Source of the DNA: a virus
Lineage: Duplodnaviria > Caudoviricetes
Length of the DNA stretch: 64,000 nt
IMG/VR virus record: IMGVR_UViG_3300012031_000010
Location: 6,511 to 70,510 of that record
Reading direction: 5' to 3' (one strand)
A model generated the notes under the pieces. The model did not search any database, was not told the DNA's origin, and saw only the letters and a program-made list of their open reading frames with translations. Each line of letters begins with the position of its first letter. Within the stretch, counting starts at the first letter, position 1. Of this stretch, positions 1-64,000 are shown one piece after another. The position numbers and the translations under genes were made by a program.

Positions 1-1062
1 GAAAACGGTAATATCAAGGGGGATAGAACTGGAACAGGAACACGTTCTGTATTTGGTAGAACCATACGACATAATATGCGAGAAGGGTTTCCTTTACTTA
101 CGACGAAAAAGATTTATACAAAAGTAATGGTTACCGAATTGAAATGGTTTCTCAAAGGAGATACGAACATTCAGTACTTGGTAAAGAACGGATGCAACAT
201 TTGGGTCGGAGATTGTTATAAGGTATACAAATCCAAGCGAGTACATCCCAAGATTGGGGATTATGAAAACTACAATGATTGTTATTGTGGTCATACGGAT
301 ACGTGTGATTGTGGGTATATGTCAATCGATCAGTTCACGGAAATGATTAAAATCGATGATGCATTTGCTAAAAAATGGGGGGAACTCGGTCCGGTTTATG
401 GTGCACAATGGCGAAAATGGGAAGGAAAAGTTACAAGTGATTATGATGATAGGGACAAGTGCTCATATGATACAACTCAATATTTCGACCAGATTAAAAA
501 TCTCCTTGGAACTTTAAAAACTAATCCCGATTCCCGTAGGATGATGGTAAGTGCATGGAATGTTGCCGAAGTTGATAACGTAGTACTGCCACCGTGTCAT
601 TACGGATTTCAAGTTTATACACGTGAACTAACGTATAAGGAACGATATGATTATTGGTTTTCTGCTAACTATGAAACTGGAATGGAATACTTTTTGGGTA
701 TCGAACCAAATTTTGATGATGATTATTATGAACCGACTCCCAAACGAGCAATATCATTATCATGGAATCAAAGATCAGTAGATACTCCATTGGGACTCCC
801 ATTTAACATTGCATCCTATGGGTTACTTTTAACTTTAATTGCACACGAGGTCAATATGATTCCAGAAGAACTAATCGGTAATCTAGGTGATACACATATA
901 TACCTGAACCAAATCGATGGAGTTAATAAACAGTTAAAACGAAATTCATTTGCACTTCCAAAAATAAAAGTTTCAAATGTTGATATATTAAACGGGGAAT
1001 TCGATTATGAAATTTCCAACTACAGACACGAACCCCACATCAAATTTCCATTATCGAATTGA
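1..1062 (+). CDS. thyA: Thymidylate synthase, 5' end outside the window
   Basis: Frame 1 is open from base 1 (ENGNIKGDRTGTGTRSVFGR). Motifs LGPVYGAQWR, SRRMMVSAWN, LPPCH, QRSVDTPLGLPFNIASY and GDTHIYLN. Carries a Cys-rich insertion. Confidence 0.97.
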   Translation, partial: ENGNIKGDRTGTGTRSVFGRTIRHNMREGFPLLTTKKIYTKVMVTELKWFLKGDTNIQYLVKNGCNIWVGDCYKVYKSKRVHPKIGDYENYNDCYCGHTDTCDCGYMSIDQFTEMIKIDDAFAKKWGELGPVYGAQWRKWEGKVTSDYDDRDKCSYDTTQYFDQIKNLLGTLKTNPDSRRMMVSAWNVAEVDNVVLPPCHYGFQVYTRELTYKERYDYWFSANYETGMEYFLGIEPNFDDDYYEPTPKRAISLSWNQRSVDTPLGLPFNIASYGLLLTLIAHEVNMIPEELIGNLGDTHIYLNQIDGVNKQLKRNSFALPKIKVSNVDILNGEFDYEISNYRHEPHIKFPLSN

Positions 1063-1063
1063 T

Positions 1064-2050
1064 ATGAATAAATACATAATATCGCTGATATTCATCTGTT
1101 GTAATTTCATGATGGGTCAATATTGGGATACATCGAACCACCCCGGAAGATTTAGGTTAATGGAATTCGAGACATATGAGTATTACGATAACACATTCTA
1201 CTATATAGAAAACTCTTCGGGTTCGGTAAACCTCGACGATGGACAGAATTGGAGTGGTTACCACTATCCATATAGACGGAAATCTTTATATTGGGGATCA
1301 AAGGTTACCGTTATGGATAAACTCATACAAGTGGGAGAACCGAAACTTGCTAATTACCTTACAGTGTTGGTGGATAGTCTTATAATAAAGAACGATGGAT
1401 TGGATTGGGGGGGGAATTGTCATGGATACACGGCAAGTAGTATGAACTACACCGAACCCCAAGAACGAATAATAGATGGTGTATTATTTACCCAACCGGA
1501 AATAAAATCATTGATGAATTATTATTATGATGATATAATGGGAGGATTGATTACAGATATAATTGGATCAAGATGTAAATCCGTTTCTCAACTTAGTTAT
1601 ACCGAGTCAATATTGAATCAAATATACAATGTAGAACTATGTAGGGGAATGAATCCCGCATCATTACACATTTCATTAAAACGATTAGTGGGAAACCACC
1701 GAGAACCGTTCGGTATGGATATGGATAATTCCGACCACGTGTGGAACGTCCCGGTAGTTGGATACACAAGTAGGACATTGGATTACCACAATGACAATAT
1801 ATACCACATAAAAACCGAAATAATTTATTTGGATTATCAGACACCGGACGAGGACACCGACACCATGGGCCGATCGGGCCAGAAATTCGGTAAAATGATT
1901 ATAGAATATACATTACACATTGATGACAACGGTAAAATTATAGGAGGGGATTGGATAAGTAATAAGTATCCTGATTTCATTTGGAGACATCCGAAAAAAT
2001 TTCCAATTCCATCTGGAAAATGGGAATTCTTAAATCGTCTTATAGATTAA
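1064..2050 (+). CDS. Secreted transglutaminase-elicitor-like (GP42-type) protein
   Basis: Likely start MNKYIISLIFICC (signal-like) just after the thyA stop. Motifs WGGNCHGY, VWNVPVVGY, GDWIS and YPDFIW resemble the Phytophthora GP42/TGase-elicitor family (recalled). Confidence 0.7.
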   Translation: MNKYIISLIFICCNFMMGQYWDTSNHPGRFRLMEFETYEYYDNTFYYIENSSGSVNLDDGQNWSGYHYPYRRKSLYWGSKVTVMDKLIQVGEPKLANYLTVLVDSLIIKNDGLDWGGNCHGYTASSMNYTEPQERIIDGVLFTQPEIKSLMNYYYDDIMGGLITDIIGSRCKSVSQLSYTESILNQIYNVELCRGMNPASLHISLKRLVGNHREPFGMDMDNSDHVWNVPVVGYTSRTLDYHNDNIYHIKTEIIYLDYQTPDEDTDTMGRSGQKFGKMIIEYTLHIDDNGKIIGGDWISNKYPDFIWRHPKKFPIPSGKWEFLNRLID

Positions 2051-2367
2051 TTTTACAATTATCAAATTAATAATATGAATCAATTGACACAAATAGAAAA
2101 AATATATGAGGGATGGGATGGGACACCGAACCACGCTCAAGTATGTATGCGATATATTAATTCTATACTACATAGCACGGATCCAACAATTTTTGAAGAT
2201 TTTACCAAAACAATCGAACCGTTCAACGAATAAATGAAAATAAGTTTTGTACAATCAAATATATTTCGTATATTTGATACTTAATAATTAATCCCGAATT
2301 CAACACGGGCAATAAATGTTGGAATTATATAACAAATAACAAATAGTGTTTAATTAAAATTAGTAAA

Positions 2368-4371
2368 ATGAAACAAAAGTTAATTTATGTGTTTATCAGT
2401 TTATTCTTCATTACATCGTGTAGTGTGGACAGATTACAAAATCCGATTATCATAGAGGGAATCGATGGATCATCAACGTTGGTAACCGTTACCAATTTAC
2501 CAATTGGAAGTCAATCGTGTCCATCGGGTGGAACTCAACTATCATTTGGTACTGACATCGATAACGATGGTGTAATAGATGAGGTTCAATCTTCTGCAAC
2601 GGTATGTAATGGGATCGATGGAAAAGATGGAAAAGATGGAACTTCGGTATTAGTGGAAGTGAACGCCATTCAACCAAGTAATGAATATCCAAATGGAGCT
2701 GTATCAGTTGCCACTGGTTATGATATCAACGGGGATGGAGTTTTAGACGAAATTGAAATTTCTGATATCGAAATTGTAGTAAACGGAACAAACGGAAATA
2801 CCGCTCTTATTAAAACTACGATAATCGATGAAAACGAAGAAATAAATGGGGTCGTATATAAAGAAGGCGGGTTTATTTTTGAATCAGGAATCGATACAGA
2901 TGGGAATGGTGTATTAGAACCCACTGAAATCACAAGTACCAACTATATCCGCAACGGAGAAAATGGATTTTCAATCGCGTATAGAGTAGAACAACTAGGA
3001 CCATCTGATGAATATCCTAATGGTGGAATCGAAGTGTTCTATGGATTGGATGTAGATGGAGATAAAGATTTGGGTATCGATGAACAAATTGATTCCTATA
3101 TAGTACAGAATGGTACTAATGGGTTAACTACATTATCAGATACAAATCCATATTTTGTAGATAATGAATTAGCAGGTGAAATGTTATTCTTTGGGGTAGA
3201 CACTAATAGTAATGGTGTATTAGATGAATCGGAAAGAACAAGTGAGACCATAATTTTAAATGGATTACCGGGAAATCCAGGTCCCGCGGGGGAAAACGGA
3301 TTGAACTCATTGATTTCTAGTATAGAAACGGAAAATGGTTTCGAGGTAAGTTCCGGATTGGATGATAATAGAAATGGTGTATTGGAAATCACTGAAATAG
3401 ATGATGTGTATATCGTTACTAATGGTACTAATGGTACTGATGGTACATCACCAACGGTGGAGTTAGAACAAGTACAAGGTGGTGTAAACATATCTACATA
3501 TACTATTATAAATGGTGAAACTATAAAGTTTGGGGATACCGTATTTGTATCAAACGGACGAGACGGAGACGATGGAACTAATGGAACTAATGGTGTAGAT
3601 GGAAATGATTGTGTTGATTGTTGTACGTTTACAACCATAACACCTGTTCCGCCTGGAAATGATTGTGTTGCTGGTGGTAAGAAGATTTCCATATACAAGG
3701 ATACCAACGGCGATAAAGTTTTAGATGGCAATGATGAACTAATTTCATTCGCATTTATTTGTAACCCACCTGAATGTTATGAGGTAGTTGCTGTTCCGAA
3801 TAATATTACATTCGATAATAACGGACTGGAACGTGGTGATATAGTATCATCTATATTCACGATAGGAAATACCGGAGGTGAGGTATTAATTAACGGATCT
3901 CGCGTCAACTTTACCGGAAACCAAGCAATGATATACGATGCAGATAACCCAAGTGGAAATGATGTAAATGATTTGGGTACAGTGGATTCCGGTAATCTAT
4001 TGATTATATCGGGAGATAACGATTCCAGTGATCCGGATGATAACCATCATGGTGGGATATTAACATTCGATTTTACTAGAATAAATAGTATTGTGAAATT
4101 GGAATCAATCGACTTGATAGATATTGAATATGAATCTGATTCAGTTGGTAGAAATAGAATTATAATTACCGAAAAGGGCAGTAATGTCGTTACTGAAATA
4201 GATATTGCATTTAACGGTACAGGTTTGGTTACAACATATCCCCTATCACAGTTTACGGATGTTGCCACAATGACTATAACTTTAGTTGAAAGTGGTGCGG
4301 TGGATAATTTGAAATTCAATTATAGTACTGTAAGAGATGTATGTAATCCATTTGGTAACGTACCCCAATAA
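2368..4371 (+). CDS. Repeat-rich outer-membrane lipoprotein (Cys/DxDxDG modules, short collagen-like stretches, C-terminal beta domain)
   Basis: Lipobox LFFITS-C, about 7 modules of the form G-x-D-x-D/N-x-D/N-G-V-L-D...NG, GxD triplets. Confidence 0.8.
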   Translation: MKQKLIYVFISLFFITSCSVDRLQNPIIIEGIDGSSTLVTVTNLPIGSQSCPSGGTQLSFGTDIDNDGVIDEVQSSATVCNGIDGKDGKDGTSVLVEVNAIQPSNEYPNGAVSVATGYDINGDGVLDEIEISDIEIVVNGTNGNTALIKTTIIDENEEINGVVYKEGGFIFESGIDTDGNGVLEPTEITSTNYIRNGENGFSIAYRVEQLGPSDEYPNGGIEVFYGLDVDGDKDLGIDEQIDSYIVQNGTNGLTTLSDTNPYFVDNELAGEMLFFGVDTNSNGVLDESERTSETIILNGLPGNPGPAGENGLNSLISSIETENGFEVSSGLDDNRNGVLEITEIDDVYIVTNGTNGTDGTSPTVELEQVQGGVNISTYTIINGETIKFGDTVFVSNGRDGDDGTNGTNGVDGNDCVDCCTFTTITPVPPGNDCVAGGKKISIYKDTNGDKVLDGNDELISFAFICNPPECYEVVAVPNNITFDNNGLERGDIVSSIFTIGNTGGEVLINGSRVNFTGNQAMIYDADNPSGNDVNDLGTVDSGNLLIISGDNDSSDPDDNHHGGILTFDFTRINSIVKLESIDLIDIEYESDSVGRNRIIITEKGSNVVTEIDIAFNGTGLVTTYPLSQFTDVATMTITLVESGAVDNLKFNYSTVRDVCNPFGNVPQ

Positions 4372-4403
4372 ATAATAAACAAATAAACTTAAAAATAAAA
4401 CAA

Positions 4404-5471
4404 ATGAAAAAAGTATTGATTTTAGTCATTTTAATGGTAATGCCCTTTGTAACTTTTGCACAGGGGGATTTTAATAAGTTCTCGATTGGGATTGAGACTG
4501 GGATGCACTCCGTGAGTGATCAATCCGCAATCGTAACGGATAACTACAACCACTTTGGTGCAGATGTTCGTTATAATATAAACGAATTGTTCGGTGTGGG
4601 AATACGTGGTGGGTACGATAATATCAACGTAAATACCATTCAGGGTAATCCAGTAAATTTAGACTATGGTAGAATTAATTTAGAAGCTACTATTAGTGTA
4701 TTCGAATTACTTAGATTACGCCATAAGTACATCAACCTACTTGTACACGGTGGCCCTGGTGTCGCATTCATCCGTACCGATAATGGGTACAGTGAAAACC
4801 CTATGAACGTTGCTGGTGGGATAACTGCTTTAGTTAAGTTATCACGTTCACTTGCGTTTAAAGTTGATTACACCTCATCTATACACCTATCACAAGATAG
4901 AACATTGGATGGTTTCACGGATATCACAAACGCAGGGATTAATTCCGTGGTGGATAATCTTTCCGCTGGTTTAGTTTTCTACATCGGTAAGAAGGATAAA
5001 AACGGAAACAAACGACAACACGCTGATTGGTATGTGACTCCTACAGTAGAACCCGTTGTTCCGGTAATAAACAACATCACACAAGTTACAGAAGTTCGTG
5101 AGATAATCAAGACGGAAGTTGCTAAGAAAGAGTTTAGGGAGTTCGTATTTTTCAATCACGATGAATATGATATAACTAATGAGAGTGATTACGTGAAACC
5201 ATCACAGAACGCAATCTATAAAGCAAAATCATTCTTGATCGAAAACCCGGAAAGTAAATTGGTAATAACATCCTATGCATCCGCGACCAAAAGTACTAGT
5301 GAGTATAATCAAACCTTATCACAAAAAAGAGGTGATGATGTTAAAAACAAATTAGTATCAATGGGAATTTCTTCCGACCGAATTAGAGTTGTTGCAAACG
5401 GTAAGGATTTAAACTACTCAAATGAATTGGTACATGATATGGCCAGACGAGTTGAATTGACTATCGAATAA
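4404..5471 (+). CDS. ompA: OmpA-family outer-membrane protein (beta-barrel plus peptidoglycan-binding C-domain)
   Basis: Signal peptide ending FAQ, amphipathic strands ending FYIG, C-domain motifs VFFNHDEY, YNQTLSQKRGDDVK and RRVELTI. Confidence 0.9.
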   Translation: MKKVLILVILMVMPFVTFAQGDFNKFSIGIETGMHSVSDQSAIVTDNYNHFGADVRYNINELFGVGIRGGYDNINVNTIQGNPVNLDYGRINLEATISVFELLRLRHKYINLLVHGGPGVAFIRTDNGYSENPMNVAGGITALVKLSRSLAFKVDYTSSIHLSQDRTLDGFTDITNAGINSVVDNLSAGLVFYIGKKDKNGNKRQHADWYVTPTVEPVVPVINNITQVTEVREIIKTEVAKKEFREFVFFNHDEYDITNESDYVKPSQNAIYKAKSFLIENPESKLVITSYASATKSTSEYNQTLSQKRGDDVKNKLVSMGISSDRIRVVANGKDLNYSNELVHDMARRVELTIE

Positions 5472-5493
5472 CCAAATCACATTCAATGATATT

Positions 5494-5520
5494 AAAACCC
5501 GTACTATGTATGGGTTTTTT
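5494..5520 (+). terminator. Intrinsic terminator after the lipoprotein-ompA operon
   Basis: AAAACCCGTAC-TAT-GTATGGGTTTT stem followed by a T-tract. Confidence 0.85.
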
Positions 5521-5530
5521 TATTTTAATA

Positions 5531-5580
5531 ACTTTAACATATTAAATTTTGATATACTGAATCAATTCACTATATTTGTA
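5531..5580 (+). promoter_or_regulatory. Repeated early/middle promoter: TTTAACATATTAAATT box, TTTG, then TAnnTTTG-like -7 box (representative copy)
   Basis: Similar copies at about 8030, 12441, 12792, 17225, 17372, 23901, 29128, 29766, 34519, 34891 and 35204. The downstream part matches the Bacteroidota -33 TTTG / -7 TAnnTTTG consensus. Confidence 0.75.
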
Positions 5581-5605
5581 TATAATGATTAAAGAGATAG
5601 AAATT

Positions 5606-5773
5606 ATGGAAACCTTACAAGACGTTTATTTATCACAAGAAGCATTTGACAAAGACCTTGATGAATATCTAACTATAATTACTTACCCGAGTAAAATAAA
5701 TCCTTTCTATGTTTGTGAACATATATCAGCTGCACTTTACAGAAGGAAAGTAAATATTTACGTAAATAAATAA
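5606..5773 (+). CDS. Small hypothetical protein
   Basis: ATG follows the repeated leader AAAGAGATAGAAATT-ATG downstream of a promoter. Confidence 0.6.
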   Translation: METLQDVYLSQEAFDKDLDEYLTIITYPSKINPFYVCEHISAALYRRKVNIYVNK

Positions 5774-5986
5774 GAAATGAAAGATTTATACAAGTTAATA
5801 CAAGATTCAGTACCACATAGAATAGTTAAACTATTATATTATTGTGAATCTGTTAATGACTATTCAGACGAGAATATGACTAAATGGTTAACAAATAATG
5901 AAAATTTAAATATTTAACATTTTATATTAGGAATTGATAAATTCATTTCGTACATTAGTAAGGTAATAAGAAAAGAGGTAGAAATT

Positions 5987-6196
5987 ATGAAAAATGTTGA
6001 TTTTAAAAACACAAATCCCACTGATGTAAATAGTGTTTTAGTTTCCGGTAATGTCATGGTTCTAAAATCACCGGTTTCAGAAAGATATTGCAAGGTAGGT
6101 GATACTGCCACATTAGATTTAAAAAATAAACAAATTAGATGTAGTGGTGCTTGGTTCGGATTTGATAAACGTTGGGCAGTCCAGAATTGTCAATAA
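5987..6196 (+). CDS. Small hypothetical protein
   Basis: Promoter plus AGAGGTAGAAATT-ATG leader. Confidence 0.65.
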   Translation: MKNVDFKNTNPTDVNSVLVSGNVMVLKSPVSERYCKVGDTATLDLKNKQIRCSGAWFGFDKRWAVQNCQ

Positions 6197-6324
6197 CAAT
6201 TACAGACACACATAGTTCTAATACAAAACATTATATTTATATCGGTTTTAGGAATAATAATAGGGATACTAGCAGCGTATGGTTTTATGTGTAGTTGTGG
6301 AATAACAGATAAAAATAATATATA

Positions 6325-6639
6325 ATGATAGAAGATAGACAATCCTTAATAAATAAGTTTCAAAAAATAATGGATACGAATATGAGTCCACAAATAATCG
6401 CAGCAGAATGTGCTAACATTACAGAAAAGTACGCCGATCGATTACGTGTGAACGATGTTAGTGATTCTACACGCACGTTGTCGATTAAATTTGCACAAGC
6501 TTTGCTTATGGATTTTGAAATGAGTACAAAGGGGGACGGTCAAACACTATGTTGGAAATTGTGCGGTACATCAAATTGTCTTACCACAGAAGAAACTTTT
6601 GATAGATTCATTGAAGAAATTACATCTAATGATTCCTAA
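6325..6639 (+). CDS. Hypothetical protein
   Basis: 104 aa ORF in the same orientation as its neighbours. Confidence 0.6.
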   Translation: MIEDRQSLINKFQKIMDTNMSPQIIAAECANITEKYADRLRVNDVSDSTRTLSIKFAQALLMDFEMSTKGDGQTLCWKLCGTSNCLTTEETFDRFIEEITSNDS

Positions 6640-7350
6640 CACATTGTATTATATGGTAGTAAAATGTAGTATCACCCACATCATCTAGGATAATGTTAGT
6701 ATCCGTTAATTACTAACTATCAAATTATAACAAGACCTATTTAGGCACTTTTAAAATCATGGAAGGATTACAAACAATACATAAAAATGGACAACCTTAC
6801 GGAATAAGAGATAAAGGTGGATATTTATTATTTTTCCCTAAAGTATTTAAATACGATGGACAGGAAGATCGGTATGTGACAGAAATAAAAGGGGTATTTG
6901 ATTTATCCGAAAAAATAATAATGGCACTAAAGTAATAATTTTATCACGCACAAATCTTGGGTTATGAATTGAAGCCTTAACATAAAGTTAAATTCACACA
7001 ATAACCTTAATGAGGGCTCCAATTTATAGCCTTTGTTGTATAATTAAAAAATTATGGAATTTGAAAGAACAATAGATTCATTAGACGCCGAAATTGATAG
7101 TTTAAAGGATGCATATCACCAAGAAACAATCTCGGATAGAAAAACAGTTTACAGTTCGATGATATTAGAGACACTACACGCGAAAAGGAAATTAAAACAA
7201 TAATTTTTATTACTTAGAACATTTAGTATATGAACGGGGTGGAATGTAAAAACGTAACTTTGGGTTTGGAAATTACCAGAGTCTAATGTCGAAGACAAAA
7301 GTACAGCGACATAACTCGCCCTGTTTTATATACTTTTAAATTTAAAAACG

Positions 7351-7734
7351 ATGAACTTATACAAAATTACATTTTCACACACAGCACCAAAGAGCAGCAA
7401 AGAAGGAATAGAGTGTTATTTACTTGCCGAGAATGACGAACAAGTTTACAACTATGTAGATAAATCTTTTAATTATGAATGTTGGAAGGATGATGATGAA
7501 GATAAAGATAGAGAGCCTATTGAATTATATGATGATGACTATAATGTGATAGGTACTGAAACATTTAAGGAGAAAATGTTAAGAATTAAAGGTGAACAGA
7601 ATGATGAAGATTATGATTACAGTGATGCTTATTATGGAATAACCCTTTATGGTTGGGAATTAGTTAAAGAAAATGTAGACGGTAATTATACTGAAATGGT
7701 TGAATTGGGTATCATCTCTAATTACACACAATGA
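7351..7734 (+). CDS. Acidic hypothetical protein
   Basis: 127 aa ORF with an A-rich start context. Confidence 0.75.
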   Translation: MNLYKITFSHTAPKSSKEGIECYLLAENDEQVYNYVDKSFNYECWKDDDEDKDREPIELYDDDYNVIGTETFKEKMLRIKGEQNDEDYDYSDAYYGITLYGWELVKENVDGNYTEMVELGIISNYTQ

Positions 7735-7755
7735 AAATCATAACAATAGTATATC

Positions 7756-8010
7756 ATGAAGATAAAGGATAGATTAAAAGAACTGGACTTTGAACCAAAA
7801 AGTAAACAATTGAATACACAAGATCTTAAAGCATTATTATACACCGTTAGACGTAGTGTTTTGTTTTGTTGGCACGATTGGATCTATTGGAAATTCGGTG
7901 TTGCTACAAAACTACATAGAGTATGTAAAAAGTGCCTAAAAAAACAACAAGATATTCAGGTAGTCCCAAAACATAAAAGTAAGTGGACCAAGGAACGACA
8001 TTACGAATAA
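7756..8010 (+). CDS. Hypothetical protein with a C-x-H / CxxC motif
   Basis: FCWHDW and RVCKKC motifs. Confidence 0.55.
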   Translation: MKIKDRLKELDFEPKSKQLNTQDLKALLYTVRRSVLFCWHDWIYWKFGVATKLHRVCKKCLKKQQDIQVVPKHKSKWTKERHYE

Positions 8011-8525
8011 CAATCGAACATCATTAAACTTTAACATATTAAATTAGGATTTGTAAATTATTATTCGTATATTAGACTTTATTTAATAAACAGATACAGA
8101 TGTATAGAATATTAGAAACTAATACAACGGATAATTTAGAACAAATCATTTGTCCGAACGGAACTAGGGAACAAGTTGAAATCCGCATCAATACAATGAA
8201 CAAATTCAACAAAGCTTTCGGTATCAAAAATAGAAAATACAAACCAATTAAAGTATCCCAATGAAAGTAATCGAAAACAAGTTTAGAGGTATTAAAATTA
8301 TCCAAGATGAAACGGAAACCATTGTAGAAATAAAAACACCGTATTCAGAATCTTCGGTTTTCTATAATCCATTATCAAAATAAGTATGAGTGATTCGGTA
8401 AAAAAATACGAAGAAATGTTAGAAGATGGACATATCACTGTAAAGAAAGGTTTTTTCATTCCCAAATCTTTGGAACAAAGATTAGTGGAGCTTGAAAGTA
8501 GTGAATCAAATAACAACAAATAAAT

Positions 8526-8816
8526 ATGAAAGGAATAAAGGTAATTATAATATCAATACTTATACTCATATTATTCTCATCATGTGCAGACACTGTACCG
8601 TATGAGGTATTAATAGATGATTCCCCCTATGGGTTCTTCGGTGGATTGTGGCATGGGATATGTGTCCCTATATCTTTCTTTGGTAGTATATTTTTTGATG
8701 ATATCGCAATGTATGTAATCAACAACAACGGAGGTTGGTATGACTTCGGTTTCTTTTTAGGCATAGGTGGGTTATCAAGTATAATCAGAACATCAATTAA
8801 TCTATCAAACTCATAA
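8526..8816 (+). CDS. Small lipoprotein/membrane protein
   Basis: Lipobox LFSS-C and hydrophobic Gly-rich segments GFFGGLWHG and GWYDFGFFLG. Confidence 0.75.
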   Translation: MKGIKVIIISILILILFSSCADTVPYEVLIDDSPYGFFGGLWHGICVPISFFGSIFFDDIAMYVINNNGGWYDFGFFLGIGGLSSIIRTSINLSNS

Positions 8817-8874
8817 TTAAAATTATAAATAATTTATAAGTTTATATATATATATATGTTATAGATATAAACGT

Positions 8875-9861
8875 ATGAGTATGAAAAAATTATTGAAAAT
8901 TGTTAGCATCATTTTAACAATAATTGTTGTTATTATTGCTTGTTATCCGGAAGATGGATTGGATGGATTGGATGGGTCAGATGGATTAAGTTGTTGGGAT
9001 TTAAACAGCAATGGTATTGCTGATGTGTCGGAGGATACGAACGGTGATGGTCGTTTTGATGCATTGGATTGTAAGGGTAAAGATGGGGAAGATGGTTTTT
9101 CTATTGTTACAAAGATAACATCAGGAGATTGTGGATTAAATGGCGGTTATACAATATCATTTGCATTGGACACCAATAGGGATGGAATTTTAAATGAAAA
9201 TGAATCTATATTAAACACTATAGTAGTTTGTAACAATGTAGATGGAATTAATACAATATTTGAAACAATACCAATACTATCAGATGATTTGGGCCAATGT
9301 ACCAGTGGTAACGGGGGTTGGTTTATTTGGAGTGGATTGGATGTAAATCGGGATAACGTATTACAAGAAAACGAGCGAACTAATGCATTTACCGTATGTA
9401 ATGGAACAGATGGAACAGATGGAACAGATGGAACAGATGGAACAGATGGAACAGATGGTGTAGATGGAACAGATGGTGTAGATGGTGTAGATGGAACAGA
9501 TGGTGTAAATAACACTCCACCGAACTATTTCGTCTATCGAAAATTAACAAATGGCAACGCTTGTGGTGGAACAGGTCCCACGGGGCCAAGAGGTGTAACT
9601 GTGGAGGTATATGATGATGTCGATGGAAATGGATTACTGGATCAAGATATCGATTTTTTCTTGGAAGAATTTGCTATTTGTATGGGAATGACCGTACAAC
9701 AGGCAGTTGATGTTGGAAACGAATTGGATAATTATTTTGATATTGATGTAAATATTACAGAGGGAAATGAGGTGTGTCCAGAGGCACCAAATGCATCAAG
9801 TGTGGTTGTCATGATGGAGGGAATTGAATTGATTAGTTTTAATATCTGTCCTGCACCATAA
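8875..9861 (+). CDS. Second repeat lipoprotein, paralogous in module type to 2368-4371, with a collagen-like GTD run
   Basis: Lipobox IIA-C, modules C..GG...D.N.D..L...VCN, and a (GTD/GVD)n tract. Confidence 0.8.
   Translation: MSMKKLLKIVSIILTIIVVIIACYPEDGLDGLDGSDGLSCWDLNSNGIADVSEDTNGDGRFDALDCKGKDGEDGFSIVTKITSGDCGLNGGYTISFALDTNRDGILNENESILNTIVVCNNVDGINTIFETIPILSDDLGQCTSGNGGWFIWSGLDVNRDNVLQENERTNAFTVCNGTDGTDGTDGTDGTDGTDGVDGTDGVDGVDGTDGVNNTPPNYFVYRKLTNGNACGGTGPTGPRGVTVEVYDDVDGNGLLDQDIDFFLEEFAICMGMTVQQAVDVGNELDNYFDIDVNITEGNEVCPEAPNASSVVVMMEGIELISFNICPAP
9401..9508 (+). repeat. 9-bp coding tandem repeat (ATGGAACAG/ATGGTGTAG), about 12 units
   Basis: Directly visible; encodes a Gly-Thr/Val-Asp triplet repeat. 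Confidence 0.95.
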
Positions 9862-10067
9862 ATAAAATAAAGTAAAATTATGAATATCATATCAACGAAC
9901 ACAAATTCAATGTATCATGAAATCACCCATTATAGAAATTATAGAGATGGAAGAACAGTTAACATCCATGTTCGACAGTGATCAGAGAATCGGGTTAGCA
10001 ATAGTAGATTTTATCAGAGAAAACAAATCATACTGGAAGAAACTAGAAAAATAAATTTAATTATAAT

Positions 10068-10418
10068 ATGTATTCAGGTATATTTTTAGATAATAAATCA
10101 AAATCAATTTTATCTACCAAGATAGATGTTCCGAATGGTTGGAAGCAGTTCGGTGATCACATGACAATTAAAATGGGTGGACTACCAGTCGATCTACAAC
10201 CACTAAAGGGTAAGGAATTTACATTGACAATAGTTGGTATAGGTGTATCCGAAACTAATATAGCATTTCGTGTAAAGAGTAAGCTATCAACTAATAAGAT
10301 TCCCCACATTACATGGGCGGTTGATATGAATAACGCCAAACCGTTTGATTCAAATAAAATTACGAAGTGGAATACGATATCACCATTTGAAGTTAAGGGA
10401 ATATTATCAGAAAAATGA
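10068..10418 (+). CDS. 2H phosphoesterase (RNA-repair/tRNA-ligase phosphodiesterase-like)
   Basis: Two HxT motifs: DHMTI and PHITW. Confidence 0.75.
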   Translation: MYSGIFLDNKSKSILSTKIDVPNGWKQFGDHMTIKMGGLPVDLQPLKGKEFTLTIVGIGVSETNIAFRVKSKLSTNKIPHITWAVDMNNAKPFDSNKITKWNTISPFEVKGILSEK

Positions 10419-10512
10419 ATAGATTACATTCATACTAATTTTAATATTTGGAATTTGATTATATTTATATTAGTGGGGTAAATTACCCTATTTATATTAA
10501 AGATATAATACT

Positions 10513-11571
10513 ATGTTAGATGATTTAAAGTTTTGTTATGAAAGAAAATATCCAACTGCACCAAAACCAAAACATTGGACAGTAACTCGTGCAGTAGCTA
10601 TTCGTGGTAAATATTGGGATAGGGGTTACACATTAAAGATTAAGTTTTTAAATGGGGATAGTAATCAAATTAATTTGATGAAATCGGTGATAGAAGAAAT
10701 GACATCCCCTATATCATTGAAAGTGGAGTATGTGGAAGAAGGTAGTGATATTAGAATATCTTTCAATTATGGATATGGTTCATATTCATATCTTGGTACT
10801 GATGCCAGATTCATATCCGATGATGAAGAAACATTAAATATAGGTTGGTCGGGTGCATCCGTAATGAGGCATGAGTTCGGCCATGCTCTCAATCTATCAC
10901 ACGAACACCAGAATCCTAACGGTGGTATCAAGTGGAACGAAGAAAAGGTAATACAAGATCTTTCAGGACCACCGAACAATTGGGATGAACGAACAATACG
11001 ACATAATGTATTAAATCAATATGATTTATCACAAGTTGATGCAACGAAGTTCGATAAGGATTCGGTAATGTTATATTACTTTCCGAACGATTGGACAATT
11101 GGAGATTTTCAGACTAACGATAATGATTTCCTTAGTTCTACCGATAAACAATTTTTATTGGATGTGTACGGTGAATCAGTTGATACAATCGCTCCTGTAA
11201 TCACATTGAACGGTAATGATCAAATGGTATTGGAATATGGAGGATCTTATATTGAGCTTGGAGCAACCGCACTTGATAATAAGGATGGTGATATATCAGA
11301 TCGTATAATTGAAATAGGTAGTGTGGATACATTGGAATCGGGTATTCATCCGATACTATACTCGGTACACGATAGTGCTGGCAACCACACGGAGAAAGTT
11401 AGAAACGTCCTAGTACTAGAAGCTGAAATAGTTGAACCAGTAGAACCAGAAGTAGTCGAACCACCGTATGTGGATCCCACTGATAAAGAAGTGAACTCCA
11501 ACAAAGGATTGATTATCATATGTGCCGCAATTGTATTGATTTTAATAATGGGATATATTTTATTTAAATAA
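10513..11571 (+). CDS. Metzincin (astacin/M12-like) Zn protease with an Ig-like domain and a C-terminal membrane anchor
   Basis: HEFGHALNLSHEH zinc motif, Met-turn SVMLY, DTIAPVITLNG...GATALDNKDGDIS Ig-like repeat, hydrophobic C-terminal helix. Confidence 0.85.
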   Translation: MLDDLKFCYERKYPTAPKPKHWTVTRAVAIRGKYWDRGYTLKIKFLNGDSNQINLMKSVIEEMTSPISLKVEYVEEGSDIRISFNYGYGSYSYLGTDARFISDDEETLNIGWSGASVMRHEFGHALNLSHEHQNPNGGIKWNEEKVIQDLSGPPNNWDERTIRHNVLNQYDLSQVDATKFDKDSVMLYYFPNDWTIGDFQTNDNDFLSSTDKQFLLDVYGESVDTIAPVITLNGNDQMVLEYGGSYIELGATALDNKDGDISDRIIEIGSVDTLESGIHPILYSVHDSAGNHTEKVRNVLVLEAEIVEPVEPEVVEPPYVDPTDKEVNSNKGLIIICAAIVLILIMGYILFK

Positions 11572-11691
11572 ATTTTAACATTTAAAGTTTGGTATAACAA
11601 AACATTCTTTGTATATTTACTATGTAATAAATACTCATTCAACAGGTTGAAAAATGGGTGTAGTTTTTTATTAATTTAAATTAAAATTTCC

Positions 11692-12012
11692 ATGGAAAAT
11701 GTCGATACATTAAAACGAAAATTATCGGAAGAGTTAAAATTAAAATCACAGCAAGAAGATAATGATATTGTTTCTTTCGGTCTATTATGTAAAGCTTTAA
11801 GGGAATCAAGAAGTGAAAAATTTGTTGAAGGATGGTTACAACCTCTATCTTTAAGATATGAAGTAAAAAAAGACAATCATAAATATACTGTAGAAACAGA
11901 AAGTTATGGTACATTGGATTATTTTCCTAAAGCTAATAAACTACTCTTTAGAAAAAGTAACAGATGGATAAAACCAGGACTTAAATGGATTATCAACAAT
12001 CTTATGAATTAA
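11692..12012 (+). CDS. Hypothetical protein
   Basis: 106 aa ORF after a promoter and a palindromic element. Confidence 0.7.
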   Translation: MENVDTLKRKLSEELKLKSQQEDNDIVSFGLLCKALRESRSEKFVEGWLQPLSLRYEVKKDNHKYTVETESYGTLDYFPKANKLLFRKSNRWIKPGLKWIINNLMN

Positions 12013-12189
12013 CACAAAAAGAGAACTGAAACCGACCAGCTCAAATATTAGAAGATAGAATATAAATTGTGATGTGTAAACAAAAGAAAACATTTTTTAA
12101 TGTAGTATAATGAATACGAAACATATTATATCTATCACACTACATTCAACAGGTTGAAAAATGGATGTAGTTTTATTAAAAATAAAATT

Positions 12190-12320
12190 ATGCAAGAATG
12201 GAAAAAGATTAAAAATTATCCTAATTACAACAGCTAATATAGATGGTGTGTAATTTATGAACAACATTCAATATTCAGTGAAACAAACACATACGGAACT
12301 TGTCAATGTTCATAATATAA
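12190..12320 (+). pseudogene. Remnant of a NUMOD4-type homing endonuclease
   Basis: MQEWKKIKNYPNY (NUMOD4-like start) followed by an early stop. Confidence 0.45.
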
Positions 12321-12322
12321 AT

Positions 12323-12436
12323 TAAGAATAGGAGAGAGGTACACTCCCTACCCCAAGTGTGTAGAGAAAGTATGGGTTCGAATCCCATCGACTGAATGGT
12401 TCGGTTAGTTCGTTGGTTCGAATCCAACATTCTTAA
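12323..12436 (+). ncRNA. tRNA-like RNA with two T-arms
   Basis: Acceptor TAAGAAT/ATTCTTA, D-like arm, CTAC/GTAG arm, and two GGTTCGAATCC T-loop hairpins. Confidence 0.55.
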
Positions 12437-13034
12437 CAAAACTTTAACATATTAAATTAGTAATTGTAAGATAGAAATCGTATATTTACAATGTTGGTTT
12501 TAAGGGGGGTATCTATGTGAAAGTGGTGCTACCATAAAGATGTGGTTTAATACCGTGAGGGTTATTATCTTCTTAAATTCATTAATAAGTTTTAGTTCAT
12601 TGAAATTACATAATAGTTGAGAGGTGAGAACTGGTGGAATACCAATCGTTCCGAGCCAAGGAGAATCGTAAAATTCGAAAAAACTAATCAATTAAATAAT
12701 ATATCCAAAAATGGTGGAATACCAATTACTCCTAGCCTATGGAGGTTGTAAAATTCAATAAAGATATATTTAGTGTAATTTCTTTGACAAAACTTTAACA
12801 TATTAAATTAGGATTTAATAAATAGAAATCGTATATTTACAATGTTGTTTTAGGAAAGAGTAATAACTAAAGATTTGAACGCGGGGTTTAAACGGCCGGC
12901 TGATATGGTTTGGATTATTCGGAAAAGAGATAACTTTTCAATCCTAAAATAAAAAATATTATTATTTTTTTACGTTTTTATAAAAATCGTATATATATAT
13001 AAGAACAACGGAAGAAGTTCCAACAAAATTAAAA

Positions 13035-13208
13035 ATGAAAACACAAGTACAACATATAACGAATCATCAACCAAACGGAAAGGGTAACCTTCAACCGATG
13101 GGCCGCGATTTCTTATCCAATGGTGTAATTGTATGGAATATTAAAAATTCGGCCGGAACACGTTTTGAGGATTATAGTAATAAAATAACTGGGAAGTATA
13201 TGTGTTGA
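13035..13208 (+). CDS. Putative leader peptide (57 aa) upstream of the tRNA array
   Basis: MKTQVQHITNHQPNGKG...KYMC, followed within 30 nt by a terminator. Confidence 0.55.
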   Translation: MKTQVQHITNHQPNGKGNLQPMGRDFLSNGVIVWNIKNSAGTRFEDYSNKITGKYMC

Positions 13209-13233
13209 AAAACAACGTATCGAAAATAAAACT

Positions 13234-13272
13234 AAACCCAGTTTCCCAAAAAGAAATTGGGTTTTTTGTTTT
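13234..13272 (+). terminator. Intrinsic terminator/attenuator immediately before the first tRNA
   Basis: AAACCCAGTTTC / GAAATTGGGTTT stem plus T-tract. Confidence 0.85.
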
Positions 13273-13281
13273 TAGTGATTT

Positions 13282-13353
13282 GCGAGTAAAGCATAAAAGG
13301 TGATGTACCAGACTTCCAATCTGGATAAGAGGGTTCGACTCCCTCTACTCGCT
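13282..13353 (+). tRNA. tRNA-Gly(TCC)
   Basis: Cloverleaf GCGAGTA/TACTCGC, anticodon loop CT-TCC-AA, U73. Confidence 0.93.
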
Positions 13354-13434
13354 CTAAATATAATTAACAAAATTTTAACAAATTAAATTTTGATATTAAA
13401 AAAAGTTATTGTATTTTTGTTGTATATTAAACAT

Positions 13435-13510
13435 GGTGTTTATAGTGTTAGTGGTTAGCACGACAGAATGTGAATCTGTAAGGTTGAGTTCGAATCTCAA
13501 TAATCACCCA
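13435..13510 (+). tRNA. tRNA-His(GTG)
   Basis: G-1 extended acceptor, loop AT-GTG-AA, TTCGAAT T-loop. Confidence 0.9.
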
Positions 13511-13522
13511 AGAATTATTTTA

Positions 13523-13534
13523 GTTCATTGACAT
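13523..13534 (+). promoter_or_regulatory. boxA-like antitermination element GTTCATTGACAT; related copies GTTCATTGAAAT at 12595 and 24049
   Basis: Resembles the rRNA-operon boxA family (GYTCTTTRAMA-like); copies sit near the 5' part of long RNA transcription units. Confidence 0.55.
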
Positions 13535-13603
13535 TTTGGATAAGTAAAAATTAAAAACAAAAATCCTACTTTGGTAATATACCAAACACTAAAGTAGGTA
13601 CAT

Positions 13604-13691
13604 GGAGAAGTAAGCCAAGTCGGTCTACGGGTCGCTGTCTTGAAAACAGTTGGTGTGAAAGCACGTGAGGGTTCGAGTCCCTCCTTCTCCG
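13604..13691 (+). tRNA. tRNA-Ser(TGA)
   Basis: GGAGAAG/CTTCTCC, CT-TGA-AA, long variable arm, G73. Confidence 0.93.
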
Positions 13692-13708
13692 CTTTACTTA
13701 AAATATAA

Positions 13709-13781
13709 TCCTCCGTAGCTCAGAGGTCAGAGCAAAATCCTGTTAAGATTGAGGTCGGGATATCGTAATTCCCCGGAGGAG
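13709..13781 (+). tRNA. tRNA-Asn(GTT), atypical T-loop ATCGTAA
   Basis: TCCTCCG/CGGAGGA, CT-GTT-AA, G73. Confidence 0.88.
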
Positions 13782-13977
13782 CTACATTAATTTAAACCTT
13801 TTTATTTTTAGCTTATATTTATACATAAGGTTAATAAAGAGGTTCAAATTATGTTGATGATAACGGAGATTATCATTATCAATTAGAATTAGAAAACGGT
13901 AACCTTCACACGGTTAAAAAAGAATTAGGAGATTATCTATACAAGTTGGAAAGACAACTAATAGAAAAATAATATTT

Positions 13978-14049
13978 TACCTCATGGTGTAATTGGTAAC
14001 ACATTTGGTTTTGGTCCAAACGTTGTAGGTTCGAATCCTACCGTATCAG
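13978..14049 (+). pseudogene. tRNA-Gln(TTG) pseudogene with an unpaired acceptor stem
   Basis: D, anticodon and T arms are intact, but 5' TACCTCA cannot pair with 3' CGTATCA. Confidence 0.65.
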
Positions 14050-14114
14050 TAATTTGAAAACAAATGTTTAATCGGTTATTCACTATATTTTGTGTTAACA
14101 TTAGTTAATTAATT

Positions 14115-14357
14115 ATGAAACTAGCAATAGAAATTTGGGACAAACACATTGATGTATTTATGCACTTTGATTTGGTTTGTCATAACGGAAGTTCATTAGA
14201 AGATGAAACAAGAAGTAACGCACTATTTAACGCCCTTGTTACTTTAGATACTATGTATAAATGGAATGAATTTCAATTAGAAAAAATACAAGATGCAATT
14301 GAGTACTTAAAGGGTAGTAAGTATTATTCTGATGCAAATAAAAGTAGCACTTACTAA
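14115..14357 (+). CDS. Hypothetical protein
   Basis: 80 aa ORF after a promoter-like sequence. Confidence 0.6.
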   Translation: MKLAIEIWDKHIDVFMHFDLVCHNGSSLEDETRSNALFNALVTLDTMYKWNEFQLEKIQDAIEYLKGSKYYSDANKSSTY

Positions 14358-14643
14358 TTAATTAACAATGATTCGAAAACTTAAATAGTATATAGATGTG
14401 GTTTGTTTAGCGAAAGATTCCGTGGGTTCGACCCCACCTTTCCCTCAATTAAGATGTTAACTATGAACGTCCATTATATGTAACCAGCTGATAAACATAT
14501 AGTGGTGAGTTAAAATAAACGTTCTGTAACTCGGTGTACAGATAATGCCTGAATGACGTATATAGGTGGATATATGTTCTTTACCGTGGCGTATACCACG
14601 TTGTAAAATTGAACATACGTTTGACATTGGGAAAGACTAAAAT

Positions 14644-14716
14644 GGACTAGAGGTGTTGATGGTAACATACCGCACTGTCACTGCGAAGATTGAGGGTTCG
14701 ACTCCCTTGTGGTCCG
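14644..14716 (+). tRNA. tRNA-Asp(GTC)
   Basis: Loop CT-GTC-AC, G73, TTCGACT T-loop. Confidence 0.88.
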
Positions 14717-14929
14717 CGTTTAAACTTATTCTTGACCTACCAGCGTGTAATAGAGATAGGGGGAATCCGATAGTTTAATATCCATCCCTGAAATAGAACA
14801 CCTCACGGGGACACGGGAGGAGATGTTAATGATTGTGGTAAATTAACGAGGATTCTAAGTTATATTAATGGTCGGTAACAAAAGATGTTACCGTAATAGT
14901 GGCAGACACTCCATATCCATTAATCATTT

Positions 14930-15001
14930 TGTCTGTTAGTGTAGTGGTTAACACACAAGGTTTTGATCCTTGTATCGGGAGTTCGAATCTCTCACAGATA
15001 A
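14930..15001 (+). tRNA. tRNA-Gln(TTG)
   Basis: TGTCTGT/ACAGATA, TT-TTG-AT loop. Confidence 0.85.
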
Positions 15002-15019
15002 CTAAATTAGTCTTTAAAA

Positions 15020-15098
15020 CTAGATGCTTGGGCAGATGGCTGAACCCGCCTCACTTGGAATGAGGAGTATTTCGTGAGTTCGAATCTCACCATCTAGA
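15020..15098 (+). tRNA. tRNA-Pro(TGG)
   Basis: CTAGATG/CATCTAG, CT-TGG-AA loop. Confidence 0.85.
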
Positions 15099-15192
15099 CT
15101 TTTGGTTGTTAAACAACCCAAATTATTAGTTCATATGTAATTTTAACACTTTTTATTTGGTAGTATGGAATATTTTTTGTATATTGGTAGTT

Positions 15193-15836
15193 ATGGACGT
15201 AGTATGTAAAACGTGTAAAATAAAACACAATGGTAAATATGGATCTGGTATATATTGTTCAAAGGGATGTGCTAACACCAGATCACATTCAACCAAAACT
15301 AGAGAAAAAATATCAAAAGCTGTTAAATATCATATAAATAGTGGAGGTAATACCGGTGGGGACATGTAAAGGAAAAATTAACGATTGAAGAATATGAAGA
15401 TTGGTTAGAATCAAAACGTATTAAATCCGAAAGTATATTATTAAACACTCCATTTGATCAAATTAGTATATATTCTATGAAGAGAAGAATATTATTAGAG
15501 CAAAAAAATAAATGTAATAAATGTGGTGTAATTAAATGGAATGGCGTTGATTTGTCGTTAGAATTAGATCATAAAAATTGAATAAATACTGATAATAATC
15601 GTGATAATTTAGAATGTCTTTGTCCCAATTGCCATTCACTAACACCAACTTGGAGGGGACGAAATAAAAAGAACACAAGTATTAGGAACACGATTACAGA
15701 TGAAACTATATGTAGGACATTTCTACAAAGTGATAATATCAGACAAACTTTATTAAAACATAATATGTCCGCTAAAGGTAATAATTACAACAGGGTAAAA
15801 AGAGCTCTATCGGTAAATAATATAGAATATAAATAA
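15193..15836 (+). pseudogene. HNH homing endonuclease pseudogene (frameshift plus internal TGA)
   Basis: N-terminal CKTC...YCSKGC. Frameshift near the G-run at about 15358, then KCNKCG...LELDHKN*INTDNNRDNLECLCPNCHS, with a stop where Gly is expected. Confidence 0.85.
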
Positions 15837-15839
15837 TAT

Positions 15840-15911
15840 ACCTTCGTAGCTCAGAGGCAGAGCACTCCGCTTTTAACGGAGGAGTCGAGATTTCAAAATT
15901 CTCCGGGGGTA
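15840..15911 (+). tRNA. tRNA-Lys(TTT), T-loop TTCAAAA
   Basis: ACCTTCG/CGGGGGT, CT-TTT-AA. Confidence 0.88.
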
Positions 15912-15951
15912 CAAAGTTTGTGGTTGCAGACTCGGGTTCTTAATTACCCTT

Positions 15952-16022
15952 TGATATTTCGTCTAATTGGATAGGACATTGGCTGTCGGCCGAAGCAATA
16001 AGTTCGAATCTTATAATATTAA
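15952..16022 (+). tRNA. Degenerate tRNA, apparent anticodon GTC
   Basis: AT-rich acceptor TGATATT/AATATTA, D-arm, TTCGAAT T-arm, loop CT-GTC-GG. Confidence 0.45.
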
Positions 16023-16034
16023 AAAAAATTAAAT

Positions 16035-16106
16035 GGGTGTATAGTAGAACGGTTAGCACAATTGACTGATACTCAATTAATTCAGGTTCGAATCCTGATA
16101 CACCCA
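16035..16106 (+). tRNA. tRNA-Ile(GAT)
   Basis: GGGTGTA/TACACCC, CT-GAT-AC. Confidence 0.9.
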
Positions 16107-16155
16107 CTATACTAAGTTAATACTATAATCGTTATAGATGTATGAAGTATAAATT

Positions 16156-16244
16156 GCCGTTATTGGGTAGGTGGTGAACCCCGGAGACTGTAAATCTCTC
16201 GCAATATCAATAAGACTTTGTAGGTTCGATTCCTACTGGCGGCA
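16156..16244 (+). tRNA. tRNA-Tyr(GTA)
   Basis: GCCGTTA/TGGCGGC, CT-GTA-AA, long variable region. Confidence 0.88.
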
Positions 16245-16260
16245 CAAAAATAATTAAAAC

Positions 16261-16334
16261 GCCCCTATGATGGAATTGGTAGACGTGACTGGCTTAGACC
16301 CAGTATTTTGTAGGTTCGAATCCTACTAGGGGTA
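16261..16334 (+). tRNA. tRNA-Leu(TAG) with a short variable loop
   Basis: GCCCCTA/TAGGGGT, Leu-type D-loop GGAATTGGTAGAC, CT-TAG-AC; no long arm. Confidence 0.85.
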
Positions 16335-16434
16335 CAAATATTTGTATTAGAAGTAATATCTTAATTGATATTAAATTTATTTTTTATTATGGGGGTGAAG
16401 CTCTAATAGGACGAGCATTTCCTTTTTACTAATT

Positions 16435-16507
16435 GGCCTGATAGTTTAGCTGACTAAAATACTTGTCTTGCACACAAGAGACCCGGGTTTGAGGCCCGGT
16501 CGGACCA
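16435..16507 (+). tRNA. tRNA with a TGC (Ala) anticodon but no G3:U70 pair
   Basis: GGCCTGA/TCGGACC gives C3:A70; loop CT-TGC-AC; T-loop TTTGAGG. Confidence 0.65.
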
Positions 16508-16714
16508 CTACAATGTTTGAATCCAATTTACATTACTTCCATTTTTTTAATTAATTTATTGAAGATTTAGCTGTTAAGAATATGATATATAACATATAAA
16601 ATATAGTCACTTCCACTATTATACCCTAAAGGGTATATGTTTTCATCTAGGATTTTATTTCATCAAAGTAATTACCTAAAGATGATACTCCGATATACAG
16701 AATCGGATTTTTAT

Positions 16715-16794
16715 ACCTACGTGGCGAAACTGGTAAACGCATCATCCTTAAACGGTGACACTTCGGTTTGTGGGTTCGACTCCCATCGTGGGTA
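16715..16794 (+). tRNA. tRNA-Leu(TAA)
   Basis: ACCTACG/CGTGGGT, CT-TAA-AC, variable arm. Confidence 0.88.
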
Positions 16795-16801
16795 CAAATA
16801 T

Positions 16802-16875
16802 TCTCCTTACGCATAAGAGGTGGTGCACCAGATTTGTAACCTGGAACAGAGTCGGTTCGATCCCGACAAGGAGAT
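16802..16875 (+). tRNA. tRNA-Thr(TGT)
   Basis: TCTCCTT/AAGGAGA, TT-TGT-AA. Confidence 0.85.
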
Positions 16876-16894
16876 CAAATTTCAATTATCAATT

Positions 16895-16968
16895 GCTCTT
16901 TGTAGTTCAGTGGGTGGAACATTTCATTGGTAGTGAAAAGGTCGTGGGTTCGAATCCCACCAAGAGCT
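16895..16968 (+). tRNA. tRNA-Thr(GGT)
   Basis: GCTCTTT...AAGAGC, TT-GGT-AG. Confidence 0.85.
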
Positions 16969-17284
16969 CTAAAATATTATTAACAAATATTTAACACTTT
17001 ATTATTTGTATTATAAAAATAAATTACTATATTTGTATGTAATAATTAAAGAGATAGAAATTATGAGAGATAACGTATATTTTAGATGGTTTTTAAAAAG
17101 TCTAAGACCAGATCAATTAAAGGATTATAATTCATATTCCATAAACGGTCAACAAACTTGGTATATATCATTCTTAGAATCAAACTTTTCAAAAAATTAA
17201 GTTTGTACGTAAAACGATAGTTAAACTTTAACATATTAAATTAGGATATTAGAAATATTATCCGTATATTTACCAAGTACAAAT

Positions 17285-17357
17285 CGTCCTCTAGCTTAAT
17301 TGGTAGAGCACCATACTCATAATATGGGGGATAAGGGTTCAACTCCCTTGGGGACAA
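17285..17357 (+). tRNA. tRNA-Met/Ile2(CAT)
   Basis: CT-CAT-AA loop, C1:A72 mismatch, no three G-C anticodon pairs. Confidence 0.8.
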
Positions 17358-17440
17358 CTTTTTTAACATTTATTTAACATATTAAAATTTGATTTGTAAA
17401 ATTAAAATTGTATATTTACAATGTTATAAAAAAATACAAT

Positions 17441-17512
17441 GTTGCTATAGTGAAGTGGTTATCACGTCTCACTTTCTATGAGGAGTCTGGGGTTCGAATC
17501 CCCATAGCAATA
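17441..17512 (+). tRNA. tRNA-Glu(TTC)
   Basis: GTTGCTA/TAGCAAT, CT-TTC-TA. Confidence 0.88.
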
Positions 17513-17531
17513 CAATAATATATAATTTATA

Positions 17532-17729
17532 ATGGTCAATTGTGAAAATTGTAATGAGATAATTGCTATAAATTATGCATCTGGTAGATTTTGCTCTAAG
17601 AGGTGTACAAAATCATTTTCTACGAAATCAGGTAGACAGTCAATTAACACTAAGATTAGTGAATCAATTAAATCTAAATTAATGGATGGTGATCAAATTG
17701 GATTCTGGAAAGGCGGTTTCGAACTATAG
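17532..17729 (+). pseudogene. Truncated N-terminal fragment of an HNH endonuclease like the one at 15193
   Basis: CENC...ASGRFCSKRC motif parallels CKTC...GSGIYCSKGC; no HNH domain follows. Confidence 0.55.
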
Positions 17730-17784
17730 TAAAAGTAAATCTAAAGATTAATTACCTTTAGTATGAGTTGTTCGAACAACTCGA

Positions 17785-17882
17785 TTATATATGGTGTACG
17801 GTGCACTCCACAAAGTTAGTATGTTGATGAAATCAACTGAAACCGGCGAGGTAGATTTAGGTTCAATTCCTTTTTATATAAC
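17785..17882 (+). ncRNA. tRNA-like RNA with an expanded anticodon region
   Basis: TTATATA/TATATAA acceptor, GTGT/GCAC D-arm, AGG-TTCAATT-CCT T-arm, internal GTTGAT-GAA-ATCAAC hairpin. Confidence 0.4.
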
Positions 17883-17983
17883 TAAGAATGAGAGTGAACG
17901 GTTTAGGATGGACGGCAATCCATTGGAACTTGAAACTAATTCCTTTATCAATTTAGTTTTTGCCGAAATTAATTATTGATATT

Positions 17984-18055
17984 GCTCTTGTGGACAAACT
18001 GGAAAGTCGCTGGTTGCTGAGACCGGAGATATGGGTTCGACTCCCACCAAGGGGA
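17984..18055 (+). tRNA. tRNA-Gln(CTG)-like (G33, 1:72 mismatch)
   Basis: CTGGT/ACCGG stem with loop TG-CTG-AG; TTCGACT T-loop. Confidence 0.6.
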
Positions 18056-18068
18056 CTAAATAATAAAT

Positions 18069-18160
18069 CGCGAGTTGGAGAAGTTTGGTATCTCACCTGT
18101 CTCATAAGCACGGAGTCCGCTAATTACGGTATAACGGGGGTTCGAATCCCTCACTCGCTA
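18069..18160 (+). tRNA. Initiator-like tRNA(CAT) with a long variable region
   Basis: CGCGAGT/ACTCGCT (C1:U72), TGGAGAAG D-arm start, CT-CAT-AA, about 22 nt variable region. Confidence 0.75.
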
Positions 18161-18180
18161 CAATAGTTTTTAAAATATAT

Positions 18181-18253
18181 CGCGGGGTAGTTCAGTTGGT
18201 AGAACGTCGGGATTATAACCCGAAGGTCGCTGGTTCGATTCCAGTCCCCGATA
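18181..18253 (+). tRNA. tRNA with a TAT anticodon on an fMet-like body
   Basis: 5' CGCGGGG, anticodon stem TCGGG/CCCGA, loop AT-TAT-AA. Confidence 0.8.
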
Positions 18254-18293
18254 CAAGTTCCATTACGAATAATGGAAATTAATTTTAAAAAAC

Positions 18294-18366
18294 GCGGGAG
18301 TAGCTCAGTTGGTAGAGCGCTAGATTGAAGCTCTAGAGGTCGAGGGTTCGAACCCCTCCTGCCGCA
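18294..18366 (+). tRNA. tRNA-Phe(GAA)
   Basis: TAGCTCAGTTGGTAGAGC D-arm, TT-GAA-GC. Confidence 0.9.
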
Positions 18367-18381
18367 CAAAAATTTATAAAA

Positions 18382-19203
18382 ATGGGAAGAACATTAGTGA
18401 TTGGTGATGTACATGGGTCCGCAAAAGCATTAGAGCAAGTATTGGATAGATGTAACTTCGATCCATTACGTGATAAATTAATTTCTATTGGAGATATTGC
18501 GGATGGATGGAGTGAAGTATCCGAGTGTGTTGATATACTTTTGGATATCAAATCTAAATCAGGTGAAGAAAATGAACCAGTATTCATTCGAGGCAATCAT
18601 GATGTTTGGATGTATGATTGGATGAAGTTCGGAACAACCCCATCTTTGTGGACTACCCAAGGTGGGCAAGCTACTTTGGATTCCTATATAAGAACCGATA
18701 AGGTGGGAGATAGTGATCACAAATCTTTTTGGTCCGAACAGGAAGATTGGTATATAGATGAAAAAAATAATCTGTTTATACACGGGGGATGGGATTATTC
18801 TTTAATGAAACTTGGTTGGGAAGATTTATCACCAAGAGAGTTATTTGAAAAGCAAGCAAATGATTGGTACGGTTCAACTGTCGATATTGGAAGTATCGCA
18901 CGTTCATGTCATTGGGATAGGGATATTTGGCACGGGTCTCAAAGTGGGGCTGTAAAGAATAGGAAAACAGGTGAACCATCTGGGTTTAACCCACTGAAAC
19001 AATTCAATCAGGTGTATATAGGTCACACCGAAATACGTACTAAAGATGGAAGTTTACCACAACCAATAAATAATATAAATCTATGGAATGTGGATACTGG
19101 TGCAGGATGGGGAGGTTGTTTGACTATAATGGATATCGATACTCACGAATTTTGGCAATCGGAACTAAGTAGGAATTTATACCCGAATGAAAAGGGAAGA
19201 TAA
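18382..19203 (+). CDS. Calcineurin-like metallophosphoesterase (Ser/Thr phosphatase family)
   Basis: GDVHG, GDIAD, RGNHD, HGG, GHT and DTGAGWGG motifs. Confidence 0.92.
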   Translation: MGRTLVIGDVHGSAKALEQVLDRCNFDPLRDKLISIGDIADGWSEVSECVDILLDIKSKSGEENEPVFIRGNHDVWMYDWMKFGTTPSLWTTQGGQATLDSYIRTDKVGDSDHKSFWSEQEDWYIDEKNNLFIHGGWDYSLMKLGWEDLSPRELFEKQANDWYGSTVDIGSIARSCHWDRDIWHGSQSGAVKNRKTGEPSGFNPLKQFNQVYIGHTEIRTKDGSLPQPINNINLWNVDTGAGWGGCLTIMDIDTHEFWQSELSRNLYPNEKGR

Positions 19204-19312
19204 AATAGGAGAGGGTATCGTGATGACTCCTTTAACAATTACCGTGATTTTAATAGTTTTAATGTGTAGTATGATTACACGTGTGGGGTATCTATCAAAA
19301 AAACCCCGTTTT

Positions 19313-19386
19313 ACAGGTGTAACTCAATTTGGTAGAGTGTTTCTTTTACATGGAAAAAGTTGGCGGTTCGAGTCCGTCCACCTGTA
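19313..19386 (+). tRNA. tRNA-Val(TAC)
   Basis: ACAGGTG/CACCTGT, TT-TAC-AT. Confidence 0.92.
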
Positions 19387-19399
19387 CTAATTTAAAGAT

Positions 19400-19485
19400 G
19401 GAGAGTAATCCTAAACGGTGATAGGGTTTACCTGCTAAGTAAAACGTCCGGGAAACTGGATTCGGTTCGATCCCGATGCTCTCTT
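19400..19485 (+). tRNA. tRNA-Ser(GCT)
   Basis: GGAGAGT/GCTCTCT, CT-GCT-AA, long variable arm. Confidence 0.88.
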
Positions 19486-19490
19486 CAAAA

Positions 19491-19707
19491 TTAAAAGGTG
19501 ACTATCGCACTACGGTGAGGAAGTTCGGAACATCTTTGCTTAACGTAGGAGATATTACCAAAATGATTAAGTTCAATAAAGGAATCGATTATACTACGGA
19601 AGATGAAACTTAAACAGTTCTAGGAGGTGAGCAATTCTATGATGAACGGGTTGGAGGAAAATAGACAAATGATAGTGTAGATACAGAAATCCGGCTATAA
19701 CTCTTAA
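19491..19707 (+). ncRNA. rnpB: Compact RNase P RNA (about 215 nt)
   Basis: CR-I GAGGAAGTTCGGA pairs with CR-V TCCGGCT (P4 with bulged U). P2 ACTATC/GATAGT, GAGCAA, TAGACAAATGAT (CR-IV) and ACAGAAATCCGGCT are all present. Confidence 0.88.
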
Positions 19708-19715
19708 TTATATTA

Positions 19716-19844
19716 TAATCCCCGTATAAGTGTTCGGGAATGTGTGTACACATAAGTATCAATGCATTGCAATGTGGTGGTACTACGTTATTGTTGGGAA
19801 TGTAAGTTCGATTCTTACACCATAAACCGAACATGAGGGGATTA
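19716..19844 (+). ncRNA. Unassigned structured RNA with a tRNA-like T-arm module
   Basis: TAATCCCC/GGGGATTA and TGTTCGG/CCGAACA closing stems, inner TGGTG/CACCA stem, GTAAG-TTCGATT-CTTAC T-arm. Confidence 0.55.
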
Positions 19845-19874
19845 TTTTCATGAAATAGTAAAAATTAAAAACAC

Positions 19875-19947
19875 GGCGTGGTAGTTCAGTTGGTAGAACG
19901 TGAGAATCATAACCTCGAAGTCAGGAGTTCGAATCTCCTCTACGCTA
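19875..19947 (+). tRNA. tRNA-Met(CAT), elongator type
   Basis: GGCGTGG/CTACGCT, AT-CAT-AA. Confidence 0.88.
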
Positions 19948-20005
19948 CAATATATAATGTAATATCCTTATAAAGTTAATTATAATCAAATAACGTAATA
20001 ATATC

Positions 20006-20230
20006 ATGTGTGGAAAAAATCTTGATAATAAAATAAACGATTCTGATGAGAATCCCTATGATATGTTTCCTGATAACTTGACTGATAATGAGATTAGATT
20101 TATTTCAGAAAGAATTAAGATAGAATATAATAAACAAAGTTGGCGGAGAAAATTAAGAAATATTTATCTTGGATATAAATTTAGATTTGAAGATTGGGTA
20201 TATGAAATTATTAAAAAAATTGAACGATAA
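20006..20230 (+). CDS. Hypothetical protein
   Basis: First of three adjacent small ORFs. Confidence 0.55.
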   Translation: MCGKNLDNKINDSDENPYDMFPDNLTDNEIRFISERIKIEYNKQSWRRKLRNIYLGYKFRFEDWVYEIIKKIER

Positions 20231-20233
20231 GTT

Positions 20234-20485
20234 ATGATACCAAAAAATGAGATGATCGATGGTAGATGGTACAATGGATTTTGTAGAAATACACGAGTTG
20301 CACTATGGGATAAAAAAGAAGATAGATTTATCCATCTTAGATATAAGTTTGGGTATCGAATGGATACGATAGAACATTTTGAAGATGTACAGTCCGATAG
20401 GTCTGATGGGTTTGTGCCGTTGACACTAATAGAACAAATCGATCACGAAATAATCTGGAAAGTAAAGGATGAAATTGGATATTAA
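20234..20485 (+). CDS. Hypothetical protein
   Basis: 83 aa ORF, closely packed with its neighbours. Confidence 0.7.
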   Translation: MIPKNEMIDGRWYNGFCRNTRVALWDKKEDRFIHLRYKFGYRMDTIEHFEDVQSDRSDGFVPLTLIEQIDHEIIWKVKDEIGY

Positions 20486-20717
20486 ATTAAATCTAGGCAT
20501 TCTTTACAATCGCGGTAATGTAGTTAACCACCGTTCTTTACTAAAAGTTTTAAGTAATCCATTATTCAGATATTTCGGATACTGTATCGGAAGTAAGTTC
20601 GATGATAATAAATTCGTAAAATATGTTATATTTAAACAAGAACGAGTTAGACCAATACGATATTCGATGAAATGTAACGAGTTTGATGTAATTGAAAAAA
20701 TAAGAAGAATAATATGA
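20469..20717 (+). CDS. Hypothetical protein
   Basis: 82 aa ORF overlapping the previous gene by 17 nt. Confidence 0.6.
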   Translation: MKLDIKLNLGILYNRGNVVNHRSLLKVLSNPLFRYFGYCIGSKFDDNKFVKYVIFKQERVRPIRYSMKCNEFDVIEKIRRII

Positions 20718-20842
20718 ATGATTTAACAAAATAAATTAGTTTTTATGATTTATTATACTTATATTAGTAGAGTAGAAATGTGGTTAAGAAAGGATGCCAA
20801 CGGTTTCGTTGAAGTACAAATTCGCTAAAACTACTCCTACAT

Positions 20843-20922
20843 AGCCCAATGGTGGAATTGGAAGACACGACAGTTTTAAGCGCTGTTGCCTAGGCGTGTG
20901 GGTTCGAGTCCCACTTGGGTTA
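20843..20922 (+). tRNA. tRNA-Leu(TAA), second copy
   Basis: AGCCCAA/TTGGGTT, TT-TAA-GC, variable arm. Confidence 0.9.
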
Positions 20923-21023
20923 CGAATAAGGTAGAGCTAGAGATTCCTAAATTACGTATAAAATATCCTAGCGGGCGTTGTTTTTTTAGTTTTTCAAACA
21001 CCATAATGAAATAAAACTAATAT

Positions 21024-21095
21024 ACTTCCTTGATGTAACTGGTAACATGATGGTCTCCAAAACCATTTATGAGGGTTCGAATCCCTTGGGGAGTG
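21024..21095 (+). tRNA. tRNA-Trp(CCA)
   Basis: ACTTCCT/GGGGAGT, CT-CCA-AA, G73. Confidence 0.9.
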
Positions 21096-21105
21096 CAATT
21101 TTAAT

Positions 21106-21188
21106 AGTACGGTATCTTATAATGGCAAAACGGTAGGTCACCCATTAAAACGGTCTAGAGTTATAGGTTCGAATCCTATCCGTACTAC
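21106..21188 (+). ncRNA. tRNA-like RNA with a 12-nt anticodon loop
   Basis: AGTACGG/CCGTACT acceptor, ATAGG-TTCGAAT-CCTAT T-arm, TAGGTC/GGTCTA arm around ACCCATTAAAAC. Confidence 0.55.
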
Positions 21189-21199
21189 AAATATTAATT

Positions 21200-21400
21200 G
21201 TTGATGATTATTAACAATTTACTGGACCAGGGTTCGTTACCCTGCAACTCCACATAGACTAAGTAAAACCTCTTATGTGTACACATAACGTAACTTAGTA
21301 TAGATTTTAAATATGGGGTTGGATTGTTTTGACAGTAGAAGATGTGATAATTGAGATTGATATTACTGTAAAAGGAAACTTTGCAATTGCAGCCTAAAAA
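21200..21400 (+). ncRNA. ssrA: Circularly permuted two-piece tmRNA
   Basis: Acceptor piece (T-arm CAGGG-TTCGTTA-CCCTG, 3' CAACTCC-A) lies upstream of the coding piece starting GGGGTTG at 21315, giving G3:U70. GATTGTTTTGAC D-analogue, P2 pairing between the pieces, tag frame ending VKGNFAIAA-stop at 21397. Confidence 0.88.
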
Positions 21401-21441
21401 CTGTTTGATTCCTAATTTCTAGGAATTTTTGAATCACGTAC

Positions 21442-21470
21442 TTACCCAATACGAAAATTGGGTAATTTTT
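21442..21470 (+). terminator. Intrinsic terminator after the tmRNA coding piece
   Basis: TTACCCAAT/ATTGGGTAA stem plus T-tract. Confidence 0.75.
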
Positions 21471-21542
21471 GGCCTCGTAGTTCAACGGATAGAACAGTTG
21501 ATTACGGCTCAACAGATGGGGGTTCGAATCCCTCCGAGGTCA
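21471..21542 (+). tRNA. tRNA-Arg(ACG)
   Basis: GGCCTCG/CGAGGTC, TT-ACG-GC. Confidence 0.92.
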
Positions 21543-22155
21543 CTTTTTAATACTACGAATCTAAAGAATATTATTACTATATTAGTATCCTAATAATGAT
21601 TGGAGAATAAAATAAATTATATCATGAAAAACAAAATAAACAATATAATAACAGAGGTTGAAAAATCTACATCATTGGGATATGCTGCAAAAGTATTCAA
21701 TTTCAGTATTTCGGATGATGAAATAGAATCATTAAAATACAGGGGATATAAATCCACTACAATAGATGATAAAGATTACAAGGAAACCGTTGTATATTCA
21801 AGGGAAATGTAAGTAGATAATGGCTATAAAATAGGTGGTAGACTCGATAGCCAAACTGAATAGTAATACATTAAATCGATAAGATATGATGAATACACAA
21901 ATGGGAACTCGGACAAGATACGCTGAACGTAGGAGAAATAGTTTACATAGAACAACCGCAAGGGTTGTTTGGAAATCACGGAGTAGACATACTGCGTAAA
22001 TTAAAATAGGAAGAACTGGAGAATCCTTAATTTCCCAGTAGGTGGTTTTCTTAATTTACTATCTTTATAACATTAAAATTATCGCGTTTGGGATGAAACA
22101 ACGTACCTATTTAGTAGGAGCCGCCATCAGGCTGTCATAAAATAAATCCCACTTT

Positions 22156-22227
22156 GCCTGTATAGTTTAATTGGAAAAATACCGCTCTTCTAAAGCAGTG
22201 TTGGGGGTTCGACTCCCTCTACGGGTA
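22156..22227 (+). tRNA. tRNA-Arg(TCT)
   Basis: GCCTGTA/TACGGGT, CT-TCT-AA. Confidence 0.88.
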
Positions 22228-22447
22228 CAAAAATTATTAATTATGAAAATCCAATTTGATTTGCATTAGGTTTAATTAAACCAAAATGCAAAATGAGTAT
22301 AAATTTTAATCGTGGAAGATTTAATAAATCCCACAATAGTAAAGAGTACAAACGATTATTAATGAGTGAATTATATCCAATTTATTGGGATGAAGGAATT
22401 TACTATAGAAAAGGTATATTATCATTCAAATATAGAATGTATAGGTC

Positions 22448-23029
22448 ATGGAAACACAACAGAAAAAATCAGTACGGGGAAAACGGGTAATTGTTAATCC
22501 AAACGTAGATAATTCACATCTATACAAACGATGCCTTGTTATCGATTCAGCTTGGATACCACGATCAATTATTACAACCGAACGTGCTTTCGTTATTTCT
22601 TATAAGGGAAATGCAGAAGTTATAGAAGAACATCCTGAAAGTTTTGGATTGGTTAATCCTGAACTAGAAATTGGTAAACCATCTATTATCCGTGTATTCA
22701 CTTATGTAAAAAAGAATTTTCAAAAAGTGCCGTTATCAAGGGAGAATGTATTCCGTAGGGATAATTACGAATGTGTGTACTGTCCTCCTGGAGTTGTACA
22801 TCACAAATCCGATTTGACGTTGGATCACGTACACCCACAATCAAAGGGCGGTAAGAATAGTTGGAACAACTTGGTAACCGCGTGTAAACCGTGTAACCAT
22901 ACAAAGGCAGATTTGTTAATCGAGGAATTGGGATTGGACCATCCAAACCCGAAGCGGCCTCACTTCCTAATGTTACTTAAAACAATTGGACATATTCCAT
23001 CAGAATGGAAGCCGTATCTTTTCCTGTAA
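22448..23029 (+). CDS. HNH endonuclease (McrA-like family)
   Basis: LSRENVFRRDNYECVYC, LTLDHVHPQSKGG and WNNLVTACKPCNHTK motifs. Confidence 0.93.
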   Translation: METQQKKSVRGKRVIVNPNVDNSHLYKRCLVIDSAWIPRSIITTERAFVISYKGNAEVIEEHPESFGLVNPELEIGKPSIIRVFTYVKKNFQKVPLSRENVFRRDNYECVYCPPGVVHHKSDLTLDHVHPQSKGGKNSWNNLVTACKPCNHTKADLLIEELGLDHPNPKRPHFLMLLKTIGHIPSEWKPYLFL

Positions 23030-23054
23030 TGATACTTATATAAAACGATGTATT

Positions 23055-23369
23055 ATGAAATTAATGAATATGATTAAAGAGATATTAGCCGAACTATCTA
23101 GTTCGGCTAAATATTATAGGGATAACCCGGATAAACGTAAGGCAAAACAAAAGTATGATGCTGAATTAAATAAACGACCGGAACAGGTAAAATCTAGGGT
23201 TGAAACTAATAAGGCAAGACGGGATGCAAAAAAGGCAGGAAAAGATATAAAAGGAAAGGATGCATCCCATACGAAGAACGGAATACGGTTCAAAGAATCT
23301 AGTAAGAATAGAGGAAGTAAATCGGATTCACCTGGAGATAAACGTGCAAGAGGTGGTAAGAAAAAATAA
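23055..23369 (+). CDS. Basic hypothetical protein, possibly a degenerate HNH
   Basis: Lys/Arg-rich; GKDASHTKNG...SKNRG resembles degenerate HNH motifs. Confidence 0.65.
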   Translation: MKLMNMIKEILAELSSSAKYYRDNPDKRKAKQKYDAELNKRPEQVKSRVETNKARRDAKKAGKDIKGKDASHTKNGIRFKESSKNRGSKSDSPGDKRARGGKKK

Positions 23370-23798
23370 TTTAACAAAACTTTAAGATTTGAAGTTAGGA
23401 AAAATAAATTAATTATCGTATATTTACTACGTAGTAATTATTAAAGATAAAAATTATGTATGTTGATGTCAAATCCGATTTTGAAAAATTATTCAAAAAT
23501 TAAATTACAACCTTTAGTTTAAGTTTATTCAAAAGTGAGAAAACACTAGGTAAAAAATCAAGGTTGTATTTTAAACTATTATTATATTTGTTAATCATAT
23601 AATTTATATACTTATATCTAGGATTTATTAATAATAAATACAAGGTATCAATATCATTAAAATATTCTAAATAATTTATCAAATAATAAAAACAATTCTG
23701 TTAGAAAGTATTGAGAAAGGATATTAAGTTTGAATCAACTTACACGGGGTAGTTATCCAACCGATAACCCTTGTATTATCCAATCGTTTTTATTTTAT

Positions 23799-23886
23799 GT
23801 TCTAGTGCTAGAGTGGTCGATTAGGATAGTCTGCAAAACTATTGAAGGAAACTTCCCCGTTGGTTCAAATCCAACCTAGAACTCCA
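23799..23886 (+). tRNA. tRNA-Cys(GCA) with a long variable arm and encoded CCA
   Basis: GTTCTAG/CTAGAAC, U73, CT-GCA-AA, variable hairpin GAAG-GAAA-CTTC. Confidence 0.88.
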
Positions 23887-24099
23887 AGAGTTTTAACAAA
23901 ACTTTAACATATTAAATTAGGAAATACGATTTAATTATCGTATCTTTACAGAGTAGAAAAATACTAATAAATAATTTGGTATTTTTTTTAAAAAAATATT
24001 ACGTTTGGGAAATTTGTATATATATATATACCCAATATAACAAACGACGTTCATTGAAATTACAGATTGAAAAAATAAATTAACAAAATAATTTATATA

Positions 24100-25140
24100 T
24101 GTTTTATAGAAACGATTCGAGCTTGGTCTTGGATTAAAGTATATAACTACTAGGTACGGAATTGGAATTCGGATTGAAGTATATAGGTTGTTATCAGAGG
24201 ATACCAACTGATTAATTTTATAAGGGTGGTTTGACATCCTACTATAGGACTACGGTTTTATAACAAAGATATGGTACTGTAAAGTATCGAAAGGAGGGGT
24301 TCACATCCCTCCGCCAAGTTTCATTGGTTTATTTAAACAAGTATCATCTTAGCTGTGCCAAACAGGTTATCACCGTCAACGTGGTAGATATGGAGAAAGT
24401 TAGGTAATAACTCCCCGTGGAACGGGATATAGTAAAGACTGGCCAACGGTGGGTTTTTCTAAATAAGGGTAGTTCCTTTTGTTATTACATACTAAACTAA
24501 CAAAACCAAAAGTAGATAAGATATAGATTATGAGTTCAAGTACCACCAGTATTAGAGCAAGTAATCAATACAAAAGGTAAAAGGAATCATAATGAATCCA
24601 AAGTAATCTTGAAGTATCGCACAGTAGGTTTGGTAGACCGAAACGTATTTTTCGTCCCGCATTTTGTACTACAAAATAGTATGAAACGGTGTTAGGGCAC
24701 GAGGAGGTGAATAAATAACTTAGGAAAGTTAGCTCAGTTGGTAGAGCATTTGTATGTTAAACAAAAAGTCGTAGGTTCAACTCCTGCACATTCCGTCATT
24801 AATAATGATAACAGCAAAGACCCTAACAACTTTGGAAAAACAAATCACCTAATCCTACAATCGTTTACGGTAATGTAGGTTCACGGACACTCGCAAGGTA
24901 GATGTGAATTGATTGAATTCCACACCTAATTCCTTAGCAGGAATGAATGGTTCGCAAGATCAAGGGTAGGATGAAAGTCGAGTAGTTTCAAAGTGATAAG
25001 AGAAAAGCCACTCTTTAAAAAAGGCGGTGTTGTTTTCATACCTCGAAAGATTGAGGTGGATAAGTTTTTAATCGATGGGTTTGCACCCAAAGAGTACGGA
25101 AACGAAAGTGGGAACATTAAATGTATAATCTCAGCATTTT
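24100..25140 (+). ncRNA. Large structured ncRNA, probably GOLLD-like, with an embedded tRNA
   Basis: About 1 kb without a convincing ORF and dense in hairpins (GGAGGG/CCCTCC, CCCGT/ACGGG, ATTTTGTA/TACAAAAT, CCTACA/TGTAGG, TTCCT/AGGAA, ACCTC/GAGGT, GGGT/ACCC). GGTAGGATGA and TAATCTCAG resemble GOLLD 3'-domain motifs as recalled. Boundaries approximate. Confidence 0.5.
24723..24795 (+). tRNA. tRNA-Asn(GTT), second copy, inside the large ncRNA
   Basis: GGAAAGT/ACATTCC, AT-GTT-AA, G73. Confidence 0.82.
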
Positions 25141-25149
25141 ATTTTAAAT

Positions 25150-25297
25150 TCAAGAGTAGTACAACGGTAGTACAGCTTGCTAACGAATTAATTTAATTCA
25201 AAGTTCGGTAACCAGGTATAAGGTAGGTGATTTATATTAAATAAAAATAGTCCGTAAATTCAACCTTTGTGTGTTGGTTCGAATCTAACCTCTTGAT
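25150..25297 (+). ncRNA. tRNA-like RNA with about 75 nt of extra branched structure
   Basis: Perfect acceptor TCAAGAG/CTCTTGA, GTAC/GTAC D-arm, GTTGG-TTCGAAT-CTAAC T-arm, and extra hairpins between them. Confidence 0.6.
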
Positions 25298-25691
25298 CAG
25301 ATGTTACTTAACATGGTCAGTTAAGTGAATGATGAATAACAGACCCTTTGATAAAAAATGAAACATCATCTAGTAGGAAAGACGACTAACCAAACCTGCT
25401 TACTATCTTTGAAACGTAAAGATAAAAAACGATTAAGTTATAAATCCAAAACCGAGGAAAATCCTTTAAAACAGAATCACAACTGCATAGGTCATTGGGT
25501 TGGGTAATCGATAATGTGGGGATTACCTATAATTTAATTTAAAGAATTATTTCCAGAACATGGGTATTCAATATTAGAGTGAATGACATTACGACTTTAA
25601 TAAAACTGAATATATACACAAGAGTAAGTATGTTTGAGTGTATAAATAATTTTGGTCTTTATGGTTGAACCATATAAATCAACCATAGTAC

Positions 25692-25762
25692 GCGGGAATA
25701 GCTTATTGTTAAAGTGTCATACGACCAGTATGAAGAAGTTGGCTCATTTCCAGCTTCCCGCT
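25692..25762 (+). tRNA. Atypical tRNA-Gly body with an ACC anticodon
   Basis: GCGGGAA/TTCCCGC-U73 Gly body, loop CG-ACC-AG, degenerate T-loop CTCATTT. Confidence 0.6.
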
Positions 25763-26541
25763 CTATATTATTACACCATCCAATCCTAGGTGCACAAACT
25801 TTTCAATCTACTAGTAGAACGTGGAATTGGGTAGAAAAAACCACATATTCAAGGATGATAACCTTGTGGTGTAATGTATTTAAGTTAATTATAGAGTAAT
25901 CGATATGTAAAAAATTAAAAATAACTTATGGCTACACAAAATAAAAAATCAAGACAGAGTAGATCTTTATCCACATTAGAATCTCAATTAAAACAAGGTT
26001 CAAAAACAGAAAAGAAATCATTTGATAAGAAAGTTCCACTAACAGATACAGATAAAAGGCGTATTGAAAAAGAAATTTCAATATTGAAAACTAAAGTATA
26101 AAAATACCTTAATACCGAATCGAGACGGGGAAAGAAGAACTTGCAGTGAGTTGTGAATATCTCACATAAATAAAAACAAATCTCCAGTTTATTTCCGACA
26201 AGATGAACAAATCTTCCATGTAAGGGTGGTATCGGTTGACCCTTGCAAATTAATCCAAAAAGGATATTGTTGAAAAACTTTATCCTTTTTTTATTTGGTA
26301 ATGTAAAATTAATTTCGTATATTAGTGGTCTAATAAATAAACGATATGATACACTTATTCAAAAAACTAGAGTTGGATATCCAAACCGAGAAATTTTCCG
26401 ATGGACTCATAGTACCACTAATAATTCATTGGGAGGGTAAAAATGTAACCGAACTATTCATCAACACGGATTTGATATTAGAATTAACCGATGAAATAAA
26501 TCAACCAACAAACAATATTAATTAATACAAAAACTTTAATT

Positions 26542-26769
26542 ATGATGACAACATCAAGAGAATTTTTAGAATCAAGACATATTGAGGGTTCTGAAAATAG
26601 ATGTAAAGCAATGATTGAATTTGCTAAGCTTCATTGTATGGAACAAGCTAAAGTTATTAGTGAAAATGTTGATTCCGAAAATTGTTTTCTTTATTCATCG
26701 GAAAGAAATGTATATGATATCGTAGAAGATTCAATTTTAAACTCTTATGATTTAAACGATATTAAGTAA
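26542..26769 (+). CDS. Hypothetical protein
   Basis: 75 aa ORF, coupled to the next gene (TAATG). Confidence 0.6.
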   Translation: MMTTSREFLESRHIEGSENRCKAMIEFAKLHCMEQAKVISENVDSENCFLYSSERNVYDIVEDSILNSYDLNDIK

Positions 26770-26999
26770 TGAAAAAAAACAAAACACTAAACGACTTGTC
26801 TAAAAATGTCCCACTGAATATTAAGATTAAAGTTATGAACCGTATGGCCTTCATAAATCTTCTGTCAAAACTTGGATATAGGGAAAACAAACGTTGGGGG
26901 GATGATGAGAGTGAGAGACTGAATATGTTATATAATCTTTCGGATGAATTATCCGAAGATATTTTAAAACTTGTAAAACACGAAAATGGAAAAATATAA
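26769..26999 (+). CDS. Hypothetical protein
   Basis: 76 aa ORF in an operon-like arrangement. Confidence 0.6.
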   Translation: MKKNKTLNDLSKNVPLNIKIKVMNRMAFINLLSKLGYRENKRWGDDESERLNMLYNLSDELSEDILKLVKHENGKI

Positions 27000-27384
27000 T
27001 AAATTAAAACAAGAACACTTAAATTCCAGAAAATCTAAAAACATTTTAGTTTCAAATCTATTGGGTACGTTAATCGGTGAAATAGATACAAAGCTAAAGG
27101 AAAAGGGAAGTCGCACACATGATGAAGTAGTTATTTTTATTACAAAAAAATTCATCAAGAACTTACAATTGATTGATACTGATTCTGCGCGTGGGGAAAT
27201 TTCAATATTGGAAACGTATGTACCAAGTGAATTATCCGAATCAGAAGTGCTTGAATCATTGAAAGGATTGGAATTGGAAAAATTACCAAACTTTGGTGTA
27301 AGAATGGGTAAGGCTATGGGATTCCTAAAAGGAAAGGCGGGCGGTAACCTAGTTACTAAAGTTGTAAAGGAAAATTATAATTAA
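26986..27384 (+). CDS. GatB/YqeY domain protein
   Basis: Helical pattern LLGTLIGEI...EISILETYVPSELSESEV...MGKAMGFLKGKAGGNLV. Confidence 0.82.
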   Translation: MEKYNKLKQEHLNSRKSKNILVSNLLGTLIGEIDTKLKEKGSRTHDEVVIFITKKFIKNLQLIDTDSARGEISILETYVPSELSESEVLESLKGLELEKLPNFGVRMGKAMGFLKGKAGGNLVTKVVKENYN

Positions 27385-27391
27385 TTATAAA

Positions 27392-28141
27392 ATGAAACGT
27401 AGAGCATTTTTAGAAAAAATTGGAGGTGAGTGGTTGGATGATTTTGTCTATATATCAAAACAACCTTTATTAGAACGAGAATTTGAAGTAATAGAATTCG
27501 ATGGTGATGATATGGAAAATACTTTATTGAACCGATTTCTAAATATTGAAACTGATATTCTCATCGGATCGGTACAAGCTACCGTTGAATTTTTCAAAGG
27601 ATGTGGTGTCCAAGTGCCCAAATATTTGGGATACCCGGATGAACTTTCCGAATTCTATGGTAGGAAGATTACAGAGAGTCGTGGCAAATATTTGAGGGAA
27701 ATGGGGAAACCATTTTTCTTGAAACCATCTATGGATGTTAAATTATTTACAGGTGAAGTCATATCTTCAAATTTTCAATTGGATTTTTTAACGGAACATT
27801 ATGGGTTAAATGATAATACAGAAGTATATATAAGTCCAGTCATACAAATAATTTCAGAGTACCGATGTTTCATCCGCGATGGCATGTCAAGGGGAATTCA
27901 ATATTACTCGGGTGATTTTACGGAGTTTCCGGATCCAATGAAAATATCAAAGATGATACATGAATATAAAAACTCTCCGTGTGCATATACCTTGGATGTC
28001 GGTGTTACCGATGATGGTGATACCATATTGATAGAAGTTAACGATATGTGGGCAATTGGATCATACGGACATAATTCAAGTGAATATGTGTTAGCGTGTA
28101 TACGTAGAATGATAGAAATCGGAAAAAATTCCAAAATATGA
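27392..28141 (+). CDS. ATP-grasp domain protein (R2K-type)
   Basis: FFLKPS..KLFTG, EYRCFI, YTLDVG and IEVND.WAIGSYG motifs. Confidence 0.8.
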   Translation: MKRRAFLEKIGGEWLDDFVYISKQPLLEREFEVIEFDGDDMENTLLNRFLNIETDILIGSVQATVEFFKGCGVQVPKYLGYPDELSEFYGRKITESRGKYLREMGKPFFLKPSMDVKLFTGEVISSNFQLDFLTEHYGLNDNTEVYISPVIQIISEYRCFIRDGMSRGIQYYSGDFTEFPDPMKISKMIHEYKNSPCAYTLDVGVTDDGDTILIEVNDMWAIGSYGHNSSEYVLACIRRMIEIGKNSKI

Positions 28142-28407
28142 ATATAGAAACAGAAAAATCGACAGATGTACTTGATCAAACCAAAAATCAAAATGTGATT
28201 GTGGTTCATAATGATGATGTAAATACATTCGATCATGTGATTATTTCTTTAGTCCATGTATGTGGTCATGATAATCTACAGGCCGAGCAATGTGCTAACA
28301 TTATACATAACAATGGAAAATGTGAAGTCAAGACGGGGGATTATGAAGATTTAGTACCAATGTGTTCTGATTTATTAGAACTTGGATTATCAGCAGAAAT
28401 ACAATAA
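28138..28407 (+). CDS. clpS: ClpS N-degron adaptor
   Basis: VVHNDDVNTFDHVI...AEQCANIIHNNGKCEVKTG. Confidence 0.93.
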   Translation: MNIETEKSTDVLDQTKNQNVIVVHNDDVNTFDHVIISLVHVCGHDNLQAEQCANIIHNNGKCEVKTGDYEDLVPMCSDLLELGLSAEIQ

Positions 28408-28410
28408 CTT

Positions 28411-28647
28411 ATGAAAACCGGAACAGATTTATTGAAGTATGACCACGATATTATGGTTGAATACTTTACCAACAAACATTATGAAATGTTGGATACTCGT
28501 ATAAGTGAAATAATCACATCAAATGATTTCAATCGAATGTATGGTGTTCTTATGTTATTTAAGGTACATAAGAACGATAAAATGTTCAAGGGTTGTTTGG
28601 AAACAATCGAATGTAAATTAAGACACAATGGATTCAATATTCGATAA
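28411..28647 (+). CDS. Hypothetical protein
   Basis: 78 aa ORF directly after clpS. Confidence 0.6.
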   Translation: MKTGTDLLKYDHDIMVEYFTNKHYEMLDTRISEIITSNDFNRMYGVLMLFKVHKNDKMFKGCLETIECKLRHNGFNIR

Positions 28648-28741
28648 CGAGAATATGTAGATAAACAAAAGACAAGATGCATGACTGGATATGTTCGAAC
28701 CGATCAAGTATAAAAATTCTTAAACTTTAACATATTAAATT

Positions 28742-28948
28742 ATGGAACGAAGAAAATTAACAGGTAAATGGTATCTTAAAAAAACTTTTTGGGGTAAAAA
28801 TAAATTAATGGTAGAAGTTAAAAGTAGTAAATGGAGTGATCCAAGTTATGGAAATGGTGGTGGATCTTATTCTCCAGACCAAATTTTTTATGAGGTGGTA
28901 AGAGAAAGCGATTTAATAGAACTTGGATTATCAGCAGAAATACAATAA
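28742..28948 (+). CDS. Hypothetical protein sharing the ClpS C-terminal peptide
   Basis: Ends DLIELGLSAEIQ versus DLLELGLSAEIQ in ClpS; part of a direct repeat of about 47 bp. Confidence 0.6.
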   Translation: MERRKLTGKWYLKKTFWGKNKLMVEVKSSKWSDPSYGNGGGSYSPDQIFYEVVRESDLIELGLSAEIQ

Positions 28949-29198
28949 TTTATGAAAGTAAAAGTATATTACGAAGATAAGATATCATCAATGGGTGGAT
29001 GGGAAATAGTTTCAATTTTTAAATTAATGCAGTGGATATTTTTAGGTAGAATTAACCCAAAAGAAAAATCGGCTATATATTTTATCAGAAGAATTGAAAC
29101 TATGAGTGGAACTAGAATATAATTAAACTTTAACATATTAAATTATGAACTGTAAAATAAATTTCGTACTTTAGTAGAGTAATAAAGAGATAGAAATT

Positions 29199-29432
29199 AT
29201 GGAAACTAAATTAATTGAACAATACATAACAAAACAATTTGAATTAAGACAACTCGAAGAAAAAATAGATAAACATTTTACTAAAATAGTAGGTGATATG
29301 TTAAGCACTTCTAAAACAGAACGTGATTTTATTGAAATAAAAGAAAGATTAAGAGTTATGCCTCATTGTGCAAGTAAAGTTTTGTTATTTAGAAAAATAA
29401 TATTGACCGAAAATGTGTTTAATTTACATTAA
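29199..29432 (+). CDS. Hypothetical early protein
   Basis: Promoter plus repeated leader. Confidence 0.7.
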   Translation: METKLIEQYITKQFELRQLEEKIDKHFTKIVGDMLSTSKTERDFIEIKERLRVMPHCASKVLLFRKIILTENVFNLH

Positions 29433-29486
29433 CGTTAAGTTCTTGGTGAGTTAAAAAATAATAACAAAATGAAATAGATAGAAATT

Positions 29487-29705
29487 ATGGATATTGAAAA
29501 GCAAATAATCAAAAAAATGGAAGTTACTGGATATACAAGATTAAATACCATTGCTTCTATGAATTTAGGTAAAAGAAGTGAATCAGCCGAAAGAGCATCA
29601 CAAAACAGAGCAAGAAGAAAAGAGTTAATGGATTATGATATGGAGTTTGAAACAGCTTGTTTAGTTGTAAATAAAGAGAATGAGAGATTATTGACAAATG
29701 AATAG
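29487..29705 (+). CDS. Hypothetical early protein
   Basis: Repeated leader AGATAGAAATT-ATG. Confidence 0.65.
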   Translation: MDIEKQIIKKMEVTGYTRLNTIASMNLGKRSESAERASQNRARRKELMDYDMEFETACLVVNKENERLLTNE

Positions 29706-29861
29706 TAACGAGATAAGTGATTGGATAATCAAAAACGAGTTATGGAATCAATAGAATACAGTTAAACTTTAACATATTAAATTTTGATTCGTAAAATTCA
29801 TTCCGTATATTTGTAAGGTAGTAATTATTGAAAGAGTAATAAACCTTAAAACAATTAAAAG

Positions 29862-30077
29862 ATGAATTTTTCAGAAACAGCTAAAGTGGAAAAAAGTATT
29901 GGATTCATAAGTGGTTCGGTGAAACGGGAAAAGGTAAAATCCGCCGATGTTAAATCAAAGTTCGGCAAATTATTCTCTAATTCAAACCCCACCAAACGAT
30001 CAAAATTTACAATCGTAAATGGTGTCCCTCATAAATCAGTAAACGGTAAATTAATTCCCTTAACTTCCTTAAAATAA
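29862..30077 (+). CDS. Small basic hypothetical protein
   Basis: Follows the repeated promoter. Confidence 0.65.
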   Translation: MNFSETAKVEKSIGFISGSVKREKVKSADVKSKFGKLFSNSNPTKRSKFTIVNGVPHKSVNGKLIPLTSLK

Positions 30078-30082
30078 AAATT

Positions 30083-30397
30083 ATGGCTAATACACAATTT
30101 GAAATATGGTTGGAACTTACCAACAAGAGTTTGGAAATCAAACACAATGAACAATTTAGTAGTTTAGAATATACACCACTAACGTATTCAAAGGGTAGGA
30201 AGTTTATAAAAATTCTAAAAGGAGGTGCCGTATGGGGATTCGTATCCATGATAAATGGGTTTAATAAAGAAGTTCCCATCAAACTAGGTGATTTGTTAAA
30301 ACCCGCGAGTTTTAATACACCCGCAAGACATGCAAGGGGTAATATTTTTAACGGAACTGCAAAGTTTACAGCGTACGGGCCACATTATTTGAAATGA
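30083..30397 (+). CDS. Hypothetical phage protein
   Basis: GRKFIKI...VWGFV...GDLLKPAS...PARHARGNI pattern recalled from other phage proteins. Confidence 0.75.
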   Translation: MANTQFEIWLELTNKSLEIKHNEQFSSLEYTPLTYSKGRKFIKILKGGAVWGFVSMINGFNKEVPIKLGDLLKPASFNTPARHARGNIFNGTAKFTAYGPHYLK

Positions 30398-30523
30398 TGA
30401 AAAATCTATTAATAAAATTATTAGGAAAGATCCAGTATTGTAAATATTTTCATACTTCATATGGTACTGCAGTTAAATACCAGTACCAATGTGATAAATG
30501 TAAACTTGAACACACTATGTAAT

Positions 30524-30748
30524 ATGGATGATGAGTACGAATATGAACAGGATGCCCTGTATACGGAGAAATTAACACCCATGGAACACGCGGATAGAAT
30601 ATTTAATGATATTTATAGACGTGATCACAAGTTATATCTCAATTCAATAGAATGGGATACGTGGTGCACACCGGAGGATCCAAAAACTATAATACAACAG
30701 GCCAGACAGACTGAAATAGATAATCATCCTTTTAATAAATTCTTCTAA
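30524..30748 (+). CDS. Hypothetical protein
   Basis: Likely start MDDEYEYE. Confidence 0.55.
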   Translation: MDDEYEYEQDALYTEKLTPMEHADRIFNDIYRRDHKLYLNSIEWDTWCTPEDPKTIIQQARQTEIDNHPFNKFF

Positions 30749-30749
30749 T

Positions 30750-30992
30750 ATGAATGCAAAGGAATATAATAATATAATCGATAAATGGACAACCGAATAT
30801 AACATGGAAATAAATCCAATATATAGACCTGCCCTAGTAGAATCATACAATGAAATAGTTACATTGGATGGATTCAAAAACCTATCGTTTAATTTGTTTA
30901 TCAGGGAGTTAATTCGTAAGAACCACTACGATAAAAAATATCCTTTTTTGAATTTATTGGAATCAGCATATTCTATTCCATCTCAAAACTAA
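30750..30992 (+). CDS. Hypothetical protein
   Basis: 80 aa ORF. Confidence 0.6.
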   Translation: MNAKEYNNIIDKWTTEYNMEINPIYRPALVESYNEIVTLDGFKNLSFNLFIRELIRKNHYDKKYPFLNLLESAYSIPSQN

Positions 30993-30998
30993 AAAGTT

Positions 30999-31184
30999 AT
31001 GACTACATATATTTATAATGCAATGGGTTCGACTATCAAGAAAACTGGTAAAACCCCGTGGTATAAAGTTAAGTTGATGGGTGGAAGATTGGTTGACTGT
31101 GATTGTCCTGCAAGAGGATTTAGAAAATACTCACCGTGTAAACATATGAAATTATTGAGTGAACGATTAGGACACCCGGTATAA
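30999..31184 (+). CDS. SWIM-type zinc finger protein
   Basis: CDCPARGFRKYSPCKH. Confidence 0.75.
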   Translation: MTTYIYNAMGSTIKKTGKTPWYKVKLMGGRLVDCDCPARGFRKYSPCKHMKLLSERLGHPV

Positions 31185-31304
31185 TGTCGCGAAAAGGAAA
31201 ACTAAAAATAGGTGATGATGTATTGTTCAAATTCGCAGGCACGATAGAAAACGGAAAAATAATAAAAATAAAAGGAGAGGGCACATCATTAAGATATATA
31301 ATCA

Positions 31305-31559
31305 ATGATGGTAAATTCTCATATCCAATTACACATGAAAATATATCCAAATAAACTGAAACCCATTCACTACATAAACAAAGAACCATATTTAGTATCA
31401 GCTAACATTCCAATCCAACAGGTAAACAATCCCACTCTTATAAAGGAATGGTTGGGATGTGATACTGCTTTCAGAATTGATAAACATGGAATATTCATTT
31501 TCTGTAGCAAAATCGAAGAAGTCGAGTTTGAAGAAGTAGAGAATGAAAGTAAGATTTAA
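31305..31559 (+). CDS. Hypothetical protein
   Basis: 84 aa ORF overlapping the next gene; start uncertain. Confidence 0.6.
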   Translation: MMVNSHIQLHMKIYPNKLKPIHYINKEPYLVSANIPIQQVNNPTLIKEWLGCDTAFRIDKHGIFIFCSKIEEVEFEEVENESKI

Positions 31560-31926
31560 TTTAGGTAGGGGAATTAATTATCGTAAATGGCAGATTACAT
31601 CTTCCATTGGTGAGAAAGTTCATTACGATCCATGGGAATATCAATTGGAGTTACAAGATTCAATTCTTTGTAATAAACGACAACATGCTGATAAGATATT
31701 CGGTGGAGGTGGAAAACACGTATGTAGTTGGATTAACACCAAGATGGTTGAAAAACACCCAGTTGGTAAATTTGACATCAGTAAGTTAAGGGAATTAAAA
31801 TATAATCCCCGTATTTCCCCACATTGGACAGATGTGGATGATAATGTTCTGGATGACACTACGTATAGAACACTGGTAACTAGTGGAAATAAAATTTATG
31901 TATTAAATATTCATCCATCTGGATAA
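31543..31926 (+). CDS. Hypothetical protein
   Basis: 127 aa ORF. Confidence 0.7.
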   Translation: MKVRFNLGRGINYRKWQITSSIGEKVHYDPWEYQLELQDSILCNKRQHADKIFGGGGKHVCSWINTKMVEKHPVGKFDISKLRELKYNPRISPHWTDVDDNVLDDTTYRTLVTSGNKIYVLNIHPSG

Positions 31927-31960
31927 TATGATAAAATAGTTATTCCATATTTATACACGT

Positions 31961-32893
31961 ATGGAGTACAAACAATTAAATAGAATCCGAGACACATATC
32001 CAGGAAATTCTGATGATATATCCGATAGTTATACATCGGATGCCAGTAATATACAACTCACAGGATTGTATCCTCAAAATTTCATCCGCTTTGATATCGT
32101 AGATATATCAAACATTATTGTTCCCGATATCCAAATATCACCAGCAATTTCATTTGAATTTATAGTTAGGTTTGAAACTACACCAATACGTAGAAGTATC
32201 CGTGATGGATCCCGTATCTCCGTGGAGGAATGGACTTCCCCTGGATTCCTGCAGAAACTAAAATCTGCCAGACAGGAAAATAATCCGTATTTTACAAAAG
32301 ACAAGATAACGATCGCAACAGTCGATTTCAATTATCTAAGTCAATATTGGAAAAAAAGTGAATTTAAGGTTTCTGAACTATATGCTAATGTTGAAGTTAC
32401 CGATACAATATCAACTAAAGAGGATATGTTAATCCATATAAATTGGATGGTATCGGGTCAAGAGGATTTAAGATCGGTAAGGGATTTCGGTAAGTGGGTG
32501 GTATCACTAACAGATTCACTTGGATTTGAGTATTCGGATCAAATAGATGTAATACAACGAGGTGAACCGATAATAATAACTTCTGCCGATAGAACCAGTG
32601 GTAATACACGTAGTAATACAAGTTCAACGGGTATTCGGGTGGCACCACCCACAACACCAAGACGAGACAATACAAATATATTACTAGGAGGTGGTACTGA
32701 TACTGTGCCCCGTGGCCGTGGTTCATCCACGCCACGTAACGTAAGGATGACAACACCCATACGAACACGTAATTTTTCGACAAATACGGATTACCCACCA
32801 TTCAATACTGCGGGTAGATATACAGGTGAAACCAGAACATTATCAGGAACGGCGTTATATATATGGGATGGGAATAGATGGAGCAAAATGTAA
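31961..32893 (+). CDS. Hypothetical late protein with a Thr/Arg-rich C-terminus
   Basis: 310 aa, preceded by the ATATTTATA motif. Confidence 0.75.
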   Translation: MEYKQLNRIRDTYPGNSDDISDSYTSDASNIQLTGLYPQNFIRFDIVDISNIIVPDIQISPAISFEFIVRFETTPIRRSIRDGSRISVEEWTSPGFLQKLKSARQENNPYFTKDKITIATVDFNYLSQYWKKSEFKVSELYANVEVTDTISTKEDMLIHINWMVSGQEDLRSVRDFGKWVVSLTDSLGFEYSDQIDVIQRGEPIIITSADRTSGNTRSNTSSTGIRVAPPTTPRRDNTNILLGGGTDTVPRGRGSSTPRNVRMTTPIRTRNFSTNTDYPPFNTAGRYTGETRTLSGTALYIWDGNRWSKM

Positions 32894-32920
32894 TCGATAA
32901 CTAACTTAAAGACACATAAT

Positions 32921-33277
32921 ATGAGTAGACAAGAAATTTACAGTAGAGTGGGATGGAGGAAATATTTTGATGTTTCACATAATCCAAGAGTAGAAAGGTT
33001 TTTAAAATCAAATGGATTGGTCATATTTAATCAACTATTGGAAAATATTGAGAACGCTATCGATGAAAACATAGGAGAAATTTTAATTCTAGTCCATAAG
33101 AACGCGGGTGCCATCGTCAGTATTAGCAGTGATGATTACAAAGAAGTACTGAATCACTCTTTAAGGTGGTTTCTGGAGTTCGAACATTACGAGCAATGTG
33201 CCCGAGTACAAACACAGCTTAAAATATTGAATAAATCAAAAACTAAGAGCAAAGAATCCGTTTCAATGATAGAATAA
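32921..33277 (+). CDS. Hypothetical protein
   Basis: 118 aa; C-terminal EHYEQCARVQ UVR-like helix. Confidence 0.7.
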   Translation: MSRQEIYSRVGWRKYFDVSHNPRVERFLKSNGLVIFNQLLENIENAIDENIGEILILVHKNAGAIVSISSDDYKEVLNHSLRWFLEFEHYEQCARVQTQLKILNKSKTKSKESVSMIE

Positions 33278-33332
33278 CATATATTTTGTAGTTATATATA
33301 ACAATATTATTGTATAATAAAAATAATAGACT

Positions 33333-33557
33333 ATGTCAGAAAATATTAGTAAGACACCACCGAAAGGAAAAATTAAATTTTCAATAAACTTATCCGAAGA
33401 ACAAAAAATAGCTAAATCCAATATCCTAATTCATCCATATAACTTTGTTATTGGGAAAGCTGGTAGTGGTAAATGTATTACATACGAATCTAAAATAGAT
33501 ATAAAAATAAATGAAAAATTTTATGCATTTTTGATTGAAAATGGATACATTAAATAA
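33333..33557 (+). CDS. phoH: PhoH N-extein (47 aa) plus short split-intein N-fragment (27 aa)
   Basis: LSEEQK...FVIGKAGSGK (Walker A broken before Thr), then CITYESKIDIKINE (intein block A), then tandem TAA TAA. Confidence 0.85.
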   Translation: MSENISKTPPKGKIKFSINLSEEQKIAKSNILIHPYNFVIGKAGSGKCITYESKIDIKINEKFYAFLIENGYIK

Positions 33558-33585
33558 TAAATCGGTACACAATAAGAATAAAAAT

Positions 33586-34518
33586 ATGAAGAAAATAACT
33601 ATTGAAATCGGCAACTTATTTGATGCAATTGAACGATATGAAAATGTTAATTTTGAGGAAAATTCAGAATATTTTCAAAACACAGATATACAGATTCAAG
33701 ATGAATATAATAATTGGGTAGATATAAAAGGAATCATTTTTAAATTTGATGAAGTGTGTAGAATAGAAACAGACAATGAAATATTCAGAACAGCTGTAAA
33801 TCATAAAATTTGTTATAATAAAGTAGATTGTAAAATTGTAAAAAATTTAAAAGTAGGGGATACTTTAATAAAATCGGATAATGAAATTTCCACCATTTCA
33901 AGTTTAAAAACTCAACCAAAAGAAAAAGTATTTGATTTTGAAATTGATAGTAGTACTCACTTATATCAAACATCTAATAAAATAATACATCACAATACAT
34001 TACTCGCATGTCAAATAGCATTAGATATGTTCTTCCAACGAAAGGTAAATAAAATAATCATTACAAGACCAACGGTATCAAACGAAGATAATGGGTATCT
34101 TCCTGGTTCACTGAATGAAAAAATGGAGCCTTGGTTAGTACCGATACGATCGAATATGCGAAAAGTTTATAACAAACCTGCTCTTCTTGAAAAAATGGAA
34201 AAAGATGAAGATATAGAATTAGTATCCCTATCACACTTTAGAGGGAGAACTTTTGAAAACTCGTGTATTATAGTGGATGAGTTCCAAAACCTCACCAAGG
34301 GACAGTTACGAATGGTATTGGGTAGATTGGGGAAGGGTTCTACTATGATATTAACTGGAGATTCACAGCAAATCGATTTAAAGTTTATCAACGATTCAGC
34401 GGTACATGACGTATCAAGGGTAAAGTCATCCCAATATGTATTTTCAGTTGCATTAAAAGATAACCATAGACATGCTGCATTGGATGACATTTTAAAATTA
34501 CTTGAAGAATTTTCATAA
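33586..34518 (+). CDS. phoH: Split-intein C-fragment (137 aa) fused to the PhoH C-extein
   Basis: Intein block B TAVNH, block F VFDFEID, terminal HHN followed by Thr (TLLACQIALD). PhoH motifs ITRPTV, GYLPGSL.EKMEPWL, RGRTF, DEFQN and TGDSQQID. Confidence 0.9.
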   Translation: MKKITIEIGNLFDAIERYENVNFEENSEYFQNTDIQIQDEYNNWVDIKGIIFKFDEVCRIETDNEIFRTAVNHKICYNKVDCKIVKNLKVGDTLIKSDNEISTISSLKTQPKEKVFDFEIDSSTHLYQTSNKIIHHNTLLACQIALDMFFQRKVNKIIITRPTVSNEDNGYLPGSLNEKMEPWLVPIRSNMRKVYNKPALLEKMEKDEDIELVSLSHFRGRTFENSCIIVDEFQNLTKGQLRMVLGRLGKGSTMILTGDSQQIDLKFINDSAVHDVSRVKSSQYVFSVALKDNHRHAALDDILKLLEEFS

Positions 34519-34581
34519 ATTTTAACATATTAAATTTTGTATTTTAAGGTTTAATTCGTAAATTAGTACTTTGATAATGAG

Positions 34582-34869
34582 TTGGGGATTTTCCCATTTA
34601 ATGTTACCAATCAATGTGTTATGGAATCAAATTATTTTTTTGGAACGGATACCTACGGTAGACATATCAATGTTGGGATAGATGTGGCGGGGAATCAATT
34701 TTACCGATCCTGGGAATACAATGGGTATGGAAAATCGTGGTCCAAGTGGCAACTAATGGAGGATAGATGTAACATTGAAACCAGAAATGGTAATATTCAA
34801 TTGAAATGGGGATGGAGCTACCTTGATGGGTGTACCAACAATAGAATGAGGTTACCTAAATACATTTAG
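34582..34869 (+). CDS. Hypothetical protein
   Basis: ORF after a promoter; start uncertain. Confidence 0.55.
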   Translation: MGIFPFNVTNQCVMESNYFFGTDTYGRHINVGIDVAGNQFYRSWEYNGYGKSWSKWQLMEDRCNIETRNGNIQLKWGWSYLDGCTNNRMRLPKYI

Positions 34870-34965
34870 GTAATCAATCAATTGAGAAAATCTTAACATA
34901 TTAAATTTTGTATTTTAAAATTTAATCCATACATTAGTACTTTATTAATTAAACCTATAGAAACT

Positions 34966-35163
34966 ATGATTGTAAATTTCGATTTAAATAAATTAAATGG
35001 AATTATGGAAGATGTGTATACATGGGATTATCCGGATTTCTGTGATGCATTTTTAAGTGAAGCAACCTATGATGGTAGAGAACTATCCGAGGAAGAATGT
35101 ATGTGGATTACCGAAACTTACCCGGAATGGATCAATGAATCCGCATATCAATCTTTAATTTAG
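34966..35163 (+). CDS. Small acidic hypothetical protein
   Basis: DYPDFCDAFLSEATYDGRELSEEE, after a promoter. Confidence 0.7.
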   Translation: MIVNFDLNKLNGIMEDVYTWDYPDFCDAFLSEATYDGRELSEEECMWITETYPEWINESAYQSLI

Positions 35164-35307
35164 AAATATAAATTAATTGAAACGTGTAAATATATTAACA
35201 AACGTTTAACATATTAAATTAGGAATTGTAAAATCGATTTCGTACTTTAGTAGGGTAGTTAATGAGAGAGAGAGATTTAACTACATAAACCTTAAAAATT
35301 TAAAGTT

Positions 35308-35682
35308 ATGCCTTACATCACTACCGACGAAGTAAAAGAAAAAAGAAACATCATCAGAAAGATGTTCCCTAAGTATAAATTTTCTATAAGTAGAAAAAAC
35401 CATAGTTCCATAAACATTAATATTTTGAGTGGCCCCATCGAATTGTTGGAGGATGCTACCCAATGGGAACAGGAAAATGGTTATCAATCAATAAACCACT
35501 TCTACATCGAAACAAACCATAAGGATTTTCCCGCTAAAGTTGATTTACTTTCAAAGATAGTTGATGTAGCTTCAACCGATCAACGTGAACTTGTTTATGA
35601 TGGTGATTATGGTTCTGTACCTACATTCTATGTTAACGTTTCCATTGGTGGATTTGATAAACCTTATCTAGTTAAAAACTAA
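35308..35682 (+). CDS. Hypothetical protein, possibly LPD29-like (polyvalent-protein-associated domain)
   Basis: IRKMFPKYKFSIS...SININILSGP resembles the recalled motif; follows a promoter. Confidence 0.6.
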   Translation: MPYITTDEVKEKRNIIRKMFPKYKFSISRKNHSSININILSGPIELLEDATQWEQENGYQSINHFYIETNHKDFPAKVDLLSKIVDVASTDQRELVYDGDYGSVPTFYVNVSIGGFDKPYLVKN

Positions 35683-35881
35683 ATATTATGAAAAACACAT
35701 TTATAGAACAGACTGCAAGGGATTATGATATTCGATATGATATAGTCGAAGATATATATAACCGTCATAAAGAAACGTTGTACGAACGATTGGAAAAGAT
35801 ATTACGCAATAGACAAAACTATATATCTAGCTGATCTTAACGAAGTAAAAACAATAATAAAAATTAAAGGATTTAACTATT

Positions 35882-36118
35882 ATGGGATTTACTAGTATGA
35901 CTAAAATATACAACCTTACACCAGAAGTACAAAAAATGATTGATGTATTGAAATGGAAATACACTGATGTTAATATTACATTAACTGACAATTATAAATG
36001 GTTACAACGTGATGATTTAAGGGGAACATATACATTAAGTTCATCAATTTCAGAGGATGGGTTTGATAATACACAACTATCACGTGATATAACCGATATA
36101 CAAAATATATCCAAATAA
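35882..36118 (+). CDS. Hypothetical protein
   Basis: 78 aa ORF. Confidence 0.55.
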   Translation: MGFTSMTKIYNLTPEVQKMIDVLKWKYTDVNITLTDNYKWLQRDDLRGTYTLSSSISEDGFDNTQLSRDITDIQNISK

Positions 36119-36150
36119 CACATTTATAAATCTATAAAAAATTATATAAC

Positions 36151-36486
36151 ATGAACTATCCTGTAAATTTAAAGTATCCGAAATCTGAATATATTAAACT
36201 AATACAGGTATTAACCGTGATGGATGAATATTTCGATATTGAATCGATACACCCGTGCCAACTTCACTACAAAGCGTATCAACAATTATCTGAAAAACAA
36301 CCCCATAACCACTTATACAAAAATGGTAATGTAATTAAAATGTCACATCAAATAAATGATACCGATGGCTGGAAAAAATTAATAGATTTTAATTTTAACT
36401 TAGAACTATATCCAACTGGTTGTCATGACACTCATATAGAAACCGCGACCAAAAGAGCAATAAAAGAAGTTTTGAACAATAAATAA
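36151..36486 (+). CDS. Hypothetical protein
   Basis: 111 aa ORF. Confidence 0.7.
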   Translation: MNYPVNLKYPKSEYIKLIQVLTVMDEYFDIESIHPCQLHYKAYQQLSEKQPHNHLYKNGNVIKMSHQINDTDGWKKLIDFNFNLELYPTGCHDTHIETATKRAIKEVLNNK

Positions 36487-36492
36487 AAAATT

Positions 36493-36699
36493 ATGATAGT
36501 AACGAAAAAATCAACTCTAAGTGGAAATATAAATTCTATGGATCTACCTATTACACAGGAACAGTTGGATAGGTACACCAATGGTAATGAATTAGTACAA
36601 AATATATTTCCAAATCTTACACCCGATCAACGGGAGTTTATTATTAGTGGTATTACTGCAAATGAATGGGCCAACACCTTTGGTGAGGGGTTCGATTAA
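36493..36699 (+). CDS. Small hypothetical phage protein
   Basis: VQNIFPNLTPDQREFIISGITANEW. Confidence 0.75.
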   Translation: MIVTKKSTLSGNINSMDLPITQEQLDRYTNGNELVQNIFPNLTPDQREFIISGITANEWANTFGEGFD

Positions 36700-36925
36700 A
36701 TAAATCATGAGAGTGAATTTACAACATAATATACGGATATGGTAATGGATAAAATATTAATGGATAAATTTTTAGAAGTAACAAGTGAATATAATATAAT
36801 TAATAAATCTATTTCAGTAGGTGGATTGGACACTGATTTACTTGCTGAAAAGGCAATGATTGTGGGTAAAATGGAAATGTTGGAGTGGATTATAACTACC
36901 ATACGTGAAAACTAAAAAAGTATAA

Positions 36926-37147
36926 ATGATGATGAAAAATGAACACAAAGAAATAATCGATAAGATTACGGAGTACTTTAATCGTACTGAATGTAATGAT
37001 TTAAGATTCTGGCAAGGTTTACGTAACATGGATATTATTAGATATGAAGAAACCTATAGACATCCAAACCCGATACATAACACCTTTAATCCTGTCGATG
37101 ATTATAATATATCAGATGAACGACTACTAAAAAGGATAAAACTTTAA
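36926..37147 (+). CDS. Hypothetical protein
   Basis: DLRFWQGLRN motif. Confidence 0.65.
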   Translation: MMMKNEHKEIIDKITEYFNRTECNDLRFWQGLRNMDIIRYEETYRHPNPIHNTFNPVDDYNISDERLLKRIKL

Positions 37148-37208
37148 TACTTTTTATTTGGAATTATGAATACTTATTCGTATATTACAAAGTAATATTA
37201 ATTGAGAG

Positions 37209-37694
37209 ATGATGACAGAAAAGAAAATAATTTATGTTGATATGGATGGTGTTCTTGTGGATTTTGGGAAATCTATAAACGAAACCAAAAGTAGATCAGA
37301 TTATGTTTATTTAACTAAACATGAAACACATCCTGATTTAATTCCAAATATTTTCATTAACGCATCTCCAATTAAAGGTTCTATCGAATCAATTCGAAAA
37401 TTAGAACAAAGTGGAAAATACGAAATGTTTATAGCAACTACTTCCCCATGGGATAATCCAACTGCACTGAACGAAAAGTTAAAATGGGTAAAGGATTGGA
37501 TTCCAAGTTTCGAAAAAAAAATGATTACTACTCATAGAAAAGATTTACTAATGGGTGATTACCTTATTGATGATAGAACTGAAAGGGGTGCTACAGAATT
37601 TAAAGGTGAACTTATTTCATTTGGGTGGAATTATAAAAATAAAAACTGGAACAAGTATCCTGATTGGGATTCTGTTCTAAAAAAACTTCTTTAA
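37209..37694 (+). CDS. 5'(3')-deoxyribonucleotidase (HAD superfamily)
   Basis: YVDMDGVLVDF, ATTSPW and KDLLMGDYLIDDR motifs. Confidence 0.9.
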   Translation: MMTEKKIIYVDMDGVLVDFGKSINETKSRSDYVYLTKHETHPDLIPNIFINASPIKGSIESIRKLEQSGKYEMFIATTSPWDNPTALNEKLKWVKDWIPSFEKKMITTHRKDLLMGDYLIDDRTERGATEFKGELISFGWNYKNKNWNKYPDWDSVLKKLL

Positions 37695-37703
37695 AAAAAA
37701 TAT

Positions 37704-38060
37704 ATGGATAGAATTTGGCGACCAATATCGATTCAGGATACACCGATAACAATAACTACATTTACAACACAGGGTTGGGAAAAAAACACAGAAACAGAAG
37801 ATGGTGAAGAATTTGTGTATTGGTCCTTACCACTGCCAAAGGATAATCCTGATGGGGATTCCGTGTGTCTGGTTTCATCCGCAGAGGATGATTGGGAAGA
37901 ACTTGGATTATCCAAAGGAAACTATCTAGTTACATTATATGATTATAATGGATTGGGTGAATGTGAAACGGAAGAAGAAATAGAAATATTATATAGGGCG
38001 TTAACATCACAGGATATTTATGAAGATACAAACTATAATTTATATCCAGATCAAGAATAG
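37704..38060 (+). CDS. Acidic hypothetical protein
   Basis: 118 aa ORF followed by a terminator. Confidence 0.7.
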   Translation: MDRIWRPISIQDTPITITTFTTQGWEKNTETEDGEEFVYWSLPLPKDNPDGDSVCLVSSAEDDWEELGLSKGNYLVTLYDYNGLGECETEEEIEILYRALTSQDIYEDTNYNLYPDQE

Positions 38061-38083
38061 ATTAGTATAGATGTTATAAAACT

Positions 38084-38108
38084 GGGGATCGTAAAAATCC
38101 CCTTTTTT
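38084..38108 (+). terminator. Intrinsic terminator
   Basis: GGGGAT/ATCCCC stem plus T-tract. Confidence 0.85.
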
Positions 38109-38150
38109 ATATATTATATATTTATATATGTACAAATAAAATACGCAATT

Positions 38151-38330
38151 ATGAAAGAGGGATACAAACAAAGAGCATATGATTACATTACTTCAATTGA
38201 AAGTAAAATCAACTTAGTTGATAAGATGGTAGATGGTGTGAAGAAATCAGACCCCAACGAAGCTAAGCAATACATCAAACAATCGCAGAAGGCATTACAG
38301 GATTTACGAGAAATCATAAGTATATCATAA
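38151..38330 (+). CDS. Small helical hypothetical protein (59 aa)
   Basis: MKEGYKQRAYDYI...IISIS after the ATATTTATA motif; not in the ORF track. Confidence 0.6.
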   Translation: MKEGYKQRAYDYITSIESKINLVDKMVDGVKKSDPNEAKQYIKQSQKALQDLREIISIS

Positions 38331-38331
38331 T

Positions 38332-39744
38332 ATGAAATTCAGAACTTTTTTACTAGGGTTCTCCGCGTTGTTCGTGGCAGGTAACGCCGCTTATTTTTCG
38401 ATAAGTGGGTTATCAAGTTTATTCGCGGGAGCAACACTTTCGGTGATGATAATGGCCAGTTCACTGGAACTGGCCAAACTTATTTCTGCTGGATTCCTAT
38501 ATAACTACTGGAACAAAATTAATAAATTTTTACGATTTTATCTCGTGGTGGGCACGGTAATCCTTATTCTGATAACATCCGCTGGCATCTATGGATTTCT
38601 TACATCCGCGTATCAGGTAACTGCGGATGAAATGAGTATAATAGATAAAAAAACTGAAATAATTCAGTTAAAGAAAAATAGATATATAGAACAACTTGCG
38701 AACTATAATACGGAAAAGAACCAACTAAACGAATCAATTGGTGAACTATCAAAGGGATTATCAAATAATGTAATTCAATATAAAGATAGGGAAACCGGGA
38801 AAATTATTACAACGACATCAAGTAGTACAAGAAATGTACTTCAGTCACAATTGGAAGAATCCAAGCTGCAACGTGATAAATTAACTCTAAAAGAAGATAC
38901 CTCACGTGATTCCATTACAAGTTTAGATATTCAGATTTTAGATTTAAAATCAAATAATAGTGTTGCAGCCGAGATAGGACCTCTTAGATATATCTCAAAT
39001 ATAACAGGAATAGAAATGGATTCCGTTGTAAATTGGTTCGCATTATTTATTGTTTTTGTATTCGATCCATTAGCAGTAACACTTGTTATCGCGTTCGCTA
39101 CTGCATTGAAAGTTGATAAGGGTGAGAAGGGGGAAAAGGTTATAATGGAAAATATTTACCAAGTATATGGAGATGATGGAAAAAATTTAACGAAAGATGA
39201 TAAATCGGATGTTATAGTGGAAAATCTTCCTTCATTTGAATGTTACGATATGCAGGGCCCAGTCCAGGCAATGCATGGGTGTGTGGAACAATGCAGTGAA
39301 TGTATGGAACGGGAAAATAATGTTTCATATCAAGAAAGTAAGGTCGAAACAGATAAATCAACTATGAATGATACTACAATCGGACGCGAATCGGAAGAAA
39401 AAACACCGGAAACGGAGGATCCATCGGATGGAACAATTCCTCCCAACGAAAAACTAAAAGAAGCATTCAAGAAATACAGGGATATTCCATTTGTGAGTAA
39501 TCCCGATGAAATGAACATATATAATCCCAAATGGATAGAGTATGATCAAGGTGGGTGGAATAATCGTTATAAAGAAAATGAATACTTCTACCATCCGTGG
39601 TTTGATTGGAAGAAGCCCCAAAGGTGGTTATATAATCAACGTGCAGTTGAATTTTGGTTAAAGTACAAAGGTGGAACACAATCACAACTACAGAAGTACC
39701 GAGATATGTATCCCGATAAAGATAATATGAAAATTTATTCATAA
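38332..39744 (+). CDS. Membrane protein with a coiled-coil region
   Basis: Three N-terminal TM helices, a coiled coil, a TM helix FIVFVFDPLAV, and an acidic tail. Confidence 0.8.
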   Translation: MKFRTFLLGFSALFVAGNAAYFSISGLSSLFAGATLSVMIMASSLELAKLISAGFLYNYWNKINKFLRFYLVVGTVILILITSAGIYGFLTSAYQVTADEMSIIDKKTEIIQLKKNRYIEQLANYNTEKNQLNESIGELSKGLSNNVIQYKDRETGKIITTTSSSTRNVLQSQLEESKLQRDKLTLKEDTSRDSITSLDIQILDLKSNNSVAAEIGPLRYISNITGIEMDSVVNWFALFIVFVFDPLAVTLVIAFATALKVDKGEKGEKVIMENIYQVYGDDGKNLTKDDKSDVIVENLPSFECYDMQGPVQAMHGCVEQCSECMERENNVSYQESKVETDKSTMNDTTIGRESEEKTPETEDPSDGTIPPNEKLKEAFKKYRDIPFVSNPDEMNIYNPKWIEYDQGGWNNRYKENEYFYHPWFDWKKPQRWLYNQRAVEFWLKYKGGTQSQLQKYRDMYPDKDNMKIYS

Positions 39745-39798
39745 AAACTTGTTTTATACGAATATATTTCGTATATTTGGTAAAACCTATAACATAAT

Positions 39799-40044
39799 AT
39801 GTCGGAGAAAGAAGAATATCAAATAAACGAAGGTCATTATTTGGAGGTAATGGATAGACTTCATGTAATTACTTCTAACATTGAATCCCATTTAGTAAAT
39901 CATATCCTAGTAAGTCGGTTAGGGGATACAGAACTTACGGAATTATTACATAAAACAGTAACATCGTTATACGATGCATATCAACGAGTAGGAATCTTAG
40001 ATATGGAACATAATCATAAAGAGGATGAAACAAATCTGGAGTAA
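39799..40044 (+). CDS. Hypothetical protein
   Basis: 81 aa ORF after a TATATTTG promoter. Confidence 0.65.
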   Translation: MSEKEEYQINEGHYLEVMDRLHVITSNIESHLVNHILVSRLGDTELTELLHKTVTSLYDAYQRVGILDMEHNHKEDETNLE

Positions 40045-40531
40045 CATAATATATTTCTTCAAAAGAAAATACTATCAAATAAATAGGGTAATAGATTTTA
40101 TTCCCATGATATGGAATGGATTTGATTTCGATTTCTCATATGCACTTGATTTATTCAAACATCAATTAAAACGACAAGCTGATTTCATGGAATCCGATCA
40201 TGCAAACACAATGTGTGCAAAAATAAACGCGTCGAAAATCCGTACTGCTATTAAATTAATCGATAAGGTATATGATTCAGAATATGGAGGTGAGTACCAA
40301 GATAAGATGAGAAAACTATACGGTGAGAACGTTTTAGATTTCGTATTTACGGATTGTGTGGATAATGACAAATATAGTACCTTGAATAGTGAATTTGAAT
40401 CTTGGGAAAATGCGGATGAAGTTGAGGAAATGCATACCAAATTATTTAAAGAATCACAGGAAAAACAAGAAAGAGCTCACAAATTATTATGGAATTATAT
40501 TGAACATAATATACAAAGATGGTGGGATTGA
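40025..40531 (+). CDS. Hypothetical protein
   Basis: 168 aa ORF ending WWD. Confidence 0.75.
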   Translation: MKQIWSNIIYFFKRKYYQINRVIDFIPMIWNGFDFDFSYALDLFKHQLKRQADFMESDHANTMCAKINASKIRTAIKLIDKVYDSEYGGEYQDKMRKLYGENVLDFVFTDCVDNDKYSTLNSEFESWENADEVEEMHTKLFKESQEKQERAHKLLWNYIEHNIQRWWD

Positions 40532-40737
40532 TGGATAAACCAGATATATGGGTCGTTTATAAAACTTCAGCACGTAAGAATGCAAAAACTCAATTAATTG
40601 TATTCAAAAATACCTTTGTAGATGATATTATCGATGATAAGAAAAGAAAACCACTTTTACCGAAGGGATCCGAGATACTTGATATTGGTGTAGGTAGTGG
40701 GTTTGATAAAAAATACAAAAAAAAGTATAAATTTTGA
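40519..40737 (+). CDS. Small basic hypothetical protein
   Basis: 72 aa ORF coupled to the helicase gene. Confidence 0.6.
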   Translation: MVGLMDKPDIWVVYKTSARKNAKTQLIVFKNTFVDDIIDDKKRKPLLPKGSEILDIGVGSGFDKKYKKKYKF

Positions 40738-42116
40738 AATTAAGAGAAAATCAGCTAGATCCAGTTGCAATAGGTCAGGAATTCTTCCGAACACCGAAGA
40801 TGGCACCATCTATAATCGTTGCACCAACTGCATTCGGTAAATCAATTGTCATCGCACATATAGCTAAAGGTATCGGTAAGAAAGTATTGGTACTACAACC
40901 ATCAAAGGAATTATTAGAACAGAACTATGGTAAGTTTGTTAACTTGGGTGGTACTGCATCTATTTATTCCGCATCAATGGGTGAAAAGGAAATCGGAAAT
41001 ATTACATATGCAACCCTTGGATCCATTATAAAAGTAACACAGGATTTAAGAAAACTAGGGTTTACAAAGGTAATCATAGACGAATGTGATCGGTATCCAA
41101 GAAAATCAGATGGTCTATTACGTCGGTTCATATCGGGCCTCAATGCAACACACGTACTTGGATTAACAGCAACACCATTGAAATTACAGACCAATATGGG
41201 TGATGATGGTCCGTACTCTAAATTAGTAATGTTAACGAATTATAGTAAAAAAGGAATGTTTTTCAAATATATCCTTTATGTTGCTCAAATTAAAGAAATG
41301 GTCGATTTGGGATTTTGGTCTAAGTTGGAATACCAATCCTATGATTTTGATAGTGGAACTTTAGTCTATAACTCGACTCGTGCGGATTGGACAAATTCCT
41401 CAATGGAACGTGCGTATGAGAAGCAGAACATCGAACAAAAGATAATAAAGAAAGTTAAGGAATTAGTGGATAGACGTGCAATATTAATTGCAGTTCCTAC
41501 GATAGCTCAAGCATTTGATTTAGCAGGGAAGATACCAAATTCTGCAGTTGTTCATGGGGGTACACCAACAAAAGAGAGAAATCGAATAATAAGTGAGTTT
41601 AAGGGTGGACGAATACGAGTAATTGTACAAGTAAACGTTTTAACAATTGGGTTTGATTATCCTGAATTGGATTGTTTGATTACAGGTAGACCAACATCAT
41701 CTATATCTTGGTGGTATCAATTCGTTGGTAGGGGTACTCGTATCCACAGTGGAAAGGATAATTGCTTAGTAGTGGATTTCGTCGGATCGGTTATTAGGTT
41801 CGGTAAGGTCGAAGATCTGTATTATGTGGATGATGGTAATGAAGAATGGAATTTATACGGGGAGGGTAATAAAAAAATAACTGGAGTGCCGATGCACGAA
41901 ATAGGATTACACCGTGAAGGTGGAATTGACCTTGGTACTAAAATTGTAGATGGTGATATAGAAAAAACATTTATTACATTTGGAAAATACAAAGGCAGTG
42001 AGGTGAAAAGTATACCAATACATTACAGGGAGTATATGTTGGCCAATTTTGAATGGTCGGAATGGAACATGAAAGTTAAAAATGAAATTTTAAGATTAAA
42101 ACAAATTCAGGGATAA
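40734..42116 (+). CDS. SF2 DEAD/DEAH-like helicase (RadD/YejH-like)
   Basis: APTAFGKS, DECD, GLTATP, VLTIGFDYP and QFVGRGTR motifs; C-terminal TFGKYKG module; TTG start. Confidence 0.92.
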   Translation: MKLRENQLDPVAIGQEFFRTPKMAPSIIVAPTAFGKSIVIAHIAKGIGKKVLVLQPSKELLEQNYGKFVNLGGTASIYSASMGEKEIGNITYATLGSIIKVTQDLRKLGFTKVIIDECDRYPRKSDGLLRRFISGLNATHVLGLTATPLKLQTNMGDDGPYSKLVMLTNYSKKGMFFKYILYVAQIKEMVDLGFWSKLEYQSYDFDSGTLVYNSTRADWTNSSMERAYEKQNIEQKIIKKVKELVDRRAILIAVPTIAQAFDLAGKIPNSAVVHGGTPTKERNRIISEFKGGRIRVIVQVNVLTIGFDYPELDCLITGRPTSSISWWYQFVGRGTRIHSGKDNCLVVDFVGSVIRFGKVEDLYYVDDGNEEWNLYGEGNKKITGVPMHEIGLHREGGIDLGTKIVDGDIEKTFITFGKYKGSEVKSIPIHYREYMLANFEWSEWNMKVKNEILRLKQIQG

Positions 42117-42328
42117 TGGGAATTCATTTTATATCAGTTATATTATTTTACATTTTATTAGGTACATTGTGGTCCGATTTCATGCAATTCATGATCAAAC
42201 GTACACTTATTTACAATACATGGTCGACCAGTAAGAAAATCGGTATCATAATAACATGGCCGATTTCATTCTTGGCATTCTTATGTGGATTAACGATACA
42301 AATCATAGAAACTATAAAAAGAAAATAA
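42116..42328 (+). CDS. Small membrane protein
   Basis: Two hydrophobic segments. Confidence 0.6.
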   Translation: MGIHFISVILFYILLGTLWSDFMQFMIKRTLIYNTWSTSKKIGIIITWPISFLAFLCGLTIQIIETIKRK

Positions 42329-42450
42329 TGAGAGAACTAGACACACAAAAAGTTTATAGAGAACTTTGGGAACTAAAGCAGAACCCCGTACCTACTATAG
42401 CACAAAAACTACGGATACAACATTTACAACAATTATTAGATATATAAATT

Positions 42451-43068
42451 ATGAAGTTACTAAAGGATGAAAATAAATTAAGAGTACCCGTTAATTCAAA
42501 GATATATACAACTGCCGAGGTGGATTATATTGGAGGCATCCTTAAACGAGAACTATCTTACAAAAAGGGATTTGGATTATCTGCTAATCAACTTGGAATG
42601 GATGAACGTATTTGTATAATAGATACAGGAGATACACCCATGATATTGGTAAATCCTAAAATAGTAGATCGTTCAAAGAAAACGGTGATGTACTTAGAAC
42701 AATGTTTATCCATAGAAAAATCAATGAAGAAACCAGTCAAAACTATCAGGCACGAATCTATTACGGTTGAGTGTGATAATCTTGGAACAATAGTTTTCTC
42801 ACCGGATAATAAAGATGGATGGGAGGATTCACATAAATTTTGGGATGATAAGGGATTATTGGAATGTGTATGTGCACAACATGAAATTGATCATTTGGAT
42901 GGAAAATTGATTACGGATGTCGATAGAAGATATTTGGAAACAGTTACCACCCCCAAAAAACCAGGAAGGAATGAGAGAGTCATGATTAAGATGCCCGATG
43001 GTAATACTGAATTTATGAAATATAAGAAGGCGATTCCCCTATTACAAATAGGATGTGAAATAATTTAA
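42451..43068 (+). CDS. def: Peptide deformylase
   Basis: GFGLSANQ, EQCLS (EGCLS-like) and HEIDH motifs. Confidence 0.92.
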   Translation: MKLLKDENKLRVPVNSKIYTTAEVDYIGGILKRELSYKKGFGLSANQLGMDERICIIDTGDTPMILVNPKIVDRSKKTVMYLEQCLSIEKSMKKPVKTIRHESITVECDNLGTIVFSPDNKDGWEDSHKFWDDKGLLECVCAQHEIDHLDGKLITDVDRRYLETVTTPKKPGRNERVMIKMPDGNTEFMKYKKAIPLLQIGCEII

Positions 43069-43077
43069 ATAATATAC

Positions 43078-43323
43078 ATGGATAACGAAGGTTTAATACA
43101 ACTACTGGAACACTTATCAAACGATAAGTTGGAACAAGGTATACTAATCAAAGTAATTATCGATATTTTAATCGATAAGGACGTGATATCACTTGATGAA
43201 TTCACTGAATATGTCGATGGGGTAAGTGTCGAAGTTAATGAAGATATAAAGGAAATAACAAAATCAATGGATGTAATTGAAAAACTCAATAAAACTTGGA
43301 CTGGAGGTGGCGGTGTTGCGTAA
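43078..43323 (+). CDS. Hypothetical protein
   Basis: 81 aa acidic ORF. Confidence 0.65.
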   Translation: MDNEGLIQLLEHLSNDKLEQGILIKVIIDILIDKDVISLDEFTEYVDGVSVEVNEDIKEITKSMDVIEKLNKTWTGGGGVA

Positions 43324-43403
43324 AATTTAACATGCTTTATTTGTTTATATTAAGAAGTTATCGTATATTTAATACAATATGTGGGGTAATAATATAAATA
43401 ATT

Positions 43404-43955
43404 ATGAAAAGATATACATCGATATTAGGGGTTACCTTGTTTTTTATAAACACATCGGTAATTTGTAATGAGACGAACAGAGAAACATTCGTGATAGAAC
43501 CCCACGTGGAATTACCAAAAGAAAAAACAAAATCTGAATTGGGGTTATTTCTAAATGATATAGGTCATTATGAAAGTAGTAATGATTATACTAAAGTAAA
43601 TACACTAGGGTATTTGGGGAAATACCAATTCGGAAAATCAACTCTTGAAACGTTGGGGTATGGTGAACTAACACAAGAACAATTTATTAATAATCCATCA
43701 TTACAGGATACTATAATGATTGAAAATCTTCGGTATAATAAACGAAGATTAAAGAAGTACTATAAACATTACGTGGGTAAAAAACGATGGGGGATTGAAA
43801 TAACGGAAAGTGGGATGTTGGCAGCGGCCCATTTGGCTGGTCAAGGTAACGTTAAAAGATATTTAATGTACGGTGAAGACCCATCCGATGAATACGGTAC
43901 TAATTTATCAAAGTATTTATCCACATTCAGTGGATATAAATTAAATTTAAAATAA
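43404..43955 (+). CDS. Lysozyme-like / lytic transglycosylase-like protein
   Basis: Hydrophobic N-terminus; YESSNDY..VNTLGYLGKYQFG and LAAAHLAG motifs. Confidence 0.7.
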   Translation: MKRYTSILGVTLFFINTSVICNETNRETFVIEPHVELPKEKTKSELGLFLNDIGHYESSNDYTKVNTLGYLGKYQFGKSTLETLGYGELTQEQFINNPSLQDTIMIENLRYNKRRLKKYYKHYVGKKRWGIEITESGMLAAAHLAGQGNVKRYLMYGEDPSDEYGTNLSKYLSTFSGYKLNLK

Positions 43956-43958
43956 CTA

Positions 43959-44228
43959 ATGGATATATACATTTATATTATATTGGGAATAAGTACATTC
44001 CTTAACATATTTTTAATCATCGGAGTCCGGAATCTAATAGCACAAACAGAGGATTTTGAAAACAGATTACAAACTTACAGAAATTATGTGAAAAATAAAA
44101 TCGGAAGTGCTAACAAAGCATTGAGAGATGCTGATATCAATGGTTCATTTGAATCGGATGATGAGGTCGGATCAGTTTTCGAGGATATGAAATCCATTAT
44201 TAATGAGGTAAATCAAACACCGTTTTAA
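43959..44228 (+). CDS. Membrane-anchored coiled-coil protein
   Basis: N-terminal TM helix. Confidence 0.65.
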   Translation: MDIYIYIILGISTFLNIFLIIGVRNLIAQTEDFENRLQTYRNYVKNKIGSANKALRDADINGSFESDDEVGSVFEDMKSIINEVNQTPF

Positions 44229-44232
44229 TACT

Positions 44233-44985
44233 ATGAATAAAGAAAAAGAAGAAATAAAAAAAATACCAAGGAAAAGAAAGAAAAAATCAAAAATGTATTT
44301 TGGGTTACCTGCACAAGAGGCAATCATAGAATATAACAATACTACGGATTTTAACGAGAGAAGTAAAATATATAGAGAACGTATAAAATATCCATTTGAA
44401 AAAATGGCAGAAAATGTGATGAACACGTTCAAGTTTTCATATTTTGATGTACCCAAGATTCAAGTACAACAGGAAGTTGTATCGTTCATGGTAGAGAAAC
44501 TTCATATGTACAAAGAGGGAAGAGGAAAAGCTTTTTCATATTTTACAATTGTAGCTAAGAACTATTTGATTCTGGAAAATAATGGAAATTATAAACGATG
44601 GAAACAGCAATCGTTATTATCGGAAATGCCTGCAATGTGGAATCCACAAAATAGCCATTACGAAGATGAGGTGGGGGATGAATTCAGGGAGTTCAAGGAT
44701 ATCATGTTAAAGTATTGGGATAAAAATTTAACAAGGGTTTTCACAAAACGTAGGGATATTGATATAGCGGATGCAATACTGGAATTATTCAGACGTTCGG
44801 AATTCATAGAAAATTTTAATAAAAAACATCTTTATTTATTGATACGTGAAATGACCAACTGCAAAACCCACTATATTACAAAGGTAGTAAATACAATGAA
44901 GGTCCATCAAAAGAAAATGTTGGATGAATATCTAGAGACAGGAGAATTTTCAATAAGTAATACTGAATTTTGGAGTGAATCTTAA
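44233..44985 (+). CDS. Phage sigma-factor-like protein (probable late sigma)
   Basis: Region-2-like EVVSFMVEKLHMYKEGRGKAFSYFTIVAKNYLI; lies immediately before the structural module. Confidence 0.65.
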   Translation: MNKEKEEIKKIPRKRKKKSKMYFGLPAQEAIIEYNNTTDFNERSKIYRERIKYPFEKMAENVMNTFKFSYFDVPKIQVQQEVVSFMVEKLHMYKEGRGKAFSYFTIVAKNYLILENNGNYKRWKQQSLLSEMPAMWNPQNSHYEDEVGDEFREFKDIMLKYWDKNLTRVFTKRRDIDIADAILELFRRSEFIENFNKKHLYLLIREMTNCKTHYITKVVNTMKVHQKKMLDEYLETGEFSISNTEFWSES

Positions 44986-45085
44986 ATGATACCATATTTA
45001 TATATGTAAGGTTGGTTCACAGGTAACACCGTAATTCCTAATTGGATGAGTATAAATCAATCGTAAATCAAAGAGATTGACACAT

Positions 45086-45111
45086 AAGCCCAACTTCGGT
45101 TGGGTTTTTTT
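45086..45111 (+). terminator. Intrinsic terminator with a UUCG tetraloop
   Basis: AAGCCCAAC-TTCG-GTTGGGTT plus T-tract. Confidence 0.9.
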
Positions 45112-45118
45112 ATTTACT

Positions 45119-45127
45119 ATATTTATA
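45119..45127 (+). promoter_or_regulatory. Putative late promoter ATATTTATA (representative copy)
   Basis: Copies at 10461, 13815, 31947, 38118, 44994, 48248, 55047, 60113 and 62202, most of them 3-45 nt before a gene start. Confidence 0.65.
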
Positions 45128-45149
45128 TAATGAACAAACACATTATATT

Positions 45150-45599
45150 ATGAGTGATATGGATTTCGAATTATTCCCGGGAAAAGACTTAGGGGGGTTG
45201 TTCAAAGATATTTACAAAAATCAACAAACCAAAAAAAGACGTATATCTGAATTAATATTTGATTTGAAAGATTCAATCCGTAAAACCAAGGCAGGGGGAA
45301 TGGATACAAACGATATAATGATGATATATCCCATTATACGGGATTTGGTGGATACATCGGTTAAAAACGATGATTCATTATTAAAAATGGCAACCATTGC
45401 ACAAAGAATAATAAATTCTACATCCAAATCAGAAGGTGATACGGGTTTTCTTTCCGAATCTGAAAAACAACAGTTACTAAAAGAAGTAGAGGGGTTGAGT
45501 GCGAGTGTATCAGACGAATCAGATTCAATTGTCAGTGATATAGAAGATGATATTGATAGGATAAAGAAAGAAATGATACGGGATGAACCAGAGGATTAA
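45150..45599 (+). CDS. Helical hypothetical protein at the start of the structural module
   Basis: 149 aa, after the late motif. Confidence 0.75.
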   Translation: MSDMDFELFPGKDLGGLFKDIYKNQQTKKRRISELIFDLKDSIRKTKAGGMDTNDIMMIYPIIRDLVDTSVKNDDSLLKMATIAQRIINSTSKSEGDTGFLSESEKQQLLKEVEGLSASVSDESDSIVSDIEDDIDRIKKEMIRDEPED

Positions 45600-46845
45600 T
45601 AATTCATTTAAGACAAGCAATACCAATAAACACGAATTTATACGTTCATCCAACGTGGGTATAGTTGTCGATGTTATCCTAAACGAGGATTCCAGTAATC
45701 TGCTCGATACCGATGATAGTGAAACCTTTTCATCTGGAAAAGATACATCCATCATAGGTTCATGTGTTATACGGGATTTATCAAATCAAACAAGTAGTGA
45801 ATCCGACCTTCCGATTATTGCACCATTGGATTCACTAAATCTAGATATTCCGTTGGTAGGTGAGACAGTAGAGTTGGTAAAGGTGGGAAATTCCGTGTAC
45901 TACCGTAGAATGGGATCACCCGTGATAAACAGGGGTAACTCCAAGCAGAATTTCAACAAACGTGTATTTCCAGAAACAGAAAAACCAAGGAACAATGCAA
46001 ATTCGTATAATAAAATATCACAGACTGGTATTGTAAATTCAAGTGATAGTACTAGTAGGGACACTATTATCGGTAAGTACTTTGATGATAATCAAATTAA
46101 CCGATTAAGACTATATGAGGGAGATAGAATTATACAGAGTAGATTTGGTCAATCTATTAGATTCAGTGGATATAATAATTCAGAAAATGTATTTGCACCC
46201 ACCATCTTAATTAGAAATAGACAAAATGATGTTTCTGTAAGTGAACTGGAATCCGGTGATATCGTGGAAGAAGATATTAACAGGGATGGTTCTAGTATAG
46301 TCATTTCTTCTGGACAATATAAAATACCATTTCAACCCGGAATAGTGGATGAGGGGGGCTCGAGTAATTTTGAAACAAAACCGGAGAATTTTGAAGGATA
46401 CCCATCGGAATTGGTGGGTAATGATCAGATATTAATAAATTCCGAGAGAATCATACTATCCGCAAAATCATCCGAAATGATTTTCTACTCAAAGGGTAAT
46501 TGGGGATTCATTTCCGATGGTAAAATGTCCATTGATAACGGAAAATCTGGTGCAAACCTGAATTTTAACGGTGATGTTCGCATAACTACAAATGATAACA
46601 ATACATTCATATTGGGTGGACAGGGAAATATATTTCTGAATACGGAGGAGAAAACCGAACCATTGGTGAGGGGTGAAACGTTAAAAACTCTATTAAGTGA
46701 AATGATAGATTTAATCGTACAACAAGTTTACCAGACTCCATCTGGACCAACATCAGTTGGTCCTACGAACCAAGGCGAGTTCAATAGATTGAAATCAAGA
46801 TTGGATACAATGTTATCCGAGTTAAACTTTACAGATCCACAGTAA
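45583..46845 (+). CDS. Baseplate hub/spike (gp5/gpV-like) protein
   Basis: OB-fold-like N-terminus (DIPLVGETV), YEGDRIIQSRFGQSIRFS, QILINSERIILSA and LVRGETLKTLL; neighbours baseplate genes. Confidence 0.65.
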   Translation: MNQRINNSFKTSNTNKHEFIRSSNVGIVVDVILNEDSSNLLDTDDSETFSSGKDTSIIGSCVIRDLSNQTSSESDLPIIAPLDSLNLDIPLVGETVELVKVGNSVYYRRMGSPVINRGNSKQNFNKRVFPETEKPRNNANSYNKISQTGIVNSSDSTSRDTIIGKYFDDNQINRLRLYEGDRIIQSRFGQSIRFSGYNNSENVFAPTILIRNRQNDVSVSELESGDIVEEDINRDGSSIVISSGQYKIPFQPGIVDEGGSSNFETKPENFEGYPSELVGNDQILINSERIILSAKSSEMIFYSKGNWGFISDGKMSIDNGKSGANLNFNGDVRITTNDNNTFILGGQGNIFLNTEEKTEPLVRGETLKTLLSEMIDLIVQQVYQTPSGPTSVGPTNQGEFNRLKSRLDTMLSELNFTDPQ

Positions 46846-48213
46846 ATGTCATTACAGATATTCAAAACTAATATGTTATCATATATGCAGAATCAAGATG
46901 GAATATCATCATTGGGGGATTTTGCAAATAAACTAACAACAGAATATGATTTATCTATTCGTAGGGGGTTTCAGACTATAAATAATGTTATGGTTCTACA
47001 GACTAACACACAGTTTATGAATACCATGGTAACACTTGCATTGACAAGTGCAATACAAAAACAAAACGGACAACATTCCGTTATAAACGATATAGGTAGG
47101 GGAATTATTGGATATTGGACGGGTGCAACATTAAATCTTGCACCAGTTCCTATTATACCCGCAACTGGTGCATTTCAGAATATACAGACTACATCAGCAT
47201 TGGTATCGAACCCAGGAACATTTCCAGATGTAGGCCCACAGATTCCTACGGGTGATTCGGCTAGATTCCTAGATCAACTTATTTTTGGAATACAAATGCA
47301 TTTACTTTCCATCGAGGGAATATATAACACGGTTTCACTATATCCCGGATTTCCAATACTGCCCCCTGCACCGGGGATACTCATTTGGAAGGGATTTTCC
47401 GTACCCAACTCGACACCAACTCCCGTCCGGCCGGCTTCAGTTATTGTATCCGAACTACAATCAACTGCAGATGAACTGGATGAAGAGCAAATTATAGCTA
47501 AGGAACAAGAATTAGTCGAAGCAAACATAGTTATTAATGATACCACACTTCCAACCGAGGGTAGAAATACTGCAAGGGATTACTCCAACTTATTACAGGA
47601 TGAAATATCTACACGTACTATAAACGCAACCCCATTAGAAATCAGTGATGATGAGTTGAGTACATTGACCAATAATATGAACGATATATATGAGTGTGTA
47701 CAAGGCAGATCGGTTGTCGCAATTGCAAAAAGGGATTTGGGTATATTGGAATTCGGTTCTCCTCCGGGATTAAACTACGGTGGGCATAGAAATGGATCCA
47801 ATATAAATAGACCAGGAAGAATAGATGAAATGTTTACTAACGTCGGGTTGGATAATCAAGAAAAAGTAAAACGCACAGGTAGTGGGTACTATTGGTGTGC
47901 GGCTGCTGTCGCTACGTGGTGGAAGGAAGCCGGTTTACCTATTCCGAACGGAGGAGCATCTTGTGATAATTGGTTAAATTGGGCTAAAAGTAATGGTTAT
48001 TTCTCCCAACAACCAAAAATAGGTGCAGCGGTGTTATATGGATCCGATACGGATGCACATCACATTGGAATTGTATCTACTGTTTTACCAAATGGTAGTA
48101 TTATTACAATAGAAGGTAATACGAGTGGTGGTGGGTTCGATAGGAACGGTGTGGGTGTATTTACCAAATCCCCAAAAAAATATATAGGATTCGTAATACC
48201 ACCTGGTTGTTAG
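46846..48213 (+). CDS. Virion-associated protein with a C-terminal CHAP/NlpC-type amidase
   Basis: YYWCAAAV, HHIGIV and TIEGNTS motifs. Confidence 0.8.
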   Translation: MSLQIFKTNMLSYMQNQDGISSLGDFANKLTTEYDLSIRRGFQTINNVMVLQTNTQFMNTMVTLALTSAIQKQNGQHSVINDIGRGIIGYWTGATLNLAPVPIIPATGAFQNIQTTSALVSNPGTFPDVGPQIPTGDSARFLDQLIFGIQMHLLSIEGIYNTVSLYPGFPILPPAPGILIWKGFSVPNSTPTPVRPASVIVSELQSTADELDEEQIIAKEQELVEANIVINDTTLPTEGRNTARDYSNLLQDEISTRTINATPLEISDDELSTLTNNMNDIYECVQGRSVVAIAKRDLGILEFGSPPGLNYGGHRNGSNINRPGRIDEMFTNVGLDNQEKVKRTGSGYYWCAAAVATWWKEAGLPIPNGGASCDNWLNWAKSNGYFSQQPKIGAAVLYGSDTDAHHIGIVSTVLPNGSIITIEGNTSGGGFDRNGVGVFTKSPKKYIGFVIPPGC

Positions 48214-48279
48214 ATGTAGCTAAAAATCCTAAAAAAAATATATCCACATATTTATAGTAGAACTATAATATAAAAACAT

Positions 48280-48867
48280 ATGAATTCAAAGAAGTTATCT
48301 AGAATTATTGAAATAATAGTACAGAAAGAAATTAAAAAACAATTACCAGCAATGGTATCGGAGGGAATTGCCAAATCTTTAATGCGAAATTCAATCGCTA
48401 GAAAATCAAAATCCACAAATACTCCAAATACCAAAGAAAAGAAACAAGATATGTTCACATTAGCAGAATCGGTTTTGAATCGAGAAAGGAATTCAATCAA
48501 AGAATCAGAACATGCGACGGAAATCAAGAGTCTAAGTAAAAATCCCATCTTAAATCAAATTTTAAATGAAACGAAACCATTCAGAGATGGTGCTGCGTTG
48601 GATTACGATGATGGTAATCAATACGATCAAACTACACATTTAAACGAAGATTTTAAAAATATGGATAAAACCATTGGACTGGATTCGAATGGTGCTGCCG
48701 GTGGTATGGATGCATTACGATCTCAAATGGCATCAAAAATGGGATATGGGGATATGGTGGGGCAAGGGCCACAGCAGGGAGGACTTGGAGTACAGACAGG
48801 AGTTCCTTCGTTGGATAAAGCAATGAATAGAAATTATAGTGAGTTAGTGAAAAAATTCAAAAAATAA
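48280..48867 (+). CDS. Hypothetical late protein
   Basis: 195 aa, after the late motif. Confidence 0.75.
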   Translation: MNSKKLSRIIEIIVQKEIKKQLPAMVSEGIAKSLMRNSIARKSKSTNTPNTKEKKQDMFTLAESVLNRERNSIKESEHATEIKSLSKNPILNQILNETKPFRDGAALDYDDGNQYDQTTHLNEDFKNMDKTIGLDSNGAAGGMDALRSQMASKMGYGDMVGQGPQQGGLGVQTGVPSLDKAMNRNYSELVKKFKK

Positions 48868-48876
48868 TAAGTAGGT

Positions 48877-49305
48877 ATGGCATATGTAATAGGTAAAAAG
48901 GTAGTTAAGGATACTACGGAGTTTAATGATTTTGCATATGGATTAACTTTACCTGTCCAACGGGGAAATACTGGATATTTCAGGCAAGGATTCACATCAT
49001 TCGATCAGGCAAAATCCAATCTTACCAATCTATTATTGACTGATATGGGGGAACGTGTTATGCAACCCAATTTCGGAACTGGCATTAAATCTCTTTTATT
49101 CGAACAAGCTACGGAGGATTTAGAAGAAAGGTTGCAATTAACAATAGAAGAAAGTGTAAATTTCTGGCTACCGTACATTAATATTGGTGACATAGAAATA
49201 ACAATGAGTGATGAAATGAGAGACAATAACCGAGCAGATGTTAGTATATCGTTTACAGTCGGAAATAGTATAGATACACAGGAAATAACATTTACAATAG
49301 AGTAA
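48877..49305 (+). CDS. gp25-like baseplate wedge subunit
   Basis: NLTNLLLTDMGERVMQPNFGTGI..LLFE and WLPYINI motifs. Confidence 0.9.
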   Translation: MAYVIGKKVVKDTTEFNDFAYGLTLPVQRGNTGYFRQGFTSFDQAKSNLTNLLLTDMGERVMQPNFGTGIKSLLFEQATEDLEERLQLTIEESVNFWLPYINIGDIEITMSDEMRDNNRADVSISFTVGNSIDTQEITFTIE

Positions 49306-49309
49306 TAAA

Positions 49310-51175
49310 ATGGCATTAAATAAAATATCAAGAAAAAACAACCAAAATCGGGATATAAAATATCTTAACAAAGATTTTAACGATTTTCGCGGCAATCTAA
49401 TAGAGTACGCTAAAACTTATTTTCCAAAGTCGTATTCGGATTTCAACGAAGCATCCCCAGGAACAATGTTTATAGAAATGGCATCGTACCTTGGTGATGT
49501 TCTGTCATACTACGTAGATGATTCATTAAAGGAATCACTCATGGTTCATGCTGAGGATAAAGAAAACGTCATTGCACTCGCAACATATCTTGGATATAAA
49601 CCAAAAGTAACAACACCTGCCTTGGTAAATTTATCGGTATATCAATTAGTACCATCAATTGGGACAGACGTGAACAATCAACCTGATTCAAGATTTTTTC
49701 TTCGTATTTCCGAGGGTATGGTAATCGAATCACAATCAAACGGTACACTATTCAGAAGTACCGAACTATTAGATTTTTCCGATGGAAATGACAGGGAAAT
49801 AACGGTACATGAGCGGGATACGACAACAGGTGAACCTACATTTTATTTAGCCAAAAAATCAGTAAAAGCAATTTCAGGTGTAGTCAGGGAAACTACTGTA
49901 TCATTTGGTTCACCGAATCAGTTCTCTACAATAGATTTATCGGAGACCAATGTAATAGATGTATTCGATGTTCGTGATGAAAATGGTAATAAATGGTATG
50001 AAGTACCCTATTTGGCACAAGAAATGGTTTTTCAGGATTATCCAGTATCGGATCAGACGGATGAGGATTTGTTACCGTATAAGGGAAGTGTTTCCAATGT
50101 ATTACGATTATTGAAAACTTCAAAGCGATTTGTAACACGGGTAAACGCTGATAATACGACTACAATCGTATTTGGTGGTGGTAACTCCAGTACATCCGAT
50201 GAATCACTCATACCTAATTTTAAAAATGTAGGATTGGGATTACAATCATCTATTGATAAATTAAGTACATCGTTCGATCCCGCCAATTTTTTAAAAACCA
50301 AAACATACGGTCAATCACCTAGTAATACAACATTGACCGTATCATATTTAACAGGAGGTGGTATTGGTTCAAATGTGCCACAGGGGGACTTAACAAGAAT
50401 CCAGTCAGCAGAATTTGATGATGATAACACTTTCTTTTCGACATCGGAGCGAGGACTATATAATCAAGTAAAATCATCCGTAGCGGTAGAAAACGAAGAA
50501 CCCGCTACAGGTGGTAGGGGTGCAGAAACAGTAGAAGAAATAAGACAAAATTCATTGGGTAATTTCGGTTCTCAAAATAGAGCGGTGACAACAAAGGATT
50601 ATCAAATACGTGCACTATCTATGCCATCGAAATATGGTGGAATTTCAAAAGCTTTTTGTGCACCCTATGGTAAAGAAGATTCACGTTCATTTGCATTAAA
50701 TCTATATGTATTGGGGTACGATGTAAACAAGAAACTATCAACGTTGAACCAAGGTGTTAAGGAAAACTTAAAAACCTACTTAAATGAGTATAGGTTACTT
50801 ACCGATGGTGTAAATATAATGAATGGACTTGTTATCAACATAGGTGTTGAGTTTGAAATACGGGTTTATAGTGGTTATAATAAAAGAGAAGTATTGGTAG
50901 CAGTTGTCAACGAGATAACCGATTACTTTAATATAGATAATTGGTCATTTAATATGCCAATAAACATAAGTGAGATAGAATTATTAATAGCTGGAATCGA
51001 GGGGGTTCAATCCGTACCAAATGTGGAAATAGTTAACAAGTGTTTAGGTAACTATTCGGTAAACTCATACAATATACAGGATGCAACCAAAGGTAAAATG
51101 GTTTACCCATCACTTGATCCCTCAATATTTGAAATACGTTTTCCAGCGAAAGACATACGGGGGAGGGCAATTTAA
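49310..51175 (+). CDS. Baseplate wedge protein (gp6/J-like)
   Basis: YLNKDF..FR.NLIEYAK, LGYKP, GGRGAETVEEIR and QNRAVT.KDY motifs. Confidence 0.88.
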   Translation: MALNKISRKNNQNRDIKYLNKDFNDFRGNLIEYAKTYFPKSYSDFNEASPGTMFIEMASYLGDVLSYYVDDSLKESLMVHAEDKENVIALATYLGYKPKVTTPALVNLSVYQLVPSIGTDVNNQPDSRFFLRISEGMVIESQSNGTLFRSTELLDFSDGNDREITVHERDTTTGEPTFYLAKKSVKAISGVVRETTVSFGSPNQFSTIDLSETNVIDVFDVRDENGNKWYEVPYLAQEMVFQDYPVSDQTDEDLLPYKGSVSNVLRLLKTSKRFVTRVNADNTTTIVFGGGNSSTSDESLIPNFKNVGLGLQSSIDKLSTSFDPANFLKTKTYGQSPSNTTLTVSYLTGGGIGSNVPQGDLTRIQSAEFDDDNTFFSTSERGLYNQVKSSVAVENEEPATGGRGAETVEEIRQNSLGNFGSQNRAVTTKDYQIRALSMPSKYGGISKAFCAPYGKEDSRSFALNLYVLGYDVNKKLSTLNQGVKENLKTYLNEYRLLTDGVNIMNGLVINIGVEFEIRVYSGYNKREVLVAVVNEITDYFNIDNWSFNMPINISEIELLIAGIEGVQSVPNVEIVNKCLGNYSVNSYNIQDATKGKMVYPSLDPSIFEIRFPAKDIRGRAI

Positions 51176-51176
51176 T

Positions 51177-52199
51177 ATGTATCAATTTTACACAGCATCA
51201 AAGGATGCCACGATTTACAAACAACAACCGAACCAAAATACAGGTTTGGATGAACTTATAGAAATATCATCTACATATGTGCTTGGATCCAAGGATGTAT
51301 CCAGAGGATTGATTAAATTCAATGTCAATGAAATTTCATCATCTATATTTTCAGGTGAGGTAACGATGAGTTCGGCTGAATTAGTATTAAGAGAATGTGA
51401 GAGTGAAGAAATTCCAACAAACTATACACTATATATGTACCAACTTCAAGAAGATTGGGACATGGGTATCGGTACAAAATATGATGATATATCAACATCT
51501 GGTGTCAATTGGAAAAACAAATCGACAGATAGTGTTTGGGGAAGTGATGGTGGAACTTTCTTATCTTCTAGTGTAGTTTCACAATCAGTTGAGTATTTAG
51601 CATATGATGTAACATTTGATGTTGCAACACCATTGAATACTTGGATAGATGGTAATGTTACAGATTATGGTTGGATAATCAAGTTCGGAGATGTCGAAGA
51701 AAGTGATTTGGTCGATTATGGGAAACTTCAATTTTTCGGTAAAGAAACAAATACGATATACCAACCGAAACTTAGAATTGGTTGGGATGATTCGGTATTT
51801 ACCACAGGATCTCTTCCGGAGTTAACATCAGAAAATATAAAGGTATCATATAAGGGATTAAAAACAAAATATAAAGAAGGACAAATACCATTAATACGCG
51901 TTTTCGGTAGAGAACAGTATCCGTTAAAAACCTATATTTCACAATACTCATACAGGGATATATCATATTTACCCGAAACTACTTATTACCAAATCAAGGA
52001 TGCAATAACCCATGAAGTTGTGTTGCCGTTCGGTGAGTACACGAAAGTTAGTTGTGATGGTAATGGAAATTTCATAAGATTGAATTTATCAGGATGGGAG
52101 ACCAATCGTGATTATTATATTGAAATAAAAACAGTACGGGCAGGTATCGAAGATTATTTTGCCGATGATGACATAGTGTTTACAGTAGAGAAACGATAA
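51177..52199 (+). CDS. Virion structural protein (DNRLRE-like beta domain)
   Basis: ASKDATIY...SRGLIKF...YQPKLRIGWDD; likely start MYQFYTASK. Confidence 0.7.
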   Translation: MYQFYTASKDATIYKQQPNQNTGLDELIEISSTYVLGSKDVSRGLIKFNVNEISSSIFSGEVTMSSAELVLRECESEEIPTNYTLYMYQLQEDWDMGIGTKYDDISTSGVNWKNKSTDSVWGSDGGTFLSSSVVSQSVEYLAYDVTFDVATPLNTWIDGNVTDYGWIIKFGDVEESDLVDYGKLQFFGKETNTIYQPKLRIGWDDSVFTTGSLPELTSENIKVSYKGLKTKYKEGQIPLIRVFGREQYPLKTYISQYSYRDISYLPETTYYQIKDAITHEVVLPFGEYTKVSCDGNGNFIRLNLSGWETNRDYYIEIKTVRAGIEDYFADDDIVFTVEKR

Positions 52200-52202
52200 T
52201 AA

Positions 52203-53441
52203 ATGACCGGAAATTATTTTAAAGAGCAATACGAAAATTCCCCACAAATACGGAAAGGAATAGATACCATTTTAAGCTCGACGAGTTATACAGATGAGTA
52301 CAAGGCAAAAATACGTACTTATTTGGAAGGTATTGATGTTGATTCATTTTCAGATCAAGATAAATTGAGTATTTCAACATCGACTTCGTCCGATGGTATA
52401 AAATTATCGACTAGAAGGGGTATAAGTGGTGGATTTATAGAACGCCCATCATATATAGAAGAAGAACTTAAACGAGCCTTGGATGTGGACGTGGATGAAT
52501 TAATATCACTTCCACCAGAGCAACGTGCAGAAACCGTATTGAAATCCAAGTATGATGCGTTACAAAAATTATATCAGGATTCAGTTTCGGAATTATCAGA
52601 TTTAACAAATGTATATAACGATGCATTATCTGATATAGAACGATTAAAATTAGAAATAGAATCATTAAATCAGGTTGTCGATGCACAAAAATTATTAACT
52701 GCAGTCGCTAACAACGAATCGGAGTCTGCTAATGCAAGATATGCATCATTATTGATGGATTTTCAATCTGCATTACAAAAGGGAATTCAAGAAGCGATTG
52801 AACGAGTTTCATTGGAAGCACAAGTTAGGGGTCTACAGGCACAGAAGGAGGTATTGAATAGATTATTACAAGCTGAAACTGCAAGAGCTGAATCTGAAAC
52901 CGTTCGCGCAAATGCTAGTTTGGAATTAGCAAATGAAACTCAAATCCGACAAGCATCTTCACAAGTTCTAGATGGAATTAATGGAACGTTTGATCAGGGA
53001 ACTAATTCAGGATGGAAATTACCACAAGGAGAAATTACCAGGAACACTGATGTGCTATTTATACGTACCCGAAATGATAATGATGTTAGAACTTTACAGG
53101 GAACTGCAATAAATATTTATAATTTTAACGATGAGAGTGACCAAGTTTTCACTATTTCAGTAACGGGAGACGCACGGGGTTGGTTAGCCGCCCCAAGTAC
53201 AATAACAATACCAGCTAGAGTAGGTTCGGTTGCGGGTGTAGGATACCTAACACTTCGATGGAGTCCAAAGGGTCGCACGGGTAGAAGGAATACGACATTC
53301 CAAGGGTCGGTTCAAATTAACGGATCACTTGGGGATACATATTTAATAGAAGCTAAGTACGAAAAGGAAGTAGCACGTAGGGATACTTGGCCGGCGATTG
53401 GTAGAGTTGGTACAGTAATAGGTAGTGAATTTAACGGATAA
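52203..53441 (+). CDS. Structural protein with a central coiled coil
   Basis: 412 aa, within the structural operon. Confidence 0.75.
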   Translation: MTGNYFKEQYENSPQIRKGIDTILSSTSYTDEYKAKIRTYLEGIDVDSFSDQDKLSISTSTSSDGIKLSTRRGISGGFIERPSYIEEELKRALDVDVDELISLPPEQRAETVLKSKYDALQKLYQDSVSELSDLTNVYNDALSDIERLKLEIESLNQVVDAQKLLTAVANNESESANARYASLLMDFQSALQKGIQEAIERVSLEAQVRGLQAQKEVLNRLLQAETARAESETVRANASLELANETQIRQASSQVLDGINGTFDQGTNSGWKLPQGEITRNTDVLFIRTRNDNDVRTLQGTAINIYNFNDESDQVFTISVTGDARGWLAAPSTITIPARVGSVAGVGYLTLRWSPKGRTGRRNTTFQGSVQINGSLGDTYLIEAKYEKEVARRDTWPAIGRVGTVIGSEFNG

Positions 53442-53444
53442 GAG

Positions 53445-55022
53445 ATGGCAATAAAGGGGTTTAAGGATATAGTCGACAAAAAGGGATACCGAGTATCCAA
53501 GAAAGATAGGGTAATCATCGAAAGAGAATTGAAGAAATCCCTCTTTGGTATTGGTGATGGTGTTTGGTTTCGCCACGGTGAAACGGATACAATCGAATTT
53601 ATTTTATATGATTCGAATGATAATCAATTACCACAGGGTGATGATGGTAGGTTAGTTAGATATATTTATCTGGATGATGCTAATATAAAATCATACTTTA
53701 TTATAAATGAAGATGAGACTAGTAGAAATAAAATAAACGATGCACAGGAATATGTTGTAGATTCCGAACGGTTAATAAAAGAGGCAGGGTATTCAAGTGG
53801 TATATTTAAATCCCAAATAACTCTACTCAACAGACGTGTAGGGTCGGAGGAAAGACCACATGATAAACTTTGGATACATGAAATTTCCCCATCTCGTACA
53901 GAAATAAGGGTATTACCCATGAGGGATAATGATGATATGATACTACATGATCTACAAAAGAGATACGATGTTTTTACAAGTGATAGAAATTTTCGTGATG
54001 ATACCATACTAGCCGTCAGAAGTTTCATAGAACAAATAAATATACAATCGGTATTCGAAAACCTCCTAAAATTAAAAGGTAGGGTTTCCGAGGGACAAGG
54101 GTATATAAATTTGATTAAAAGGGAATTTGGAATTGATAGTTTTGAATTATATTTAACAAGAGTCAAGAACAAATATATTCAGGCAATGGATTATTATGTG
54201 GCCAATCGTGAGTATGATGTATATTCAATTAACTACGGAAAACCACTGAAAACCCAACCGCCCATAGACTTGGGTGTCGAAAGTATATTATCGGTCGCTA
54301 CCGATGTTCTATATAAAATTATCGATAAGGAATTACCAAATCGTAATTTACAACCAGAAAGCAGATTATCATTGGAAGATCAAATAACCTTTGATAAACT
54401 ACAAAATATATTAAAAAGTACGACAGATTCATCAATTTATAATTCCACAGTACCACCGAGTATAGGGGCGGTTGTTCGTGGTTGTACTAATCCAGATGCA
54501 AGAAATTACAATCCGTTAGCAATATATGATGATGGTTCATGTGTAATTGAACTACCTCAATTAGAACAAGATATTATTCCAAATATATATGGGTGTATGG
54601 ATAAGGCTGCACTGAATTATAACCCACTTGCAACACAAATGGATAGATCATGTGTATATAAAATCGATGCGCCCGAAACTACTACAATTAGATATTTCTG
54701 CCATTCTGAATCATGCACGGTGCAATATCGTAATGCAGATAACATCGTAGTGAACAAAATAGTACCTGATTCTGGAGTATCGATACAATATATTACAGGA
54801 ACTAAACCAATTCTACGTGGTGATGTAAAGACGTTTGAAAAAGTAAAAAAAGTTGTTCTAGTTAGGTGTAGCGATAAGACCGCAATTAACTTCGGACAAG
54901 TTGGTCATTGTGTTTATAGTAGATATCCAGTACGGGATGGAGTTACACCAAGAAAATTGGATCCAGGACGTTTACTTAACATCGATGAACATGATAGGAT
55001 TAACATTAGGAATTATTATTAA
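53445..55022 (+). CDS. Structural protein with two GC..NYNP.A...D.SC repeats
   Basis: IHEISPSRTEIRV, GCTNPDARNYNPLAIYDDGSC and GCMDKAALNYNPLATQMDRSC. Confidence 0.78.
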   Translation: MAIKGFKDIVDKKGYRVSKKDRVIIERELKKSLFGIGDGVWFRHGETDTIEFILYDSNDNQLPQGDDGRLVRYIYLDDANIKSYFIINEDETSRNKINDAQEYVVDSERLIKEAGYSSGIFKSQITLLNRRVGSEERPHDKLWIHEISPSRTEIRVLPMRDNDDMILHDLQKRYDVFTSDRNFRDDTILAVRSFIEQINIQSVFENLLKLKGRVSEGQGYINLIKREFGIDSFELYLTRVKNKYIQAMDYYVANREYDVYSINYGKPLKTQPPIDLGVESILSVATDVLYKIIDKELPNRNLQPESRLSLEDQITFDKLQNILKSTTDSSIYNSTVPPSIGAVVRGCTNPDARNYNPLAIYDDGSCVIELPQLEQDIIPNIYGCMDKAALNYNPLATQMDRSCVYKIDAPETTTIRYFCHSESCTVQYRNADNIVVNKIVPDSGVSIQYITGTKPILRGDVKTFEKVKKVVLVRCSDKTAINFGQVGHCVYSRYPVRDGVTPRKLDPGRLLNIDEHDRINIRNYY

Positions 55023-55059
55023 TATCCACACAAATAAAATATTTAGATATTTATAACCA

Positions 55060-58000
55060 ATGGCACTAATATTAAGATCACGTACATCTGATAGAACGCC
55101 CCTATTTGATAGGGGTGATAACACACGCACACCCAATATTATAATTTCACCTAATGAGAATTTAAGAAGAAATATTACAACATTCACGCCGGGAACGTCA
55201 CCTCCGCGGGATGAAAGAATTATAATTCGAGATAGTGATATGGAACCCAGATTACCATCACTGATGTTAGTACCCGATAGTAGGTTGATAATAACGACTA
55301 AAAGTGATCCAACATTTGCAGAAATTATTATATCAGGTACATCCACTAAAAATACTGCTCCCCACTCATACTCATTCGATTATCGGGAATTATTAGATCC
55401 AAAGGAATTTATAGCTAAAAAAACTGGGTTTATATCGAATACATCCTATAAAGTTAGTTCAAGAATTACTACTGATAAAATAACGGGAACAGGTCGTATA
55501 ATCTATACTATAATAAAAAGAGTCGGAAATAGAACGGATGTCCAACAACTAGTTGCAAGTGGACCAAGTAGTGTTCTTGCATTGGATTTCCCATTGAACC
55601 AAGATAGTATTCCAGTTGATATACCCGAAAACAATATACGGGAATACATAATTGAATTTGAGGTAAATATGCCGTCGGATTCTTCATTTAAGTACTTAAC
55701 TTCCGATGGACAAACGGGTACTCTTGTAAATAATTCGGATATATCTGTCATCATAAAGGAAAGATTGGAAGGACAACTTGCATGGATAGAAATACAACAA
55801 CCTCAACAATCAAAATCGAAACTTAATGTAAAATACAGTATAACCGATTCCGGATCCACGCGAGTTTCCGAGTTTACGGATGATGTAAGAAAAATACTAA
55901 GGATAGGAACTACTAAAATAAAAGTAGATGTTGATAAGGGTGTAGATATAATAGCGGGCCAGACACCTATTGTGGCAGTAGAAAATGATAATTTAGAGTA
56001 TAATATTTCATCGAACGGTAGTGTGGATATATCATACATTTCTGAAAATACAGATAGGGTATCATATTCCATAGGTAATATAGTACGTGATGCTGAATCG
56101 AGTGGGGTAATTAAATTATACCAATCGGATTTTCCTAACGGTATAGGACAATACACATTAATACTACAACCGATATCGAACCAGAATGGTAGCGGTTTAA
56201 TAAAACGTGTCAACATTAATGTTGTTAGTAAAACTTATTTACCGGGGCCCGACATTACAAAGATAAATTACCCATATAACATCAAAGGTGCTGATTTCAG
56301 AGGGTATGATGAAAATTTCAAAATATCTTGGCAATCGGTAAATACAAACTATATAGAAGTCTACGTAAGTAAAAAATCAAGCGAATTTAGTTTAGCTAAA
56401 GTTGCTGGATCTGGTGCACTTACACTTAATGTTGCAAATGTATTAAGGAAATCAAAACAATCTTTTAATGATTCGGATAAAACACTGACGTTCGATTTGA
56501 TATTAATACCATATAACACCGAGGGAAACTCGGTAGTGAGCGGTAAACAGGAAAAGATTACAATCGTATTTGATAAATCGGATTTAAAATTAAAACGTAA
56601 TCAGGTATTACGTGATATAAGAACATCATTTGAACTGGGGTTCAATGAGGATACATTGAGGGAACAGACTTCAAGATTTCTGACTCATTTGGCTCACTTT
56701 GGAGATGGTGATAATAAATTGATTTCTACATGGGGAATCGATACGGAGACATTTTCGGTTTATGAAACTGATTCAGAGACATCACAAAGAAGAAGGGTAG
56801 AATTTAACCCATCTTTGGTCCTTAAACTATACGAACCACTTCCCACCTCGGTGCAACCGAATCAACAACTTTGGGTATCAAAGGCACAGACGTTACCTAC
56901 AATAGAACAAATCATTCTAACAGATGATGAGGTAAAATCATGTATCGATTTACAACCTAACTTTGGTTTGGATATAAGTGATGATATAGGGTATCAGATT
57001 TTAGATGATTTGGTTGCGAGTGGATCCGTTAGTTCGACACAGTTGATACAACAGTATATAGGAGATAATGAATTCTCATTGCAAAAATTAGATTTACAAT
57101 TTGACACTGGCAGTGATTATGCATGGGAAAATTTTGTAAAATACTCATCTGCCGCCGAAAGAATCGAGAACTTCGTGTACAAGGTTCAATTGTTGGAATT
57201 TTATAGTGCATCAATATTCACATTACAGAGTGGATCCGATGCAGGTGTAGTATCGGTGATAAATGAAATATCTAGAACAAACGAAAAGATTATATCTACC
57301 AAACAGGGATTTGATGCGTTTGAAAACCATATATATACCGTAGATAGTCCAATATCATATCCAGGTGCAGGTCAAAATGAAATAAGTTCATCGAATAGTA
57401 CGGATGTTACATCGTGGTATAATTTCGCAATAGGTTCGGCTCGATCATTCGATGAATATAATGTGGATAAGTTAACCAATAACATTCCACAACATTTTGT
57501 CAACGATGCAAACGGCCAGGATTATATGTTGTTCTTCAATATGATAGGACAACACTTTGATATCCTATGGAGTTACATTAGAAAATTCTCCAAATCCAAG
57601 CAACTGGAACACACCAATAAAGGTGGTATCACAGATGAACTGGTGTATCATATGTTGGAATCACTAGGATGGGATGCTGACATGGGTGTGAAATCCCAAG
57701 TCCTATGGGAATATGCATTCGGTAAGAACAAGGATGGTTCTTCTGCATCGATTATGACGGGTAAAGAACGACAACAGGAAGTATGGAGACGATTATTGAA
57801 TAACCTACCGTATATCTACAAACATAAGGGTACAAAGAGGGCATTGAATGCTGCAATGGCGTGTTATGGTATACCAACATCCATGTTAACCATAATGGAG
57901 TTCGGTGGCCCTAAAGACCCGACAACAAGTGGAACTTCAAAGTTTACATTTGATGATAGGACTGCTGCAATAAATTTTGATGGAGCTGCAAATATATTAG

Positions 58001-59961
58001 TTCCATGGTTAAATGTGACGGGAGAATTTCCACAATCATTGGAATTTAGGATAAATACGGATAAAAGACAACCACACACAATAGCTAGTAGTGAACGGTG
58101 GGAACTGAATATTATACCAAATACCGGATCACTTGCAATCGTTGAATTTAAAATATCAACAGGTGGTGTATTAGGTAGTGGTAATGATGTTTCGGCATCT
58201 ACCTTACCAATGCCGATATTTAATGATGTATATACTCAAATCGCAATAAACAGATCGGTTACCGATACGACACAAAGTTTTGATTTATACGTTAAAGAGG
58301 GATTTCAAGAAAGAATTAGAAATTCGGGATATGCAACAGTAGAATTCCCATCATCATCAATCGGTGCGTGGCAAGGTTATTCCGAAATATCAATAGGTGA
58401 TGGATTTAATGGTACAATGGATGAATTCAGATTATGGAGAACTCCATTAAGTGAATCCCGAGTTGATAATCATACTTTATTACCAGATGCAATCGATGGT
58501 AACCAATTTAATTCATCGACCGAGGATCTGTTATTCAGACTGGATTTTGAGTACCCGAAAGATAGATCATCGGATATTGGAATAAAAAATGTATCCATAA
58601 ATAGATTATATGGTAATGGATTTGCAACTGCATCTGATTTCCCATCAGTTCCGGATTACCCATACCAATATACACCATATGAACGAACGGTAACGGCAAA
58701 TGTACCATCTACCGGTATGTTCGTGAGCAACAAGATTAGATTTGAATCACATACCTTGGATAATTATCTTAATTTCGGTACAATATCAAATGCACAATCA
58801 TTTGATTCGGCCCATGATTCAAATAAACTTGGATTGTTCTTTTCACCATCACAACAAATAAATTTGGATATCCTACGTTCATTGGGAAAATTTAACATAG
58901 ATAATTATATTGGTAATCCAGTAGATGAATTCAGCGATACATATTCTGATTTGGATGAATTGAGAAACTATTACTTTCAACGATATGATTTGAACATATA
59001 CGAGTATATACAATTGGTTAGGTATATCGACCAAACGTTGTTTACAACTTTAAAATCATTGGTCCCAGGTCGTTCAATTGTTTCAAGTGGGTTATTGATA
59101 GAACCACATATTCTAGAACGAAGTAAAATATCAAGAAAACCGGTTATTGCAGAAAATATTGGATTACAATCCACAACGGATGTGAACGAGAAATTGAATA
59201 TGACTTCTGAAAATATAATGGAAGAAGTTACCTTGAATACAATGGAGGAAATTTCAATGGTTTCTGAAAATCTGCAGTGGGATGGGAATGTTAATGCGAA
59301 TGATGAAGTTCAACTATATGCAGTTACTCCGTTTTATGATGGAACAATACATGCTAGAGATAAAGAAGATGTTTCGGGTGAATATAGAACTTGGGACTCT
59401 TCCATAGATGCAAAATTCACTGGATCGATACAGGGGGAATATGAATCTAATCAACTCACAGCGATTGGAATGGATAAAGATTCGGTTACAAGAGCAGGAT
59501 TCGGTATTTACGCTGAAAATGGTATTACTATACGTACCACTATCGATGAGTTCGGTAATAGGATACAACGTAGACAAAGGGTTCATATGGTGACAGAACA
59601 ACACACAGTAGATGTACCTGTTAATATAAATCCCCTTGACCCATCATTGGGATCTGAATTATTACAACAGACGTATGAAAAAACGAAGGTAACATTTAGA
59701 AATTATAATGAATCCGGATCATTAATTACGGGTGCGGTAATACGGGCGATTCCACTTAATGGATATTTTCCATCACATTACAGAAATGTCGGGGATTTAA
59801 CGACAGGATTACAAAACTCATACTATAATGGGTGTAAACAAACGATAAATACCACATTGGATGGTAGTTCACCTATTCAAATATTCACTACTAATCCTAA
59901 TACCTTACGTGTAAGTGATACTGGACGTGGTAGTGGGGAGCCCATTCTCGAAGTCGATTGA
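55060..59961 (+). CDS. Large virion/baseplate structural protein with a LamG/ConA-like domain
   Basis: 1633 aa. MIGQHFD.LW.Y, NNLPYIYKHKGT.RAL and EFGGP baseplate-type motifs; GTMDEFRLWRTPL LamG-like motif. Confidence 0.8.
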   Translation: MALILRSRTSDRTPLFDRGDNTRTPNIIISPNENLRRNITTFTPGTSPPRDERIIIRDSDMEPRLPSLMLVPDSRLIITTKSDPTFAEIIISGTSTKNTAPHSYSFDYRELLDPKEFIAKKTGFISNTSYKVSSRITTDKITGTGRIIYTIIKRVGNRTDVQQLVASGPSSVLALDFPLNQDSIPVDIPENNIREYIIEFEVNMPSDSSFKYLTSDGQTGTLVNNSDISVIIKERLEGQLAWIEIQQPQQSKSKLNVKYSITDSGSTRVSEFTDDVRKILRIGTTKIKVDVDKGVDIIAGQTPIVAVENDNLEYNISSNGSVDISYISENTDRVSYSIGNIVRDAESSGVIKLYQSDFPNGIGQYTLILQPISNQNGSGLIKRVNINVVSKTYLPGPDITKINYPYNIKGADFRGYDENFKISWQSVNTNYIEVYVSKKSSEFSLAKVAGSGALTLNVANVLRKSKQSFNDSDKTLTFDLILIPYNTEGNSVVSGKQEKITIVFDKSDLKLKRNQVLRDIRTSFELGFNEDTLREQTSRFLTHLAHFGDGDNKLISTWGIDTETFSVYETDSETSQRRRVEFNPSLVLKLYEPLPTSVQPNQQLWVSKAQTLPTIEQIILTDDEVKSCIDLQPNFGLDISDDIGYQILDDLVASGSVSSTQLIQQYIGDNEFSLQKLDLQFDTGSDYAWENFVKYSSAAERIENFVYKVQLLEFYSASIFTLQSGSDAGVVSVINEISRTNEKIISTKQGFDAFENHIYTVDSPISYPGAGQNEISSSNSTDVTSWYNFAIGSARSFDEYNVDKLTNNIPQHFVNDANGQDYMLFFNMIGQHFDILWSYIRKFSKSKQLEHTNKGGITDELVYHMLESLGWDADMGVKSQVLWEYAFGKNKDGSSASIMTGKERQQEVWRRLLNNLPYIYKHKGTKRALNAAMACYGIPTSMLTIMEFGGPKDPTTSGTSKFTFDDRTAAINFDGAANILVPWLNVTGEFPQSLEFRINTDKRQPHTIASSERWELNIIPNTGSLAIVEFKISTGGVLGSGNDVSASTLPMPIFNDVYTQIAINRSVTDTTQSFDLYVKEGFQERIRNSGYATVEFPSSSIGAWQGYSEISIGDGFNGTMDEFRLWRTPLSESRVDNHTLLPDAIDGNQFNSSTEDLLFRLDFEYPKDRSSDIGIKNVSINRLYGNGFATASDFPSVPDYPYQYTPYERTVTANVPSTGMFVSNKIRFESHTLDNYLNFGTISNAQSFDSAHDSNKLGLFFSPSQQINLDILRSLGKFNIDNYIGNPVDEFSDTYSDLDELRNYYFQRYDLNIYEYIQLVRYIDQTLFTTLKSLVPGRSIVSSGLLIEPHILERSKISRKPVIAENIGLQSTTDVNEKLNMTSENIMEEVTLNTMEEISMVSENLQWDGNVNANDEVQLYAVTPFYDGTIHARDKEDVSGEYRTWDSSIDAKFTGSIQGEYESNQLTAIGMDKDSVTRAGFGIYAENGITIRTTIDEFGNRIQRRQRVHMVTEQHTVDVPVNINPLDPSLGSELLQQTYEKTKVTFRNYNESGSLITGAVIRAIPLNGYFPSHYRNVGDLTTGLQNSYYNGCKQTINTTLDGSSPIQIFTTNPNTLRVSDTGRGSGEPILEVD

Positions 59962-60122
59962 TAGGATACTAGAGGTTGATTGAAAATATTATTTTCTTAT
60001 ACTAAATTATGAAACAGATAAAATTAAATAACTTATATTTAACATATATAATTTGGTAATATTAGTAATTATCATTATATTGTATATATTGAGTTAAAAA
60101 AGTTAAATATTAATATTTATAT

Positions 60123-60605
60123 ATGAAAAAAGTAGTTTATTTGCATGGATTGGAAACGAAGTCAGGTGGGAAAAAAGTAGATTATCTTACAAAAGATAAC
60201 TTGGTCTATGCACCAAGAGTGGATTATAAAAATGTTGATGAATTTTATAAATACCTAAAGATAATTACAGAAATAAAACCTGATTATATAATAGGTAGTA
60301 GTTTTGGTGGTTACTTTGCATATTTATATGGTACATTGATCGATACAAATGTAATACTATTTAATCCAGCTCTACATAGTAGATCATACGAACCTAAAAT
60401 CGAAACCGGGATTAAAAGTCCAAAAGGTATATGTATTCTAGGGGAGGATGATAGTGTAATCGATCCAATTGTTACCAAAAAAATAATTGTTGATAATAAA
60501 TATAAATTCGATATTAATAAATTAAAAATAGAAACGATAAAATCAACCGGACATAGAACCTCGTTGGTATCATTCAAAAAAATAATAAATACACATTTGA
60601 TATGA
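60123..60605 (+). CDS. Alpha/beta hydrolase (YqiA-like esterase)
   Basis: YLHG, GSSFGGY nucleophile elbow, FNPAL, D..ID and GH motifs. Confidence 0.85.
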   Translation: MKKVVYLHGLETKSGGKKVDYLTKDNLVYAPRVDYKNVDEFYKYLKIITEIKPDYIIGSSFGGYFAYLYGTLIDTNVILFNPALHSRSYEPKIETGIKSPKGICILGEDDSVIDPIVTKKIIVDNKYKFDINKLKIETIKSTGHRTSLVSFKKIINTHLI

Positions 60606-61141
60606 TAAAACTCAAAGACCTTATAGATGAATCAAAATTAAAACCTAAAAAGTGGATGCCAGTTGCACCTTCCGAATTAAAGGATTTTAAAAAAGTAATA
60701 TTTGATTTAATATCTACTGCATATAAACCAATCGGAGGACACGGTGGATTCGCATCTACATCAGATGTGAATAGTGAAAAGGATTTTAATATATTTGATG
60801 CAGATGGTGATGACATACCAGATGCGGTAGTAGTGAGTAAAAAAAAACAACCAGGGAAAAAATTAGTTGCAATTGGTCATGATGGTTCAAGTCAATCAAA
60901 ACGTTCCGCGGTAGGAAAACAAATAAAACAACTAAAATCCAAAGGACATTATATTGAAGTATCGGGGAAACTGGCAGATATTTTCAAATCAGCAGGAGTA
61001 GCTATAGTTAATAATGAAGAGGATGTCCGTAAAGTATTATATGGTAAAGATATTAAATGGCACGGAGATGGTACGTACGATAGAGTGATTCCAGGTATCG
61101 GTAAACAAAGAAAAACATTAATGGGTAAGCCAAAAATATAA
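60602..61141 (+). CDS. Hypothetical protein, possibly with an acetyltransferase-like fold
   Basis: 179 aa with an MIKLKDLI start shared with the next gene. Confidence 0.7.
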   Translation: MIKLKDLIDESKLKPKKWMPVAPSELKDFKKVIFDLISTAYKPIGGHGGFASTSDVNSEKDFNIFDADGDDIPDAVVVSKKKQPGKKLVAIGHDGSSQSKRSAVGKQIKQLKSKGHYIEVSGKLADIFKSAGVAIVNNEEDVRKVLYGKDIKWHGDGTYDRVIPGIGKQRKTLMGKPKI

Positions 61142-61148
61142 TATTATA

Positions 61149-61865
61149 ATGATAAAATTAAAACATTTATTAATGGAAATGGGGGAAGCTGCAGGAAATC
61201 TGGAGTTAATAAAAACTACCCCGGATGCTGCAGAATTATATGGTGTTAATGCATTTAAGAAAAAGGGGTTATCATTGAAAGATGAGATACCCAATTTCAT
61301 GTCAAATTATAAAATAAGTCAAAAACTGGCTGGAATTGGGAAAACCCAAAGAAAAGATATGCCTGTTATAGATGAAAAAGATGTTAAGGACTTTCAAATG
61401 AGATTGCAAAAAGGATTTATTGATTTAAATTCACCGTATGCAAAACCAATAAAAGGTAGTAAACCGTTCCCACAGGGATTATCCGGTGATGATGCATCGG
61501 ATTGGTTAAAGAACGGATTACCTGTAAGTGATAATGCAAAACAAACAGATGATGTAGTTAAGGTAAATAAAGCATCTATATCTGTAAATAAATTAAAACC
61601 AATCCAACGTCAAATCTATTTCGATAAAGCTATAAATACGATAGCTTCTTTTGGTGCAAGTAAATCTCTTGCATATATTAAAACAACTACATTTATATGT
61701 AGTAATGATAACTATATTATAGATGGTCATCACAGATTTTTAAGTGCCATGTTAATAGATCCGTCTGCAAAAATAAATGTATTAAAAATAAATTTACCAT
61801 TATCAATATTATTACCCATGAGTCTATCGTATACAGATGCAGTTGGTAACTATAGAAACTTATAA
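61149..61865 (+). CDS. ParB/Srx-like domain protein
   Basis: LKPIQRQIY and YIIDGHHRF motifs. Confidence 0.75.
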   Translation: MIKLKHLLMEMGEAAGNLELIKTTPDAAELYGVNAFKKKGLSLKDEIPNFMSNYKISQKLAGIGKTQRKDMPVIDEKDVKDFQMRLQKGFIDLNSPYAKPIKGSKPFPQGLSGDDASDWLKNGLPVSDNAKQTDDVVKVNKASISVNKLKPIQRQIYFDKAINTIASFGASKSLAYIKTTTFICSNDNYIIDGHHRFLSAMLIDPSAKINVLKINLPLSILLPMSLSYTDAVGNYRNL

Positions 61866-61869
61866 CAAT

Positions 61870-62157
61870 ATGAAAAAAATAGATACATTTCAACAGAAAT
61901 TGGATAAGATGTTAAGTGATTCAATAAAGCCCAAATTAAATGAAGGTTTGACAAAAAAATCACTAGAAAATGTAAATCAAGATACCATAGATGATATACA
62001 TGAGGGGTATTATGCACTTACAGATGTAATCAGGGGCAAGTTAAGATATGCGTTAATGCAGGCATCACAGGATAATCCCGATTGGAAAAAAGAATATAGT
62101 ATTTTTCTAAAAATTCAGAAGTTAGTAAACTCATTAGAGACAAGTAAAATACTATAA
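61870..62157 (+). CDS. Hypothetical protein
   Basis: Likely start MKKIDTF. Confidence 0.65.
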   Translation: MKKIDTFQQKLDKMLSDSIKPKLNEGLTKKSLENVNQDTIDDIHEGYYALTDVIRGKLRYALMQASQDNPDWKKEYSIFLKIQKLVNSLETSKIL

Positions 62158-62240
62158 AAGTATGAGTATATTAGAAAAAATAATTAAAAATTAAATTACT
62201 TATATTTATATACAAATAACAAAGTAACAAATAGCAAAAA

Positions 62241-62870
62241 ATGGCATATTTAGATAACACGGAAATAACAGTAGATGCGATTCTTACCAAAAAGGGCAGA
62301 GAGAAGTTAGCTGGTGGTGAGGGATTAAATATAACTCAATTTGCGTTGGGAGATGATGAGGTAGATTATGGATTATATGAGCCTGCTCACCCAAAGGGTT
62401 CTGCATTTTATGATTCGGCCATTAAAGCAATTCCGATCACTGAAGCTTCACCGGATGAAACACAAGTATTGAGATATAAATTAGTAACTTTACCCAAGGG
62501 AACTACAAAAATTCCTAAAGTTGAATTTGGTGTACCTTCCATTTCTGTAAATCAGAATTCGGGTCAAGTAACATTATCACCGACTACTTCACCGAGTGGA
62601 AATACAACGGCAGGATACACATTGGTGTTGGCGAATAAAAACTCGGGTACAATTGTAGGTGCAGGACTTTCCGCTGGTAGTGGAACTGTTCCTATTTTCC
62701 TCGGTGATGAAATAACAACAACTGCTTCAGTAGAACGTGGTACGACATTTACTTTTATCCCAAATCCAAACATCACAAAAACAATCAGCACAACACTTAC
62801 CGTATATGGGAATGAAACTGGTGGATCAGTCACGATACCCGTTACTATTACATATGTACAACCAACATAA
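62241..62870 (+). CDS. Virion structural protein
   Basis: MAYLDNTEITVDAILTKKGR...ITQFALGDDEVDY, after the late motif. Confidence 0.8.
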   Translation: MAYLDNTEITVDAILTKKGREKLAGGEGLNITQFALGDDEVDYGLYEPAHPKGSAFYDSAIKAIPITEASPDETQVLRYKLVTLPKGTTKIPKVEFGVPSISVNQNSGQVTLSPTTSPSGNTTAGYTLVLANKNSGTIVGAGLSAGSGTVPIFLGDEITTTASVERGTTFTFIPNPNITKTISTTLTVYGNETGGSVTIPVTITYVQPT

Positions 62871-62891
62871 TAACGGAACAATAAAATAATT

Positions 62892-64000
62892 ATGGCAAAT
62901 ATATCAGGACAGGCAGGAGTTAACTTATCAACGGAACTTGCTAATTACCTATCGACCCAACAGGGAACATTAACATCGGAACAAATTACCAATATTGTAA
63001 ACGGGTACTTAACCGGGGGAGATAAACTAGCATCACAGGGTGGATCGGTTACAACCGGTATTTACAAAAGATTCGGTGAATTTGATCAAGTAACGGGTAA
63101 AGTAGAAGTAGTGACTACAGGTCTTTGGAGTGGTGATACTGGTAGCTTAGAATCCTTTTTTACATCATCTACACAAATTGGTTCTAATAGTGGTAATTAC
63201 TACTATAATGTTTATCAGTCTAACCCAAGTAGTAGTTTATCCGAAGTACAATTTGCAGTTGCATACGGTAATAGGTTAGGTAGTGGATCCGTATCATTAT
63301 CAACAAGTGATGATGCATTACTATCTTCAAAGGCAACGTATTCACAATATCGCTCGATACTACTAAATCAAGATGATAAATTTTTCACGTTCCTTTCTGC
63401 TTCAACTGCAGGTACTCATGATTCAGATGATATTTATGTAGTAAATATTGCTCGTTCAAGGTACAAGGAAACCATGGATCCTGGAAACTGGGAACTTACT
63501 TTGAGTGGTTCTACTGGTACAGCAACCTTTATTGATGATAGTGGTAAGAAGTTTTCCGATACCGCTGGTAGGGCTGGAAGGGTATTCAGCATCGTACAAG
63601 GTACATTAAATCTAGGTACTGAAAATGAAGCTACAATTATCAACACAACTGCACCAGTGAACGGACAGGGATATGGTTTGTTCTATCCGGACCAAGGACT
63701 TATGGTTTTTAACCCATCTGCAATTGCAGAAATAGTCGGTAACGAACTGGATCCAGTTTTAAATTCAACTAATGGTATAGATTTGGAATATAAAAATCAA
63801 CAATATTTAGTCGATTCAATTATAACAGGAGGGGATTTTGAGGCACGTAGAACAGAAAACATATCCACTGCTCATTATTTCGTAAGGGCAACCAATAGAG
63901 AATTTAACTTTTCCAATAATCCGACATTTGTGACGGGATCGGATGGAACATTCAGAGAATCAACATTTATAAGAGATCCAAAAACCTACATAACTACCGT
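62892..64000 (+). CDS. Virion structural protein, 3' end outside the window
   Basis: MANISGQAGVNLSTEL... open to the window end; TAHYFVRATNREFNFSNNPTF. Absent from the ORF track because it has no stop in the window. Confidence 0.8.
   Translation, partial: MANISGQAGVNLSTELANYLSTQQGTLTSEQITNIVNGYLTGGDKLASQGGSVTTGIYKRFGEFDQVTGKVEVVTTGLWSGDTGSLESFFTSSTQIGSNSGNYYYNVYQSNPSSSLSEVQFAVAYGNRLGSGSVSLSTSDDALLSSKATYSQYRSILLNQDDKFFTFLSASTAGTHDSDDIYVVNIARSRYKETMDPGNWELTLSGSTGTATFIDDSGKKFSDTAGRAGRVFSIVQGTLNLGTENEATIINTTAPVNGQGYGLFYPDQGLMVFNPSAIAEIVGNELDPVLNSTNGIDLEYKNQQYLVDSIITGGDFEARRTENISTAHYFVRATNREFNFSNNPTFVTGSDGTFRESTFIRDPKTYITT

Follow-up and report, generated by a model that had tools for sequence, protein, structure and literature searches.

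RNase P RNA, the ribozyme that trims tRNAs and makes up clan CL00002 of Rfam, is among the few universal ribozymes. In bacterial type A, represented by the M1 RNA of E. coli (encoded by rnpB; Rfam family RF00010), the helices follow each other in the order P1-P2-P3-P4-P5-P6 and P15-P16-P17 within a molecule of about 350-400 nt. A P2 of 7 bp is stacked on P3, P4 carries a bulged U flanked by G-C, a pseudoknot forms P6, the internal loop L15 has a GGU motif, and the conserved blocks CR-I, CR-IV and CR-V are all in place. Bacterial type B (RF00011) lacks P6 and has P5.1, P10.1 and P15.1.

Much shorter forms exist. The type T RNA of Thermoproteaceae (RF02357), a natural RNase P RNA of archaea, measures only about 200 nt; it has kept the catalytic domain and lost most of the specificity domain (S-domain), and the Rfam models of its day had failed to detect it (PMC3579882). 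Its P2 has 3 bp, its P15 is one pair shorter and its P5/P15 linker has 2 nt (PMC3579882); it is a cellular RNA which works with archaeal proteins. Some organelles also have an RNase P RNA without S-domain, and together with this one archaeal family they make up the natural S-domain-less forms known previously. Engineered type-A RNAs consisting only of the catalytic domain (C-domain), such as Eco CP RPR, cleave substrates with or without protein (PMC5839562; E. coli and P. furiosus RNAs). Such C-domain-only RNAs require P6-type pairing, but not P18 (PMC5839562); they are laboratory constructs with reduced efficiency. From a virus of eukaryotes, the poxvirus camelpox, an RNase P-like RNA has been described which resembles bacterial and archaeal RNase P RNA, is not linked to viral tRNA genes and is inactive in pre-tRNA processing in vitro, and for which a decoy role has been discussed (PMC3001073).

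Here, the RNA under consideration is encoded by a phage. It lies in a stretch of 64,000 nt, called the window in what follows, from an IMG/VR viral contig of 70.5 kb with an estimated completeness of 37%; the phage DNA comes from lake-water metagenomes. All coordinates below refer to the window and its + strand. The element is very likely a genuine RNase P RNA in miniature, encoded by the phage, maintained by selection and descended from bacterial type A. An earlier note, made by inspection of the window, had placed a compact phage RNase P RNA at 19491-19707, and this location held: the limits obtained by comparison, from the 5' strand to the 3' strand of P1, are 19489-19709, which gives a length of 221 nt. 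The helix map rests on an alignment of relatives, A2, described below.

The window copy keeps P1-P6, P15-P17, CR-I, CR-IV, CR-V, the bulged U of P4 and the GGU of L15, in the order P1-P2/P3-P4-P5-P6, stub, P15-P16-P17, CR-IV, 3' strand of P2, CR-V and 3' strand of P1. The 5' strand of P1, AAUUAAAAG (19489-19497), pairs with its 3' strand, CUCUUAAUU (19701-19709), over 9 bp with one A.C mismatch. The 5' strand of P2, ACUAUCG (19501-19507), pairs with 19670-19676 over 7 bp, the last of which is an invariant G.U, and directly on P2 stacks P3 (19508-19517), a hairpin CAC-UACG-GUG of 3 bp with the UNCG-type tetraloop C(UACG)G. CR-I, GAGGAAGUUCGGAA, extends over 19517-19530; its core, GAGGAAGUUCGG, begins at 19517 and was aligned to the matching block of the Rfam consensus. 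P4 is formed by 19522-19529, within CR-I, and 19690-19696, with U19524 bulged and an A.A mismatch at its distal end. In E. coli the strands of P4 are GAGGAAAGUCC and GGCUUA; the phage P4 (GAGGAAGUUC / GGCUA) is one A-U pair shorter.

P5 consists of CAUC (19531-19534) and GAUG (19602-19605). The P6 pseudoknot is formed between UUGCU (19536-19540) and AGCAA (19630-19634), the latter situated in the loop of P17. Between the strands of P5, where type A has P7-P14 with CR-II and CR-III, there remains only a reduced S-domain stub of about 60 nt (19541-19601). Besides a variable hairpin, two helices can be drawn in it, one P7-like (19544-19548 / 19594-19598) and one inner (19551-19553 / 19584-19586), together with a conserved asymmetric loop, which in relatives reads GGAG / CGUU-N3-AC; no CR-II or CR-III (P10-P12 module) is recognisable in the stub of the window copy. 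When Rfam models align to this copy and to one of its relatives (L040), the S-domain positions of the models are skipped. CR-II and CR-III being the part that reads the T loop, the affinity for substrates may be poor.

A linker J5/15 of 3 nt, AAA (19606-19608), leads from P5 to the P15-P16-P17 module (19609-19656); two of its A's, at columns A121 and A122 of A2, do not vary within the family. The module has an internal loop AAACA / GGGUUG. P15 (19609-19611 / 19654-19656) has 3 bp including a G.U pair, in a register that is shifted by one base in the window copy; J15/16, AAACA, separates the 5' strands of P15 and P16; P16 is formed by 19617-19620 / 19644-19647 and P17 by 19622-19625 / 19635-19638. 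The 3' side of L15, GGGUUG (19648-19653), contains the GGU motif, and its G and GUU positions are invariant or at least 90% conserved. The CR-IV-like block AUAGACAAAUG in J15/2 (19661-19671), with the conserved AGAnnAAU, runs into the 3' strand of P2; its core, AGACAAAUG at 19663, was aligned to the uuAGucGAAUG block of the Rfam consensus. CR-V, ACAGAAAUCCGGCUAU (19683-19698), contains the 3' strand of P4, and its core, ACAGAAAUCCGGCUA at 19683, was likewise aligned to the matching consensus block. Thus CR-I, CR-IV and CR-V occur in canonical order. P18 is absent in the window copy, where the spacer from P15 to CR-IV is merely GGAAAAU.

All the type-A features listed at the outset, except the length, recur in the phage RNA; it differs from type A further in lacking P18 in this copy, in being phage-encoded within a tRNA array and in scoring below the RF00010 gathering threshold. 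The earlier note had named P2, P3, P4 with its bulged U, CR-IV and CR-V, and had described the S-domain as reduced and P18 as missing. All of this held for the window copy; P1, P5, the P6 pseudoknot and P15-P17 with the GGGUUG of L15 were missing from its list and yet are present.

When the window copy is taken by itself, the evidence is thin. At gathering thresholds Rfam finds no RNase P RNA anywhere in the window, and RF00010, RF00011 and RF02357 give no match to the window's record at E <= 10. The search with Infernal and RNase P models, which had been proposed as a check, gave for this copy only a weak match below threshold: in a permissive scan of 19380-19880 (501 nt), RNaseP_arch (RF00373) aligns end-to-end at 19490-19709 with 16.6 bits and E 0.01, the gathering score being 84. 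The alignment is anchored by GAGGAA..UC, AGACAAAUG and ACAGAA...GGCUA. Folding of 19491-19707 alone is no better than that of shuffled sequences (z -0.45; z -1.80 for the whole intergenic stretch), and the nested part of the comparative fold, at -16.5 kcal/mol, is far less stable than the unconstrained minimum at -39.0. The copy is AT-rich with weak helices: P3 and P15 have 3 bp each, and mismatches occur in P4 (A.A) and P1 (A.C). From the window alone, the RNase P identity is visible yet unproven.

Stronger evidence comes from relatives. These were sought with a pattern that combines the three conserved blocks at compact spacing, the four distal pairs of P4 being left as N. It has a single match in the window, whereas 100 dinucleotide shuffles yielded none. 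A stricter version, with the window's own P4 sequence, gave no match, and relaxed versions succeeded: the pattern retrieved 12 IMG/VR contigs and then, after relaxing, 46, so that the family comprises at least 46 IMG/VR contigs. It further matched at least 120 stretches in metagenomes and 8 contigs in genome assemblies. Viral contigs carrying the RNA are up to 501 kb long, and two of them, of 305 and 488 kb, represent complete genomes and have terminal repeats. In the INPHARED phage collection, searched with blastn and megablast, no relative of the element or its surroundings was found. The metallophosphatase upstream of the element, used for synteny, led to one distant locus (L002), which has neither an RNase P element nor an Rfam match.

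A covariance model, R1, was built from 19 members, with 188 positions and 35 base pairs, leaving out P1, P4 and P6. Its single match in the window is at 19500-19697, with 133 bits and E 1.7e-31. Every viral locus scores between 82 and 190 bits, which puts the window copy in the middle of the range, and of 80 metagenome loci, about 70 reach 79-185 bits. A separate class appears at 20-26 bits, and the motif pattern retrieves, along with the phage RNAs, true RNase P RNAs of DPANN archaea (L049, L052, L054-L056). These are similar in length (208-249 nt) and have the same spacing of CR-I, CR-IV and CR-V; they are told apart by scores of 53-113 bits with RNaseP_arch and only 21-26 bits with R1, and they are cellular genes outside tRNA arrays.

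Selection on the fold was assessed in alignment A2, made with MAFFT from 32 distinct sequences, in which pairs were counted for the full RNase P-type structure including pseudoknots. Paired cells amount to 88.7%, as compared to 62.6% in shuffles, none of 500 of which reaches the observed value, and 33-46% when the partners are slid; the covariation score is 0.672 against 0.193 in the control. A scan of column pairs in the same alignment, with no structure assumed, recovers P2, P3, P4, P5, P15 and P16/17. P1 is paired to 74%, with changes on both sides in all 11 of its columns; P2 to 98.7%, with compensatory changes in six of seven pairs; P3 to 96%, with multiple compensatory pair types; P5 to 100%, with compensatory changes in all four pairs; and P15, P16 and P17 to 99%, 91% and 85%, also with compensatory changes. 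In P4, paired to 99.6% in the 32 sequences, compensatory changes occur at the four distal pairs, whose versions include GGG/CCC, AUG/CAU, GAU/AUC, GCC/GGC and AAG/CUU. Since these pairs were N in the search pattern, their covariation cannot be an artefact of the search. The P6 pseudoknot, between J5/7 and the P17 loop, has at least five contiguous pairs in 32 of 32 sequences and occurs in about 14 sequence versions; it covaries, with a mean of 6.1 bp for strands from the same RNA and 4.3 for strands crossed between RNAs. Some positions that the pattern left free are invariant, namely the G and U of GAGGAAGUUC, the GC joining P2 and P3, the AA of J5/15 and one G of L15. Selection has preserved both sequence and fold throughout a large phage family, and it acts on the S-domain stub as well, where GGAG / CGUU-N3-AC surrounds a variable hairpin.

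These data bear on the simplest rival explanation, that the element is a captured fragment of a host rnpB which is decaying and has no function. In its favour are the weak Rfam score of the window copy, its weak helices and its unremarkable folding energy. Against it stands the fact that well over 100 distinct sequences, obtained from many environments, share the reduced architecture and show plenty of compensatory changes in it; complete phage genomes of 305-488 kb are among their sources, and the R1 score of the window copy itself is mid-range for the family. Decay is thereby all but excluded.

That the selected structure is an RNase P RNA is supported by recognition in both directions. From the side of known RNAs, RF00373 aligns end-to-end to L040 with 40.7 bits and E 1.5e-10, and RF00010 aligns end-to-end to the copy in L051 with 40 bits and E 3.3e-11; about 40 bits is what the best relatives reach with Rfam models, which remains below the gathering thresholds. 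From the side of the phage family, the only match of R1 at E <= 1 in each of three whole Bacteriovoracaceae genomes is the canonical rnpB (37-41 bits, E 2e-7 to 4e-6), and at those coordinates RF00010 gives 223-234 bits. In two further Bacteriovoracaceae genomes, with a longer rnpB, R1 finds nothing at E <= 1. The family is homologous to RNase P RNA. As RF00010 misses the window copy at E <= 10, the link of this copy to rnpB runs through the family. The identity claimed in the earlier note is thus supported by covariation in the family, by Rfam matches to its members and by the recognition of bacterial rnpB by R1.

An origin from type A is indicated by the 7-bp P2, the 3-nt P5/P15 linker, P6, the GGU of L15 and a P18-like hairpin in relatives. 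That hairpin belongs to a variable region: about half of the relatives have one or two extra hairpins before CR-IV (a hairpin is found there in 18 of the 32 sequences), and inspection of A2 shows the last of these to be capped by a GNRA loop in 14 of the 18 cases. It is this P18-like hairpin that is missing in the window copy. P3 is also variable, in length and in having GNRA or UNCG caps, and the length from P1 to P1 ranges from about 205 to 250 nt across the family.

Two described classes were considered and rejected. Type B is ruled out by the presence of P6, and RF00011 gives no match at E <= 10. Type T is like the phage RNA in what it has kept and lost, but its lengths of P2 and of the P5/P15 linker are different, and RF02357 gives no match at E <= 10. 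Because type T differs in just the type-A-like features and its model misses the window, the shrinkage of the S-domain is best seen as convergent rather than due to shared ancestry. Scoring below Rfam thresholds and lacking CR-II and CR-III, the phage RNA is a new structural variant outside the existing Rfam classes, and no family of Rfam 15 captures it. No description of a phage RNase P RNA was found in the open-access literature searched, which included the survey paper on huge phages; most subscription journals were outside the search, and a prior description is possible.

Within the family there are also unusual members. Two of them (L014 and L080) appear, as inferred from sequence alone, to be circularly permuted relatives with new ends opened in the loop of P3. 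In three loci (L025, L077 and L103) there is a second copy that lacks CR-I altogether, from which it follows that non-catalytic derivatives do arise.

In the genome the element is placed inside a phage tRNA array, between tRNA-Ser and tRNA-Met. The upstream tRNA-Ser(GCU) was located at 19400-19486 by ARAGORN (19401-19484 as Rfam tRNA) and ends only 2-4 nt before the 5' strand of P1; the next tRNA downstream, tRNA-Met (CAU), is at 19875-19948 on the same strand. Directly 3' of the RNase P RNA, at 19715-19844, there is a tRNA-like structured element with a T-arm-like unit. A permuted tmRNA lies about 1.5 kb downstream, at 21206-21397, and a GOLLD RNA at 24649-25137. In total the contig has about 30 tRNA genes besides the permuted tmRNA and the GOLLD RNA, all on the + strand, and its phage genes in the window include Baseplate_J, a CHAP lysin, PhoH and an HNH endonuclease, the last of them inside the tRNA array. 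The earlier description of the element as lying next to the tRNA array and the tmRNA was therefore right in substance, the element actually being within the array.

The same arrangement is found across the family, with 661 tRNAs on the strand of the RNase P RNA and 2 on the opposite strand, and the RNA is often flush with a tRNA on one side or on both. No terminator-like site on the + strand was found between the RNase P RNA and its flanking tRNAs in the window. From the common orientation, the flush tRNAs and the lack of a separating terminator, it is inferred that the RNA is transcribed along with the tRNAs and is freed by the nucleases that process them.

Taken together, the RNA is likely the catalytic subunit for 5' maturation of the phage's pre-tRNAs; its expression, catalytic activity, substrates and protein partner are all inferred, and the public runs listed for this DNA are DNA runs of lake-water metagenomes, two of which may be the source sample, with no RNA run among them. 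According to this proposal the RNase P RNA would be transcribed within the polycistronic tRNA array of the phage and be released by the nucleases that excise the neighbouring tRNAs, perhaps with a contribution of RNase P, cutting at the tRNA or tRNA-like element downstream. Once folded about the P2/P3 stack and the pseudoknots P4 and P6, it would, probably together with the RnpA protein of the host, cleave the 5' leaders of about 30 phage pre-tRNAs and probably of the permuted tmRNA too. The earlier suggestion of such a role in maturing phage tRNAs and tmRNA, possibly with host RnpA, accordingly remains an inference. Catalysis is made plausible by the fact that the family keeps and sheds the same elements as the active C-domain-only RNAs (PMC5839562), Eco CP RPR among them, from which the phage RNA differs in being naturally selected and in keeping a conserved S-domain stub. 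Besides the points already raised, two observations speak against the catalytic reading. One is that the GGU of L15, which in type A binds the CCA at the 3' end of the tRNA, is conserved though none of the 28 window tRNAs has an encoded CCA; across the family, an encoded CCA is found either on all tRNAs of a phage or on hardly any, and GGU is retained in both cases. The other is that the host presumably has its own RNase P, so that the need for a phage copy is unexplained. In two bacterial metagenome-assembled genomes bearing a family member no canonical rnpB was found; these assemblies are incomplete, and the contigs in question are possibly mis-binned phage.

A protein partner encoded by the phage was not identified. 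A search for RnpA (PF00825) gave nothing in the window's contig, whose completeness is 37%, or in five large relatives, and the relatives without an RnpA gene include three that are at least 95% complete. A search for a conserved neighbour by blastp clustering of 2,544 ORFs within 5 kb, from 122 loci, gave best clusters that occur in only 11-13 loci; the one cluster that could be named, through a 193-aa ORF of the window, is an HNH endonuclease, and no cofactor candidate emerged. With neither a phage RnpA gene nor a consistent neighbour protein, the partner, if there is any, would most simply be host RnpA. The absence of RnpA is compatible with this, and equally with action without protein or with an unrecognised phage protein.

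The same absence may be read in favour of a second rival, that the RNA is no enzyme but a decoy or mimic, which sequesters host RnpA or competes for the processing of host pre-tRNAs, so as to tilt tRNA maturation towards the phage or to shut down the host. Further support comes from the loss of most of the S-domain, from the inactive camelpox RNA as a precedent (PMC3001073) and from the CR-I-less second copies in L025, L077 and L103, which show that non-catalytic derivatives exist. Yet a decoy has no need for a whole catalytic core, and more than 100 diverged sequences retain, with compensatory changes, all of CR-I, CR-IV, CR-V, the geometry of P4 and its bulged U, P6 and the GGU of L15. A position so close among tRNA genes of the same orientation is also more in line with a processing enzyme. 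Unlike the camelpox RNA, the phage RNAs form a large, covarying family placed in tRNA arrays. A decoy role cannot be excluded, but is unlikely.

A third rival retains catalysis and changes the substrate: the RNA would be a ribozyme of altered specificity, acting mainly on the two-piece tmRNA, on tRNA-like elements such as that at 19715-19844 or on host RNAs, rather than as a general 5' maturase of tRNAs. The missing T-loop-reading module, the co-occurrence with a permuted tmRNA in the window and in L046, and the T-arm-like structured element that directly follows the RNase P RNA can all be cited for it. On the other side, the association is with ordinary tRNA arrays in general, a tmRNA is detected in only a few family loci, and C-domain-only RNase P RNAs still cleave pre-tRNA-like substrates (PMC5839562). 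This alternative, too, is improbable, and a general catalytic role in pre-tRNA maturation remains the preferred reading.

A bolder version of the preferred reading can be put forward as one joint claim, for and against which the case is evenly balanced: that large phages possess their own minimal, S-domain-less RNase P, competent alone or with host RnpA, which frees the maturation of their tRNAs from the host RNase P RNA, and that the family includes, in L014 and L080, the first natural circularly permuted RNase P RNAs.

If the catalytic role is accepted, the phage family would add 5' maturation of tRNAs to the translation functions of big phages. A phage may have reason to carry its own copy in the load imposed by its tRNA array, in the shut-off of host gene expression or in a contest of defence and counter-defence over the processing of tRNAs. 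In viral genomes, these genes escape detection at the current Rfam thresholds. The family is also a natural experiment on which parts of RNase P RNA are dispensable, in that no member has given up P6, P18 may be present or absent and the S-domain persists as a conserved stub, while the putative permuted members would show how far the fold tolerates rearrangement. Should the bolder reading be true, these RNAs would constitute a natural minimal RNase P of bacterial type, and thus a small system for the study of the catalytic core, and they would reveal a hitherto unrecognised layer of translation control in phages.

Two members of the family of miniature phage RNase P RNAs appear, as an inference from sequence alone, to be circularly permuted. 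The evidence is the order of helix strands in the two putative permuted RNAs, which lie at positions 3780-4020 (-) of locus L014 and 671-915 (+) of locus L080. In both, nothing but the 3' half of P3 lies 5' of CR-I; the 5' strand of P2, the invariant GC and the 5' half of P3 are found downstream of CR-V. Between CR-V and the 5' strand of P2 there is, in place of P1, a linker of 5-6 nt. When the strands are joined in this order, P2 is paired at 7 of 7 positions in each RNA (AAUCAAC/GUUGAUU in L014 and AACCGAC/GUCGGUU in L080), and the split P3 displays compensatory changes between the two loci. To our knowledge, no circularly permuted RNase P RNA has been described in nature.

A longer member, at L046 (765-994, -), has its true CR-I (GAGAGGAAGCUCGGGAC) about 30 nt upstream of the motif-pattern match, and its S-domain region, extended by about 47 nt, overlaps a sub-threshold tRNA-like match (876-947, 25.7 bits). 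A second, shorter copy of 164 nt occurs in a 488-kb phage (L025:1894-2057, -), about 330 nt downstream of the full-length copy, and the same copy is found at L077:11058-11221 and L103:303-466. It lacks CR-I, the 5' strand of P4, and its CR-V is changed to AACAGGAUCCCGCUUA; from this follows that P4 cannot form. The short copy may represent a pseudogene or a paralogue without catalytic activity.

Five loci in MAGs of DPANN archaea (L049, L052, L054, L055 and L056) were also retrieved by the motif pattern and hold compact RNase P RNAs of archaeal type, 208-249 nt long. Two of these RNAs score below the gathering score of the archaeal model RF00373 (82.1 and 53 bits versus 84) and would therefore be overlooked by automatic annotation. 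Family members were found, moreover, on two contigs assigned to bacterial MAGs, one of 546 kb in a Bacteriovoracaceae bin (L050 / L087) and one of 3 kb, with 13 tRNAs, in a Roizmanbacteria bin (L051). A search for canonical rnpB in these two incomplete MAGs found none. Both contigs have the look of mis-binned phage contigs or prophages.

In the window, the tRNA array (13282-24795) is broken up by protein genes: one for a calcineurin-like metallophosphoesterase (18382-19203, +), which sits immediately 5' of tRNA-Val, and one for an HNH endonuclease (22448-23029, +). Near the RNase P RNA, the cluster that includes the HNH protein and one other cluster recur, at 11-13 of 122 loci. The RNase P RNA is followed, at a distance of 1.5 kb, by a permuted, two-piece tmRNA (21206-21397, +; 53.7 bits, above gathering); at L046 a permuted tmRNA (251-552, -; 93.4 bits) follows the family member by about 200 nt. 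The window also has a GOLLD RNA (RF02032; 24649-25137, +; 162.5 bits, above gathering), inside which a complete tRNA-Asn (24723-24795) is contained.

None of the 28 window tRNAs has an encoded 3' CCA, and C immediately follows the discriminator in 25. Family phages encode CCA on essentially all of their tRNAs or on almost none, and the L15 GGU is retained in both groups. Directly 3' of the window RNase P RNA is a well-folded element (19715-19844, +; folding z -2.73), in which a long closing stem surrounds hairpins and a T-arm-like unit, GUAAG-UUCGAUU-CUUAC, with ACCA following. It is possible that this element is a tRNA-like processing signal, by which the RNase P RNA would acquire its 3' end.
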